Origin: Lophium mytilinum
Taxonomy: Eukaryota
DNA length: 64,000 nucleotides
Reading direction: 5' to 3'
Assembly: GCA_010093605.1 (NCBI GenBank)
Contig: MU004197.1
Location: 930,001-994,000 of the forward strand
Both the position numbers and the translations under genes were made by a program. Of the stretch, positions 1 to 64,000 are shown piece by piece. The notes below the pieces were generated by a model. It was not told the origin of the DNA. It did not search any database and saw only the letters and a program-made list of their open reading frames with translations. Within the stretch, counting starts at the first letter, position 1, and every line of letters starts with the position of its first letter.

Positions 1-50
1 GAGTATGAACACTCTTATTATGTACCTGTCCAAATGCTGACTATTTACAG

Positions 51-1409
51 AGAACAAAGCCACCGGTACGGATAGCTTTTGGAAATACGACATATTGCTG
101 TAGTGTGCTGATTTTCCCCGCAGAATACCATCTCGGTCTTCTCAAAGGGTTCGTCCAACGTGATCATAAATCCCATCTTAAAGAGCTTCATGCCAACTGC
201 CATACAGTAAACTTGCTCGACTACGAGCGCAGCTTCTCGAGCCTGCCCCTGGTGCGGGCGCCAGTGCTGGAACAGGCTTCGACGTGAGCAAAAGCGGCGA
301 CGCACGCATTGCCCTCGTAGGCTTTCCATCCGTCGGCAAGTCGACTTTCTTGTCCAAGATCACGAAGACCAAGAGCGAAGTAGCTGCGTATTCTTTCACC
401 ACTCTGACCGCCATCCCCGGTGTGCTCGAGTATGGAGGGGCCGAGATTCAAGTTCTCGATCTTCCAGGTATCATTGAGGGCGCGGCCGAAGGCAAGGGAC
501 GAGGTCGGCAGGTCATTTCTGCGGCGAAGACGAGTGATCTCATTCTCATGATTCTGGATGCTACGAAGAGGGCCGAGCAGCGCAAGCTGTTGGAAGCGGA
601 ACTGCACGCTGTGGGCATCAGGCTGAACTGCGATCCCCCGTATGCAGGGTCAATTGATATGAATTATTTAAGTATACTAACAATGCATAGAAACATTTAT
701 CTAAAAGCAAAGAAAGCTGGGGGGATGAAGATTACCTTCTCGGCGCCACCTAAGTATCTCGACGAAAAGATGCTCTACAATATCCTCCGCGACTACAAGA
801 TCCTAAACTGCGAGGTCCTGGTCCGAGATGAGTACGCAACCGTTGACGACTTCATCGATGTCATCATGAAAGATCACAGGACCTATATCAAATGGTAGAC
901 TACGTTTCTCTCTCCCTACGTCCTCTTCCCCTCATCCGCAAATTCCTGCCAAGCTAACGGCGAACCATAGTCTCTACGTCTACAACAAAATCGACAGCGT
1001 CTCCCTCGACTTCCTCGACAAACTAGCACGCGAAGACCACACAGTCGTCATGAGCTGCGAGCTAGACCTCGGCATCCAAGACGTCGTCGAGCGCTGCTGG
1101 GCGGAACTCCGGCTCATCAGGGTCTACACAAAACGGTTTGTTCCCGTGAACTCTGACTCCCGTTACGTAGAATGCCTCTAACATCCCCATAGGAAAGGAA
1201 TCGACCCCGACTTCTCAGAAGCCCTCATTGTCCGCTATAACGCCACCATCGAGGACGTATGCGACCAGATTCACCGCACCATCAAAGACACCTTCAAGCA
1301 CGCACTCGTATGGGGCGCTAGCGCTCGCCACGTTCCGCAGCGCGTTGGGCTGGGCCATGTGGTTGCGGACGAGGATGTGGTGAGTATTGTGACGCGGTAC
1401 ATGGCATGA
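51..1409 (+). CDS. RBG2: DRG-family GTPase Rbg2/DRG2, multi-exon, 5' end outside the window
   Basis: Spliced exons give [25 protein letters not shown]1 [15 protein letters not shown]3 DLPG and YVYNKID. A C-terminal TGS domain follows ([31 protein letters not shown]). Introns are GT-AG. The stop is taken as TGA at 1407-1409. Confidence 0.93.
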
Positions 1410-1616
1410 GCAGTCAGTATGTACATCGAACACAAGATACCAAAACTACCTCCAAATAAACAGCTGAGCCATTGATCAATGCGTCCTTTCTCTATATACA
1501 AGAGGACTATATGCTGTCTTACACTCCCCTGACGCCAGACTTCCCTCATAACGATCCATTCATCCTATCATCGCGCTTGTAGTAAGAACCCTCGTTACTA
1601 AACTCTCGACTCCCGA

Positions 1617-4600
1617 TCAATAATCCCTCCTCCCCTCCTCCGCTAGCTCCCCAAGCTCCCTTGCCGTCTCCGCACACTTCCCCAGCACCCTATCCGCCTG
1701 CACCAATCTGACCCTCAGCCTGCGCGCAAAATCCGGATACCGCCCCGCCTCCGTCTCCTCCCCTTCCTCCACTGCCACGAGCTGCAGGTCGCGGACAAAG
1801 TTATCCAGCTCGCGCGTGATGGCGCTGATCATGCCGTCGAAGGTCGCGCGCACGAAGCTGCGGTGGTTGCGCTCGACCATGGTAGACAGCTTGGGGAACA
1901 GGCGGCATTGCTGGATGTGCTTGCTCATTATTTCTTTGCGGCGGGCGTCGCTGCCAGGGCCTACATCGTAGAGTTAGTAAGGCTGTGTAAGGTGGGATCG
2001 GGTTGGAAAGTGAGGCTTACCGCTTTCGAGACTACAAGCTTGATACGCCGGGCGGAGGATATCGCAGGTGTAGGAGCTGTCGTGGCCGTAGAGAGCATCG
2101 TTCTCGATCTGAGAGGTTCCTTCGATCAGGTCCTCGAAGCCGGTGTCGACGATGTGGATGATGCAGTCGCGGTGTGCGGCGAAGTTGTCTAGCATGTTGC
2201 GGACCGCGTTGGGCGACGCGTCTTTGAAGGCTTCTAGGGGCTGGCAGACGGACTCGAAGACATCGTGGACAGAGTCGATGACGTCTTTTCTGCAGTCTTC
2301 GATCCATTCTTGGAAGAAGCCCCAGTTGCTTTCGAGTTGGAGGCGCATGACTCGGATGAGATCTTCGTTCCATTTGTGGGCACCCACTGCTCGGGTTTCG
2401 TGGTTGCCGTATTTGCGGCAGAAGGCGGCGAAGGCGCTGGGTTTGTACTGGATTCGGGTCAGAAATGTTGTTATCAGGTTATGAGAGGGAATGCTCACAA
2501 CGATCCATTCGCGGCTGACTTCTGTTGCAGCCTTTATCCAGTCATGACGTTGCTCCCCTGGTACATGTAAGCTACAGCCAGACTATATTCAAACATGGAT
2601 ATACTCACGTATTGGGTGGACGATGGAAGCAGCAAACTCTCTGTTCAGATTGTTCTTCGCCACCTGTATCTCTGAGGAGCCGAGCACCAGTTTCTATGCA
2701 AGGTTAGCATCTCGAAGTTAACATTCTTGATGTCTCTGACTTACCTTGGTGAGAACTTCCTCCGTCTGCTTCATCAGGTGCCTCAGGTCTTCTGCCACTT
2801 TTCCAGGCACCTGATCGGAGCCCGCTACACTCCATTGCCGTAGAGATCCTACAAGAGCAGGCGCCTCATGTTCAATGAAAGCAGCTGCAGCGATAAATTG
2901 GGCTTCTGCTGGGATGGAATGGCAATATCGGCGTAATCCTAGGATACCGCTCAACTCTAGTCTCAATTCTGCTCGGTTCTGCTCGTCGTGACGGTGCTCG
3001 AAATAGTCCTTGTTACTGACGCAGAAGATCTTCAAATCGGCCATCTGGACGTCCATGGCGTATCTATCAATCAGCTTTGTGGCGACTGAATGATTTCGCC
3101 GCTCTATAAGTAGTTTTTTGAGCCTGTTTCGTGGTTAGAATATGTAAGCCGTGTAGGAGGGTTGTAAGGATTACCCGAATTCCATTTCCTCGAGAACATC
3201 ACTGGTGATAGTCAGCAAAGCACTTGGGACATATGAACGTGCAGCATACCGATTCGCAATCTCCTCCTCGACAGAGCCAGGCAACCTACGTCGCCGACGA
3301 GCTTCACATCTTTTCAATTGCATGTGAAGGCTCTGGATCTGCTCTCTCCAAGTTCTGATTTGACGCGCAACATCAGGGGGAGCGTTCCTTTCAATCTCCC
3401 TCCCGTTGACGTTCTATATGGTCAGACGAAACTTCTTTCATGGGCTTCTCGACTTACCTCGGACTTGGTGCATACGATTCGAAGAGGGCGATGTCTACCA
3501 TTCCTTCGGATGGTGTCCAGCACCCCCTGATCCGCTAGTGCTTGACTCATGGTCGTCACCGCAAACACTTCGTGGCAGTTCCGCAGGTATCGTTCGATAG
3601 AACATACTCTGGCATGATTCAAGTCTCGAAGGCCTAATCAACTTTAGCTAGTTTCCCGCATCATCGGTTCGCGTAGCTTACTTGGAAGATCTACCAGTAC
3701 AAGACCTGTCTGCAAGAGAGGAGTGCGAAGATAAACCCTAGTTGTCTTTGTTAATTTGATAGACTGAATACGGGGTTCAATTCTCACTTACCGAATAATT
3801 CTAACAAACGGCCACAGTGAGGGAGTGGTGTCGTCTATTGAGTCTCGATTGAATTGCTCGACTCGATCAACGCATTCGTCAATGCTATTGGCGGTGCCTG
3901 ACCAGATGCGACAGTTGGCGCCACCGGGACGCGTTGAAAGGACTTTGTTCGCCCACTCTTGGAGAGTATTGAGTAACGAGGCATCTTGGTCAGTTGATGG
4001 CGCAATCAGGAGCTCTTTTGTTAGCCGCGGTTCGTTCCGGAACATGGCATGTAGCGTAGTCCACGCCTTGGTGGATTTATCCCGGATTTCGGTTTGTTCT
4101 TCGATGGTTTCGACTTCTTGAAAAGCGGGGATATAAAAGTGCCGATAGGTCCTAAGAAGCTCTTCAAGGAGTTCTTTGATCTCTTCAGAGCTCATGTAAT
4201 CAGCCTCGATTCCGAACGGTTCATCGTGGTGAGCTGATCTGAAGCGATACTCGGTCACCACACTGGTGGAGCCGCTACCATCGCCGCTCTTATTGAAGTT
4301 AGACAGGTAACGCCGTACGCAGAGAAGAGTGACCTACTGATCTTGCTAGATCGGGCCGGTCAAGAAGAGAATTGATGAGACTACTCTTTCCTGGTGAACC
4401 GTCAGCTTCCAGTTTCACGTCATTTCAAGAAGGCTCGAATACACACCAACACCTGAGTCTCCCACGAGCCCGACAGTTCTCGTTCGAGGTGGTTCAAACT
4501 CGCTTAGGGCTTGTGCCTGCTGACGTAGGGCGTACAGATCAGTGCCAGCCTGATGTGCTGCAGTACAACCCCAAATAGCGAGGGATATTTCTCGCATCTC

Positions 4601-5029
4601 CGCCTTCGTCTCGGTCAAGGCATCCTGAAAGGGCGCCCGGAAAATTCGTTCGTCAGGCCTCTGTTCGGTGGCAATACTATACAGTAACTCGTCTCCGGGT
4701 TGCTGGGGCGGGGCCGATGGCGAAAAGAGCGGACTCTGCTCGTTCGCGGGCACCCGCAGCTGGCCGCCAAAGTGAAGACCAGCCATGCCGGCAACAACAC
4801 CAGGAAGCGAGCCATTAGATTGGGTCTCCTCGCGACCCGAGTCGTAGTCTGGGGTCAAGACGCCATCCGAGCCTGGAGAGTATTGAGGAGCGTCGTTCGG
4901 ACTTCTCGCGAAGCGAAGGCTCTTGACCGACTGCGAAGAAGCTTTCCTGACGATTCCGTTCTTTAGAGGGGGACTTGGATTGGTAATTCTCGGGGTGTTG
5001 CTTCTTGAGAGAGGGTCGCGGGTGGCCAT
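1617..5029 (-). CDS. Dynamin-like/SLIP-GC-like P-loop GTPase, multi-exon
   Basis: ORFs 4415-5092, 3788-4261, 3422-3622, 2718-3056, 1974-2498 and 1617-1928 join through GT-AG introns. Motifs: G1 GDSGVG|KSSLIN, VVTEYRF, LWPFVRIIR, LVDLP, G4 CTKSE, IFCVSN, SGILGLRRYC, FAAFCRKYGNH and WNEDL. Confidence 0.8.
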
Positions 5030-6589
5030 GTTGGTAATAGGTTTCAGAATAACATATACTTCTAGGGGAAATGAAACGCTATGCTCAAGCACGCATGAGA
5101 TATGGAAATGAAAGTAGACCGAAATTTGGGGAACTGAAGAGAGAAACTAAAGGAGAAGGAGGACAGCCTGAGGAAGTTTGCAGGGAGACGGAAGGTTAAA
5201 GTGGCTTCGCGGGGATGGGTCGGGGATGGGCTAGCACGCTGATCAGAGCCAGGAGAGGTCCATGAAGACCAGGATGGTCCCCGTAGACACGTTCAGATGT
5301 GAACATCACGCCAACGGTGGAGGAGAGGCCGCTGAAGTGGCCTATGACTGTTGGTGGCGCGTAGAGCGATTGGCCGAGTGGTGTGCAGCATGGGAGTGAA
5401 GGTTGGTTGTCCTGGCGGTTATTGGGTCGCGAATCACACGACGTCCTGTGGGGGCCGACTGAGCGGTAAACGGGCGTGCCAAGGGCGCTTCCGCCGGGAG
5501 CCATACGGCCTATGGTTAGCATCGTATTTAGGCTTTCAGGAACATGTTAAGCTTCCTCACCACCAACCTCATCGTCGTCCAGTATCCGAAAGGTTAAGCT
5601 TCCGAGAGTCGCGCCGCATTGGCGCACTGCGGCTCTTCGGAGCGCTCACACTGTCGTCCATAAGTGCCGAAGGGTGCCTTGATACCAGCCCAGTTTTGGA
5701 GACGATGTTGACGAGTCTATGCGGCTGTGAAACGAGGGCATGCTCCGGACAATTGTGTTAAACATGACTGAAGCGCCAGCATGTTTGGCGGCTCTGCAAG
5801 CCACCCGAGCTGGTCATCTGCCGGCTTAACGATTGTGACAACTGCTAATGTCCTGCATAAGTGCGTCTGCACTAGTCTTGAAACATTGATAACTGCCTGC
5901 AATTTGATGAGTGTAGAAGCATTCTGTGGCTCTATACACTTCGTCCGCGGGATCTCGAATAGTCCTCGCGTAAAGACTAGCCTGTATGACCTTTTCTCAA
6001 AGTTAGAATAACACACGGAGTGCACCTGCGCGAATCTGGAGAGATTCGGTAGAACAAGGCCATGATTGAAAAGGTTAGTGGACTGTTATTTTGGAGGTGT
6101 TCTGAAAAGAATCGTAGACAGAAGGCTGCTATGTAGGGTTTGGTCCAAGCGTAAACAGGAAGTTGAAAATTGGTATACATGAAGGGTCGCTCCACTTGTA
6201 AAATCCACTTGTGTTAGACTACGCGTAAGCAATACAGGATTAATACCGATAAGAAATAGCTAAGACGGCCGCTACAAACTTCCTAGAGATTTTGAATGAC
6301 AAAGACGTAAAGGGGAGCGGGCGTGCTCGAAAGTAGAGATAGCCCTTCCAACGTCTGAGTCCACGTTTCACCATATGATGAAGATATCGAAAGACTTGAA
6401 CACAAGGATGGTAAATACTGGCTCGTATTTTGTAGAAAAGGAGGAGTCGTGACTCCAAGAAGGGTGACATCGTGAGTCATAATGAACATAAGGCAGCGAA
6501 ACACGCGTGCCTGACTTCCAAACGCCATTCGCTATGCATGGTATCAGAAACCCAAATCCTCCGACAAGCTAGTAGGAAACGCCAACTGC

Positions 6590-7256
6590 TCAATTCCGAA
6601 TCCTCCTCTTTTTGACGCCACCCGTCTTGACGCCCCTCTTCAGCTGAGACTTCGAAAACGTCAACGTCGATTGGGGCTTGCCGCGGACCTTGTGCCGGTT
6701 CTGGGGCTTCTTCCGTTTTGAAGAGGCGGAGGCGGCGGGCTTCGTGGCACCATCGATCTCCATCTCTGTTCACTGGGCGTTAGCCATGACCTCAACGATC
6801 AAAAGCTAGACGCAAATCTCCCCGAATATCAAACCCGACAATATCAGAGGAAACGCCGAGAAGGGTGTAGAACATGTCTTCGTCAAACTGCGCCTTCTGC
6901 TTCTCCATGGGGCTCTCTGGGGGTGTCTCGGCGCCGTCTGAAGACAGCGAGCGCGGGAGGGACCAAGAAATGCAGGGTGACAAACCTTCTGCCTGCGGGT
7001 CCTGGGGCGCGTCAGCGTCCTTGGGCGCTGTGTTGGAGTTAGCGAGTGCTTTGAGCAGCGATTCGGACATGGAGTTGTCCATACCCTCATCTGCGTCAAT
7101 CTCCATCTCGGCTTTGGCGGGTCGTGGTTGGGACGCGAGCTCGAGGAGCTTCGCGGAGAGTCGCTCGGTGCGGGCGACTTCAACAGGGGCGAAGACGCGG
7201 GTGCGGAGCTTCTTGCGGTTCGTCTTGATGCTGCTGGAGCGGAGTCCCTTGGCCAT
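6590..7256 (-). CDS. Small basic DUF2423 (YBL028C-like) protein, 3 exons
   Basis: N-terminus is MAKGLRSSSIKTNRKKLRTRVFAPVEVARTERLSAKLLELA. Two introns have GCTAAC branch sites. The last exon encodes a Lys/Arg-rich tail ending GGVKKRRIRN*. Confidence 0.8.
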
Positions 7257-7829
7257 TTTGACGTGTATGTGTTGGGGTAGCGGGATAGTGTGTGGGTAGA
7301 GGGTATGCTGGGAGTGTTGTGGTGGGCGAGAATTTCGGTGGGCGAGGCCGAATTTTGTAGGGCGGTGGCGGGATATTCCAGGGCGGTCGGGCAGAATCAC
7401 AACGGCCCCGGATTGGCTGCGTTGCTCTGGTCTCGGGCGTATTCAGTCACGCACGTCGCAGGCAGCCTGGCAATGATGCCTTTACGGTAGCTTCATGCAA
7501 AGACGCAGCTCTACGAAAGAGAGACACGGCCGTGGAACGGATCAGCTGCTGCTGTGCCCTATTCGAGCTCTGTTTTATAAAAAGGCACCTAGGTTGGAGA
7601 AGCAGGCGCATCGCTGTCCGTTATATCGCAGCCGGGCAGGAGCCACTTCGGACCACCATAAACCCCCAAAGGCTCTCCACACGTCCTCACTACCATACCC
7701 TCCATCCCGACCGTGACCCGCGCCAATCCCGCCTTCCATGTCTCTCCGCCCGCGTCGCGCCCTCCTCCTCACGCTCCTGTAGTGCGCCTTGCTCGCGCGT
7801 GAGCTGATAGCAGACAAAAACTCATCGTT

Positions 7830-9831
7830 ATGGCCACGGGCGGCAACCGGGCTCTCCAGGACCAGGTCAACACCCTCTCCGCCCACATCAAGAGTTTGAT
7901 CAACGCCGATCTAAAAGAAATATGCAGAGGCGAAAACCTCGCGGTATCTGGCGTCAAGGCGGGCCTCCAGAGCCGTATCATCCAGCGTGACTACCCCTCT
8001 CCCTCCGTCCTCCTCACTTGAGCATGAAGCTAACCACTCCCTCTTCACTACAGGCTTGGAAGAGCTCGCTTCGACCGGTGATTCCCCGGGTATCGCAAGA
8101 CTGAGATATCGAGTTCAAAACCACGGCCGCGCCCCGCCCGACTCGCAACCACCTACATACCCGACAAGCGCTGTACCAGGCCTCAACATGCAAGGCCAGA
8201 ACGGGTTTGGAAGACCGCCGGGTCAGACCCAGGCTCCTCGTCCACTGTACCAAGGCATGTGCAGTTTGCACGCATACCGACACCGATGCTGACTCTCTTG
8301 TAGCGCGTATCCTCTTCAAGCAGTCTCCGTTCTATGAGATACAAGATACGCTAGCCGCGCCGATATATCTCGAAGGTGAGAATTTGCAACAAATTGGTCT
8401 AAGTCATTTGCTAATCGGCGAGTGAAGTTACGCCGAATCACAGGACCAACGCCAATGGGCAAATAACGCTCAATGACGCTACCTGCGCGCAGCTGAGAGC
8501 GGATACCAACATGCGAGTAATGATATATTGCGCCAGCGAGGGCCCTCTAGATCAATTTTCGCGGACCGAGATCAGCTTTCCTGCGCAGTTCGAGGTCAAA
8601 ATCGGCGCCGACGAGGTGAAGGCCAACTTCAAAGGTCTCAAAAATAAGGCTGGTTCGACCAGGCCAGCCGACATTACGGACCAGATCCGAAAAGTCCCGG
8701 GATATAGAAACAATGTCCAGATAACCTATGCCCTGACACAAAAGGCAAGCCCTACAGAGGTCGCTGTACTTCTTGTCTATGATTGCGTCGGCGATACTGA
8801 CGATGTTTGCAGAGATTCACCATAATCATACATTTGGTCAAGAAGCGCTCCGTTGAGGAGCTTACGAAGAAAATACAAGATAAGGGCGTCATTGCCAAGG
8901 AGACAACTATACGCGAAAGTCAGTGCAGCGTCTACCTCAATACTAGCTCATATGCACTAACATCTTCGCAGTGCAAAAGAAGGCAAACGACCCAGACATC
9001 GTACTCGGCTCTACTGTCATGTCCCTGAAAGATCCGGTGTCCACGTTGCGAATCGCCATCCCTTGTCGCAGCGCTGTCTGCAACCACAACCAGTGCTTCG
9101 ACGTATCGTCCTTCCTTCAACTTCAAGAGCAGGCCCCTACCTGGACATGTCCTCATTGCAATAAAGTCGTAGGATTCGACTCGTTGGCTGTAGATCAGTA
9201 TGCTAAAGTGTTCTTTGCCACCAATCCGGAGCTAACGAGACACAGATACTTCCAGGAAATCTTGCAATCTGTATCGGGATCCACCGATCAGGTGACAATT
9301 GAGCCCGATGGTACCTGGTCGCAAGGGGCCAACACCGAGAACCAGACCCCTAGAAATGGCACGGTGGCGAATGATGAGGATGATAGCGATGATCTGGTAG
9401 AAATATCAGATTATCGCCTCAACAACCTCAAGGTTGAAGCCGCCGGCAGTCCGCTTTCTCTCGCCCGCACACCACCAATGTCTTCACGGGAGGCCTCGAC
9501 GGCGCTCTCAGCACCGAGAAGCAGTCACAAGCGCACGTCAGACGTCATCGACCTAACGCTGAGCGATGACGATGAGCCACGACCGGCAAAGAAGGTAGCG
9601 TACCATACCCCCAGTAGCTTGCCCGATCCATCACGAAATGGATACCGGGCGCCGAGCTACAGGCCGCAGGGCTCGACGCAACCTCCTCTACCCCGTCCAC
9701 CAAATGGAGCGCCACCCTTCCGATTAGCCCACTCTCCTCCCCAACCATATACTTATCCACCTCGCCCTTCTGCACCTTCCACCAGCTATCCAAATGCAGG
9801 ATCGTATAACGACTATAGCAGCTCACCATGA
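7830..9831 (+). CDS. SIZ1: PIAS/Siz SUMO E3 ligase (SAP, PINIT, SP-RING)
   Basis: SAP-like LKEICRGENLAVSGVKAGLQSRI. PINIT region FPAQFEVK...GLKNKAGSTRPADIT. SP-RING SLKDPVSTLRIAIPCRSAVCNHNQCFD...WTCPHC. SUMO-interacting motif VIDLTLSDDD. Confidence 0.92.
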
Positions 9832-10783
9832 TCTTTTCATTCCTATTCATGTTACGAAAACTAACAATTTGTTTTCGCAGACCGCAAGGTAGACCTACGT
9901 CGAAGCCGGCCATCGACAGCGGGATTGCGCACTTCGGTGACCACGACTCGCTCGATGCCGACCGACGGCGGAGTTCAGTGTGCTTCTTTCAACATTCTCC
10001 AATTTCTCAGCGCTTCACGGCACAGTGCAGCAAGGTGTTCCGGGGACCGGGGATTATCAAGATTACGGCGTTTTCGGGCTGTATACTTGAGGGTTTTGAG
10101 AGGTGATGGGCCTCTAAAAGGAATGATTTCTTGGCGGGCATTATGCGGGTTTCTTTGCTTGGGGATATCCGCGGAATCTGCGACGGAGTTCTATCTCTTC
10201 GTGGATTTTCCTGCTTCCTTTACCCGAGGCAATCAATGCGGTTGCTTGCTTTGCGAGGAGGGAGGGGAGAACGGCTCGGTGGTCAATCCTGTCTCAGCTG
10301 GGCTAGTGTATGAGAAAGATAGCGGAATCGACTACCACATATTAACTCTTAAAATCGTTCACGTGTGGACCTCATTTTCTATAACGATACTATCTTTATT
10401 ACACCAATGACAGCAGACTGACGCCGTTAACTCCAGAACCCCCTCGAAGGAGCTGTAAAGTACATTAATCTCTATAGATGCACCGCATAACGGTCGGAAA
10501 TGGTATTATGTAAAAGGCGTTCGCGGTCTGAGAGAGATTGATTACAAGACCGCTATTACATCCGGCGCGCTCGCTCTCTTCGAGCGGCCAAGCCTATCCA
10601 TACAGAAGGACAGCTTTCTGTTTGACTAAGAAGTATCGTAGACTTCCTACGCGAGAGACTCGCGTATATTCGAACTAGTAAAAGAAAGCAATATGCTCCA
10701 TTGACCGCTCCAGTCGGCTCTTCTCTCGCCTATACACCACCTTGATCTATCGTTCTTTGATCTCTTGATCTTAAAACCACCGT

Positions 10784-11915
10784 CTATTGCATCTTCTTCG
10801 TCTCCCCCTCTAGCGGCTCATACGTCCGATCATCCTCGCCCTCAACCTCCTTCACAATCTTCTCCATCTCCTGGCTCTGCTTCTTCCACTCAGCCTGGCA
10901 CATCTTCAGCTCCTTGCGGAACAGCTCATCGTTAGGCTTGCGGTAGCTGCCACCGAGCCGATCCCACAGCGTCGTGAACTGGCCATAGTTGTAATTAAAG
11001 TACAAATGATGCATCGTGTGGCACGCAGCGCCATTGATAATCGGCGAGTCCGCGATATACTCGCCGTCATGGATCATAACGGTCCAGATATTGATAAAGA
11101 CGAAAAGGAAGACGTAGGCGAACTTCTGCAGCGGGAACAGGAAGGGGAAGACGTGGTAGGGGACGCTCTGGCTGAAGCCGTCGACGGGGTGGAAGGCGTG
11201 CGAGGCGTAGGGGGTCGGCATGATCCATTTGTGGTGCGGCTTGTGCAGCTGCTTGTACACCAGTGGGTGGTGCAGCCCGCGGTGGATCCAGTAGATGAAC
11301 AGGTCCGTGAAGAGAATGAAGAAGGGGAATTGCAGGATGTCGTACCACGTGCCTGGCCCGGCGGAGCTGGCGTCGTACATCTTGGAGTAGCCGCGCACTT
11401 CGGCTAGGAAGATGGGCGCGGTGAGCACGGCCATGCCAGGTAGGGATTTGTTGGTCTGCCAGATTTCTTGCCGCACTTGGTGTTTGAGGTATTTAGGGTG
11501 TGCGAAGGTGGCTTTGTCGAAGACGAAGATGTAGGAGAGGGTCGCGCAGACGTAGTAGATTACTAGGCCGAAGATCCTAAGAGAGGGTTAGCTCTGGGGA
11601 GAGGCAATTGGGTGAGGGGGTGGTTTGGGGGGAGGGAGGCGTATACCAGGTGATGATGAACAGACTGAGCAGCTGTCGCCGCCAGTCGTCTCTGGGTAAT
11701 TCACTCATGTAGGCGTATTTTCCAGGCGTGAAGGAGAGGTACTCGCTCGCGGGCTCATACTGCCAGACCGCCGCTGGGATTCCAGTCGCGGCTTCGCGGA
11801 TGCTGGAGAGAGTCGCGTTGCCCTTGAGGCCGGAGAAGGCGGATGAGGCCGGGAACACAGTGGCGTATATGGGGTCGAATAAGAAGGTGTCGAACAACTC
11901 AAGGACGAGATCCAT
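10784..11915 (-). CDS. ERG3: C-5 sterol desaturase
   Basis: Start [14 protein letters not shown]. His boxes [22 protein letters not shown] and [22 protein letters not shown]. One intron at about 11577-11642. Confidence 0.96.
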
Positions 11916-12540
11916 GGCGGCGAATGTTGCCCCTCGGGGACCTGGCAGATGGTGGTGAGAAAGGAAGAAGAGGTCCGGCGCAAGCTGCGGAGAGGGTCCA
12001 GGAGCGCTCGGAAGCGGGGGCAAGAACGACAGGAGGTAGCAGTTGATAGCAGTCGAGCAGGATGCAATTGCTGAAGCTCTCGGGGGCAACTCGCAGTGAT
12101 AAAGACAGTGTGGTAAGGAGGTTGCCGTGTTAATTAAATTCGCTCTCGCTTTCGCAAGCTGCCATTAATTTTTCAGGGGTGGCGCGCTCCAATCAGCACG
12201 CGCCTTCGCCGTGCTCCACTCTCGGATTCTCACACGAGAGTGTATCCGAACCCGAGGAATCATCTGATAATAGAATGGCCAATGCCTGGTCACTCGATGT
12301 ACTCCTATTGCCCGCAAATTCAACACTTTTGACCGCTATTTGAAGCTGATTATCAATTTTAACAACCGGATGATATAGGGACGCTTTGCGGCAATTGAAT
12401 AGAGTCTGTGTCACGTGTCGTTTTTTTTTACCTTGTGGAGAATAGGGGACGTCATTATGGACGATGACTTCTGCTTTCTTTATACATATAACCACCACAA
12501 CAATGCACTCCTCGTATTCCTCTATCTCCACGTGGCGAAC

Positions 12541-12558
12541 CGGAATCTGATACTTCCG
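12541..12558. promoter_or_regulatory. CGG-N12-CCG motif, a putative AtrR-type Zn2Cys6 site upstream of ERG3
   Basis: CGGAATCTGATACTTCCG lies about 625 bp upstream of the ERG3 ATG. The spacing matches the AtrR element known from Aspergillus ergosterol gene promoters. Confidence 0.35.
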
Positions 12559-14180
12559 CTCCTACTCATCAAGGACCCTTGGACCCTTAGCCGTTTGACT
12601 ACCTAAGCGACGGCATATTCGGCTTCGACATGACTTCGCCTTATTGTAGTGAAGCGAAAGCGAAGCAAGCGAGATAAGTTGTATTTATTGGGATTATCTG
12701 TCACGTCTATCAAGTCCCGCATCTTGTCCTCCCAGGGTATGCAAGATACCGACTTGAGCCCATACAGTCACCCTCATTCAACAATCTCAGTCAAAGCGAA
12801 GTAAGACAATTACAAGAGTTTATTCTAGAGGTACAGTAAGATAGATTGAGACTGAGTTCCCAACGTCCGATGATGCGGACACATCCGTATGGCTCATAGT
12901 ACCCGTGCGAACTGCGTTACAATAAAGGTCTTATATACCTGCATCCTGCAAAGCCATCACAACCTTAATCCAAATATACGTAGCATCCAGCTGCCCAACC
13001 CAGCAACGGTCTCACATGCGGCACCCTCTCACAACCCATAGTCACTAGTAGCACATTGCAACAACCGACTGACGCGTACTTTCACGTCTTAAACGTTGAT
13101 AGTCACCTCATACTGCGATATCAAGGACGGCTGACCCCGGGAAACAGAATACGAAAGCGATTTCCGGACCAGCTATAGAAAAGGACCAGGTTAGAAGCTC
13201 TTGAAGGCTTTCTAAGCCTGTCTATCAGCTAACCACCTACAAAATCTACCGGGAAAGACCGTCGTACCTTAGCTTACCTTAGCTACACCAATATACCAAA
13301 ACGATGCAGCTTTATCTGCAACCTCTACCAACTACCAAGCTTCGGAATTCCTGTGTCCTTGGTGCATGTATTTCCCGAGTCACCTGCACCAACCAGCACT
13401 AACGTTGGTAATGCGCTCCTCTACCGTTGAATTCGTACATACAGGCGCTAAAGTACGACATCTCTTCCACGCAGCGCCAGGACCCAAGGTTGGGCAAATC
13501 GTGTTTTGGTATTCTCCCGGATTCAGTCGCATAACAACGCGCTAACACACCACAAACATCAGCTGTATAGGCAGGCCGGCCGTAAGCGCGTCAACCCTCT
13601 CCAATTCAAACCCTTTCCAAGCCTCCGCAAACTAATCAGAAGCTTCATAATCTATCTGAAGCGCCTCAAACGGTGTTTGAGTAAATGTGTCTACATGTGT
13701 GGCGAGGCGGCACTATAGCTTACCTACGTGACTGCATTGCCACTCAGACAATAAATGCACATTTGTTAAGCTGATCCTGCTCAAACAGACTAGTGCACTG
13801 GGACAAACCTAGGCGCCCAGTGGGGACTACGCTTACCGTCATATCCCCGAGAGTACCCCGCAACCCCATGGGCCGCCTCGTTCATCTTCTTGTCTCGATT
13901 TTCTTTGATACAGCTCATGATGAGTCAGCGCTAAGTCCTCCAGCGTACCGGCGTACTCCTCTGATTAGGCAAGCAGTAATGCTAGTAAGGCCTGCGACGG
14001 CATGCCACCTACGGCGTAGGTATAGATACAGAGGTGCATATAAGTAGGAGGGTGCTTACCTGCAATAGAGTATCTCAGCCTTTCGCTTTTCAGATTCTGA
14101 CGAGCATATATATATATATACATATATTCTTGAGACCTTTTCTTTGCCTGATTAGGACGTCACGGACTTAACGATCGATA

Positions 14181-15525
14181 ATGGACACCACCCTCCAGAG
14201 CGTCACCCAAGCCCTGAGCGGCTTCTCTGTCCAGAATGCTACGGAAGCGTCTCGCAAATCGCTTTTAGAAGCCGCGCGTTCTCTTGTCGCGGAACTCGAG
14301 ACACCTGGAGAGAAGCTGGCGCGGTTGGGTTGGTTTGAGGTAGATATTCCTATATTCCCGTCATTACGTAACTTCGAGAAAGCTAACGAGGAGTAGATCC
14401 ATCGCCCTACGGCACTCAAAGTTGGGTTGGATCTTGGTTTGTTCAACAAGATGGCGGAAGATAATGCGTCGCCGAAGTCTGTGGACCAGCTAGCGAAAAT
14501 GACGGGTGCAGAAGCACGGCTTTTAGGTTAGTGGAAAGACTAGGTCTCCGCTGGGTGGATAGCTGACAATGCGCTACAGGGAGACTTCTCCGCGTCATGG
14601 CTGCGGATCGCATGGTCGAAGAGACGGGACCTAGCCAGTACAAGCTCAACGGGTTCTCGACGTTGCTAACGCAGGAGATTTACCAAGGCCTCCTGCTTGA
14701 CTGGTCAGCAGCCTTGCCCCAAGTGAAGAATGAGGTTATCGTACTGACTCGAAGTGTAGTCTGGAAACCAACCTCTTGCCAACCGCATTACTACCAGACT
14801 ATCTCAAAAAGACCGGATACAAAAACCCGATCAACAAGGACGAGACTGCCTGGAAGGTTGCGATGAACACACCTCTGCCGTTCTTCGAGTATATCGCCCA
14901 GCCAGGCGAAGGACGTCGCTTGCGGAACTTTAACAATCATATGACGGCAAAGAACGAGATTTATACCCAGCGCTGGTTCGAAGTGGTCCCTGTGCATGAA
15001 GCCTTACGCCCATCGCTAGGGCCAGACGCACCTCTAATCATCGACGTCGGCGGGAGCGTCGGGCACGACCTCATCGCTCTTCACGAGGCGCACCCGGAGC
15101 TGAAAGGAAAGCTGTTGTTGCAAGACCTACCTGGCCCGATTGCTCAAGCAAACCTACCCGCAGGGATCGAGAAAGTGGAGTACGACTTCTTCACGCCGCA
15201 GCCCGTGAAAGAGGCGTCTGCCTACTACTTCCACCAGGTGCTCCACGACTGGCCGGATGACAAGTGCCGCGAGATTTTGAAGAACCAGATTCCGGCGATG
15301 AAGAGGGGGCATAGCAAGATTCTCATCGATGATATTGTCATTCCGGATCGAGGCGCAGGCTGGCTGGAGACGGGGATTGATATGATTATGCTGTCGACTC
15401 ATAGTGCACAAGAGCGGACGCAGGCGGATTGGAGGGAGCTGCTCGAGAGCGTGGGGTTGAAGATGACGCAGCTCTGGGATTGCAAGGGATACCCTTTCAA
15501 GTTGATTGAGGCGGAGCTTGCGTAA
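14181..15525 (+). CDS. SAM-dependent O-methyltransferase (Methyltransf_2, fungal secondary-metabolism type)
   Basis: IIDVGGSVGHDL, LLLQDLP, YDFFTPQPVKEASAYYFHQVLHDWPD and AQERT motifs. Three introns in the 5' half. Confidence 0.92.
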
Positions 15526-15673
15526 GTCTCTTGTGGAGAGTAACGTTCAAGATTATGACTTGAATCATACAAGGGCTATCCTGTGGGGCATGTTGTCAGA
15601 TTTTTGAGCTGCAAGAGGAAAGACGGAATCCAGGGAAGATCGGGGCCTAAGATGGCGACTTTGTGAGTCCAAA

Positions 15674-15922
15674 GGGCACAGGAGAGCTGTCACCCCCCCC
15701 CCCAGATTACTAGGAGAAATGTTCAACACGCTCCAAAGCATGGATTTAAGTTAAGAGATATCAAAACAAGGTCCGTTTATTTAGCTCTGCGTACTTGGAT
15801 GCATGGACTCCCTCTTACTGCCGAGTTCTTAATACTAGAAGTCTCGTCGCGACCCTATTTTAAAGGATCTGATTGGTTGATGGGCCCGTGGAGGATTTGG
15901 GGGTGACAGTTCTCCCGTCCAC
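15674..15922. mobile_element. Possible MITE of about 250 bp
   Basis: Imperfect inverted repeats GGAGAGCTGTCACCCC (15681) and GGGGGTGACAGTTCTCC (ends 15915) enclose a non-coding, fairly AT-rich core. No clear TSD. Confidence 0.45.
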
Positions 15923-16199
15923 CCCTGTGAAGGTATTCTTTCAGATGGGTTGATCTGCAATTGACATGGAAACAGCTAGTACACGTTCCGAATGAAGTAG
16001 AATAAAGAGAAAGGTATACGACCGTCAACGTCCTCCTCCATCCAGACTAGAACGCATAGTTTCAGCTCACATGTTCTTCGGCCTCACCGCTCTAAGCCTC
16101 CTCGTGAGTAGGGTGAGATGTATGTTGTATCAAGACACGAGATCATCGACACCGATACCCTCTATCCCCACATTCCAGAGTCATGCAACCAACCCATTA

Positions 16200-16490
16200 G
16201 CATGACTCGAACGCTCAAGCCAACTTGAAACATAAGTGCCACACAACTGACTAACAGAAAGTCCGCAGCCGGAGAACGTTGCCACGGTGCGTCAATGCTA
16301 CTTCCTAGCTGCCTATTTGGGTTGCACGTGCGACATCCTAGTCTGCCACGCTTCTTCTGCATTTCCTGTATTCATCTGCACTACCCCTGCATGAGGTATC
16401 CGTGAGTAAGTTTTTGGCCACGCAGGCGGCTCCTCATCGGTGTTTGGACAGACTCGTCAGACCAGAGTAGGAAGGTTTCAACCTGCGGCG
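16200..16490 (-). pseudogene. Possible relic of a Zn(II)2Cys6 transcription factor
   Basis: KKRGRLGCRTC from 16362 and a DEEPPA-like segment near 16430 resemble Zn-cluster pieces. There is no intact continuation. Confidence 0.25.
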
Positions 16491-19400
16491 AAGGAGCCCA
16501 AAAGCCCTGGTCTGGGGTAGGTACTGGGGAGGGCAGTTAGCCTCCGCACACCACATGGCTACCGACCGTTGCGTGGGATGACAGCGAGCTTCCTGAGTCG
16601 GACCCGACATCTGGGTTCATTAGTAGTGGCGCGGAAGGATTCGCTGCTGTGTCAATCTCTCTCAATTGTGTCTCAGGCTGACAGCGGGCGGAGACATCAC
16701 CGTCGGCCGGAGATTCGAAACGTCGGTCTGAACACAAGGCCGATCGTATGGACACCGTTCTTCGTTTAGATGATGGTTGCTAACTGTTGCTCGCAGTAGT
16801 CTTGTCTACACGTAATTCGGATTTGCAGATCGACTTATCGTCGGGGGCTACCGAGTGAGTGTAGTCCTTTATTCTACCCCTGTGAAGCCTGACTAGAACC
16901 GCAGGCGGGTATCGGTGAAGCGGTTCTGCAACAATGTGGTCAACTAGCGGAGATGTTTGGGACGGGCGTTTCCGCTACCGTCTAAAAAGCGGGTAGTATG
17001 CGTGGAGGTAGCATGTCGTCGACGCTCGGGGCACCAGACGAAGAGGAACGTAGTCCGTGCTGCCATGCTATCCATGCGGGCTGCATTAGGCAGGTGAGAT
17101 AAATCCACATGGCTGAGAAGCGGCTCCAAGGCTTGGTTCACGGGCTGGTCGTAGTTTGAGGTTGCAGGATTGCGTATGCTATGGCGTAGGAGGATTCTGG
17201 TCTGCGCGCTCCTTGAGCGGCGGCATGCAGGTTGCTTCGAGATGGATACGGCCGTCTCTTTCTTTACAGCATCCAACCTGGAGGCGGTGTCATGTCACGC
17301 CTCCACTCTGCATCTATCCGCCTGTCCAAGCGCTGGAGGAGTCGTCAATACGAGATGTGGAATCATTTCGTTGGCTTGAGAGCGTCGCAGCGCGGACCGC
17401 CTCGACAGTGATGATGTTCCTTGCCCGGTCCCGTAGGATTCAAGCTTCCATCTCTGTTGCGACCGCCGATTAGGGTAGAAGGGAGAGCAGATCCGCCTCC
17501 GTGATCCAGATCCAGTCTTGGAGTCGTACGTACTCGCAACGCAATTCGGGTCTTCTTGGAGTGGTGGATAGGCGCATCGCTCGGTCATAGCATGGCGCGA
17601 TCCGCCTCACATCTCCAATCCCAGGCGCGATCTACAAGATGGTGTCGCGATAAGCATCACACAACCCTGGCGTGGGCTCCACTCGGCCCGCTGTCTCTCC
17701 AAGAGCCGAAGAACATCATCGCCAGCTGTTGCAACCATCCCAGCTGTCCTTTCGCCCTCTACCAATACCCCAACAGCATTTATCGAGATAGCCAACAAGC
17801 AGAGCCGAGCGATGCTCCATCATGCCACTCGAAGCGAAAATCCGAATCTTCAATCAGGGTTTTCCAGCGCCCACTCATCCCCAACCTCGCCATTACCGCA
17901 TCAGCCCTCCTGCATGGCTCCGCTGAGGCTGGCTGGAGCCACTGGAGATCCGGGGACGCGATCTGCAAAATCCCCTTCCCATCTGCAACCCACCCCACAC
18001 CCCTACGCAGAGATTTCGTCCACGGCAAGGCTAGCTAGCAGCAAAAGCCAATCTGCGAATCGATGAACTCGATTTGCGCGCGGCCTCCCCAAGCGAAAAA
18101 AACTGCTTCATGTCCGGTCGTCCATATGCGGAGGTGTCCACACGAGGTGAAAGTTGCGTTGCAGGCACACACGCCCGCATCCAGCATCCCCACGCGCCCT
18201 CCATCCAATGCAGCTCGCCCTGGAAGAAAGCAGAGTTTTTCGCGCCGTCTCCGCTCCAATAGGGCTCACGGCTCCCCCAATTACCTGCAGGACGACACCC
18301 GCGTCCTGCTCTTTCCCCTCTCTCGTGAAACCTGCACCCTTCAAGCCCCGTTCGGAATTCTCCTCGCCGTATGCGATCCTCCACACACCCTGCACGTGAA
18401 GCACGTGCATCGCAGCGCCTTGCATCCGGCCTCTGACCACCACTCGCTCGTCCGCCAATGCCGCGACTATTGCCAGCTACATATTATTCCCAGCGCCGGC
18501 GCCGCATCCCCAGGCCAGCGAACGGCGCCCGACGCGAGGCGATGGCGGGCGTCTTCCGTAGCTCGTTCGCACTACAATCTCCGTACCGTATGCCCAGATA
18601 CGTACACACACACACGTACACACCATCTTATCGAGCCCATACTCAGCAATTCCACGGCTGCGCCCTCGCATCCTCAAACTCGGCTATCGTATGGGTAGAG
18701 ACGGTGTAAGCAACGCTGCCCGCCCCTACGCGTCCAACCGTGCGCGTGCAGCGTCACACACCTCACACGCGAGAGGAGGAGTATGATGTATGGATTGGGT
18801 GTACGGTGAGTGGAGCTTTTCTCCGCTCAGGATAAGCGCGATGCGGGTCGCTTGGCTGACGAGTTCCCCACCCACCGCAGCGGGGCGGGGCATATGCAGT
18901 TGTGATTGGACGCCGCAAACCTGATTTGGTGATAGGCTGGGCCTGCGCGTAATGCGATCTGTCACACCTGCACCTAAACAACCCATCCCAGCTTTTAGAG
19001 GGGGTGCTGCAAGAAAGGAGGGGGGCGTGATAGAGGCGTGCAGCAAACCGTTGCGAAACAAGATCGATGGGCCGAGGGATGGGGGAGATCTGGGGTGGAG
19101 ATTGCTGCGCGTAGAAGGAAGAGGTTGTGGTGGATGTGTCTCAGATAGATAGGAGATAGCTGTGCGGAGTGGTAATATACTCGTCTCATATCGGGGAACT
19201 GTCCAGTTTGGGGTAAGTGTGCTGGCGTAGTCGACGGAAACCTAGAGTGTGATGATGTATGTAGAAGCGGCCTTGTTTGGTAGGTAAAATAGCCATATGA
19301 TGCAACTGATAGAACTAGTATGTAAAATATGTATGAACAATAACACCGGCGGCGAAAAGAATGCTTGTTCTCACGCCAGCCAGTAGTGGGGTATCCGCAA

Positions 19401-19827
19401 GTTACCAAAAAACCGACTTTCCTCGTCCCGTCCATCCCAGATATGGCTTTGATAGCGTGCATAATAGTAATGAAAAGAATAACAACCTAACCCCGAGCCT
19501 GATGGAACTAGTATGAGCTGTCTCGCGGGGTCGAGGATCGACTGGAAATATTAGGAGCAGCGAGCATTTGCAAATCAACGTCGCGATGTTGTCCGCAACT
19601 ATCCAGTCCAATACCTCTAATCTCCTCCCACGAATCGCGGTCCAAGAGGCTCATGACAGTAGTTCCTGTGCAAGCGAAATGCTAAAGTGATCCTGCCGAG
19701 CTATCCTCTCGATAATGCGAAGGCCTTTGAGAGGCATGCCTGGCGCCTGTAATTCCCGTACATTGTCGTTATCGTCTCACATGTGGTCGTATGATGTCGT
19801 AGTCATAAAATGTGTTTGTTGCTTGAT

Positions 19828-21465
19828 TTAGTACATCTTTCGTTCCGGAAAGACCATGTCGCCGTATCCCGTAGCTTGGCTGTAGTTAACAGCGTCGACG
19901 GGACCGCTGAAGTCGTAGCTGTGGTGGCTATGTTTGTGCTCTTGCTCGGCCTCAGAGGATAGTGATGAGGAACGGCTGCTCCGGTCGCTTGCTGGGTGTG
20001 GGTGGGCATAGCTGTGGTGAATTCGGTGTGATGCTGAGGACGATGCCGTGGCCAAGGAAGAGTAAGAGGAAGATGAGGAAACAGCAGAAGACGGAGCAGC
20101 GGATATTCTCCTGTCTTTGCCACGTCCTTTAATGCCCTTGTTGGAGTTCTTGTACAGGGCAGCAAAATACTCCCAGAGGTCCTTGTCTTGGGCTGTCACA
20201 GGATCTCCCTCTCTGATGGATGCAAATTTCGATGTCAAATAACGCAGAGTCGATGTATGGAACTTGTTCTGGTGTGACTGTAGTTGCGATCAGTACTGAG
20301 TCATGTCCGTCGGTCCGACTACTGGCACGACATACCTTGAGGTTACCGAGCTGGGTGAACTGCTTGCCGCAATCGTCGAGCCTGCACGTGAATGGCTTGA
20401 TCTGTTGGTGCACAATCTTGTGTGCTCGAACATTGCCACGCTGTGCGAATGTCTTACCACAGATGTCGCACTGGTATGGTCGCTCCCCGGTGTGCCTTCG
20501 TTCATGAGTCTGCAAACTGTTAAACAAGAGCTTTCATACGTTATAGCGTGTACTAACCTTGAGGTTTCCAAGCTGAGAAAATCGTTGGCCACAGGATGGT
20601 TCTTTGCAAAGCTAACAACTTGTTAGCAACGCATTACGGACATCGAGGTGACCGCACTCACGAATGGTTTGACTCCAGTGTGAGCACGAGTGTGGATCTC
20701 AAGATGAGTCTTCTGATAGAAGCTTTTGTGGCAGTCAGGCATGCTGCATTGGTATCTCTTCTTCGACTTCTGACTGGACTTGGCCTTGTCGCTGTCACTG
20801 CTGGACTTTGCAGGTGCGTGAGCAACAGGCGCTGTGTATGTAACGAGTGGCTGCTTGTGGGGCAGTACCTTACTGGGCTGCTGCTGTCGTTTTGCCTGGT
20901 TTGACTTAGCCTGGATGGCCTTCATCAATGTGTCCACATCGGTTGCAAAGTTGATGGCACTGTCAGACTCGGAGCTCGTGTTCTTGCTGTCGTCGGCGTA
21001 GCTGGCGTCGTTGTATATCTGGCTTGGCTGGATAGGGGAGGCTGCTTCGGTCTTAACGGGTGGGGTTCTCTCCATCATGGAATAGTCGTTGCGGACATCT
21101 CTCGTGGTTGGTAGGCCGTTTGAAAGCTCGTTGGGACCCGAGTATGCCACGGAGTGGGCCAATGTCGGAGGATAATTCATGTTGAAGTTTTGTTGCATGT
21201 TGTATGGGTTCACTGCGAGAGGATCAAACGCAAATGCTCCAGATTGGTACGGAACTGAGGTTGCAGGATGGCTTTGGAACATTGGCATGGCGAGATCGAG
21301 GTGTGTTGGCTGGAAAGCTCTCGAGACTGGGGGGTTTGATACTGTCCGCACAGAAGTGTCGTAAGAAGGAAGCATGCTCATGCTCATGTTGGGGACATGG
21401 ACACCTTGGTCTGTTCGTCGTTGTTGCCAGATTCCAGCGTGTTGGGAAGCAACAGCGGCGGCCAT
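19828..21465 (-). CDS. AZF1: C2H2 zinc-finger transcription factor Azf1, 4 fingers
   Basis: [13 protein letters not shown] motif. Fingers [69 protein letters not shown] and [25 protein letters not shown]-terminal [23 protein letters not shown]. Confidence 0.93.
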
Positions 21466-24400
21466 TGTAGAATGAGGGCGAAGTGTCTGTAGCAATGGAA
21501 ACACTGCGGCTAGATGCTAGCTGACAGAGTGCAGCAGCAGAGGGAGGGATGCGGCAATAGAAGAGGCGCAAGGGCGGAGCCGGGAGACGGTAGGTGCGGA
21601 TATGCAGGAGCGGCGTAGTGTGGAGAAGACTAAGTAGATGATGGACACAGCAAATATGCAAGATGGCGTGGGAGCAAAATGGTCATGAGGGAGTGAGAAT
21701 CTGCAGCAGAGCTTGTCTGGGCCCGGGGGCGTGGTTGGAGAGATAGCATACATATAGATGAGCAAGCGATACAGTACAGTCTGTGTGGGAGAGACGTGGG
21801 GAGGGTAGTCCTCGAGCTAGGGCAGCAGCGGTGCACGGGGATCGAGGCCCTTTCGCGCTGCGTCAGGGCGCGCTCGGACATGCAGCAGGTGCAGAAGGCT
21901 GCGCAAGGCGCTCGGCATGCTGTCGACGCTCTGGGAAAGGCACGGGGAGAGGACGGGGCTGCGGGTGCGCCTTCAGATCCTCGCCGTGGTCCATCATCGG
22001 GAGCGCTGGGCGGCGATATGCACTGGGGGCCCTTGCGCCAGTCTCGCTGAACGGGCCGGGAAGGTGGCTTGCGGCCTGCGCGGGCCTGTCCAGGGCGAGT
22101 CTCAGAGCAGCCGCCGTCTGTGGTCGCTGTGTGGGGGTGCAGAGCACGTCGCCAGCCGTGGCGCCCAACCACGCTGAGGGCGCAGAATCCGCATCGTAGC
22201 AGCCAGGATTTGGTCGCCGACGTCAAAGCCCGTCTGGCACACTCACTCGAACTTCTCATGAGTCTATTGTTGTGCGGCAGCGAGGAGTACCTCTTGGCGT
22301 TGTGAGAAATCGGGTAGACTTCGGTGACGAGCATCGAAATGCTTTGGAGGCGTACAACAGGCCTCCACCACGCACGCCCCGAGCGGCCGGGGAGCAGGGA
22401 GACGACCGCACTGACTAAGGCCAGCAACGCCGCCAGCACGAGGGAGAGAAAGGGAGAGGAGAGTAGAGGCTGCCACTCTCTTACCGCGCCTCCCTCGCCC
22501 GCCGTGGGATTGGGTCGTGACGATCTCCTCGGTGCGTCGAGGGGTGGAGGAATCCCGGCATCGCATCGCTGGCGGCTTGCCGTCCTCGCACAGCGGCCGC
22601 CAGGCCTTCATAGGTCGACGGGTGCATGCGATACAATGCGGAGGTGCACGTGGGCGAGTTGCGAGAAACGCGCCCACAGAGGGAGCAGTTGGGCGCTCGC
22701 TTGGGGCTCCAAGAGAGGAAGCCCACCGTTCGGGCTTCAGGCTTCATCCGCGGTTGGCGATGGTCGTGGTGTGGTGGTGCGTTCGTCCTTGGAGTTAGGT
22801 AATGGGGTGGATGAAGACGGCTTCCGGCGCGAGGCCCAAAGGGGACATGCCCGGTCTGGCGATGCACTCCGGCACGGATCGTGGCCAATTCATCCTCTCC
22901 ACAACGCCCAGCTCCCCGGGAACCCATCCAGGCGGCTCTCGCGGCCAAAACAAACTCTGCCTCTTGCCCTGCCACGATGCACACCGAAGTCGCTGAGATG
23001 CAAACACCCGCTCTCAACGTACCTGCAGCCCCCTCACACTGCCCTCGATGCCTCTGATGCCTCCTCACGATGCCCCTCCCTTGACTCCTGCGGCGCGGAC
23101 CGGGCGGACGCGTAGAGGCAGCGGGTCCAGGCCCACTCGCGGCCGCAAATGGGCGGCACGCTGGCAAGTGTCGTGGGCCGGAAGGGCTGCATCTGTGTCT
23201 CTTGCCTCTTGTCGTAGGTCGGAGGTGAGGTTGTGTGGACGACCTGCGCTTCTTGCGCAGGCATCATCCCACAGCACTGGTAAGGTTCCGGGGCGCGGCC
23301 TGGGGACGGCCAGGGCCGCGCTCTGACTGCTCTACTATCTGTGCAGCTTGAATAATGCGATTTAGTTGTGCGAATCTTGCTGCCACGGCCTATCAGCGCC
23401 GTCCCTCTCGCCCCAAGTGCGCTGCGGAGCCAGCCGAGTCCCGCGCACTCGGGACGTCACGAGAGACATACAGCTGCCGTGCCGCCAACCTCTCTGCGTG
23501 CCGGCGCCCTCGCCCGGCTTCTCCAGATGGTGCATGTCGTGAGAGAGACCAAACACCTTGGTTGCCAGTCCGATAGGCGCTGGGGAGCGGGCTCCCACCG
23601 CCATCGAGCACCCTGTTTGTGGCCTCCCTGGCGCCTCGGACGCCTGTCACTTCCGCCTCTATCAGCCCCCTCTTTTGGCACAGTGGCCTCGCACCCCGGC
23701 TGATTGCTGTCCCCACTGCCGCTTCAGCTAGAGATTGTGGTCTTGCATGCCTCTGTCTAGGTCGCTTTGCCCTGCCGCCACCGTCATGGCGACGTTGACC
23801 CATTGCAGCGGAGTGGTAGCGCCTCTAGATCCACGGGGCTTCGCTCCCATCTTGCTTGCCTCATCCGCGAGCTCGGAGTCGGCCGGACATCCCGATGCCA
23901 AGTATAGCATCCAGTTTCCTAGCTTCTCATCTCTCTCCCGGCCGTACAACTCGTCGGGGCTCTAGAAAGAAATCTCCTCGTGCGCCGTAATGAGCATTTA
24001 TTTTGCGTATCCTTACAAAGTCTGTCACTGTCTGGTCATATCCTTGTAGAGCGTCTATCAAGCAGTGGCCAGTGCCATCTCATTGACGCCTCACGCTGTA
24101 CCGGGGAGAGGTAGCTTCTCGAACGCGTTCCTTCCGGTCCCTGTTCCTAGAAAAACAAACACAGCGCGATCCTGCAGTGTCTTCGCGTAGATCGTGAAGA
24201 CATGGTTTCAACCCCTCGTACCCGTCTGCCCCGAAGGCAAGATCCATGACTCTCATCCAAGACGGGCAACATGATGGCTTGGAATGGAAATGGCTGCAGC
24301 AGACTCTGACTGCAGTCAGGCCTCGCCAAAGGGGGAATGGCCGTGCTATCAGGGCCATGGCCTTGTCACGGAGAGCCTTGCCGTTTTTCTAGATCTTGAC

Positions 24401-27400
24401 CTGAAAAACCCTTGCGTTCCGTGGGGCTGCAGTGCCGTTGCGACGATTTAAAGCTGAAGTCGTGATGTTAATCCAAGAGAAACCTGGCTTGCATCCCGTG
24501 TCTTGGATACGATGCTCCAGGGGCGTCTGGATCTCCGAGGCGATGCCTCACAATCATGAACGGTCGGATGGTCGTAGATCCTCGCCTCACGACTCCCTGC
24601 CAACCAGCGTGCGTGCCAGGGATGGAAGACGAGGCTTCCTCTGATGTTGAGTGGATCGGCGGCAAGATCTACTCCCAGTTGAGCGTCTCGATCATGCAAA
24701 AGGCCGCCGGGGATGCTGGGTAGATGTCCAGATTTGGGGACCTGCAGTAGACTGAGACGACGAGCAGGGAAGAATAGAAAAGGAGGCCATGGTGAAGGAG
24801 AGTCGAGGAGCGCTAGTGCCCAACCAAAACCGCCTTCTTTGGGAGAGCCTCCAGGCGATGAAGCCGCGAGTAGTGGACAGGCAGGTAACCTGCGGCTAAC
24901 GGGGATGCGAAGTGATGAGGGGAGGGTTGCAACGGGCTGACGGTTACGCTTAATCCCAGCGTATTCCATATCCTTGTCTTCGTCAGTTGTTACACGAGCC
25001 CCAGAGTTCTAAAATAGTGTTGCTAGGGCGACATCAGACGTGCTCTCACATTCATGCTGACCGTCAGGGTTGCTCTTTTGACCCCGTTGCGTTGCGTTTC
25101 GGGTTGTTGGTGGCTGGCAATTGGTGATGTGACGAAGGCAGCCAAGTACCGGGAGATCCACAAAGGTCCTAGCTCAAGTGACAGGTCGGGAATGCCTTGC
25201 AAAATCCAGCCAGCTGCAGACTCAACACCATTGTGCCATCACATCTCAACGCTCTGCTCGCGGTCCACTTCGTCTGATCAAACGCCTGCTTCTCCCACAC
25301 TTGCATATCCTGGCGCTATCTCCTCGCTAAGACGCTAATGCTCCCTCGCTCGCTCTCGTTAGGCAATTCCACCACATCCCACGCGCCCCCACGACTCGAG
25401 CGAGGCGGTTGAGGCGGAATAATGCTGCACGCCTCATTCACGACGTCAATCCCAAAAGAGGAATCCGAACCAGAGATACAGGGTCCTCGCAAGGATGTCC
25501 GGCCACACAATGATCCGCGATCTGCGGGCTACGCTTCCCCGACGCCTATTTCCCTTAGTCCTCCCCAGACTCGTAACTGATCTCCTTGTGCCGTCGGTAA
25601 GCCGCGGCGCCTCTTCCCAATTGAAGCCCATGCTCTTTGGGGCAGGGACCGCGAGACGTTGTGATTGCGTCTCCTAATTGACGTTATGCAACCCCAGAAG
25701 ATGCCTGCAACACCTGCTCCAATCAGACCCCAAACAGAAGTATCCGCTGCTCCTCATTAGTTCAGCCACCGTTTGAGCAACTGCATCGTGACAGATGCAA
25801 TACGTTGGTGGGAGAAAGGACAGTTGCTTTGGAAGCATCATCGACTCGGATTCCAAAGTGGACTTCTTCTCGTTTCCGCCAGGCGGTTCCCTGAAGGTCT
25901 CATCGCGAAAGTGCTCGAATTTTTAGCACGGCCCTCTCGCCATGATCCTTTTCAGGCTACCGTGCCGAAATTTGACTCCTATCCCATACAATCCCAAAAT
26001 TAACAGTATCTCACTTACATGAGCAATCCCATTTCTGCATCAATTTCTTTCAATCTTGTTAGATATGGGTGTCCAAATAAGTGGCTCCTCATGGAGAACC
26101 GAAGCCGAAGCTTGGTTCTCCCGTTGCTGATCATTCCTAGAGGCCTATATCGAATCACGAAGAGAACACCTATCAGCATTCAAAAACGACACATCGGAAC
26201 TAAATTGCAAATGAACCTGCAAGATACACGAGAACGCCAATCCATGTTGTCGGGAGACATTTCCAGCCGCAAAGCCAGATCAGCGAAACGTTTTCAAGCC
26301 ACAATCCCACGCCATATCACAGATATCAACACGACGTCACTGAAGCTTCGTGGCTTCATACCTGACCCGTTCACGAGTATCAGAAAGATGCCTAGTCATG
26401 TTTTGCGCCCTCCGTCTTATATTCGCAACAGCTGACGAATACACGGAATCAATTCGCTATCTCTACGACATCGCCCTAAGGATCTCATCGCCTTAGATAC
26501 AGCGCCCGAGAAAGTACGGCCAGTTTCTTTTCCACGGTGGCTTACTCTCATTGTCGGATGGGCCGTAGCTCTCTTTAATGGCGGCAGAGAGGCTGTCAGA
26601 TCGACGCAAGTCTCACAGGTCCGATATCGCAGACTCTACCACTCAAGCACTGGGCGAATTTTTTTGAGCTTGACAATGATCAGCCAACATGTTGTAGGAG
26701 TTGCCTTCTCCATCCTCTTATTTCCGAATCACCCTGGGGTCCTATAGGAGCTGAATAGAAACATCGCAACTACGCTGTAGATCAGCTTTGAGGATTATCA
26801 GCTTTCAAAATGCTCGCGGGGAAAACCAGTATTATAGACCGCTTGAGCGAGTGGCTCGTCAGTCCATAAATGCCAGCGAAGGCGAATAGCACACTCGTTG
26901 TCATCCCTCTGTCGCGCCATCTCTGCATCATACACACTGATTTCTTTAATGCATTCACATCGCCTCAATATCAACCGGCACCATGCAGCACAAGGATACT
27001 AGCAACCACTACCCTCACCGTACACATTCCCCTCCAACCATCGACATTCTAACGGGATATGGAAGTGGTGATGATGATTGCGACGACGACGCAACGAACA
27101 TCTTACCCACGCTCCTCGCTGCCTGTCGAACTACGTCACGCGATACCCGTCTCAACCAGACTTACATTCGAGAGCTCTGATTACTGAACGTGCCTTCCAG
27201 GCTCCTACGACCCAGTATCTCCACGGCGCTATGTCCTCTATACAAAACCTATACAGTCGAAACTTGAGAGCTTCAGCGAAAACCTAACGCTCCCCAGCAC
27301 GAAGAATGACTGCTATACACTATACTGTATAGGAAGTCATACCTATGCAGAAATATAACCGAAAATACTTTAATGGCCGGTATAAAGAAGAGGCTTATTA

Positions 27401-28696
27401 TCATTGGAACTTATTCTACCAAGACATCTACTTACTACGCTCCCTTGCTCTAATATACCGCTATTAACAGTTGCGGGAAGATCTGACGAGACCGTCCTCA
27501 ACCCCTACTTACTCTCGGTCTAGAAGAGAAAGCCTACAAGCCGAACCCCACAAATAGAACTACTTCTACTAGCCTTAACGATGCACCATTCCGCGAAGCC
27601 ACAAAGACACAAGCGCTCCAGCCATCCGAAACTTCTCCGAGCAAAACCGAGCACACCTCCCAGCCCGCCTGCCGCTCAAATCCCCTCTGCCCAACCAATC
27701 CCCCCAAAAACAACCCGCGACACGCGCAGCGACACGAGCCGCTCCCCTCAAACTCGCACATCTACCCGCAAACGGCGTCCGACGACGATTCGTAATAAGC
27801 ACGAAAGATGCTAAACACAAGTTTTCATTGGGAATACCTATACAGCCTTTCTTTGCGTCCGGTGACCCAGCGCTAAACTGAGTCGATCCTGGTATTGCTC
27901 TTTTCCGGGCTAGCACTGAAGCGGCTCGAGGATTTATTGGCCAGAAGGGTGCTATTCCCCCCTAAAGGCGCTCGGAGTTGCTCCCTTAAAAGGTAAGTTT
28001 GTGGCTTGGTATTAGAGAGTGACCACCGGACGCAAAGAGAGACTGTACTACCGCATCACACCTCATACGCCACCCGGGCCCCACATCCCTAGCCATCTCC
28101 CGATCCATCCATCCAGAACACACTCACCACACACACAGACACAGAGATCTTTACCGGAGAAACCGAAAATGCTTGCAGCAGGGCTCAGATTCAAGAACCC
28201 ACGAAAAATCAACCGCGCAGCCACTCCAATCGGGTTTCTCAGCTACAAGATCCAGACCCCGCGAAATGGGATTTCGCATCGCCAATCACGAGAACCCGCC
28301 AACCTGCAACCCACCACACCCCCCTCCCCGCCTCTCTTCCCATCGATTCGATGCAGAACCCGTTATACGACAATCGGAGATATGCTGCCCTTTACTCACC
28401 TCATTCTCCACACAAGATGCCTTTCATGAAATCCCCAATTCCCATCACACAAACTCACGTGAACAAAAGGTGCGCAAGGAAATGCCCAATCCGTCGTAAC
28501 CGATAACGGGGTGTGCCCTAAGAAATTCCCCAAGCACCTAGCGCAATCTCCCAGCCATGATCCCACCGGATCTGAACCAGCATGCCTAGCAAAACCCCGC
28601 TTCTTCTGCAGCGGCAGCCAGTCGCCGCCATGCAGTGACATACCAACCACCTCAGATCGGGGGAAGGCCGTTTGCATGTTTTCAGTCGAACAGGAC

Positions 28697-31600
28697 CTAT
28701 GAGGGGCCGTTGTACGGGCCATACCTGTGCAGGAGAGTCAGCGAGTCGAGCTCCCATTGGGCGGCGAAGGCCAGGCGCCGCCGCCGACGATGGGCGGGGT
28801 GATGAGAAATGGGAGAGAAAATGACGAGGGCGGAGTGTGTGGGCGCAAACGAGGGAGAGGGTGTGGTGTGGAGTGGTCGGGGGTACAGTGAATGCGGATG
28901 GGTGATCCGACAGGGTGGGCTGGGCGACGGCCGTGCATGGATAGCGCAGTGAGGGGAAAGACAAAAGCTTGACGCGAGATTTCAATCTTGCATGCCACAC
29001 GGCCGGGGCCCTCCCGCGCCACACGCAGCACTGAGCACACCTCCGACAAGCCGCGCGTGGGGGTTGCGTCGATTGCGTGCTGGCGAGGGTCGGGTGGGGG
29101 CTGAGACACACTTCTCCCAGGGCCAAGCCGTCGAGCATGCCTCAGCAGGATGCTCGGCCAGCGAGGCGGTGGGAGAGGTGGGATGCGCACCGCTCGCTAT
29201 TTGCAACGAGACGGTGAGCGAGCCCGGCCCACGTGGATGTCGATGGGGAGGGAATATCGAGGGTGGGATACGCAGGATGCGCGACTTTTGACAACAACAG
29301 AAAAATATTTTCACTCACCTCCAGATGCGGGCGCGCATGTCGCCGCTGCCCGTAGCAAATACTCCGCCGGTCGGGCTAGGAGCAACCGAGATGACTACAG
29401 ACACAAAGTCAACTCTGATCAACACGTTGCGCCGTATCAATCAGTCCCGCCGCCCGAATTGTAAGATCGGGCGCGCGGGTCGTGTTAGGCATGGGAGTCG
29501 TCTTGGTGACACTTACCAGAGTTCTTGTGACCCTGCAACATTAGCTGTGCAACGCCCGTGTTGGGATCCCAGAATTGCACGCCGCGGTCCTTGGAGCCGC
29601 TGAGCACCCATTCGCCGTGCGGTGTGAGAGCAACGCTCAAAACGAAGTCCTAGAGAGAAGTCCGTCGTCAGTCCTGTAACCAGTTGCGATATATTGCCCC
29701 TTCACTCTCGTATAGGTGACTGCGACGCGCTTGCTGCTCACCTTATGTCCTTCGAACGTCCTGAGGCACTTGCCACCGCGAGGCCCAGATCCGGGCATCA
29801 TATGAGGTTGTGTCGTCAACTCCCACATCTTGATCGTCTTGTCCAGACTTCCACTAACAAGCCTATCTCCTGTGGGAGCGAAAGCAACAGAGTAGACACT
29901 GTCCTTGTGGCCTTGTTCGCCTTCCAATCTCTCGACGAGCCGTCCGGTATTTGCATCCCATACACGGACGCTCTTATCAAGCGAGCCCGCAGCAACGAAG
30001 CGGTTGTCTGGGGAGATAGCCACTGTCGTAACGCCATCTTCGATGGAAAGCTGGAGAGACTGTTGATTGGACCTGATGTTCCAAAGTCGGACAGTCCGAT
30101 CACCGCTACCAGACGCGATAAACTCCCCATTACGGGAGAAGTCCAAAGAGTAGATGTCTTGCTCATGGCCGACGAATTGGTGTCGAATGGTGCGCGTAGC
30201 AATTTCCCAAACCTGAGGACGCATTAACATTCATTTCCATGAAAACACACAACACACAGGAGCAGGAAGGCTTACCCTAATGATCTTGTCCTCAGCTCCG
30301 GTCGCCAAATACAATCCGTCAGGGGAGAAGCAGACGCTCCGAATGTACAAGTCTCCGTCATCTGGGAGGTTGCCGTCTTGCAGGTGGGCCACAGCTTGGC
30401 CGGTCTCCACCTCGTAAATCTGAGCAGAGCGGTTGCAACCAGTCGCAACATATCTACCGTCGTGGCTAAATCTCACACAGCAAACAACACTCCCATGAAC
30501 AAGGTTGTGAAGCAGATCGACATCGAGTCTCCTCTGGATTTTGGGGTTGAATACTGCGAACCAGTCCTGGCCTTCCTTCTTGAATTCTTGTGGAAGCTGG
30601 TCCACCTCAAGGTCCGCGAGCGTGTTGCTCTGAAGAAGGCTTTGCGCGGCTTGCTGTGAGAAGTGAGAAGGGTTTTGGTTGGGGGGTGGCGTCGGGCGAG
30701 GTACTTGAGGTGAACCCGGGTATGGCGCCGCTGAGTTCTGCTGCGGTGTTGCAGGTCCCGGGGGTCCGCGAGGGCGAGGTTTTCCTCCTGGTGAGGCCGT
30801 TGGTGGTGGCACCTGTCCATAACCTACGAGTCATGATAAGCAGGGTGTTCATCAATGAGCCAAAACAGAGGGCGAAGCGGGTATCCACGCTCAACCCCAA
30901 TTCCTCTTCTTAACAAGCAGTCGGACACTTACCATTGACGGCTGGTGCAGGCTGATATCCTCCGAAGGGTGCGTGAGACGGCGGTCCCGGTGCAGGGTTG
31001 AGACCAGGCGGGCCTTGGGACATATGGGGAGGAAGACCTTGGGGCTGAGGCTGCTCCTGAGGAGGAGGAGCAAGGCCAGGACCACCTTGAGCAGCGCTGC
31101 CAGCCATGATACCGCCGAACAGATTGCTTGGTCCATGACCGATCGAAGGAGGGGGTGGCTGAGAGGGGCCATGATGATGTGACGATTGGCTTGGACCGCC
31201 GCGGGCATCCAATTCCCGCTGCAGACGTGCAAGGTCATCCTCGTATCTGCGACAAGATGTCAATTTTGATTCCAGCAATCCCTCCTACCGCAAGAGGCAT
31301 GTGTTCTAGCAACAGTCCAGATACAGAAGTCCGGTTTGTTTAGTCTGTGCAGCCAATCGAAATGAATTGTGCTACTTACTTGGCCTTCATTTGTTGATGA
31401 TCGCGCTCAAGCTGCAAGAGCCTGCTCCGCACCAATTCGACCTCGTTGATCTGGCCCGTGACTATTGACGCGATCACTCTGTCAGCAATGGCTTGGGTGT
31501 TCATATTGAGAAGTCGAGTTTTGGAAAAAAGGAACAACTGCCAGGATCACCACGCTTTGGATCACAAGCTCAATATGAATTTCGGCATGGAATAACTATA

Positions 31601-31814
31601 GCCGACGACGTTCAAGAGCGGGCGGAAAGGTACAGTAGACAGCCTCCGCGGAGGGCAACGACATGCGGCAAGTATGCGAGACAAACTCACTCTGACTCTC
31701 GTATTCCATGCTCTTGCGCGCCTCTTGGTCGAATTCCTGGCGGATCTGGTCGAGGAGCTCAATGAGGCGCGGGTTCGGCCCTTGTGGGGCCATGCGGCCA
31801 TGGGCGTTGTACAT
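28697..31814 (-). CDS. TUP1: General transcriptional co-repressor Tup1/RCO-1 (Tup_N plus WD40)
   Basis: [15 protein letters not shown]-terminus. WD40 repeats [60 protein letters not shown] and [13 protein letters not shown]. The final exon encodes YGPYNGPS*. Confidence 0.96.
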
Positions 31815-33802
31815 GATTGCGGGCGTAGAGTTCTGTTATTCGGCGGTGTTGAGATGCGCGTGGTGTTCGACCGTCCGTGTAGCGTCCCGAAGGCGTTCAG
31901 GCACGATGGGGTGGGCGCCCGGATTGTCAAGCAAGACGCAGCGCTGAATGCGACACAGCGGCCTCGCGCAGAGCAGGCTGGAGGGTCGGTGCGGCGCGGT
32001 GGTAGTCGCGCAGGCTGAACGGGAGGTCACAGGCAGCTCGGCCGTGATTGAGGCGTGGAGAGGCGCGACGATGGGTGGTTGAGATGGGAGCGATGGATGG
32101 GGATGCGTGGTGAAGTGGTGAAGGTGGTGAAGCTGAGGTCGGTCGGCACGATAGGAGCAGAGGGAAGAGAGTTGTGAGGAATCAGGCGCAACCGCAGGGC
32201 GGGCTCGCCTGTCAAGCACGGACGGGAGATAAGTGGGTTCGGTGCTGCGGCTAGCCGGTTGAGTCGACCGGGGAAACGCCGCAACCTCAACACCATGGAA
32301 ACAAACGCGCCACGGTTACACACGCCGCGACCACGATGCCAACAACCCGACTTTGGACTTCGTCTGCCGGTCCCAGGCTTCAAGGTGGACGAGGGGCCTC
32401 TGTGCTGTACTCTGCGACGCTACATTGGCCCATGGAACAGCTCCCAATCGTCTGGCCAGCCTTATTCAGAGGCAGCCCGTGCCAGCTTCATCCATGGGTA
32501 GACCTGGCGCCGTTCGCATCGCGCTCTCCACAGCCCTTATTTCCAGCTGACAAAATCGAACAAGTCGAGTCATAATGATCGAAACGTGGCTACTGCTACA
32601 AAACCGTAAAACACAAAACGCCAACACGGCTCTCTGCACATCCTCCCCGATGGCGGCCCGTTCCTTGTCGTTCACCGGTCGGAACGGATGCAGATCCGAT
32701 ATCGCGACTCTTGGCACGGTGCTGCATCTCCTCGCTCGGCTGTGATTGGACGGCACGACGATGGGCGGCACTGTCTCATATGTATCAACCCGTCTATATT
32801 TCCGCGCCCTAGATGCCGGTTCACAACGCAGGTCTTGCGGGTGCATTCGACGACTAGCTTCCTCGAATGTACCTACATATTCGTACTTGCGTGTCGAAAG
32901 GGACTTCCGACAGTACATAGAAGCGTCGGTGCTCGGTTCGAGCGGTCGCAACGCAGTCCTCCAACGTTCGCCACGCTGTGTCACGGCAGCCCTGAGATTC
33001 TCGTGGCGGGTGAGGTTGGTGATGTTCCACCTGGGCACTGCAAGCTCCCCGCGGGTAAAATTAGCCACAAGCTAGCCGGAAGCGCCCTAGCCTGAACCCC
33101 AGATTCCGTCGAGACATCTACGCATTGGGACCTAGCTACCGGTACAATTCACTCTTCCGTGCATGTCCAGTCACCTTCGTCATGCAGAACATCTTATTCA
33201 CTCCCCACGGTTCGTCCCAGCTTGATGCTGCCCGGAGACGCCGCCGCGGTTTTAGGGGACGTCCCTAGTCGTCGGCGGCGTATTACGACGTCACGAAAAG
33301 TCTCATGATATGTGGTATCGCCTCGCCGCCCATTGCCCAGTGCCAGGCCCATCCACGTCCAATGCCACATGTGCACTCACCGCTTATACATGGCAGCCCA
33401 CCCGGCAAGCCCTGCCTTCTTTCAACACGTGAGGTCCTGTGTACAGTCCTTGTGCGATAGCCAGTCGCGGACCTCCCCCCATTCCCCCGCCCACCGCCAC
33501 ATTCTCTGGACCAATGCTACTGCACTTTTTATTCTTGCTAGTCACCGTGCCTGCGAAACTCCAGTGTTGCCCACCCACACTCCCACGCGAGATCACGCGC
33601 CGTCTCAGCCTTCCCGTGTAGTGATTATCATACGAGGATCGCATCCGACTACTCCCACGTCGCGCAGTCGACGCTTATAAGCCCCTCTCCCACCGACTCG
33701 TCCTGACATTCTCACGCAATTGTCTTTGATCACTTCTCACTAACCATCTCAATTGTTAAACTCATACCAAGCAATTGCTATCCCCTTCCTCCCGTACCAA
33801 TC

Positions 33803-36210
33803 ATGGCGTCGCATAGTGCTCTCCTGAGCCCCGGTGACGCGTTGCCCATTAGACCTCATGCCAAAGGACTCCGCCGCCGCAAGACTAAGCACGCTTTCCA
33901 GGCCAAAACTTCAACCCAACAGCTGGAGAGAGCCAAGGACGACGACGAGTATGGCGTCGCCCTGCAGGTACGCTTTCTTCCCAAAATATTCCCTCCCCAT
34001 CAACCCAGTTCTGACGAAGTCGTGGATAGACTCTTTTCATAGGCCTGTCGGCAAACGACGGAGTAGGCGGGACTGTAGATGCCGGATTCGCATCCCATGA
34101 TGGCACATACAGTATCGATTTTGCTGTTCAAACACTAGGTGGAAAGGGTGGCTTCGGTGGTACTGACAGTGGGACGGATACGCCTGGACGCTCAGGCACA
34201 GACTCCCCCTCCGGCATACTTACACCATCGGGAATGCGGACGCCTCTCCTTCCCGAAGAACGAGCAGGAGTTCTTGCCGACTACTTTGTCGAAAAGATCC
34301 GGGAATACCAGCAGGACCATCTATACAAGTTCGTGGGGGCTGGATTGACCAAGAAGGTCGTTCAAATGAGTCCGAATCTGCCAGCACGACTTTGGTGGGA
34401 GCTGGATATTGTCCCGCTAATTTTCGAAACTGGACTCGAAGAACCTTTCCCTAAAGCAGCCCGACACGGTATCGCAGTTGACGAAGAGGCAGACTCGATG
34501 GCCAGAAAATGTCTAATGTACGGAATCCTACCCAATTGCCTATATTCAATTACTTACGATCTACAGGTTCTTCGGACCCAGCCAACAGCCTCGCGTGCAA
34601 GTAGGCTACCGTAACGAGGTCGAGGTCGATTCTGGAGGCCACGCCCAGATCACTTGTCTCGATCAGTACCCTGAGACAGTCGGCGACGCAACTTGGAAAG
34701 CGACCATGAAATACGTCCAGTCTCTGAAAGACAACAACGTGAGGATTGCGTTCTTCAACAGCACGCCGCAGGGTGGTGGGGTCGCATTAATGAGACATGC
34801 TCTCATTAGGCTTCTTCGTCTCGTGGGCGTCGACGCAGCTTGGTAAGTCCCAGCAAACCGTCTTTTCATGCATGTTGCTAACAGCGAAATAGGTACGTGC
34901 CGAAACCAAAGCCCGAGGTCTTCCGAATCACCAAGAACAACCACAACATCCTTCAAGGCGTTGCCGATCCTAATCTGCGGTTGACCGACTACCAAATGAA
35001 AGTACTAGACGATTGGTGCTTGCAAAACGCGGAGAGATTCTGGATCTCAGAAGGAGGCGCGCTGGCTCCTCGATCCCAAGGAGGTGCAGATGTTATCATC
35101 GTAGACGACCCCCAATTGCCAAGCTTGGTCCAGATCGCGAAGAAACTCGACCCAACACGACCCGTTATCTTTCGATCGCATATTCAAGTCCGCGCCGATC
35201 TTGCGGATCAACCCGGCACTCCCACGTCGGAAGTCTGGAACTGGGTATGGAAGAACGTTAAAGACGCCGATGTCTTCGTCAGCCACCCGGTCCGAGAGTT
35301 CATTCCTAGTATCGTCAACTTCGACAGGGTCGGCTATATGCCCGCCACCACCGACTGGCTTGATGGCTTGAACAAAGAGATGAGCGATTGGGACACCTCG
35401 TACTACCTGCACGAATTCAACTCCGAGTGCTTCCGCCAACGAATGGACCGGCTCGAGTTCCCAGCCCGCGACTACATCGTGCAGATCGCCCGCTTCGACC
35501 CGGCCAAAGGCATCCCCGACGTGCTCGAATCCTACGCTAAACTCCGCCGGGAGTACATGAGCGAGATGGACAAGGCCGACATCCCGCAGCTCGTCGTCGC
35601 GGGCCACGGCGCCATCGACGACCCGGACGCGACCCTAATCTTCGACCAAACCCTCAGCCTCCTCGAGACCAAGTACCCAGACATCCGCCACGACGTCGTC
35701 GTCATGCGCCTCGGCCCCACGGACCAGACCCTCAACGCCCTCATGTCCAACGCCAAAGTCGCGCTCCAGCTCTCCACGCGCGAGGGCTTCGAGGTCAAGG
35801 TCTCCGAGGCGCTGCACAAGGGCATCCCCGTCATCGCGACCCGCGCTGGCGGCATCCCGCTTCAAGTGGAGCATGAGAAGAGCGGGTACCTCGTCGAGCC
35901 CGGCGATAGCGATGCCGTCGCGAAGCATCTCTATCATCTGTTCACGGATGTCCCCGCGTACGATGATATGAGCGAGTACGCGGCGTTGCATGTCAGCGAC
36001 GAGGTCAGCACGGTGGGCAATGCGCTTGCGTGGCTGTATCTGGCGGACACGTTGGCGAAGGGAGAGAAGATCGAGCCGAAGAGTGCGTGGATCAATGACT
36101 TGGCGCGGGAGAAGGCGGGGTTGCCGTATACGAAGGGGGAGAGTAGGCTGCCGAGAGTGGAGGGGTTGGATCTGGAGACGCCGGTTGTGGCAAAGGAGCC
36201 GGAGGCTTAG
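33803..36210 (+). CDS. Trehalose synthase/phosphorylase (ccg-9-like, GT4 glycosyltransferase)
   Basis: IAFFNSTPQGGGVALMRHALIR, VFRITKNNHNILQG, IVQIARFDPAKGIPDV and ALQLSTREGFEVKVSEALHKG. Three introns. Confidence 0.93.
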
Positions 36211-37424
36211 TGAGTGACGAGGCGGATTTCGGGATGAGGTGTTGTGGTGGAAGAGGTTCTTAAGGGTGCATATGGGGAAAGGGGATTCATGATTATGACG
36301 GTGACTTTTCTACTCAAGACTAATTACAAATAAAGTCGGGCAAGAGACGGGATTGTACAGTACACAATATACTCATTTTGGGCTTTTGAAGCGTTAAAAA
36401 GTGTTTTCTTTTACTCATCGATGTACTGAGGTGTACTTATCCTGGTCGCATCGCGATCGGGACATAGAGAACTTCACACAATGTCAACAGGCCTGATAGA
36501 GATAGCTTGGACTTCGCTTGAATTACTCTGGATCGTTTACTACACCTCAACCGAGATGCTTCGAAGGGCGCCAAGGGGGCAGAAGTAGGGGAGGCCGAAG
36601 CTAGCCTGATTAATAGCGTGGTAAGCTTTACATCACATCTTAAGTAGGTATAGCATATTAAGGCGCCTCTAACGATAGTGAATGGTTGCTAATAGGATAT
36701 CTCAAGCGACGATTTGGATCAAGGTGAGTCTTATATTCGTTCTTTTTGCTCCAATGCTATAAAGCCTAGTAGACCTCCCATATACTCAAACAGTTCTCAG
36801 CGCGGCCGCGAATATTACCCGTACTCTAGTTCCACCACTCTATTGCGATTCAAATCTCTACAAATCTTTAGAAAGGTACAAAAAATAGCAAAAGCGACGT
36901 ATAAAGATAATGTATAACGAGACGACAAACATGGATGAGACACTACCACACTGCCAACGACGCGTAATGGAGGGCTTCTTCATGAAGGGCTCCTTCACAA
37001 AGGGGTCTGATTCGACCTTGACACCTTTCTCTCTGTGCATTTCCCAGAAATTGAAAACCTCCTTCCTCTTCACCATAGCCTACTCCGGTAAAGTATGGGC
37101 CATCATATATGCCGCATCCGGTGCATGTGCTCGAGCAAGCTCGAAGAGTGTTAACGCCGGGGGCCGATTGGAAGTTTCCGAGGTCAGCGCCTGCTGCATT
37201 GCTTGATCAAGACCGGTGGAGTAGTCTAGGCTGATGATAGGCTTCGCCTTTCTCGCCGTATTTCTTTTCGCTTGCTTCTTTGCAGATAGGCTTGCTTCAA
37301 TATCCGAGAAATCCGTGAACTTGGAGCTGAATAGTTCGCATGGGGGCTGGCCGTGGGCGAGGAAGTGTACTACTGCGCCTAGAGCCCATATATCGAACTC
37401 TTCTCTTGAGCGAAGCGGTTCTGG

Positions 37425-37573
37425 GCCCAGCGCTCTTTGGGGTAGGTGACAGCAAACTTGATCGTGTTGGAGGTCTGTCCCTCATCCAGCTTGGAGTTGT
37501 AGCGCTGGTTCGCCTCGATGCGGAGAACGTCGACGGGCAGGTAAGTGTCCTTGCCCTTGGTCATCTTGACAAG
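37425..37573 (-). other. Captured Argonaute fragment A (PAZ end/linker 2), 149 bp
   Basis: Encodes LVKMTKGKDTYLPVDVLRIEANQRYNSKLDEGQTSNTIKFAVTYPKERW. Inserted between the two prolines of the kinase Y(Q)P|PE motif. Confidence 0.88.
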
Positions 37574-37690
37574 GGGCTAGTACGTGTAGGTACCTGGGCC
37601 CCGCTCGTATTCGTCATTCTCGGTGGTTTGGAGGTGAGCGAGTCCGGAGTCGCCCAGGTTAAGATTAGGGTAACCGCCTTCCACGCTGCT

Positions 37691-40600
37691 CAGGGCTGCT
37701 ATCCAACCAACCAACCAATCCGAGTCGTTCAGATTGGTTGGATTGGCGTATTAGTCAGCGAGGGTCAATATTAGTTGGTTGGTTAGACCAATATTAGCCA
37801 ATATTAGCAATTAGCCAATTAGTATAAGGTTAGTATATAATAGTAATACTTAGCATGGTATTAAGTTTAAGTATTAATTTATCTACCTATTTCTAAACAG
37901 CCTACCTATTTTATAATAGCCTACCCGTTTTTAGCAGCCTACCTATTTTTAGTAGCCTACCTGTTTTTAGTAGCCTTAGTCCTTACTCTAACTTAATATA
38001 TTATTATACGTTTACTTTAATTACTATCCTCTAACTAATCCGCCGTCTAGTATATTAATAAGATTGTCTCTCTCCTATAAAGATAATAAGATAGTTACTC
38101 CTATAATATTAATATCTAGTACTAATCTATTTAGAGCCTATAATAGGCCTATTTAGTTAAAATTATATTTATTACTAGTACTTATAGCTAGAATAAATAG
38201 AAGGTTAAGAGCTATATAGGTAAGATAAGAGTATTTAGAAAGTCTTAATACCTAATACTTAATTAGATTAGTAACGCGGCGGTTATTAGTATACGCACCG
38301 CGGGCAATCTAGTAAGTATACTCGTCCTCTCTAACTTATAATAAAGCTATACTTATAGCTATAACTATAAAGAAGGTTATAAAGAAGTTATTCTTATTAA
38401 GAGCTAATACCTTTACTTACTATTGCGCCTCTACCTTACTAAGTTTAATAATATAGTATTTATATTTTAAATTCTATAGCCTCTATATATTCTTCTTTAC
38501 TTCCCTAATCTAATTAGCCTTACTAGCCTAATACTTCTCTATAAAGTCCTATTTATATGCTAGATATAGTACTATAGCTATAATATAGGTAGCCGTGCGG
38601 TTAGTAAGGTTATAATACTTATTAAGTTTTATCCAGGCAAGGTTAATGCTATATTAAAAGTGCTCCTCTAGGTAGTAAGTATATAGAACCTTAAACTTTT
38701 TAAGATAGAAGAGAAGATTCTTATATATAGGTAGAACCTTCTAAAGAGAGCCTTTCTTTTCTTAAGAGATTCTACCTTCTAGGCGCTTTATAGCTATCTT
38801 AAAGGGCTTTAGAAGCTGCAGATACTCTATAATTACTACCTAGTCCTTATCTATAAGGGTATTCTTTATAATAGCTAGCTACTTATAACTTCTAGTAGGC
38901 GTAGGTTAGGTGCTACTACAGGTCTACTTTATAATATAGGTATACTACTTAGCTACCTCCTCTTCTATAACTATATTAAGATATAGCTATATCTAAATAC
39001 TGCGTTCTATTATAGACTTAATGCTATTCTATTGCGTTGCTACTAGCTTAATAGAATAATATACCTTAGTCTTATTTACTTCCTTCTAAAGCTAAATAAG
39101 ATATTATATGCGCAGCTCTAAATTAAATAGCTATATTATAATAAACTATAGCTTTATAATTAGCCCTAGCTTTTACTAGACTTATAGCTTTAATACTATA
39201 TCCTTATCTAGAAGGTTGTATTTATAGTCCTATAAAAACTCCCCTTTCTAATTACTAGTAAAGAGCGCTCTAATAATAAGGTTAATAACGTAGCTAAGGT
39301 AGCGTAGTTGCTATTTATATTTATTAACTCTAAAGTCTTCTATTTCTTATAGAAATATATTAAGGTTATTAGCGTTATTAGCTATAATATAGCCTACCTA
39401 CTTACTATTAGCTGCATGTACGCGTAATAAAATAAGAAGGCTAAGTAATAAAATAAGAAGGCTAAGTAATAAAATAGGAAGGCTATTATATACTACCTAT
39501 TTATAGCAAGACTAATATATACTACCTATTATAGTAAGACTAATATATATAACCTATTTATAGTAAGACTATTATATACTACCTATTCTATATATACTAT
39601 CTATACTATATATACTATCTATTCTATATATACTATCTATTCTATATATACTACCTATTTATAAATAGGTAGTATATAGCAGCCTTACTATAAACGGGTT
39701 ATATATAATAGTCTTTCTATTATATTACTTAGCCCTTCTATTTTATTATATTAACGCAGCTAGCAGTAAGCTTACCTACTCTTATCTAATTTTAAACTAT
39801 TTAAATATCTATACTACTACCTCTTTAATATAGGTTCTACGGTGCCGGTCTATTATTTCTAGTAGGGCTAGTATAATAGAGTAGTATTAATAGACAGCGT
39901 CTATAAAATAGTAATTAATTCCTAGTAGCGCTTTATAATTGCGTGCAGTCTAAAGATCTATAGAGAAGTAAAGCTTTCTAGGCGCTACTAAAAGGAGTTA
40001 TTTAATAGTTTTCTAATAGCGGTAATACTTAGATAGTATATAGGTTTATAGTATTATATAGTATAGTAAGTAATTACTAATAGTAATAGCCTAATTAAGA
40101 TAGGTAAGAAGAGCACGGAGGTGCGGGCTTTTAATAGTAATAAGAGGAATCTTAGTATATATAACCCATTAAATTAGCAGCTAGAAAAAGTGCGTAGGCG
40201 TAAAGGAATAAATAATAGTATTAATTTGCGCTTACTTATAAGAAATACTAGTAGAGAGCTAGAGCTACTTAATAATACTAAGCTATTTTAGCTTCTTAGT
40301 GGCGTATTTACTAATAAAGATCTAATAACTTTTAGACAGGTACTTAGCGTAGTTATTAGTTTCTAGGGCAGTATAGATATAGCCCTCTTATGCTTTTAAT
40401 ATATAGTATAGCTTATAATACTAGAATCTTTTACCTATCTCCTTCTTTTATATATTATAGCTATGCTTCTATACCTCTCCTATTCTATTATACTGCGAGC
40501 GCGTAGGTTTATAATAGCTAAGAAGACGGCCCTAGTTAATATTATTATAGGCGTTTAAGTATTGCGGCTGCTCGGCTACCTTATATTATTACTACTTGCG

Positions 40601-41197
40601 GAATACTTATATAAGTATTAGATTATCTTTGCTAGGGTTATATAATAATATAACTATAGATGTAACTATAGATGCAACTATAGATATAATAGAAGTAGAA
40701 GTAGTAGAAGTAGTAGAAGTGGCAGAAGTATAAGAGGTACATTAATTACATTACAGCGGTATAGTAGATGTAATAGTTATAATAGATATAATAGAGTTAA
40801 TAATAAGATTATAATATATTATATACAGCGGCATTAAGGCGTGCAGCATTAAGGTAGCTATCTTAAAAATTCATTATAGGAGGCTATTAGCGCAGGCTAA
40901 GCTAAAAGGGAAGTATATATAAAATAGGAAGGCTATAGTTTATAAAAAGGCTGCAGGTTTATAGTAAGACTATAAGATTATAGCAAGACTATAGTATTAA
41001 AGTTATAGGTAGCCCGCGCTAAGGCGGTATATAGTTACGTGGTAATATATTAGCGTATTAGCTAATACTCTAACTAATTAGAGCCCTCTATATTAGTTGG
41101 TTGGCCTATTTTCTAAAGAGAGATTGGTTAGATTGGTTGCTTATTAATTAACCAATATTGGCCAATCGCCAATATAGTTGGTTGGATAGCAGCCCTG
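37691..41197 (-). mobile_element. hAT-superfamily DNA transposon, heavily RIP-mutated, 3507 bp
   Basis: Perfect 21-bp TIRs CAGGGCTGCTATCCAACCAAC and an 8-bp TSD ACGCTGCT (37683-37690 and 41198-41205). The interior is very AT- and TpA-rich with no long ORFs. A minus-strand relic IKY*VLRLSKYSYLTYIALNLLFILAIS near 38170-38270 fits the hAT dimerisation domain. Confidence 0.92.
39421..39680. repeat. Short tandem repeats inside the transposon
   Basis: AATAAAATAAGAAGGCTAAGT about 2.5 times, followed by several TATACTAC/TCTATT-type units. Confidence 0.7.
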
Positions 41198-41315
41198 ACG
41201 CTGCTTGGAACAACAAGAAGGCTTCCGGGCTCTATTTCGTCGTGGATGATGGAGTGTATGTCATGAAGCCACGTGAGGGCCTCTGTCTCTTGAAGGAAAA
41301 GTGCCATATTAGGGC

Positions 41316-41467
41316 CTGGGAGACAACACCAAAGCGGCAGTCACAGGACTTCTTGATACGACGGTACACGTCGATATCCTTGTCGTTGACGATGAACACA
41401 AGAAGCTGCGGGCGAGAGGTGAACTTGTTCCCATTCGCCTGCCAAACGGAGTTGATTATCTCACCAC
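41316..41467 (-). other. Captured Argonaute fragment B (MID domain), 152 bp
   Basis: Encodes GEIINSVWQANGNKFTSRPQLLVFIVNDKDIDVYRRIKKSCDCRFGVVSQ. Inserted between kinase codons ITE and ALIWH. Confidence 0.9.
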
Positions 41468-42293
41468 CTCGGTGATTTGCATTCCGTTTTTGGCCCATAG
41501 CCTGTGAAACATGCTAAGATCGCCACCTTCACAATATTCGAACGCCGACCTTACAGTGGATGGTCCTGGGTTAGGAAGTGTGCCAAGAAACTCCAGAATC
41601 GTCGAGGAGCCTTGCGCTGCTGATATCATCTTGATTTCTTGTATAGCTTCTTCGTCGTAACCACGTTTCATTTTCTTCATGATAATTCCCGGTGCGACTC
41701 CTTGTGCTTGATGTGGCAGATCAGTCCCTACCCCCCGGTATCCAAGGGATGAGACGCTCAGTTCGTATCAAATTCGTCCAGTGAAAAGACGCTCCTATCA
41801 TTGCTCAAGGGCCAACGCAAGAAAGCGAAGAGAGTAAATCGAGAAGCGTTCGGAAATGAGAACATATTGCCCATATTCTCAATCCTGAAAGGAGGTTGGG
41901 GCTTCGTGAGGTGCAAGAGGTAGGTGTCTTGGGACGAGTGATACAAGGTCTTGGTTCGTACAAACTCCGATAGAGGATATTCGGTACTACATGCTGTCGT
42001 ACGCCCGTACACGATGAGTGTGTGGGAGATAGTGATGTTGTTGTGCGAGAAGTTGTGGTGTGGTGTTGTTATGGAGGTCTTGGCGAGTAAGCTATGTGTA
42101 GTTACCAGAACGCGAAGCGGCTTTTTGAGTACCATTCTCACCACGATGTGGCAGTATGCTAGTGGTTATGATGGTACGAAGCGTGGCAGCAGTTCGCTGC
42201 TCCACGCCTAGCTCGTTCGCGCCTCCTGCTTCGCTAGGGAGCTCGTGGTGTGCGATGAGGTCGTCTGTGAGTTGGAGAGAAGAATAATTGGCA

Positions 42294-42440
42294 GATCATC
42301 GAAGTTGTCGCGAACTTAGGATTCACTCGGGCAAGGGCAGTACCAGTAGCCCTAGATGTAGAACTGCCTAGCTTGGCGTTGATCTTCATGCAGACATTCG
42401 ATGCATACTGGGAGTCCAACTTGACGCACTGGGCCGAGTG
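42294..42440 (-). other. Captured Argonaute fragment C (MID to PIWI start), about 145-150 bp
   Basis: Encodes SAQCVKLDSQYASNVCMKINAKLGSSTSRATGTALARVNPKFATTSMI, including the Argonaute hallmark QYxxNVxMKINAKLG. It lies about 70 bp downstream of the intact kinase stop. Ends are approximate. Confidence 0.9.
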
Positions 42441-42509
42441 TGCAAAGTGATTGGAGAACTCCAAAAGAGTCGGCTATAATTCTCAAAAGTGTTGCCAGAC
42501 GCTCTCCCT

Positions 42510-43715
42510 CTATGCGAAGGGATCATCTTCCGTTTTGGCGTCCGGAAACAACTCCCATAGGTTGAATTCGTGATGACCGGGTACTTTTCTCTTGATTGCC
42601 CAGTCTTCAAGGGGCTTTGCCGCCATTCTAGCTTTAGCAGGCGCGAACGGCCTGACAAGCTGCAAGAGCTGAGACGCGGTGGGCCTGTCTCGGGCATTCA
42701 AGTGACATGCTGATTGTATGGCGCGACAAAGAGCGTCGCAGTGCAGGCGGCCTGGCACACCGCAAATATGTTTGGCCTTCCTCGGTGCCAGATTCTTCCT
42801 CTCCTTCTTTTCTTCAATCGGCATGTCGGTGTCGAGACGGCCCAAAGAGCAAGGGGATTCCCCATGGGCAAGGTAGTGGATAACGCTACCCACAGCCCAA
42901 ACGTCTGATGCTTTCGTTGACCGAAATGGCTCGGGAGGCTGGTAGCTCCAAGTGCCTGCTCCATACTCTTCTTTATCTCGCTCTTCGCTCTGGAACTCAG
43001 CAAGCCCAAAGTCTGCATATTTTATCTCTGGATAGCCACCCGTTGTGGTTGAAGCGATGAGGATGTTGGCAGGTTTGATGTCTCGATGGACTATGTTACA
43101 CTCTTCGTGGAGGTGGACCAAACCCTCGGCTAGTTGCTTGAATATGTGCCACAAGAGAGCGTCCGTCAGAGGCTTCTTGTGTTCTTGCCACGCATTGTAG
43201 TACTCGCTGAGATCACTCTCGCGGCAGTACTCGAACACAGGCCGTAGTTTGAGTGGCTCTGGGGGGTTTGGAAGGTTGCCCAGGTAGCTGAGGATGCGTG
43301 GGTGGCCTCCCGCGGCCTTGAACATTTCTATCTCATGTTTGGTCTCTTCGTCCACATCATGGAACATTTGTTTCATGATATAGTACCGGTGTGATTTCTT
43401 GTGTTGGATGAGGTTTATCGCGCCTTGCCCTCCGCGAGTGATCTCTCGGTATCCCCAATTTGTAGTGAGCGTGTCCTCTTTGAAAGTTACATTCTCGTAC
43501 GAGGGAACAAGCCCGGTCTCGGCGTTGTCGATTGAACTGTTGGGAGTGTCTTTAATGTCACTATTCTTGTCGAGAGCGTCCTCAAGGCTGGACACTTCAT
43601 CGGAAGAGGTATCTATGTTGGTCCATTCGTCTGAAATGTCCTCGATCCAAGCACATTGCGTCGAAGTTTCGTTAACGATACTCCACTGCTCGAGAGTGTC
43701 GTTGAATGTAGTCAT
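42510..43715 (-). CDS. Intronless Ser/Thr protein kinase, divergent and loosely NIMA/Nek-like, 401 aa
   Basis: RGGQG loop, YIMK, alphaC E, FEYC, LLWHIFKQLAEGLVHLH, HRDIKPAN, ADFG, YQPPE, SDVWAVG and RPTA. Acidic N-terminal extension. Confidence 0.9.
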   Translation of the reverse strand: MTTFNDTLEQWSIVNETSTQCAWIEDISDEWTNIDTSSDEVSSLEDALDKNSDIKDTPNSSIDNAETGLVPSYENVTFKEDTLTTNWGYREITRGGQGAINLIQHKKSHRYYIMKQMFHDVDEETKHEIEMFKAAGGHPRILSYLGNLPNPPEPLKLRPVFEYCRESDLSEYYNAWQEHKKPLTDALLWHIFKQLAEGLVHLHEECNIVHRDIKPANILIASTTTGGYPEIKYADFGLAEFQSEERDKEEYGAGTWSYQPPEPFRSTKASDVWAVGSVIHYLAHGESPCSLGRLDTDMPIEEKKERKNLAPRKAKHICGVPGRLHCDALCRAIQSACHLNARDRPTASQLLQLVRPFAPAKARMAAKPLEDWAIKRKVPGHHEFNLWELFPDAKTEDDPFA

Positions 43716-46700
43716 TGCGTCGGTGGCCGTGGTTTCAGTGCTGCTTGCTTGTCAAGTGTTGGTATTAAAGGTGGGCTTGAAGTTGTTAGAAGTGTGTATG
43801 AAGAAGGCAGACGCAGACGCAACGTAAGTTATTAAGTGCAAATTCTACGGCCACAATTGTGCATAAGTGGCGTGGTTCTGAGGTCTGCACAATGTGGTAG
43901 CGATATACTGATCCATGGGTGGTTGGTTGTTCCAGAACGAAAGCCGTCACGTGTCCATTACCAAAGCCAGAGCGAGGGCCTAATAAGACCACGAACACGA
44001 CAATAATCCATCTCTTTCCGAAGACCAGCACGCAGAGGAGCATCTGCTTATGTACAGCACTGGGTCATAGGCTTGAGCGCATCGATATCTCAATGCTAGG
44101 GCTCTAACCCTGCCTGTTTGACACCACCGTGAGGAATGGCCCGGCTAGCAGGTGGACCGTCAGTCAAAAGGTACCCTGTTTGCCGCTGTGTCGATCTTTA
44201 CATCGTATTCGGAGGTTTAACGCCCCTAGAGGCGCCCCAAGCAGTGGCAAGCAATATGGAGGTTTAGAGGAAGAGTGTTGAAATAGCGGACATGATTCAA
44301 ACCACAGGCGAAAGAGTTCTGATGTACAGTGACAGGCCACAAGTCTGGGCACATTAGCTTGACACCGCATGGAGTTCCCCCACAGGATTTCGAAGATCCA
44401 AGGGTGATGTCGAGGTTCAAGCAGTGTAGATTGGACTACCTCTGGACTAATTGGCTGCTCAACAGCCAGGGTATCCCCGACAGTGGTGTCGAGTGAGCAA
44501 GTTGGAGCCAAGCTGTAATGAGTATATGTGCCCAGACTTGTGGCTTAGTACTGTAGCGTGTTGTGACCAAGAGGAGAGATAAAGAGGATGAACAACAGTT
44601 TTTATTAAGACCTAAAAGAGAGGAGTATGCCATTCGACCAGCAAATTAGACATGAGGTTGGTATCCAATAAAATCCGCACCATTTCGTTATTCTTGGCCA
44701 TAGCGCGCGACCACTACCCACTGCGTTTCTAGAGTGCACTTAAATGGTCTTAGCTCTGCTAAAATCTAGCGATCGATGCGTTATGATCATCAAGCCGTAA
44801 AGTCGTCCTTTGATAAAAGGCGTTGATGTCGCTGAGGGCTATAACAACAGAAATAGTGTTTGGAAGGTAGGTTTGTCGTGAACAGTCTGAGCTGTGCGCA
44901 CTGGTTGTCGGTGTGCGGCGAGTTTGGGATATGAGGTTCGACCATGCAGACGTCGGAAAGTATGTGTGACGAGAGCAAGCAAAGGTGATTTGGGCTTCCA
45001 TTTAATGCGGTCAGATAGTAGTAGATTTGTCGTTCCCGTCCACATGGTCGTTGAGGGTGTTCGAGAATGCGCTACGGCCACGAGGTATCATTTGGAGCAG
45101 ATGCCTGACCCTCTAAAGTCGACCAGTAATTTAAGGATATCCCGAAGTGCGGGGCCCTCAAACAACCACAGACATTGCTTAGGGTTATTTCGCATGCCGT
45201 GGACATGCGTATCCGACTTGCACAACTCGATCTGCAACTTCGTGCCGACCATATGCAGGGCAAGCGTCGATGCCATGAACATGGTATATGCACCCACAAA
45301 CTGCATACACTTCAACGATACGAATACACATGAATAATAGACTCCGAGTATCTGCGATGAAGCTAACAGAAGTAGGATGATGGCGGAAAGGAGCAAAATG
45401 GAATGGTGAGTTCTACTCCCTCGGATATGAGAGAAGGGCAACGAAGAAGGAGGAACAGCGGGGCCTAAAAACGGATAAAGGAAAACGCAGAACAGCTTGA
45501 GATTACAAAGAATAGAGACAGGACGAAGCATGAGGACTACGAAGGAAGGGGGCCAAGTAAGGCAACAGTGTAGTTGATATACGCTTGTGCACGGCTGCCG
45601 AGACCGAACGTTGGACAAGGAAGGGCCGGAGTGCGCGAATGATCAGTCAGAGGCGGATAGCGTCATGACTGAGGCTTGCACCAAGTGTGGGTAAGGCGCA
45701 GATGGCATTCCGGCTTCCGCAAGTTGAGCGAGGTGAACGAACATTGAGGAACCGGGTAACGCAAAAGTGACTCTGACAGGCCAGCCACGCGTTTTCCCAT
45801 TCAAGGCTTTGGGTAAGGCGCAGTACCATGCTAGGAGTAACTACCAATCCAAACATGGAAGATCTCGGGCGGGAATAGACGAGTGACAGGATATGGACTG
45901 CGTTCGGTGATGGGAGCTAGACTGGGGGCCGCATCGGTGAGGATTCGCAGCAAGCCCACCCTGATGGCGGTGCTTGCGAAGCCACACCTGGACTGCGATT
46001 CATACGGTCAGCAGACGATGATGGTTTGGTTAACGTTCGCAGGCAGGGGGCTCGCCATGTCTTGGCAGCGGTTGAGAAAGCGATTGGACACCGGGGAGAT
46101 TCCTGACGCCAGAAGGGAGTCAGCGAGTCGGCCACATGGTAAACATAGATACGAACATGTGGCTAAGTTGCCGGCTTTAGAACAGAAACGTTAGTCGGGG
46201 TAATGTTGGGTCCGCGGATGGTAGCCGGCATTCTAGCTCTACGGCGCGGTCAAGGCAAAAAGCTGGGGTAGCACAGGAAGAACTCGATAGGATCGAAGCC
46301 AGCATTCCCGTGGGGGGACACAGAGAGGCGGCCAGGGAACGATGATGCCACAACGGTATACGCACTTGCATCCGTACACGTCTATGATGGTGGAGGTGGT
46401 GAAAACCATCAGCCCTAGACAAGCGTACTTCGTAACACGCCCCTGGTTTCTCGGCAGTCGGCAGGCACACCGCTGTTCGACTTGACCCTTCTCACGAACC
46501 AACCTCGACGGCATGGCCGCCCTTCACGCCGGACACGCGGTTGCATGGCGGTGACCTCTTGCCACGCGATGAGATGCCAACCTGCATTCAGCCCTATGTC
46601 AGCCCTATTCGTCATCGTCTGAGGGCCCCGATTCCCCCCGTGTGGCTTAAACCACGCACCCCCATTGTTCTTAGTTCCCCTCTACCCGTCGTGCTGTCTT

Positions 46701-48557
46701 TTGATCTCCAATGGTCGATGTCTGAGATCCGCGTTGCGGTGATCTACGATCATGTCCTTAACGTCAAGCAATTCTCTCGTCGATGAACCCCTCAAGAGTG
46801 GCAAAGCACGTATATACGAACAGCTCACGAGTATCAATGTTGGTTCTAGCCGTTCACTGTCCGAGAGTTTCCTACTACCCTATCAATGTGTCTATTCACA
46901 TCTCCCTCTCTTACCGTTTCCCTGCAGACTGATACCGGTTAATAAGATGGCCGGAGTTTATTAATAGCTAGGTGTTTCCTGCGTTCTCGTTGGGCCTTCT
47001 CAAATTAGACCACGTTAGAATTCTAAATCTTGCGAGGCATTCTTTGAGACGCCTGCCAACACCCTTGATTATTGGTAGGTCAATGACCGGACCATTTCGT
47101 ATGCAAGCATCCGCCGCTTATGCTTTTGAATAGCCATTACAGTATCGACTCCCCTTTTCACTTGGCAGCACATGGGTGTTGTTCGACATCTATCATAACA
47201 GCAAATATCGCCTCGCACCCCCTACGAGTCATGCGCATGCACGTTTCGCCGCTCTGAAAGTTTGCCGGACGCGATGCCAGCTCTTCACAAGCAGCTTGTT
47301 ACTCGATTCTCTTGAATGACCGTCTTTTGAAGACTTTTCCTTCATGCCGTTCTACCCCCCGAGAATACCGTCTAGTATCTCGACCCCTGGAAATGGACTG
47401 TAGCTTCAGAAGGACGCAGGGATGAGTCGCCCCTAGGATAGCTTCAATATTCTCGCCCTTTCTAAGAAGGACTTTCCATATTTCAAATGCTCCGCCCTCT
47501 TCTCGCATGTCCAAGGCGTCATCCCCTGTAAGGCTCAGCCAGCCTCGGGATCCTAGCGTTTTAGCCATTGAAACGAATGCAGGCTGGCACTTACGTATGA
47601 ATCTCGGGCCGTTGAGCCGAGCACCAAGGAAGGATACATCGAACATAGGAAAAGGGAGGATTTATGAGATCGCCATCTTGGCGACATGGCTGCTATATGG
47701 TCACGTGACTGGTATCTGGCAACATCTGAAGTGTGGAACCCCAGCGGCACGGTGTGAGATTCAATCCAAGTATATTCTCCTTCTCCTAAGTCTTAGAGCG
47801 CATTGAAGAGCTACGTTTCTTCGTCTCTCAATCATAAAAGCCTGGTGTGTTTCAATGTCCCAGAATTCTCGACTGGAAGACGCCCTCCTACACCATATTA
47901 TCATCTACTCTATCATACATTTATTGTTATCTTAAACACTTAATACATAGCGCAGAATCCCAACAGTGTAGTGCGACTCACGAGGTTGAAAGGAGATGGT
48001 GTTGCTCACCTCCACAGCAAAGACGCCCCGGGAGAACAGCGAAAGAACTACTTAGCCGCCAGTGAGACAAAAGACACGATCCCCGCTTCCAGATACTCTT
48101 GGCTACATGTTCTCTCTTCCGGGGACTGTTTTTGGCTGCTATTGATCGTGGTTCATACTAAGGATATCGATGCGGTGACGACAGACTCGACTGTGAAGAC
48201 CGTGCACCTCACCTCTTCGGAGCGATTAGAACTCCCAGCCTCCTCAATTCTCACTTCACCTTGCTCTTCCGCCAGATTCCACGATCCTATTGTTCCTATT
48301 GTTCTCTGTTTCCGGCTAGCGTCTTCGCCATTGAGATTTCTACTGCTCATAAAAGGCCCATCGACAAGATTCTCTTCTCTCCAAGTTTCCTTCATCCTAC
48401 ATCCTCAATATCCTCTTCACAGAATCCATATCCTGTCACCATCTCCATCGATCAAGCATCCAACTCGGCCCGAGCTACTTCCTATCTACAATCTTCTCTT
48501 CATCACTCAGCAACCATCTCCCAATCCCAAACCATCACTTCACTGTTCATCTCCAAC

Positions 48558-49261
48558 ATGTCCGACACCAACGCAAACACCAAGGTTCGTCATCGCCTAC
48601 CCGCACTCAACCAATCAGCCTGCTAATCCTTCCTAGTTCACCTGGGCCGGCGAGAACGAGCGCAAGCTCATGATGCTCACCCTCGGCCGCCAGCTCGGCG
48701 CCGAAGACTACGAGAAGATCGCAGCCTGCTTCCCTGGTACGCTTTCACCCCTCCGCTCACAGTCTCCCTCACACTAATCCCACCTCAGAGGTCACTCTCG
48801 TCGCGGTCAAGATCCGGACCTCCCGCCTCCGCGTCGAGCGCACCAACCTCTTCAAGAAGCTCGGCCTGGGCGAGCCCGACGCCGGTGCTGCTGGCAAGGG
48901 CAGGAAGGTCGCCACCAAGTCGGCCAAGGGCGCCAAAGCTGCTGCTCCCGTCGACGATCCCGTCGCTGAGAAGCCGAAGGTTGCCAAAGCTACCACTCCC
49001 GTCGCTAAGAAGCCGAAGACCGCCAAAGCTGCTGCTACCGTCGCTGAGAAGCCGAAGGCCGCCACACCACGCAAGCGCAAGGCCAGCACCGAGGAGGACC
49101 CTGAGCTCGAAAACATCAACGTCACTCTGAAGAAGGGAAAGACCGTTCATATCAGCGAGGATTCGGAGGAGGAAGACAAGACCGTTCATATCAGCGAGGA
49201 GCAGGAGGACAAGGAAGAGGCCGTACTTATCAAGGCGGAGCCAAAGGACGACGATGAGTAG
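48558..49261 (+). CDS. Small Myb/SANT-like protein with Lys/Ala/Pro-rich and acidic tail, 199 aa, 3 exons
   Basis: Exons 48558-48584, 48637-48736 and 48789-49261, with GT-AG introns and CTAAT branch sites, splice in frame. N-terminus is MSDTNANTKFTWAGENERKLMMLTLGRQLGAEDYEKIAACFPEVTLVAVKIRTSRLR. Strong C/G third-position codon bias. Confidence 0.75.
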
Positions 49262-49619
49262 TTGGATTTGAGAGTGTTAGTCTTTAGGTTCGGTTTGGCA
49301 TATGCATATCAGGATCACCTGCCAGCGATTTTCCATAGTCTCAAAAGTTGCGCTGGACGCTGTGAGCTGCTATTATACCTGGCAGATAGCTGCACAATGA
49401 AGTCTGAATAACAGACTGTTTACTTCAATGATTCTTACTTGCCGTGATCTGAGCGTAAGAGACTCCAGTGAAGTTCAGATTAGCATCATCATGTTGATAG
49501 TTCTGGTCTTGCGAGGCGTTGCTGGGGTTGGCTTGGCAAGCTCGTAGACCATTCAAAAGGACTCACTTCTCTTTCCAATTACTACGAAGCTTCCTATATA
49601 GTGCCAAGGTAGCATACAG

Positions 49620-51900
49620 CTAGACTTAAAGCTTAGGCGCACGTAGATGCCACTGCTATAGTTCCATTCTTGCTCGTTCGACGCCACTGTACGGAGTCCT
49701 CTCGCTACTGGGTGGCTATTTGGTCAAAATGATAGCCAATCTATACCGCGCCAACAGTGACATTCATCAAGGACATGAAATCTCTAAGCTTGGCCACAAA
49801 CTCGTTCTTACTACCCATAGGGCTACGCTTTTGCTTCCTTGAAGCCACTGTACGAAGTAGCTCAGCCCATTGGTGGCCGGTTAGTTAAGAGGTAGCCCAG
49901 ATTACAACCCATCAACCTTGACATCCTATACGGACATTGGTTCCTAATGTTTTGGGCCCTGAATCGTATATTTTAAGGCTAGGCCTATACTTTTGCCGGT
50001 TCCACACCGCTGTCAGGAGTTGCTCAACTCGCCGGTAGCTAGTTAATTAATAAGTAGACTAGATTACGACCCAGCAGCCTTGACATCCTACACAGGCGCC
50101 AAAGTCTATTATTTTGGGCCCTGTATCGTATACTTTAAGGCCAGTCCGCTACTTTTGCCGGTTCGATACCGCTGTAAGGAGTTGCTTAGCTCGCTGGTGG
50201 CTAGTCGGTCAAGAGGTAGTCTAGATTACAGCCCATCAGCCTTAACATCCTACACGGACGTGAAAACGTATTACCTTAGGTCTAACTCGTATATCATAAG
50301 GCTACGATCTCGCTCTTATTAGTTTGATACCCCTATAAGGAGTACCTTAGCCAATCGATGAACAGTCCGTTAAAAGGTAGTCCAATTGACACAGTCTTGA
50401 TCCCGATATCCTAACCAAACATAAAAGATGCGAATGTAGATAGTGGTATGGATATAGTAACGCTAGGCCTTTATTCTTTCTCTCTTAACACTACTTTAAC
50501 ACTACTATAGGGGGTAGCCTAATGAGGTAGTATGCCCTGGTTAAGAGGCACCCTAGTTTATACTGCAGTAACCTTGATATACCCCTAGAGGACGTGAAAG
50601 CTATAGGCTTTAGGCCTAAATTAGATATAGCAACGCTTAGGTTTGGTTCCTACTCCTTAAATACTGCTGTAAGGAGTAGCCTAACTAGCTAAAGACCGGC
50701 CAGTCAAAATGTAGCTCATTTCATACTACAGGGACGACAATATCCTTTAAGAACATAAAGATGCAAGCTTGGACAAGGCTTCAGATATCACAGCCCTAGA
50801 GTTTCCTTTTTTCTCGCTCGACACCACCGTGTAGGGTAGCTCAGCCAGCTAACCGCCGGTCGGTTAAAAGGTAACTTAATATATACCTCGTTAGCCTTGG
50901 CATCTACTAAGAATATAAAAGCTACAAGCTTAGGGACTAAGTTAGATATGGCAGCGCTAGTAACTTACTATTGCTCGCCCGATACTACCGTGAGGAGTAG
51001 CTCAACTAGAAAGTAGCCGGCTGGCCAATAGGTGGTCTATCTTCCCACGTGTTGACCTTAGCATTATGCTGCAGTAGCTATTACTATAACCACCCAGATC
51101 TAGCACTGCTTGAGAGCCCCTCTAGAAGCTGAACACCACTGTCAGGAGTACCTCCGCCATCAAATAGCCGGCACGTCAAAACGTAGTTTACTATTCGCTG
51201 TATGGCCTTGACATTGGGTTGGAGTGGCTCCAGCACTAAGCCACAACTGTGGGCACACGGACATCACTGCTTGAATACCGCTTTTGCAAGCTGGACGCCA
51301 CTGTCAGGGGCAGCCCCTTTGCGAAGATACCTCTCTATCAATAGGAAGCTCATTTCGTAGTGTCTAAAACTTGACAAGAGGCCTACATTGTCCTCACCGC
51401 ACAGAGGCACCCCTTGCAGTGGCAATCGAGTGTGTACAAAGGTATGCCTTGTTACTGTACAGCCACACGGATGTTAGCATTGCTCGAGTGCTGCTCTTGA
51501 AGCTGCTTACCACTGTCCGGAGAAGCCTGGCCAGCAAGTAGCCATATAGTCAAAAGGTGGTCTAACATCTACTGCGTGAGCCTTGACGTTACCCTAAAGC
51601 AGCTATAAGATTAGCTATACGGATGTTAGCACTGCGCAAGTGACGCTTTGAAAGCTGCTTACCACTGTAAGGAGTAGCTCTGCTAGTCGGTAGCTAAGTG
51701 GCCAAAAGACAATCTAATATCTACTGCTAGATCCTTGACGTTGCGCTGGAGTAGCTACAACTCCAGCCACACGGATGCTGGCAGGCTTGAGTGCTACTTT
51801 GCAAGCGATACAACACTGTCAGGAGTAGCCTAACTAGCAGGTACCCAGTCAGGTAAAAGGCAGTCTAATGTATACTGTGTACAGCTTGACGTCGCACCTA
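49620..51900. repeat. Degenerate tandem array of 14 units, mostly 151-162 bp
   Basis: The anchor (a)ccactgt(a/c)aggagtagc recurs at 49687, 49848, 50010, 50172, 50333, 50505, 50667, 50827, 50988, 51139, 51301, 51513, 51665 and 51816. Secondary motifs tcaaaaggtagtct and gccttgacat also recur. Confidence 0.85.
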
Positions 51901-52133
51901 GAACCGTGAAGTCCCCCGGGGTCCCATCAAACAGGGGCAAACGAGTGTGCACAAGACTTCTTGATGATGTATGACCATCCTAATGGCCTTCAATTTCAAC
52001 TGATCTACCTATTCAGGTCCCAACCAGCCTGGTATCGAACAGCGCCATGGCCACCACTCTGTCCCAACGCCAGGAAATGCCTATATGACTTGCCATCAAA
52101 GATCTCGACGAATCTTCCGCTGCTATGAATCTT

Positions 52134-53341
52134 TCATTTGTCACCCTTCTTCTTCCGCAGCGACTGGCCCTGGCCTTGGAAGTGGAACTTCTCCTTCTCC
52201 TTCTCTTCGTCCTCACCTTTCCGCTTTACGGGCTTGATCTCGTATCCGAAGAAGAGCTTGCCGGGAGCGAGTCTGAGGGGTTGCGGGCCGTTTGTCCTCC
52301 TCAGTACTGTGGGCGGGGCGTTGGACGAGGAACCTGCGACTGGTGTGGACGGCTTTGGCGTGGGTGCTTTGCTCCCCTTCTTGGACGACAGCTTGTGGCC
52401 GCCACTCAGGAAGTTCGAAGACACCGCTTTGGCACCCGCCGCGGCTGATGTAGACGACGGGGCGATAGCAGCGTAATTGATTGCCTGGGCCATGGTGCCG
52501 TGGGAGTGCAGCGTACCGCCCTTACCAGCCATGACTCCTGTCCCACTCCGCGGGGTGCTCGTGCCGCTGGTGTTACGCTCCGGCTCCTTGTAGCCTACGG
52601 GTGGGGCGAAGTCAACTGACAGGTCCGTCTCTAGCGTGCATATTGCTTTCTTATCGCTGACGGGCTTCGTCTCAAGCACTGCTATGCTGTACACATTGTC
52701 ATTGTATGAGAATGTGAAGATGTCGCCTGTAGTGAGGCAGGCGAAGTTCCGGAAGGCGTTCTCGAGCACGGCTTTCGGGTCTGAGATCTCTAAAAACGAG
52801 GGTGACTGTGGTTGGAGCTTGATGAAGGTTCCCAGAGGTAGATCGGTCGACTTGACTTGTAGGAGATCTCCAGGCTCGACTTCAAGAGTTTGCATAAGCT
52901 GGAGAGTGGTTAGTAAGGTGATGCTTCAAACGAGAATCAGGCGATATACCCAGTACGGTAGATATATCTTTCCCTCCTCCGCGATGAACTCCAGGACACC
53001 GGCATGGGTCTGCTTGCCATCCTTTGCGCCGTTTATGAGCTCGAAGAGCATAGGGTATGTGATGTGGAGACGGGTAAGCTTGTCCAAGGCACTGGGTGGC
53101 AGGAATACCTTGCCGCCATGATTCGCGTCTTCTCGCTCTGGACCGGGCAGCATGGCGATGGGATAGCAGCGGAAGTATTCATCGAAGCGGCGCTGGCCCC
53201 CTCCCTGGCGCCGCAATATTGCCTGCTGGTACATGGCCATCGGATCGTCGTCGTCGTAGAAGCCCGGGTTGAACTGCGGTGGTGTTAGCGGTGGTGGGGG
53301 TTTGGAGAGCGTGGCCGGAGCTCTGGAGTTTGGCTGACCAT
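52134..53341 (-). CDS. UFD1: Ubiquitin fusion degradation protein Ufd1
   Basis: RFDEYFRCYP, GGKVFLPPSALDKL, THAGVLEFIAEEG, FLEISDPKAVLE, LETDLSVDFAPPVGY and SHP box FQGQGQSLR. An intron follows the ATG directly. Confidence 0.96.
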
Positions 53342-53630
53342 GGTGGAATAGCTTGTGGATGTCTGGGGCGGCTATACGCAGGTCTGGGGAGAAAGAAGAG
53401 GATGTCGGGCAGGGTGAATTTGTATGGCGATATGGGTCGCGGTTACTCGCACCTGCAAGGTTGATCAGAGGCAGCCTTCGGCGATGACGGAAGGCGCACG
53501 GACCACCTGGAGCTTCATCAAATAGTGGTCCCTCTCACCCAGACTTTCTGTCAACAACACGCCTCACCTGCCAGCAGTGCCTGCCGCGCAATCCAAAAAC
53601 CACACAGCTAACAAGGCCAAGCTTACAGAA

Positions 53631-54986
53631 ATGGCAAGCAAGAACGGGTACAACGTACCGCGCCCGAAACGCGCCGGCGATCAGTTCACGCGCACCCACA
53701 ACGGCGACGACAGCGGCCACTCGACCAAGAAAGCTCGATTCGACTACCGCAATCCCTCCACTCTCGCCGCCGACGCCCCTGACGACGATCCCATCCTTGA
53801 CCTAGACGAAATCGGACGCGGCGGTGGAAAGAAGCGTAACGAGGTCATCGTTGGCGAAGATGATACCGACAGCGAAAATGAGAATTTCGATACGCGTGCA
53901 GATGACCGCGCCAAGGCAAAAGCTCGGGAGGAGGCTGAGGCAAATGAGGATGACTCGGATGAAGACATGTTCGGTGGGGCAGGTAGCAAGAAGGGCGACA
54001 AAGTCGTAGACCCGGCCAAGGAGGGAAAGCCGAAGAAGAGAGAAGTGAGGTTCTTAGATAACAACGATATCCTTGGCCAGGTTGAGGAGAGCAAGTCGGG
54101 AGGTCATGTTTCTGCCGACTTTTCGCTCAGTGGCAAGGCTCGGAAGCACGACGACAGCAGCAGCAGCGAGAGCGGGGACGACGAAGAGCGGGACCGAATT
54201 GGCAGCGACGTCGATAAAGAGGTCGGGGCCGGGGGGAAGAAGAAGCACGCTCCGAAGCTGGATGCCTTCAACATGAAGAATGAGGGCGAGGAGGGAAAAT
54301 TCGACGAGACCGGCAACTTTGTTAGAAACGCTGCGGACCCCCTCGCGGTTCATGACACTTGGCTGGACGGGATCTCGAAGAAGGACTTGAAGTCCGCACG
54401 CGAAGCACACGAAAAGCGGGAAGCTGAGCGACAGCAACGAGCCTTGGACGACGATGCTATTCTAACGAGTGATGTGCTATCTACTTTGATCGCATACATG
54501 GACAAAGGTGAGACGGTCTTGGAGTCTCTGCAGCGCCTTGGTAAGGGCAAGCCCAAGGAGAAGAAGAAGTACTGGCAGAGAAACAAACGCAAGAACGGGG
54601 AGGACATGGACCTCGACCCAGCCAAGACAGCCGCAGACCCCGCAGAGACGAAGCGTAAGGAGGCTGTCGAGGCCATTACAGGAGCGGCCGACCAGCTCTT
54701 CACGCGGGGCCAGACGGATGTGTACGACAATGAGCGGGAGAAGCTCATTCGGCAATACAAGAGGGAGACTGGCGAGGACTGGGTAGGACCCAGCCGCGCA
54801 GATGCGGAGAATGGCCCGGCGATGTGGGAGTACAGGTGGTCTAGTGCTCTGGGTGACGGAAAAATTCATGGCCCTTACGATGGACCGGCGATGGCGGGTT
54901 GGGACAATGGAGGCTTCTTCGGAGAGGGTGCGGAGTTCAGACGTGTTGGCCACTCGGGATGGTTGAGCGAGGTGGACTTTGAGTGA
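53631..54986 (+). CDS. LIN1: U5 snRNP GYF-domain protein Lin1/CD2BP2
   Basis: APKLDAFNMKNEGEEGKFDETGNFVR, ETVLESLQRLG, ITGAADQL and the C-terminal GYF-like WEYRW...HGPYDGPAMAGWDNGGFF. Divergent from UFD1. Confidence 0.88.
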   Translation: MASKNGYNVPRPKRAGDQFTRTHNGDDSGHSTKKARFDYRNPSTLAADAPDDDPILDLDEIGRGGGKKRNEVIVGEDDTDSENENFDTRADDRAKAKAREEAEANEDDSDEDMFGGAGSKKGDKVVDPAKEGKPKKREVRFLDNNDILGQVEESKSGGHVSADFSLSGKARKHDDSSSSESGDDEERDRIGSDVDKEVGAGGKKKHAPKLDAFNMKNEGEEGKFDETGNFVRNAADPLAVHDTWLDGISKKDLKSAREAHEKREAERQQRALDDDAILTSDVLSTLIAYMDKGETVLESLQRLGKGKPKEKKKYWQRNKRKNGEDMDLDPAKTAADPAETKRKEAVEAITGAADQLFTRGQTDVYDNEREKLIRQYKRETGEDWVGPSRADAENGPAMWEYRWSSALGDGKIHGPYDGPAMAGWDNGGFFGEGAEFRRVGHSGWLSEVDFE

Positions 54987-55147
54987 ATAGGGTAAGCTGC
55001 AAAGGTCTCCAGCTGCAAGCCATCGAAGGGGGGTGGGCTTTGTATGATTAGGGTAAGCTGTGAAAGTCTCCAGCTGCAAGCCATCGAAGGGGGGATGGAC
55101 TTTCTAGGGTTAGGGTAAGCTGGGAAAAATGTCTCCCGCTGCAAGCT
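54971..55147. repeat. 61-62 bp tandem repeat, about 3 copies, overlapping the LIN1 stop codon
   Basis: TAGGGTAAGCTG...GTCTCC.GCTGCAAGC starts at 54988, 55049 and 55111. Confidence 0.9.
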
Positions 55148-57474
55148 ATTCCGCCTTGCTGCACTCGACCTTCTGCAGCGACGACGACACGCACATGGCG
55201 GTCGCATTGTGATACCTCAGTAGTTCAGGCGCCCTGTCGCTCGTAGATTCCGGACGGTCAGCGCGGGAGCGAGTCCGGCGTGGGTATACACATGCCGATG
55301 GCTTGCTCGTTCCCTTCCCTATCACGACGTCACTTGCAGCAAACATTATCGTGATACTCGAAACGGCAGTCTAAATGTCGGGGGCCGCGGCAGCAAAACT
55401 GGCTGTGGCACAGTCTCTTCAGGGAGGCTTGCACCTTTTGACGCGTTTGGTTTGTCGAAGATGTGCGGCGAAGAGTCCACTCAGGCCCGTGGTGACCCTC
55501 CACTATATCACGAGACCGTCTCGTCCTGCGGTTTAGCGATGTTGGGACTTGTTGGAGCTCCTCCCGTGGGCCCGGGCCAGTCAGAGGGGCTTGGGCGGCC
55601 TCTCGCAGGCTTCAGCGGCTCCATGACGGCTGCTGGCCACTCGACGTCCAAACGGTCGTCTTCAAGCTGCTGTGGAACACTGTCAGATCACGGCCCTTCC
55701 CCGCTTCGTAAACCAGTGCAGGATCTGGCCGCAAAACGCGCTCGAGCAAGACATGCGGCGCATGTGATAGATGTAATGGGGGGCATCGTGACGGCTTTGG
55801 TGGAGTTGGCAGACCGGCCGCGGCTTGCTATCTGAAGGGGGCCGCAACGAGAACGATGTGTCTGCTTGGTGATGGCATGTATGGCGCGCATGGGTGTGCA
55901 GGACGGCATGCGAAGGGCCCAGCTGTTCACCTGATGGGCAAGGTCAATGTTTGGTTGGGATTGAACAAGATGACAGGCGACGACAGGCCACCCTGCTGGA
56001 TAGCCACTGTGGGTACAACTACCTGTGTACCTCGCTCTAGTAGATATAAAGAAACCTCTCAGGTACCACCTGAGCACTGCAAACAACTCGACGTCAGGCG
56101 ACGGTTGCGCGCTCAGGATTGTAGCTTGAAGTCTCCTCCCTTGGGGAGGCAAACCAACCACGCGCGACTAGAGCTGCAGGTCATCAAATTGAATGATAGA
56201 TTACGACGGCGGCGTTTCGTCTTCAGCACGCGGCGAGGACGCAGCCCAATGCCAGGGTTCGTACCGGTAAATGAGGCTGCACCTCCTGGAGGGTGGAAGT
56301 GAGACCTGCGAAGGAGCCAAGCGGCCGGTCTGCTCTCTCAGCAGCATCCGATGGCAACGATGCGATCGCCACGCAAAGGGGGCATATGAGAGGCCCGCCG
56401 GCAGTGGATATCAATTCGGGCGGGCAAAAAAGCAACGATGGACGCCATGCCCGATCGACTCGCGGCGGCGCTGAGATTTGTTCCTTTGTTCTCGAACGGT
56501 GGACATGCTGAACCAATCCTAGGTGCCCGCCAACTGGCCTCCCAGCTGCAGTAGTGCCTCCGGTCGAGTCGCGGGTTGCTGCAGTTGTCATTTGTGGTGT
56601 CTCTTGGCTGTCTCTGGCGGGTGCATGCAACGGGCAAGCAGCTGTCAGTCGCATCGAGTGCAGCTAGGCGTAGAATTCCAATAATAAAGCAGCGCCGGCG
56701 GGTCTGCCTCTCGTGCTGGGAGTGGCCAAGGGGCAAGTCGATGGCGCTCATCCTGGCCGTGGCACGAGCTGGAGACTAGAGGCGGCGGCGGAAAGGGGAG
56801 GGACGGGAGTAATTGTAGCTCCCAGGGCTGCTCCAGTGTGTATAGGAGACGCGGGCCCATGATGAAACCCTCCCAACGCCAGGTCTCTGCCTGAACCTGC
56901 CTGCTTGCCTGTCTGTCTGCTGTATCTGCGCCGCCCCTCGCATTTCCCATCGCCCTCGCAGCACCGTGTCCGACTGTGCCTGTCTCCTGTGCCTCCACGC
57001 CTTTTCACCGTCCGGGGCCATTCCAGTGGAGAAGCAGACTAGTTCCGCTTGGGCACCGCAGCACCGACGTCTTTTTTCACCTCACAGCCCTCATCCCTCT
57101 TCTTCCACACTCCTTCCACACCCTCGCGGCTGTGAAGCGCGCCCTCGCACACCACCCCCGTCCCCACCAGCAGTGCCCTTGGAAGGAGAGCTCGGAACCC
57201 TGTCCTGCACCGGCCAGAGCTCAACTTTGTCTGCCACGTCCGCCGCCTGCACTCCCATCTCCCACGACCCGCCAGCTCCCTCCTCTGACAGCACTTGTTC
57301 CTTTTCTATCGTTGGCAGTGCGAGTTCCATCTACTCGCCCCCTCTGAAACGCTACCCGACGACGGACGCCGCGTCTTGCCTGTGCCGTACTGCTTTGCTG
57401 CAGAGCGCAAATGAACTGAGTCCCTACTCCACGACCACGGCCTCTTCGCTTTGACGACCTCTCCCTCCATCACC

Positions 57475-59379
57475 ATGTACTCTTCCGCCTATGACACGAG
57501 CTCGTCGCGGTCGCCGGGCTCGCACCGCCACCAGCCCAACACGCTGCACCGCCAGCCCTCTCGCCAGTTCGATGCCTACGGACAGCTGCCCGCCGGCGGC
57601 CTCTACACTGCGGAGGACCATGCCCGAGGCTACGATTCACAGCCCCGAAACTACGACCGACTCAACGCTACTATACACAGCGGTTACGGCTACGAAATGG
57701 GGGGCGGCAGCCAGGCATGGAACGCCAGCGCGTTCAACCAAAACAATCCCCTCTCGACCATCGGGGCCTCGAGCAGGATGAAGCAGCCGCCACGGGGCCG
57801 GAGTGCTCTGCCTACGGTAGGAGCCACTCATGCTGGTCTATAATTACCATGAACGGTGAAACTAACTGTTTTTATAGCCCTGGATGGACCAACCACAGCC
57901 GCTTCCCAACTTTTCCTCACTTCCAGGTCTTGGGCCCGGGCACCCCAACTCCGGGCTCGGCCCGTCCCTGCGCCAGGACAGCTACAACCCCGAAATGGAC
58001 GAGGAACTGATCCCGACCGCTATAGTCATCAAGAACATTCCCTTCGCCGTCAAGAAGGAGCAGCTTGTGCAGCTGATGACGGATCTACGGCTTCCGCTGC
58101 CTTACGCGTTCAACTATCACTTTGATAACGGAGTCTTCCGAGGCCTTGCTTTCGCAAACTTCACGACTGCCGATGAGACGGCCCAGGTCATCGACACCAT
58201 GAACCATTTCGAGCTGCACGGGCGCAAACTGAGGGTCGAATACAAGAAAATGCTCCCCCTGGCCGAGCGCGAGAGAATTGAGCGAGAAAAGAGGGAACGT
58301 AGAGGCCAACTCATTGAGCAGCACCAGCCCATGACCGGAAGTCTAACGACGCAGCAGTCCTACTCTTCTCTCAACTCCCACGTGCCCGCACAGTCGCCGT
58401 CGCCAGTGTCAGGACAGGCGTCGAAGCTCAGTAAGTTGTGAAAGCTAATCTCTCTATGGCGAAACTAACACGAATAGTAGACGTAGACATGAACGACGCC
58501 CAGGTGCTGCAATTCTACTCGCAGCTTTTGTTGTTCAAGGAGACCGCCGAGCGCGAAAGCATGACTTTCCCTCCCTCATTGGCACCGAGCCAGCGCCGTA
58601 TCGTCCATACACTGGCCCATATGCTGGGACTAGCACATCTCTCCAAGGGCAGTGGTGAGCAACGACAAGTTCACATATTTAAGCTTCGCGATGATCCGAA
58701 CATGAGCCCGCCTATGCCTCAAATGCCGACCAGCCATCCGAACGAGCAACCGCGCCGAGGCCTCAACAGGGCTGCCACTACAGACTTCAGCGATGTGAGA
58801 GCACATGAGTCATTCTACGGCAACCTCAACCGACAAGGATCCGGATTCCTTGGATTCCCGGATTCTCCTGGTGGCTTGACGGCCGGCCCGAATCTTCGAG
58901 CCGCAAAGTCGTATGCGGATCTTCGATCTTATACGCCATCGCCAGTGCCCTCAATAGCTAGTCTTCCTCCTGTACATCACTCGAGGAGAGAAGGGGAGTA
59001 CTTTTCTTCCACGAATCCTAGCGTTACCCCTACGGCAACGTCAATGAGCCAGCGTGACGAGGGCCTTTTGGTGAACGGCTTGAATACTATGAACCTCGGC
59101 AATGGGTTTGGCCAGAATGGCAGCCCGCGAGGTCTACGCGGAATGATGTCGTGGGACCGAGAACGAGAGAACCCTGGCCCGATTGGAGGACACCGGTCAT
59201 TCAGCACAAATTACGATGAGCAAAGCCGTGACAGGAGCCAAGGACTGCCGTCGCGACAACCCCGAGGCCCTGGTCTAGAACGCGGCACCGGATTCTCTCG
59301 TGGCAGGCAGAATGGCCACCATGGCCGCAACAGCGATGAACTCTCATCGCAGTCGAATGTCGAAATTGTTGTCGAGTAG
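57475..59379 (+). CDS. PIN4: RRM plus R3H RNA-binding protein (Pin4/Cip1-Cip2 family)
   Basis: IPTAIVIKNIPFAVKKEQL...FNYHFDNGVFRGLAFANF...GRKLRVEYKKMLP. R3H motif QRRIVHTLAH. Two introns. Confidence 0.88.
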
Positions 59380-61493
59380 GGTCACGAAGAGACGCTGAAG
59401 GCCAGTGGGGTCTAAGACGAAGAAAGATGCATGAGCCCAGAGTATGAAATGGACGGCCTTGGCGATGTCTGGCCTGTGGAATCAACCCTCACGACGTATA
59501 CGAAGAATGACGCTACGATGGTAGAGACAACATAAGGGGTCCGTAGCCCTAGAACTTCTCGCATCTTTGACTTGGGTATCTGAAAAGCATCTGATGGACT
59601 GATTGGATTTGTTTTCTTTAGGCGGCATATTGTACCAGTGTTTTTCCATTTCGTACTGTCTTCTCTTCTCTTTTGCATTTTCCGCTGGGCCTAATCGGGT
59701 TTTCCGTCGGTGGGGAGAGCAAATGGTACTGCTGTTTCCTTCGCGCTTTTCTTTCCGATCTATTTTCTTTCACCACCCAAAACAAACATATTCACCCTTC
59801 GTCATTTTACGTACACCTCAACCGCCAAAGCGACGACGACGACGACTCTTGCATAACGACAACCACGACCCGGAACGAACATCGAGATACCAAGCATACA
59901 GCCCAACCAGCGGCTCGCTCGCGCGAAAAACGACATCCAGGCCAACCTTCGTTTGGCAATACCTGCCGCCTGTTACGTTTACGGCAGCTCTTCCAAGACA
60001 AAAAACCAAAACCGAAACCCTTATATCCGCTTTCGTGTGGGCGACCACCTACGAGACAACGAACGATTTCAACTTGTCTATATCCACCTCCCCATCCAAT
60101 GTTTTGCATAGTCTCGTCTTTCTTTTCTTTCATCTCACAGTTGGTGAAACTCCGTTCTCTTGAGTTCCTGGCAACCCTGGAACGGGGGAAGGGCACTGAA
60201 TTAGACTGACTACTTCATCATCCTGTGAGAGATTTTTAGTATTCGTTTCCGATCCGATTACTTTGATTTTTTTGCTTTCGCTTCTTCACGACTGCGTTTC
60301 TGCCGTTCTGCTGACTTTTGATTTTTTTCTTCGAGACTGAGGTTCGAGGGGTACTCCGTAATCGCCAAACTTTAATACACACCACCTTTTTGTTCTCTCC
60401 GTTGTTTGAATTTCGAGTTTGTGAGTTTTCAAGTTGACGGGCTTGGGAGTACGTGGGTACGCTTTAATACGGGGTTGTATCTAACCCTTCTTATGAGCGA
60501 GGAGAGGAGGGGAAATCGATGTAAGGTGGGATGGGAATGGGAAGTTGGCTGTTGTCTTTCATTATCGTTCGCTTGTATTGTAGTAGGCTTTAATGGAACT
60601 TATGGGTACTGGAGTCCTCTTTGCAGCCGCTTCGTGCTTTATGTGTTGTGACGTGAGAGGTTGGATTTTTTGAAGCTCCAACTCGATGGAGCTCAGGACC
60701 GGAAAGCGACGTTCAATATATGCGCGTGCTCAGGATAGCGCTGTTCGCTCGTGTCTCTGCAGCTATACGTGTACTATACTACTAAGTATATACTAAGCCG
60801 TTAGATATCTCTCTTGACCGGCTTCACATCTTATAGGCTCTTAAACCTAGGATGAAGTGAAAAGTCGTTCCATTGAAATGAAAGCACAAGCACTGACACC
60901 AATCACTTTGATCACTCCCAACACAATCAGCACATCTGCAAGACATTCTGTCTAGGTTTTTTGTGATATTTATCGTTTTCTCACTATCCGACTACCTATT
61001 GCAAGGAAAAGAAGAACAAAGTTAAAACCCACAAAACACATAGCCCCGGGCAAAGAGGAAGAGAAGCTAGAGGCCCAAGTGCCTCCGCACGCACCTTTCC
61101 TCCCATCCCGATCGGAACATTTCCTTGCCCACCACCTCCCAGTTTCAAGATGGTTCAAACCTAGCCTAGCCGAACCGAAACACCAATCCACGCCTGTGAG
61201 AAAGCAAGGAGATTAAGGGAAAAAAGGCCAAGTTGGGGGTCGCCAGATAGTCGGAGAATCGCATGAAAGTCGGTTTGGGGGGAGATAGAAGTGGGGATAT
61301 GAGCACACGTGGAGTTGGATATCGGGGATTTGTCGTAGTCGTGCAAGCGTGGCCCGTATTCGTGTGTTGAGTATCGATCCAAAGGAAACATATCCACTAC
61401 TGTGATGACTAGCCCCCACCGTCTCTCAATCTACTCCTGCCAATCCATTATCGCCCAGCGCACGTATCGCAGACCGCTAGTTCCGCCATGTAT

Positions 61494-62090
61494 CTAGAGC
61501 TCGCCCGCCTTTTTGTTCTTCTTCTGCTCCACCTTGAGCAGTAGCGCGCGGTTGATGTGGGGCAGGACGCCGCCGAAGGCGATGGTGGCGCGGATGAGCG
61601 TGTCGAGCTCCTCGTCGCCGCGGATCGCGAGCTGCAGGTGGCGTGGCGTGATGCGCTTGACCTTGAGGTCCTTGGCCGCGTTGCCGGCCAGCTCGAGCAC
61701 TTCGGCCGTCAGGTATTCGAGCACCGCCGTCAGGTAGATGGAGGCTTTGGCGCCGATGCGCGTCTTCTGGCGCGTGATGGTGCGGAGGTGGCGCTTTATG
61801 CGGCCGCAGGGAAACTGTGCGAAAAGCGCGAGGTTGTCAGCTGGGGGGGTGCGCTGGCCTTTGTGTGTGTTGTGGTGTGCGTCATCGAGGGTGGTGAGGG
61901 ATGGGAGAGGCGTGGACGTACCTGCAGGCCGGCTTTGGCAGAGTGCGACTTGGATGTCTTCGCGTTGGCGTCGCCCTTTCCGCCTGTCTTGCCACCTGTC
62001 TTTCCTGTGGTGCGCGCGATCGTTAGCTTAGGCGGTTCCGTGGGTGCAGCGAGATCTTCGAGGCAGGCGCGTACCTTTTCCACCGGGCAT
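61494..62090 (-). CDS. HTZ1: Histone variant H2A.Z, 3 exons
   Basis: MPGGKG|KTGGK...[14 protein letters not shown]...[57 protein letters not shown]. Confidence 0.97.
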
Positions 62091-64000
62091 CGTGAATGGT
62101 GTGGATGGATTTATTAATCCGAGAGAATGGTTCCTGAAATGATGGGGGGACGCGACCGATGTGGAGGCGACTGCAGGGCGTTGCAGCGGTGGTTGTTGGT
62201 GGGGTGGCTGGTGGTGTTGAGGTTGGTGGAATGTGTTTGGTTTTGGGAGCGCGCTTTGGGCCGTTAGAACACAGAGTTTCGGTCATGTGACGACGACAGC
62301 CCTAGGGACTGTGGATGGGGCAGCCGCGATTAGGCGCCAGCAGTATTTGCCACCTGGTTGGGCGACTTTGGTAAATATTAGGATCTAGCGGTGTGTTAGT
62401 AATTGTTATTGCCATGCTGTGGACTCGCTGGGCGGCCTCAGGCTTGCAATGGGACGATTTTGAACGAAGCCGTAAACTCACTGATGGAGGCCTACGAAGG
62501 ATGGAAAAGATCTTACCAGCCGTAAATGCTACCCGCAGCTCAACTGCCTGGCACCATACAGCGCCACTATGGGCGCATCTTGACTAACCTGATATGTCGC
62601 TAAGGAACCCTTGAGAGGCTTGAAACTCCTCAGAAATACTAATGCTCCACTTTCGGCTACTGTAGGCATCTTCTTATCCTATAACGCGGATCGAACAGGA
62701 TCTCTAAGTGCATCTACTAGGGCCGGTGGAGTGCAAAGCAGGGGATGTGCTCAATCTGGTAGTTTCTTGGCATTGCGGACTCGAAAGGGTATGCAAGGGA
62801 AATGGAGGACAAACAACAACGAAATGATCCTACGGACACAGACAGGTGAAATGAGTACCACTTGCCTGTGCTAATACTCACAGAGGAAATCTCAGCTGGT
62901 TTGACTCGAAGCGGAGCAATGCCCACAGCAGCTCTGGCGCTGCTGTACGAGGCGCTGCTCAACCGAGCCACCCAAGGGGGTAGGAGACTCGAAAATGTGG
63001 TTACATACTCTTTGAAGGAGGTCCATGGCCTGCTTCCAGGTGTTGACATGCGTGCCGCTCAAAAGTTGCGGCCTCGAATATCGATTTTTGGAGTTGAGGG
63101 TCGACGTCGAACAGCTCGGCAACCAGACACCGTTCGTACCTGTCACCCAATCAACGTCAACCGCAGCTTCAAACAAAACCTCGTCTCTCTGGACTTTCGA
63201 GCCTTTGGACAATTACAAAATTTGCTAAATGCAGCCACATCCAGGGCATCGATGAACTAGCTATGCTCGGCTAGTTCTAGAGAAAAGTCGCTAGGGTTTC
63301 TAAATTGCAGTCGCATATAGTCGCCATAATACTCGACTTGAGCATCTCGACTATTCAGTGTCTTGACTGCTTGTCCGCGGATACTTGCAGTACCACGATT
63401 GCAGTTTTGGTACCGGGAGCTTCGTCCGCAATTGCCTGAAAACGGACCGTCCAGCAAAGTCTACCTTATATAAAACATAATAAAAAAGTAGAGCTCGGTA
63501 AAAGGTTCCTACAAACAGATGTTACTCCTTGTACTCTATTACAGCCCAGCCACAACGTACGCGACTTCAATTAGCATTCAGAAATATCTGAGAGTGCCCA
63601 CAAGTAGCTCCGTTGGTCGGATACTCCAATCTGGGTTCCTCGTGCACTAGGTGCTGCTCGTGCTTTTATTTATATATAACCTTCTCTTACCAGAATGCTC
63701 TTGGTACCTGAGCAGCCGGCAGCCCCAGCGGCTACTTAGCGTATCGGCAACTGTGCTATGCTGCAGCGGAAGACTTGGCTTGAAAGGTGACGGATGATGT
63801 AGATATGCATTCACACGGCGGTAACACCTCAAACCAAGGGTGAGAGCAGTATAGCCGCAGAGCCCTAGCTCTGTTCCCTCGCTGGCGAACCCAGATCCGC
63901 CATGCTCGACGTTCAACTAAAGTGCGACTCCATTCACGCTTCACACGCGCACCTGTCAGCTTGGCCAATAGGAAGCCGGCAGGCGCTTGGGCCCGAGATG

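Follow-up and report, generated by a model that had tools for sequence, protein, structure and literature searches.

Three Argonaute-derived inserts of about 150 nt in a tandem kinase locus of Lophium mytilinum, probably filler from break repair

How did three short pieces of an Argonaute gene come to lie in and beside a pair of kinase genes, and do they serve a function there? A preliminary description of this Lophium mytilinum locus had read the pieces as separate insertions from one donor gene, and further as a device by which the locus silences the silencing machinery of its host. We examined both proposals in the 64-kb window (the whole stretch of 64,000 nt that was analyzed), in which the pieces, here called fragments A, B and C, lie next to an intact kinase gene (K1) and inside its degenerate paralogue (K2).

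Argonaute fragments and their donor

A tblastn search of the 64-kb window with a full-length Argonaute query gave three strong matches, all on the minus strand. The fragments share the sense of K1 and K2, contain zero internal stops and run C, B, A along the minus strand, the reverse of their order in the donor, all of which had been described before and was confirmed by tblastn. With P0001 (a 910-aa Argonaute) as the query, the E values of the three matches were 2e-23 to 2e-25, and the next-best among the 14 rows listed had E = 0.42. The matches to P0001 are at 37576-37424 for fragment A (aa 347-397, 49/51 identical), 41471-41310 for fragment B (aa 524-577, 48/54) and 42440-42291 for fragment C (aa 578-627, 47/50), each on the minus strand.

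The closest donor is P0132, a 939-aa Piwi protein from the same species as P0129, a protein encoded exactly by the window. P0132 belongs to the same 90% cluster as P0001, and its gene is on a contig of 2.85 Mb, other than the 1.6-Mb contig that carries the window's own proteins. Against P0132 the tblastn E values were 3e-23 or better for all three pieces, which do match Argonaute as had been claimed, and 146/155 residues were identical. Fragment A (minus strand, 37425..37573) is 149 nt long, or 153 nt with the junction microhomology, and corresponds to P0132 aa 376-426 at the end of PAZ and L2 (50/51, E = 7e-26; Pfam PAZ positions 83-122 of 123). Fragment B (minus strand, 41316..41467, 152 nt) covers aa 554-604 at the end of MID and the start of PIWI (49/54, E = 1e-25; Pfam Piwi positions 2-42), and fragment C (minus strand, 42291..42440, 150 nt) covers aa 607-656 at the start of PIWI (47/50, E = 3e-23; Pfam Piwi positions 43-61). 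The coordinates first given for A and B coincide with the exact insert boundaries (149 and 152 nt); for C the piece is present, and its span, given as about 42294-42440, is corrected to 42291-42440 (150 nt). Pfam by itself is weak on the fragments, with E = 0.0015 for PAZ and E = 0.016 and 0.019 for Piwi, all under the curated cut-offs. Full-length alignments of P0001 to the solved structures of plant AGO10 (296 bits) and human AGO2 (291 bits) gave scores that do not place its clade, and neither does its match to the MID-PIWI lobe of QDE-2 (163 bits over aa 541-858). The donor had been assigned to the SMS-2 rather than the QDE-2 clade; it is at most a candidate orthologue of SMS-2, the Argonaute of meiotic silencing.

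In the donor, B and C are adjacent to within 0-8 nt, and the three insert sizes agree to within 3 nt. P0132 differs from P0001 at two positions within the fragments, and at both of them the fragments have the residue of P0132; in this they follow the local lineage. The tblastn alignments to P0132 show 6 internal residue differences in ~152 codons, for which we deduced single-base changes comprising 4 transitions and 2 transversions. Given this spectrum and the normal RIP indices of the flanks, RIP was rejected as the cause of the divergence. An Argonaute gene at this locus, functional or decayed, was also rejected: only 3 pieces of 50-54 aa from 939 aa are present, in reversed order and with kinase sequence between them. 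An Rfam scan of 36000-44500 returned zero RNA families. Of three sequencing runs compared by sampled words, two from one sample, presumably of DNA, contained 0.95 and 0.94 of the words and may be the source of the window itself; the third, labelled as another organism and tentatively RNA, contained 0.13.

The kinase pair and the transposon

K1 (minus strand, 42510..43715) is an intact gene that encodes a kinase of 401 aa, with its stop codon and no need for an intron (Pfam Pkinase E = 8.6e-35; 100% identity to P0009). Its closest named relative is P0010, with 76% identity over 97% of the query (401 vs 402 aa), and from this alignment neither K1 nor P0010 appears to carry an insert. Fragment C lies in the K1-K2 spacer, 69 nt beyond the K1 stop codon.

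K2 follows on the same strand in four parts. The N-terminal part (minus strand, 41468..41787) is homologous to K1 aa 78-187; from aa 110 to 113 its frame shifts by 1 nt, and there the K1 tblastn match passes from frame -2 (41787-41689) to frame -1 (41683-41462) with 42-43% identity. The middle part (minus strand, 41198..41315, beginning ALIWH), recognized from its sequence and an ORF at 41128-41340, has HDE instead of HRD and a 1-nt frameshift at the T run 41297-41300. The third part (minus strand, 37574..37690) corresponds to K1 aa about 224-266 (K1 aa 218-273 match 37702-37541 by tblastn), has DSG instead of DFG, and carries a premature TAG at 37577-37579 where K1 has a Gln codon. The C-terminal part (minus strand, 36999..37424; K1 aa about 267-400, tblastn 37424-36999, 38% identity) contains a second premature TAG at 37080-37082 in place of a Trp of K1, and homology runs ~29 codons further. 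K2 is a pseudogene and not an active kinase: it has lost the HRD and DFG motifs, its frame is shifted by 1 nt at two places and cut short by two premature TAGs, and it is interrupted by two inserts and a transposon. In an exhaustive protein search its C-terminal piece had 4 matches, to the local gene model P0129 (98%), to K1 (41%) and, weakly, to two further proteins, so that no closer intact K2-type relative was found. When the same piece was compared with longer proteins, none of 424 candidates reached E = 0.001.

Insertions A and B are precise: zero kinase residues were lost or gained, no target duplication is present, and the junction microhomology is 1-3 nt. B is inserted between the K2 codons GAG and GCC, and across it K2 reads ITE/ALIWH vs LTD/ALLWH in K1; across A, K2 reads GTYTY-stop-P/PEPLRS vs GTWSYQP/PEPFRS in K1. 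This comparison with an intact acceptor covers A and B, C having no uninterrupted reference. The idea that the inserts interrupt a kinase paralogue whose codons resume on the far side holds in that no residue is missing at A or B; what the paralogue, a pseudogene with just 38% identity to intact K1, does not keep is its frame. The lengths of A and B (149 and 152 nt) are both 3n+2, and the kinase reading frame is therefore broken. A kinase-frame TAA follows 9 nt into B, and a TAG stands directly before A. The sequence "tactag" in front of A was considered as an intron acceptor and rejected, being kinase sequence (GTYTY plus stop). B starts with GT and ends with AG, and its excision would restore the kinase codons; nevertheless, introns were ruled out as an explanation of the inserts, given the poor donor site of B, the lack of a GT-AG solution for A and the damage to K2 elsewhere.

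The third and middle parts of K2 are separated by a degenerate DNA transposon of 3507 nt (37691..41197, no strand assigned) with perfect 21-nt terminal inverted repeats (I9, 100% complementary) that start with CAGGG and an 8-bp target duplication, AGCAGCGT, on both sides. The final 8 nt of the K2 middle part (41198-41205) are copy 1 of the duplication and the opening 8 nt of the third part (37683-37690) are copy 2. The terminal-repeat motif matches just these 2 places in the window, with 0 expected by chance. An 8-bp target-site duplication with short terminal inverted repeats is characteristic of hAT elements, and the ends are presumably of hAT type. The element is AT-rich and RIP-like (GC 0.30, TpA/ApT 1.70, (CpA+TpG)/(ApC+GpT) 0.34), and its translation contains 94 stops. 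Its target site is midway between B and A, with 110 nt and 109 nt on either side. Capture of the fragments by the transposon was rejected: all three lie outside the terminal repeats (B and A by 118 and 117 nt, the target-duplication copy counted, and C by ~1.1 kb), and A and B are within colinear kinase sequence. The neighbors do not form a repeat island; they are genes of ordinary housekeeping type (WD40, trehalose-synthase-like transferase, UFD1 and a GYF-domain protein). When 36300-44500 was compared with the window by self-BLASTN, no part of the locus had a further copy, save the transposon ends and one weak 87-nt match.

Origin and possible function of the inserts

The exact resumption of the kinase, the scrambled order and an intact full-length protein of the donor type on another contig bear out the view that the pieces are separate insertions from one donor and not a decayed Argonaute. 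Probably they have no function and were inserted, by templating or capture, during a single episode of break repair. Each piece would reproduce ~150 nt of the same transcribed Argonaute gene on another contig, and would have entered a clean double-strand break either through end joining or through templated insertion primed by microhomology. Two of the breaks would have fallen inside K2 and the third in the spacer just after K1, most likely in a single repair episode during which the kinase locus was in contact with the Argonaute gene. We infer all of the end-joining or templated-synthesis origin, the single episode and the absence of function. The insert sizes (149, 152 and 150 nt) are within the range of tens to a few hundred nt expected of templated or captured insertions, and at the protein level the copied sequence is still intact elsewhere in the genome (P0132, other contig). 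In yeast, one report gives 0-20 nt of junction microhomology for distant templated insertions at breaks, 5-7% of which are complex (PMC11724301). For human cells, another gives a median insertion size of 120 bp, actively transcribed loci as donors, a requirement for donor-acceptor contact, and more than one donor piece in nearly 10% of insertions (bioRxiv 10.1101/2022.09.30.509517).

The fragments seem to be decaying neutrally, with no sign of selection in the 3n+2 lengths of A and B, in the 4 transitions and 2 transversions, or in the stop-free frames. In simulated neutral change, 155 codons remained stop-free in 57-70% of trials (P about 0.6-0.7), and the open frames of the fragments thus carry no signal.

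Several observations sit less easily with break-repair filler. Three captures of one gene at three sites, spread over ~1.3 kb with the transposon left out, are unusual. The orientation that the pieces share with each other and with the kinases has a chance of ~1 in 8, and the exact reversal of their order one of ~1 in 6; the filler model explains neither, and neither is significant on its own. Derivation of the C, B, A order from a tandem array or a circular intermediate was dismissed, as it needs more events than three insertions. That the donor is a silencing gene is a coincidence which a neutral model must accept, and the midway position of the transposon target site is not predicted by it.

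A rival reading is template switching of the MMBIR/FoSTeS type, in which one nascent strand, while copying kinase DNA, switched three times onto the Argonaute gene and returned, with no free fragments captured to fill breaks. We regard this as unlikely, while recognizing that it would account for the threefold use of a single donor in a short tract, for the short junction microhomologies and for the like orientation of all three pieces, and that similar tract lengths could reflect polymerase processivity. Every return to the kinase template would have been at exactly the next base, and such a return without loss or duplication is not the usual outcome of template switching. The donor blocks would also have been used in descending order.

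Alternatively, the pieces may have been kept as parts of a new chimeric gene. The example is P0129, a public gene model of 143 aa (minus strand, 37080..37564; 98% match in the protein search) that combines an Argonaute-derived start with a kinase C-lobe tail. Its start ATG is inside fragment A, a predicted 53-nt GT-AG intron (37405-37457) spans the Argonaute/kinase junction, and the K2 C-terminal remnant is read after the intron. The model stands in the public annotation and its exon-intron solution was recovered exactly from the window. Against such exaptation, which we consider highly improbable, the intron donor site is weak (GTTTGC) and there is no clear branch site, both judged against the usual consensus; the predicted product would be without any catalytic part of either parent; and P0129 ends at a premature stop beyond which the kinase homology continues.

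The preliminary description had favored a silencing-suppressor cassette: the locus would be unpaired in some crosses, and small RNAs from the pieces would lower the amount of the donor Argonaute, so that meiotic silencing became weaker and K1 was protected or favored. The donor is indeed an Argonaute, with which the pieces would share many exact 21-25-mers, as deduced from the 146/155 identical residues, and C is close enough to the K1 stop that it could ride on the K1 transcript. Sk-2 and Sk-3 are reported to suppress MSUD, according to a title cited in PMC6505168, and according to PMC5555490 an unpaired gene also brings about the silencing of its paired copies at other genomic positions. PMC5555490, citing Lee et al. 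(2004), gives 1.3 kb as the smallest length of unpaired DNA for which detection by MSUD is reported, vs homology blocks here of ~150 nt each and ~450 nt in total, although a larger unpaired island could carry the blocks. No report of MSUD in the Dothideomycetes, the class of the host, was found among the papers listed by a narrow literature search. Two of the three pieces are in a dead gene with broken frames beside a RIP-like transposon, tblastn and self-BLASTN found no inverted copy of a fragment able to form a hairpin within the window, the open frames are those expected by chance, and the flanks are ordinary genes. The silence-the-silencer function found no support in these tests, and we hold the cassette to be very doubtful. 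There is likewise only a slight chance that the pieces are a working small-RNA source that tunes down the donor Argonaute when the locus is transcribed or meiotically unpaired, either as a silencing suppressor sheltering K1 or as an autoregulatory RNAi loop. Least credible is an assembly artefact with Argonaute reads mis-joined into the kinase locus, since a mis-join would be identical to P0132 instead of differing at 6 internal residues, and it would have to yield three separate in-register inserts with microhomology junctions, one of them spanned by the public gene model P0129.

If the neutral reading is true, the locus documents in nature a process otherwise familiar chiefly through assays in yeast and in human cells: three equal-sized copies of one transcribed gene were placed in three nearby breaks and the acceptor was kept to the base. 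The uniform insert size of 150 nt points to a molecular ruler, for which nucleosome-sized or Okazaki-sized DNA or polymerase processivity are candidates, and the near-abutting B and C would fit. Break-repair filler may also seed annotated chimeric "genes", P0129 being an example. The silencing reading, which nothing found supports, would if true mean that the genome of a fungus had for the first time shown the signature of an evolved decoy against silencing; were the pieces a working small-RNA source, a "silence the silencer" device would have evolved naturally outside Neurospora.

Comparison with known systems

Like the silence-the-silencer suppression of MSUD in Neurospora, the locus has extra sequence of a silencing-pathway gene family at an ectopic place. 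The pieces here are ~150 nt long, neither an entire gene nor a deletion allele, and the host is in a different fungal class. In transduplication by Pack-MULE, Helitron or hAT elements, short sense fragments of host genes are likewise found beside a DNA transposon; here they are outside the terminal repeats and embedded in colinear kinase sequence. Organelle-DNA filler of the NUMT type is likewise non-functional DNA that was left at repaired breaks and decays neutrally, whereas the donor here is a single-copy nuclear gene that was used three times.

The templated insertions at yeast and human breaks, as described in the reports cited above, are likewise copies of ~100-200 nt from elsewhere in the genome with the donor left intact. 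The microhomology of 0-3 nt here falls within the published 0-20 nt, no target duplication is formed, transcribed donors are favored in those systems and multi-piece events are known there. The kinase locus differs in that its pieces are fixed in a natural genome with sizes within 3 nt of each other, and in that three separate acceptor sites in one locus each received one piece of the same donor. In the cited break experiments, as described, several pieces entered at one break; here one piece is found at each of several breaks.

Argonaute pieces and their donor

Queried with the open frame that surrounds piece B, a word-based protein search gave 24 candidates, eight of them at E ≤0.01, and Argonaute Pfam domains were found in 8/8. 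The best match, the 910-aa Argonaute P0001, was run against the whole window by tblastn and gave three matches (E 2e-23 to 2e-25), the fourth-best row having E = 0.42. The Argonaute pieces noticed in the preliminary description are thus real, and their presence in a kinase locus is somewhat odd. The closest full-length donor-type protein is P0132, a 939-aa Lophium mytilinum Piwi protein that falls in the same 90% cluster as P0001. All three pieces lie on the minus strand: A (37425-37573; match at 37576-37424) is identical to P0132 aa 376-426 at 50/51 residues, B (41316-41467; match at 41471-41310) to aa 553-606 at 49/54, and C (42291-42440; match at 42440-42291) to aa 607-656 at 47/50. P0001 and P0132 differ at two positions inside the pieces, and at both the pieces carry the P0132 residue, which places the donor of A, B and C, as identified by protein comparison, in the local lineage. 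In the donor, B stops one base beyond codon 604 and C begins at codon 607 or 608, so that the two adjoin to within 0-8 nt, the figure varying with the treatment of the microhomology. Compared with solved structures, P0001 scored 296 bits against plant AGO10 and 291 bits against human AGO2, both over the full length, and 163 bits against the MID-PIWI lobe of QDE-2 over aa 541-858 only; such scores leave the clade unsettled. The P0132 gene is on a 2,850,822-base contig, and the proteins P0129 and P0009 (both discussed below) are on 1,605,038-base contigs.

Kinase locus and insertion junctions

The locus consists of two tandem kinase genes on the minus strand, K1 and, downstream of it, K2. K1 (43715-42513, the stop codon extending it to 42510) encodes an uninterrupted 401-aa protein kinase (Pfam Pkinase, E = 8.6e-35) identical to the database protein P0009. 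Its family is very narrow: among named relatives the closest, from Mytilinidion resinicola, has 76% identity, and the next relatives reach only ~30%. The N-terminal ~77 residues of K1 are acidic and of low complexity.

K2 is a pseudogene, recognisable by tblastn in pieces only, 37-43% identical to K1. Its lesions are a frameshift where the homology passes from K1 aa 110 to aa 113 (from tblastn), a 1-nt frameshift in a T run at 41297-41300 (from the sequence), TAG in place of a K1 Gln at 37577-37579, TAG in place of a K1 Trp at 37080-37082 with K1 homology running ~29 codons beyond, and a 3507-nt insertion at 37691-41197. It has HDE for HRD (open frame 41128-41340) and DSG for DFG (in the K1 alignment). 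Without the inserts and the transposon, K2 matched K1 aa 113-401 at 114/301 residues (38%), in an alignment that lacked one base at the transposon junction and thereby masked the frameshift near 41300.

The 3507-nt element ends in perfect 21-nt terminal inverted repeats (CAGGG...), which have only these two matches in the window (0 expected by chance), and is flanked by a perfect 8-bp target duplication, AGCAGCGT (37683-37690 and 41198-41205). Such repeats and duplications are characteristic of hAT-type transposons. Inside, the element is RIP-like (30% G+C, TpA/ApT 1.70, (CpA+TpG)/(ApC+GpT) 0.34), and the RIP indices of the flanking K2 parts are normal. This target sits halfway from B to A, with 110 nt of kinase sequence on one side (41206-41315) and 109 nt on the other (37574-37682); given a landing in this 227-nt interval, the chance of such a position is ~1-3%, for an observation made post hoc. 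It may reflect chance or some ruler in common, for instance nucleosome phasing beside the element.

Among 97 open frames scanned at 24-56 kb, Pfam matches identified as neighbours a WD40 gene (29.6-30.8 kb), a trehalose-synthase-like glycosyltransferase (34.5-36.2 kb), UFD1 (52.1-53.5 kb) and a GYF-domain protein (53.5-55 kb). In the ~8 kb upstream of K1 (~43800-52000) no open frame of at least 90 aa had a Pfam match at E ≤0.001, and no Rfam family was found in 36000-44500. A weak inverted similarity joins 44401-44487 and 51509-51595 (87 nt, 70% identity, E = 2e-4). The locus is not set in a repeat island; the transposon is the sole AT-rich block in the 64 kb.

On the minus strand, the 152 nt of B stand between the K2 codons ...ACC GAG and GCC CTA ATA TGG..., where K2 reads ITE/ALIWH and K1 LTD/ALLWH. 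The 149 nt of A stand between ...TAC ACG TAC TAG CC and C CCA GAA CCG..., where K2 reads GTYTY(stop)P/PEPLRS and K1 GTWSYQP/PEPFRS. The earlier observation that the kinase codons resume exactly past two inserts was borne out: at A and B, the two sites where acceptor intactness could be judged, no kinase residue is lost or doubled and a target duplication is absent. C (150 nt) begins 69 nt past the K1 stop codon. Identity between insert ends and flanks extends over only 1-3 nt, being CC at A, AG at B and CA at C. The two inserts within K2 have lengths of 3n+2, a TAG directly precedes A and, in the kinase frame, B has a TAA 9 nt from its start; therefore neither can be read through within K2.

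The public annotation has a 143-aa gene model, P0129, at 37080-37564 on the minus strand, encoded exactly by the window. It starts at an ATG inside A (37564), ends at the premature K2 TAG and contains a predicted 53-nt intron (37457-37405) spanning the Argonaute/kinase junction, with 36 Argonaute-derived residues fused to a kinase C-lobe remnant under the database label of protein-kinase-domain protein. The splice signals of this intron look weak relative to the consensus.

Origin and possible function of the pieces

The pieces most likely represent a by-product of repair that is known in kind but unusual in being threefold, in which ~150-nt Argonaute copies would have been inserted, templated or captured, at double-strand breaks. 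The anatomy fits such insertion: copies of ~150 nt, an intact donor elsewhere, an intact acceptor, 1-3 nt microhomology and no target duplication. The use of one donor three times argues for a single episode, during which the kinase and Argonaute loci would have been in contact. The insert sizes of 149-152 nt, and the fact that B and C nearly abut, suggest, as speculation, a ruler behind the inserts, which could be DNA of nucleosome or Okazaki size, or the processivity of a polymerase. This neutral account leaves unexplained the three separate acceptor sites, the common orientation (~1 in 8 by chance), the reversed order (~1 in 6) and the transposon target midway between B and A. Replicative template switching is a close rival as the maker of the inserts; we rank it below break insertion because every return to the kinase template must hit exactly the next base.

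No sign of function was found in the pieces. Against P0132 they show six internal residue differences in ~152 codons, one in A, three in B and two in C, and three further differences in junction codons are flank-derived. The inferred single-base changes comprise four transitions and two transversions, and a RIP pattern was rejected on that composition. The pieces are indeed free of stops over 155 codons, as first described, but this carries no evidential weight, since with 10-15 random substitutions 155 codons stayed stop-free in 57-70% of 5000 simulated trials. No inverted copy of any piece was found in the window by tblastn or self-BLASTN.

The preliminary description had proposed a silencing-suppressor cassette, with the Argonaute pieces countering meiotic silencing (MSUD); its background on MSUD and on the suppression of MSUD is sound, and Sk-2 and Sk-3 reportedly suppress it, to go by the title of a paper cited in PMC6505168. 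According to PMC5555490, paired copies at other places in the genome are silenced by unpaired genes as well, and of the unpaired segments reported to be detected the shortest measures 1.3 kb (citing Lee et al. 2004). The proposed function is unsupported, as the homology blocks are ~150 nt each against that 1.3 kb and two of the three pieces sit in the dead gene K2; nothing here ties the kinase locus to MSUD biology, and a limited literature search found no report of MSUD in Dothideomycetes.

Comparison with break insertions in yeast and human cells

Break insertion, the reading we prefer, has counterparts in other systems. PMC11724301 describes distant insertions in yeast with junction microhomology of 0-20 nt, complex in 5-7% of cases and increased in Dna2, Rad27 and RPA mutants. 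For human cells, bioRxiv 10.1101/2022.09.30.509517 gives a median insertion size of 120 bp, with actively transcribed loci as sources, a requirement for donor-acceptor contact and more than one donor piece in nearly 10%. Set beside these, the junctions at the Lophium locus have 1-3 nt of microhomology versus 0-20 nt, and its inserts measure 149-152 nt versus the human median of 120 bp.

What the first reader, a model, noticed from the sequence alone, without database searches (positions are those of the whole stretch)
37425..42440. Argonaute inserts share a ~150-bp size, tile the donor and have microhomology junctions
Insert lengths are 149, 152 and about 145-150 bp. Fragment C (SAQCVK...) starts within a few codons of where fragment B ends (...GVVSQ), so they look like adjacent tiles of one gene. 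Both intragenic inserts leave the host essentially undeleted. They have short shared sequence at both ends on the minus strand: GCCC for A and AGG for B. No TIRs or poly(A) tails are present. Inference: the size is close to nucleosome-protected DNA (about 147 bp). This suggests templated repair or capture of fixed-size DNA or cDNA pieces, loosely like spacer acquisition.
Basis: partly seen in the sequence, partly recalled or inferred. Interest (0 to 1): 0.75.

Follow-up and report, generated by a model that had tools for sequence, protein, structure and literature searches.

The report
Argonaute gene scraps pasted into dead kinase
Three equally long (about 150-base) copies of pieces of this fungus's own Argonaute gene have been pasted, apparently by DNA-break repair, into and beside a dead kinase gene; it is a scar rather than a working element, but its ruler-like regularity is unusual.

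Summary
The window is from the fungus Lophium mytilinum, named by protein-database hits. It carries three minus-strand copies of pieces of that fungus's own Argonaute gene. The gene's product (P0131, 939 aa) is intact and lies on another scaffold. Piece A is 37425-37573 (149 nt, aa 376-426). Piece B is 41315-41466 (152 nt, aa 554-604). Piece C is 42291-42437/42440 (147-150 nt, aa 608-656). A and B interrupt a degenerate kinase paralog without loss of host bases and are flanked by short repeats (GCCC, AGG). C lies about 70 nt after the stop codon of the intact neighbouring kinase. B and C are 5-8 nt apart in the donor. None of the pieces has TIRs, a poly(A) tail or a long target duplication. 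They differ from the donor protein at 6 of 151 residues and carry both Lophium-specific residues. They are therefore real, post-speciation copies and not assembly artefacts. The best reading is repair patches (captured or templated DNA) made in one episode. The nucleosome-length ruler is plausible but untested. The comparison with spacer acquisition has no support. Two features are new: the pieces lie in reverse donor order, and A and B sit 116-120 nt on either side of a RIP-degraded transposon. Donor DNA and sequencing reads could not be examined.

The parts
37425..37573 (-). Argonaute piece A, 149 nt, a copy of donor aa 376-426 (end of PAZ / start of linker 2). It is inserted between codons Y-Q(now TAG)-P and P-E-P of the dead kinase k2. 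The junction can slide by 1 nt either way, and GCCC is present on both sides.
41315..41466 (-). Argonaute piece B, 152 nt, a copy of donor aa 554-604 plus 1 nt (MID/PIWI boundary). It is inserted between I-T-E and A-L-I-W-H of k2. AGG is present on both sides (3-nt slide).
42291..42440 (-). Argonaute piece C, 147-150 nt, a copy of donor aa 608-656 (possibly from 2 nt of codon 607). It starts about 70 nt downstream of the k1 stop codon and lies upstream of the recognisable part of k2. Its boundaries are defined only by the match to the donor.
36990..41800 (-). Host: degenerate kinase paralog k2, 37-46% aa identity to k1. It carries 4 in-frame stops and 2 frameshifts, and has HDE in place of HRD and DSG in place of DFG. 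It is interrupted by B, the transposon and A.
   Evidence: no closer relative than k1 among 1.84 billion cluster representatives
37691..41197 (.). 3507-bp DNA transposon relic: 22-nt perfect terminal inverted repeats, 8-bp target duplication ACGCTGCT at 37683-37690 and 41198-41205, 30% GC, strong RIP indices. It is hAT-like by target-duplication length only. It sits 116-118 nt from A and 117-120 nt from B.
   Evidence: no transposase domain found in 31 of its 35 ORFs of at least 28 aa
42510..43715 (-). Intact protein kinase k1 (P0133, 401 aa; Pkinase E=8.6e-35), used as the guide for the uninterrupted host sequence.

Best explanation
The three stretches are non-functional repair scars. They are about 150-bp copies of pieces of the fungus's own, still intact Argonaute gene. 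They were pasted into chromosome breaks in and next to a dead kinase gene by end joining or short templated patching that used 2-4 nt of microhomology. They arose in the Lophium lineage after it split from Mytilinidion, most likely in one episode from one donor molecule, because B and C are neighbouring tiles and all three pieces have decayed to a similar degree.

Shown: the donor's identity and intactness, the sizes, the junctions, the preserved host sequence, the absence of transposon or retrocopy marks, and the lineage-specific residues.

Inferred: break repair as the route, a single episode, and a physical ruler for piece length. My odds for the ruler are roughly 35% nucleosome-length double-stranded DNA, 25% replicative template switching, 15% cDNA patch, and the rest unknown.
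For: The donor P0131 (939 aa, complete domain set) is in the same 90% cluster as the Mytilinidion ortholog and lies on a different scaffold of 2.85 Mb, against 1.6 Mb for the window's scaffold.

The pieces match the donor at 145 of 151 residues. At the 2 of 2 positions inside the pieces where the Lophium and Mytilinidion Argonautes differ, the pieces carry the Lophium residue. All 6 differences lie at positions where both species' proteins agree, which means decay of the copies after capture. Differences per piece are 1, 3 and 2, compatible with one age.

Removing 149 nt and 152 nt restores an uninterrupted alignment to k1 across both sites. The junction repeats are GCCC (or CC) and AGG. My own estimate of the joint chance of slides of at least 2 nt and at least 3 nt is about 0.008.

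There are no TIRs, no A-runs and no target duplication of 5 bp or more.

Size clustering has p about 0.0014 and adjacency p about 0.019.

Known biology supplies the route. In passages I read, yeast end joining captures nuclear, mitochondrial and Ty DNA of about 45-300 bp at breaks, with 60-150 bp pieces inserted most often (PMC11372161). Human class 2 templated sequence insertions have no target duplication and no poly(A), and show microhomology (PMC5110952).

The pieces are not RIP-mutated, although the neighbouring transposon is.
Against: Three separate breaks within about 1.05 kb of host sequence are needed, yet the host stretches between them kept their order and orientation.

All three pieces share one orientation (chance 1 in 4) and lie in exactly reversed donor order. 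Simple capture explains neither.

The near-perfect symmetry of A and B around the transposon is unexplained by this reading.

The empty-site reference is only a 37-46% identical paralog, not an ortholog or another strain.

No donor DNA was seen. Junction microhomology on the donor side, synonymous divergence and intron content are therefore unknown.
Confidence: 0.65

Rival explanations
1. One replicative repair event (break-induced or microhomology-mediated replication) copied the kinase region. The growing strand made three short excursions onto the Argonaute locus, each time leaving and returning at the same host nucleotides.
For: This explains the clustering within about 1 kb, the single donor, the single orientation, the collinear and undeleted host, and why each insert is bracketed by the same 3-4 nt (AGG, GCCC): departure and return at one microhomology. 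Reading the new minus strand 5' to 3', the visits run C, B, A. B stops 5-8 nt short of where C began, as would happen if the donor template were exposed or blocked in units of about 155-160 nt.
Against: No known ruler gives 147-152 nt per excursion. An exact return to the point of departure at two of two sites is not the rule for such events (recalled knowledge). Nothing in the window marks a long repair tract. C has no host reference.
Confidence: 0.2
2. The patches come from Argonaute mRNA: short cDNAs, or RNA used directly as a template, as proposed for human class 2 templated sequence insertions.
For: All pieces are pure coding sequence. Their orientation is sense with respect to the kinase transcription direction. 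In 5 of 26 related Argonaute loci an intron splits codon K568, which lies inside piece B, and B reads straight through that position. The outer ends of the set lie within 5 nt of intron positions seen in relatives: the start of A near the G374 or 377/378 introns (6 of 26 loci), and the end of C at the codon 656 intron (3 of 26 loci).
Against: The two closest relatives with genomic DNA in hand are intron-free over aa 15-939. These are L002 and L003, 84-85% identical to the Glonium protein, on contigs of 71 kb and 24 kb. The donor may therefore simply lack these introns. There is no poly(A). No reverse-transcriptase source was identified in the window.
Confidence: 0.15
3. The pieces are a functional RNAi-related record or trap. 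Argonaute-derived segments are kept in a transcribed pseudogene or 3' UTR to make small RNAs that tune Argonaute, or they were acquired in a spacer-like way.
For: The donor is an RNAi gene. The pieces have a fixed length. C lies about 70 nt after the k1 stop codon, so it may be transcribed. The public annotation placed open reading frames over A and B (P0132, P0004).
Against: There are no repeats, array or leader. There is only one donor. The pieces carry 6 amino-acid changes with no sign of constraint. The host is a decayed gene. No Rfam family matched in 36000-44000. No expression or small-RNA data were available.
Confidence: 0.03
4. Assembly or read-length artefact: 150-nt reads of the Argonaute gene were wrongly spliced into the consensus.
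For: The piece lengths equal a common short-read length.
Against: The pieces differ from the donor protein at 6 of 151 residues, so they are not misplaced donor reads. Two runs hold 98% of 267 sampled 31-mers of 41150-43800, which includes both junctions of B and of C. These runs are probably the source sample, so this is not independent support.
Confidence: 0.02
5. The pieces are whole exons moved by exon shuffling or by a gene-fragment-capturing transposon.
For: Exon-like length. Two outer ends lie near intron positions seen in relatives.
Against: In 0 of 26 related loci is there an intron at the B|C boundary (aa 605-607), at the end of A (426/427) or at the start of B (553/554). No TIRs or target duplications flank the pieces. 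The nearby transposon has its own tight 8-bp duplication and does not contain the pieces.
Confidence: 0.03

Closest known systems
Class 2 templated sequence insertions (human TSI/TSIP; Onozawa and Aplan, review PMC5110952, passages read)
   Same: A short patch copied from a distant locus that stays intact. No target duplication, no poly(A). Microhomology at the junctions. Read as a double-strand-break repair scar that became heritable.
   Different: Here three patches from one gene lie at three nearby sites, all about 150 nt, two of them neighbouring tiles, in reverse donor order. An RNA origin, as proposed for the human cases, is untested here.
End-joining capture of DNA fragments at breaks in yeast (Break-Ins study PMC11372161, passages read; Yu et al. 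2018 Nature on dna2 mutants, seen only as a citation and one sentence in PMC6943134)
   Same: Pieces of the nuclear genome of roughly 45-300 bp are inserted at a break by NHEJ, and 60-150 bp pieces insert most easily. The donors are not lost.
   Different: The yeast events are single or complex insertions at one induced break with a broad size range. Here the sizes are within 5 nt of each other and are spread over three sites. This is a natural, fixed germline event in a filamentous fungus.
Microhomology-mediated break-induced replication / fork stalling and template switching (recalled, not read here)
   Same: Several templated segments joined by 2-5 nt microhomologies in one event, with one strand orientation possible.
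   Different: Those events usually bring copy-number change and segments of very variable length taken from nearby sequence. Here the host is unchanged and the segments have unit length.
NUMTs and filler DNA at repair sites (recalled; mentioned in PMC11372161 and PMC5110952)
   Same: Foreign or ectopic DNA used as a patch, with no mobile-element hallmarks.
   Different: The donor is a single-copy nuclear gene, not organellar DNA.
CRISPR spacer acquisition
   Same: Fixed-length pieces taken from a donor nucleic acid.
   Different: No repeats, no array, no leader, no acquisition genes nearby. The pieces sit in a dead gene and decay.

Membership tests
Templated sequence insertion / break-repair patch (class 2) | The inserted sequence is a copy of a distant locus that remains intact | tested here: met
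   Donor P0131 is a full-length 939-aa Argonaute on another scaffold. Only its protein was seen, not its DNA.
Templated sequence insertion / break-repair patch (class 2) | No target-site duplication of 5 bp or more, no poly(A), no LINE-type target | tested here: met
   Flanking repeats are 2-4 nt (A) and 3 nt (B). The longest A-run is 3 or less.
Templated sequence insertion / break-repair patch (class 2) | End-joining marks at the junctions (microhomology, microdeletion, untemplated bases) | tested here: met
   Microhomology is present and there is no host deletion at A or B. C cannot be judged for lack of an empty site.
Templated sequence insertion / break-repair patch (class 2) | RNA-derived template | not testable with these tools
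   This needs the donor's exon-intron structure. Relatives are polymorphic for introns.
Transposon-mediated gene-fragment capture (Pack-type, Helitron, hAT transduplication) | The captured fragment lies between the element's termini and moves with them | tested here: not met
   No inverted termini at the piece ends. The hAT-like element's TIRs and 8-bp duplication exclude A and B, which lie 116-120 nt outside it.
Processed retrocopy (LINE-mediated) | 3' poly(A) and a flanking target duplication | tested here: not met
   Lengths are 147-152 nt. The start of B to the start of C is 159-162 nt. The start of A to the start of B is 531-534 nt, which is not a multiple unless introns intervene. No chromatin data.
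CRISPR-like spacer array | Spacers separated by a conserved direct repeat in an ordered array | tested here: not met
   Self-comparison of the window shows no repeat flanking the pieces.
hAT superfamily (for the transposon between A and B) | 8-bp target duplication and short TIRs (criteria recalled); hAT transposase | tested here: inconclusive
   An 8-bp duplication and 22-nt TIRs were found. No transposase domain was detectable in the RIP-degraded interior (31 of 35 ORFs scanned).

The most novel reading that the evidence does not exclude
The locus may record a single episode in which chromatin was cut into unit lengths and then misrepaired. Nucleosome-length (or Okazaki-unit) pieces of one gene, two of them neighbours on the donor, were pasted into three nearby accessible sites. 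Two of those sites lie mirror-symmetrically about 117 nt on either side of a hAT-type transposon. That would tie the breaks to transposase action, or to nucleosomes phased off the element's inverted ends. If so, it would be a natural, heritable example of nucleosome-ruler DNA capture in a fungal germline.
Probability: 0.2. Interest if true: 0.7.

Novelty: new variant of a known kind. Interest (0 to 1): 0.5.

Why it matters
Captured or templated patches at chromosome breaks are well known from induced breaks in yeast and from human polymorphisms. Natural, fixed examples in filamentous fungi are seldom described.

I found no paper describing several equal-length neighbouring tiles of one gene spread over nearby sites. 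Three full-text searches returned no such case in the titles and abstracts I read, and a fourth search returned no papers at all.

If the 150-nt unit reflects nucleosomes or Okazaki units, this locus gives a concrete, testable case of what supplies the patch DNA in vivo. If not, it remains a clean, well-delimited repair scar.

There is also a caution for annotation. Two public gene models here are kinase-Argonaute chimeras built on these scars.

Tried and rejected
Whole genome: none is held for this window.

As a result there is no independent read support, no donor nucleotide differences and no expression data. No RNA holder was listed.

Donor loss: one search listed no Lophium Argonaute, and I briefly considered that the donor had been lost. 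This was rejected when one search showed the Lophium protein hidden in the Mytilinidion protein's 90% cluster.

Empty-site ortholog of the host: the word-based search found nothing. phmmer over 1.84 billion representatives found 4 hits: the locus's own gene model, k1 at 41%, and two weak ones.

Other orphan domain pieces: a Pfam scan covered 150 of 789 window ORFs of at least 45 aa (33.3-49.3 kb). At E<=0.01 it found only the kinases, a trehalose-synthase-like gene and piece A. B and C themselves fall just above that cut (E 0.016 and 0.019), so sensitivity is about 1 in 3. I did not scan the other 639 ORFs.

hAT excision footprint as the source of A and B: rejected, because no 8-bp host duplication flanks them.

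In-situ remnants of an Argonaute gene: rejected, because the order is reversed and the host is collinear.

A first host reconstruction carried a 1-nt coordinate slip at the transposon end and was corrected.

Rfam: no match in 36000-44000.

Earlier notes of this scan: nothing on this genome and no look-alike stretch. The hits were unrelated.

Paper PMC6346745 is not held.
Full report
WHAT IS THERE. The stretch 36.9-43.8 kb holds two protein-kinase genes on the minus strand. k1 (42510-43715) is intact (Pkinase E=8.6e-35; it equals P0133, 401 aa). k2 (about 36990-41800) is a paralog, 37-46% identical to k1. k2 is dead: it has four in-frame stops and two frameshifts, HDE in place of HRD and DSG in place of DFG. 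Among 1.84 billion cluster representatives nothing is closer to it than k1.

k2 is broken by three insertions. The largest is a 3507-bp AT-rich block (37691-41197; 30% GC). It has 22-nt perfect terminal inverted repeats and an 8-bp target duplication, ACGCTGCT. Its RIP indices are extreme (TpA/ApT 1.70; (CpA+TpG)/(ApC+GpT) 0.34), whereas k1, k2 and the Argonaute pieces look normal. It is a RIP-degraded DNA transposon. I call it hAT-like only because of the 8-bp duplication, a recalled criterion. No transposase domain survives in the 31 of its 35 ORFs that I scanned.

THE THREE PIECES. The other two insertions in k2, plus a third stretch just after k1, are Argonaute coding sequence on the minus strand.
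- They weakly match PAZ (profile 83-122 of 123) and Piwi (profile 2-42 and 43-61).
- A word-based search with piece B returned a 131-aa hypothetical protein of Lophium mytilinum at 100% identity. This is the public gene model over this very spot. It also returned a 910-aa Mytilinidion resinicola Argonaute at 92%.
- A wider search listed no Lophium Argonaute, which suggested for a while that the donor had been lost.
- The cluster look-up corrected this. The Lophium protein P0131 (939 aa) sits in the same 90% cluster as the Mytilinidion protein and lies on another scaffold.
- Against P0131, A covers aa 376-426 (50/51 identical), B covers aa 554-604 (48/51) and C covers aa 608-656 (47/49). No further Argonaute-like stretch in the window reaches E<=0.1.

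BOUNDARIES. I used k1 as the guide for the host.
- The host reads Y-Q(now TAG)-P | P-E-P around A and I-T-E | A-L-I-W-H around B. k1 has YQPPEP and LTDALLWH at these places.
- Taking out 149 nt (37425-37573) and 152 nt (41315-41466), the transposon and one copy of its duplication lets k1 align straight across all three sites. Neither Argonaute insertion cost the host a single codon.
- C has no host reference. Its donor-matching part is 147-150 nt (42291-42437/42440) and begins about 70 nt after the k1 stop codon.
- None of the pieces has inverted ends or an A-run longer than 3.
- Three lengths within 5 nt of each other would arise with p about 0.0014 if lengths were uniform over 45-300 nt. A pair of pieces abutting within 8 nt on a 2.8-kb gene has p about 0.019.
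- In the donor, B ends at the first base of codon 605 and C starts at codon 607 or 608. This is a gap of 5-8 nt.

AGE AND REALITY.
- Within the pieces the Lophium and Mytilinidion Argonautes differ at two positions, and both pieces concerned carry the Lophium residue.
- The six residues at which the pieces differ from the donor are all positions where the two species' proteins agree. The copies were therefore made in the Lophium lineage and have since drifted.
- The inferred codon changes are four transitions and two transversions, which is not a RIP pattern.
- The counts of 1, 3 and 2 changes per piece are compatible with one age.
- These differences also rule out misplaced donor reads as an artefact.
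- Two runs hold 98% of the sampled words of 41150-43800, but they are probably the source sample.

ARE THE PIECES EXONS, OR FROM RNA? The donor's DNA was out of reach, so I looked at 47 metagenome loci that encode relatives. Twenty-six of them reach past aa 600.
- In 0 of 26 is there an intron at the B|C boundary, at the end of A or at the start of B. The pieces are therefore not exons.
- Some relatives do have introns at G374 or 377/378 (6 of 26, next to the start of A), at K568 (5 of 26, inside B) and in codon 656 (3 of 26, at the end of C).
- If the Lophium donor had the K568 intron, B would have to come from spliced RNA.
- However, the closest relatives with genomic DNA have no intron at all over aa 15-939. 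These are L002 and L003, 84-85% identical to the Glonium protein, on contigs of 71 kb and 24 kb.
- The question of DNA versus cDNA origin stays open.

HOW IT MOST LIKELY AROSE. The anatomy is that of a break-repair patch: a copy of a distant locus that stays intact, no target duplication, no poly(A), 2-4 nt microhomology and an untouched host. This matches human class 2 templated sequence insertions (PMC5110952, passages read). It also matches end-joining capture of 45-300-bp DNA at yeast breaks, where 60-150 bp pieces insert most readily (PMC11372161, passages read).

I commit to this reading at about 0.65. The neighbouring tiles and the equal decay point to one episode and one donor molecule.

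The tight 147-152-nt length calls for a ruler. Nucleosome-length DNA fits, with 159-162 nt from the start of B to the start of C. Short fungal nucleosome repeats are recalled knowledge, not checked here. An Okazaki-unit template or another ruler fits as well.

Simple capture does not explain why three breaks in 1.05 kb left the host in order. Nor does it explain why all pieces point the same way, or why they lie in reverse donor order (C, B, A). A single replicative repair tract with three microhomology-guided excursions explains these features better. It also explains why each insert is bracketed by the same few bases. It offers no ruler, however. I give it about 0.2.

AN UNEXPLAINED SYMMETRY. 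A ends 116-118 nt from one end of the transposon and B starts 117-120 nt from the other. The element therefore sits within 2 nt of the centre of the 226-nt host stretch between them. The two arms are unrelated in sequence (local alignment scores 8 and 7, against a shuffle mean of 9.5). Post hoc, the chance is about 2-3%. The symmetry may mean that the breaks were linked to transposase action, or to nucleosomes phased off the inverted ends. It may also be coincidence.

WHAT IS NOT SUPPORTED. Nothing resembles a spacer array: there are no repeats, no leader and no ordered growth. With one donor, no bias toward RNAi genes can be claimed. No function is indicated. The host is a pseudogene and the pieces decay. 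The two public gene models that read through A and B (P0132, P0004) are chimeras built on the scars.

LIMITS.
- No whole genome was held.
- The one read-laying run was lost to a filter.
- Only 150 of 789 window ORFs were scanned for other orphan domains, with about 1-in-3 sensitivity.
- The genome-wide frequency, the donor's nucleotide sequence and expression all remain to be examined.

Noticed in passing
window 37574-37690 and 41198-41314: Argonaute pieces A and B lie mirror-symmetrically, 116-118 nt and 117-120 nt from the two ends of the RIP-degraded transposon. The element sits within 2 nt of the centre of the 226-nt host stretch between them. The two arms are unrelated in sequence.
   Followed up: partly
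window 37691-41197: A 3507-bp DNA transposon relic: 22-nt perfect TIRs, 8-bp target duplication ACGCTGCT, 30% GC, strong RIP indices. The first ~90 nt at the left end, as read, still look GC-normal. No transposase domain is detectable.
   Followed up: partly
window 41235-41767 and 37083-37560 (minus strand): Two public gene models of this fungus (P0004, 131 aa; P0132, 143 aa) are kinase-Argonaute chimeras predicted across pieces B and A. They are very likely annotation artefacts on a pseudogene.
   Followed up: partly
window 42450-42454 and 42287-42291 (minus strand): A 5-nt direct repeat, CCAAT, lies 10 nt before the start of piece C and again at its end, 163 nt apart. If this marks the true junction, C carries 9-12 nt of untemplated or unknown filler at its 5' side. 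The repeat is easily chance (roughly 0.2).
   Followed up: no
window 34517-36207 (+): A trehalose-synthase-like glycosyltransferase gene (TreT_GT1 plus Glycos_transf_1), apparently in two exons, converges on the 3' end of the dead kinase.
   Followed up: no
loci L007, L010, L012, L017, L022, L028 (Argonaute relatives): Intron content of this Argonaute family varies sharply among close relatives. Loci 92-94% identical to Alternaria proteins carry either five introns (L012) or one (L017). Recurrent positions are G374, about 488-490, K568, about 651/656 and about 745.
   Followed up: partly
window 49880-50255, 51460-51892, 54971-55146: Short tandem or dispersed direct repeats (73-85% identical, 110-220 nt) are seen in the self-comparison of the window.
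   Followed up: no
window 22001-24000: A local GC peak (0.64 against about 0.52-0.55 around it).
   Followed up: no
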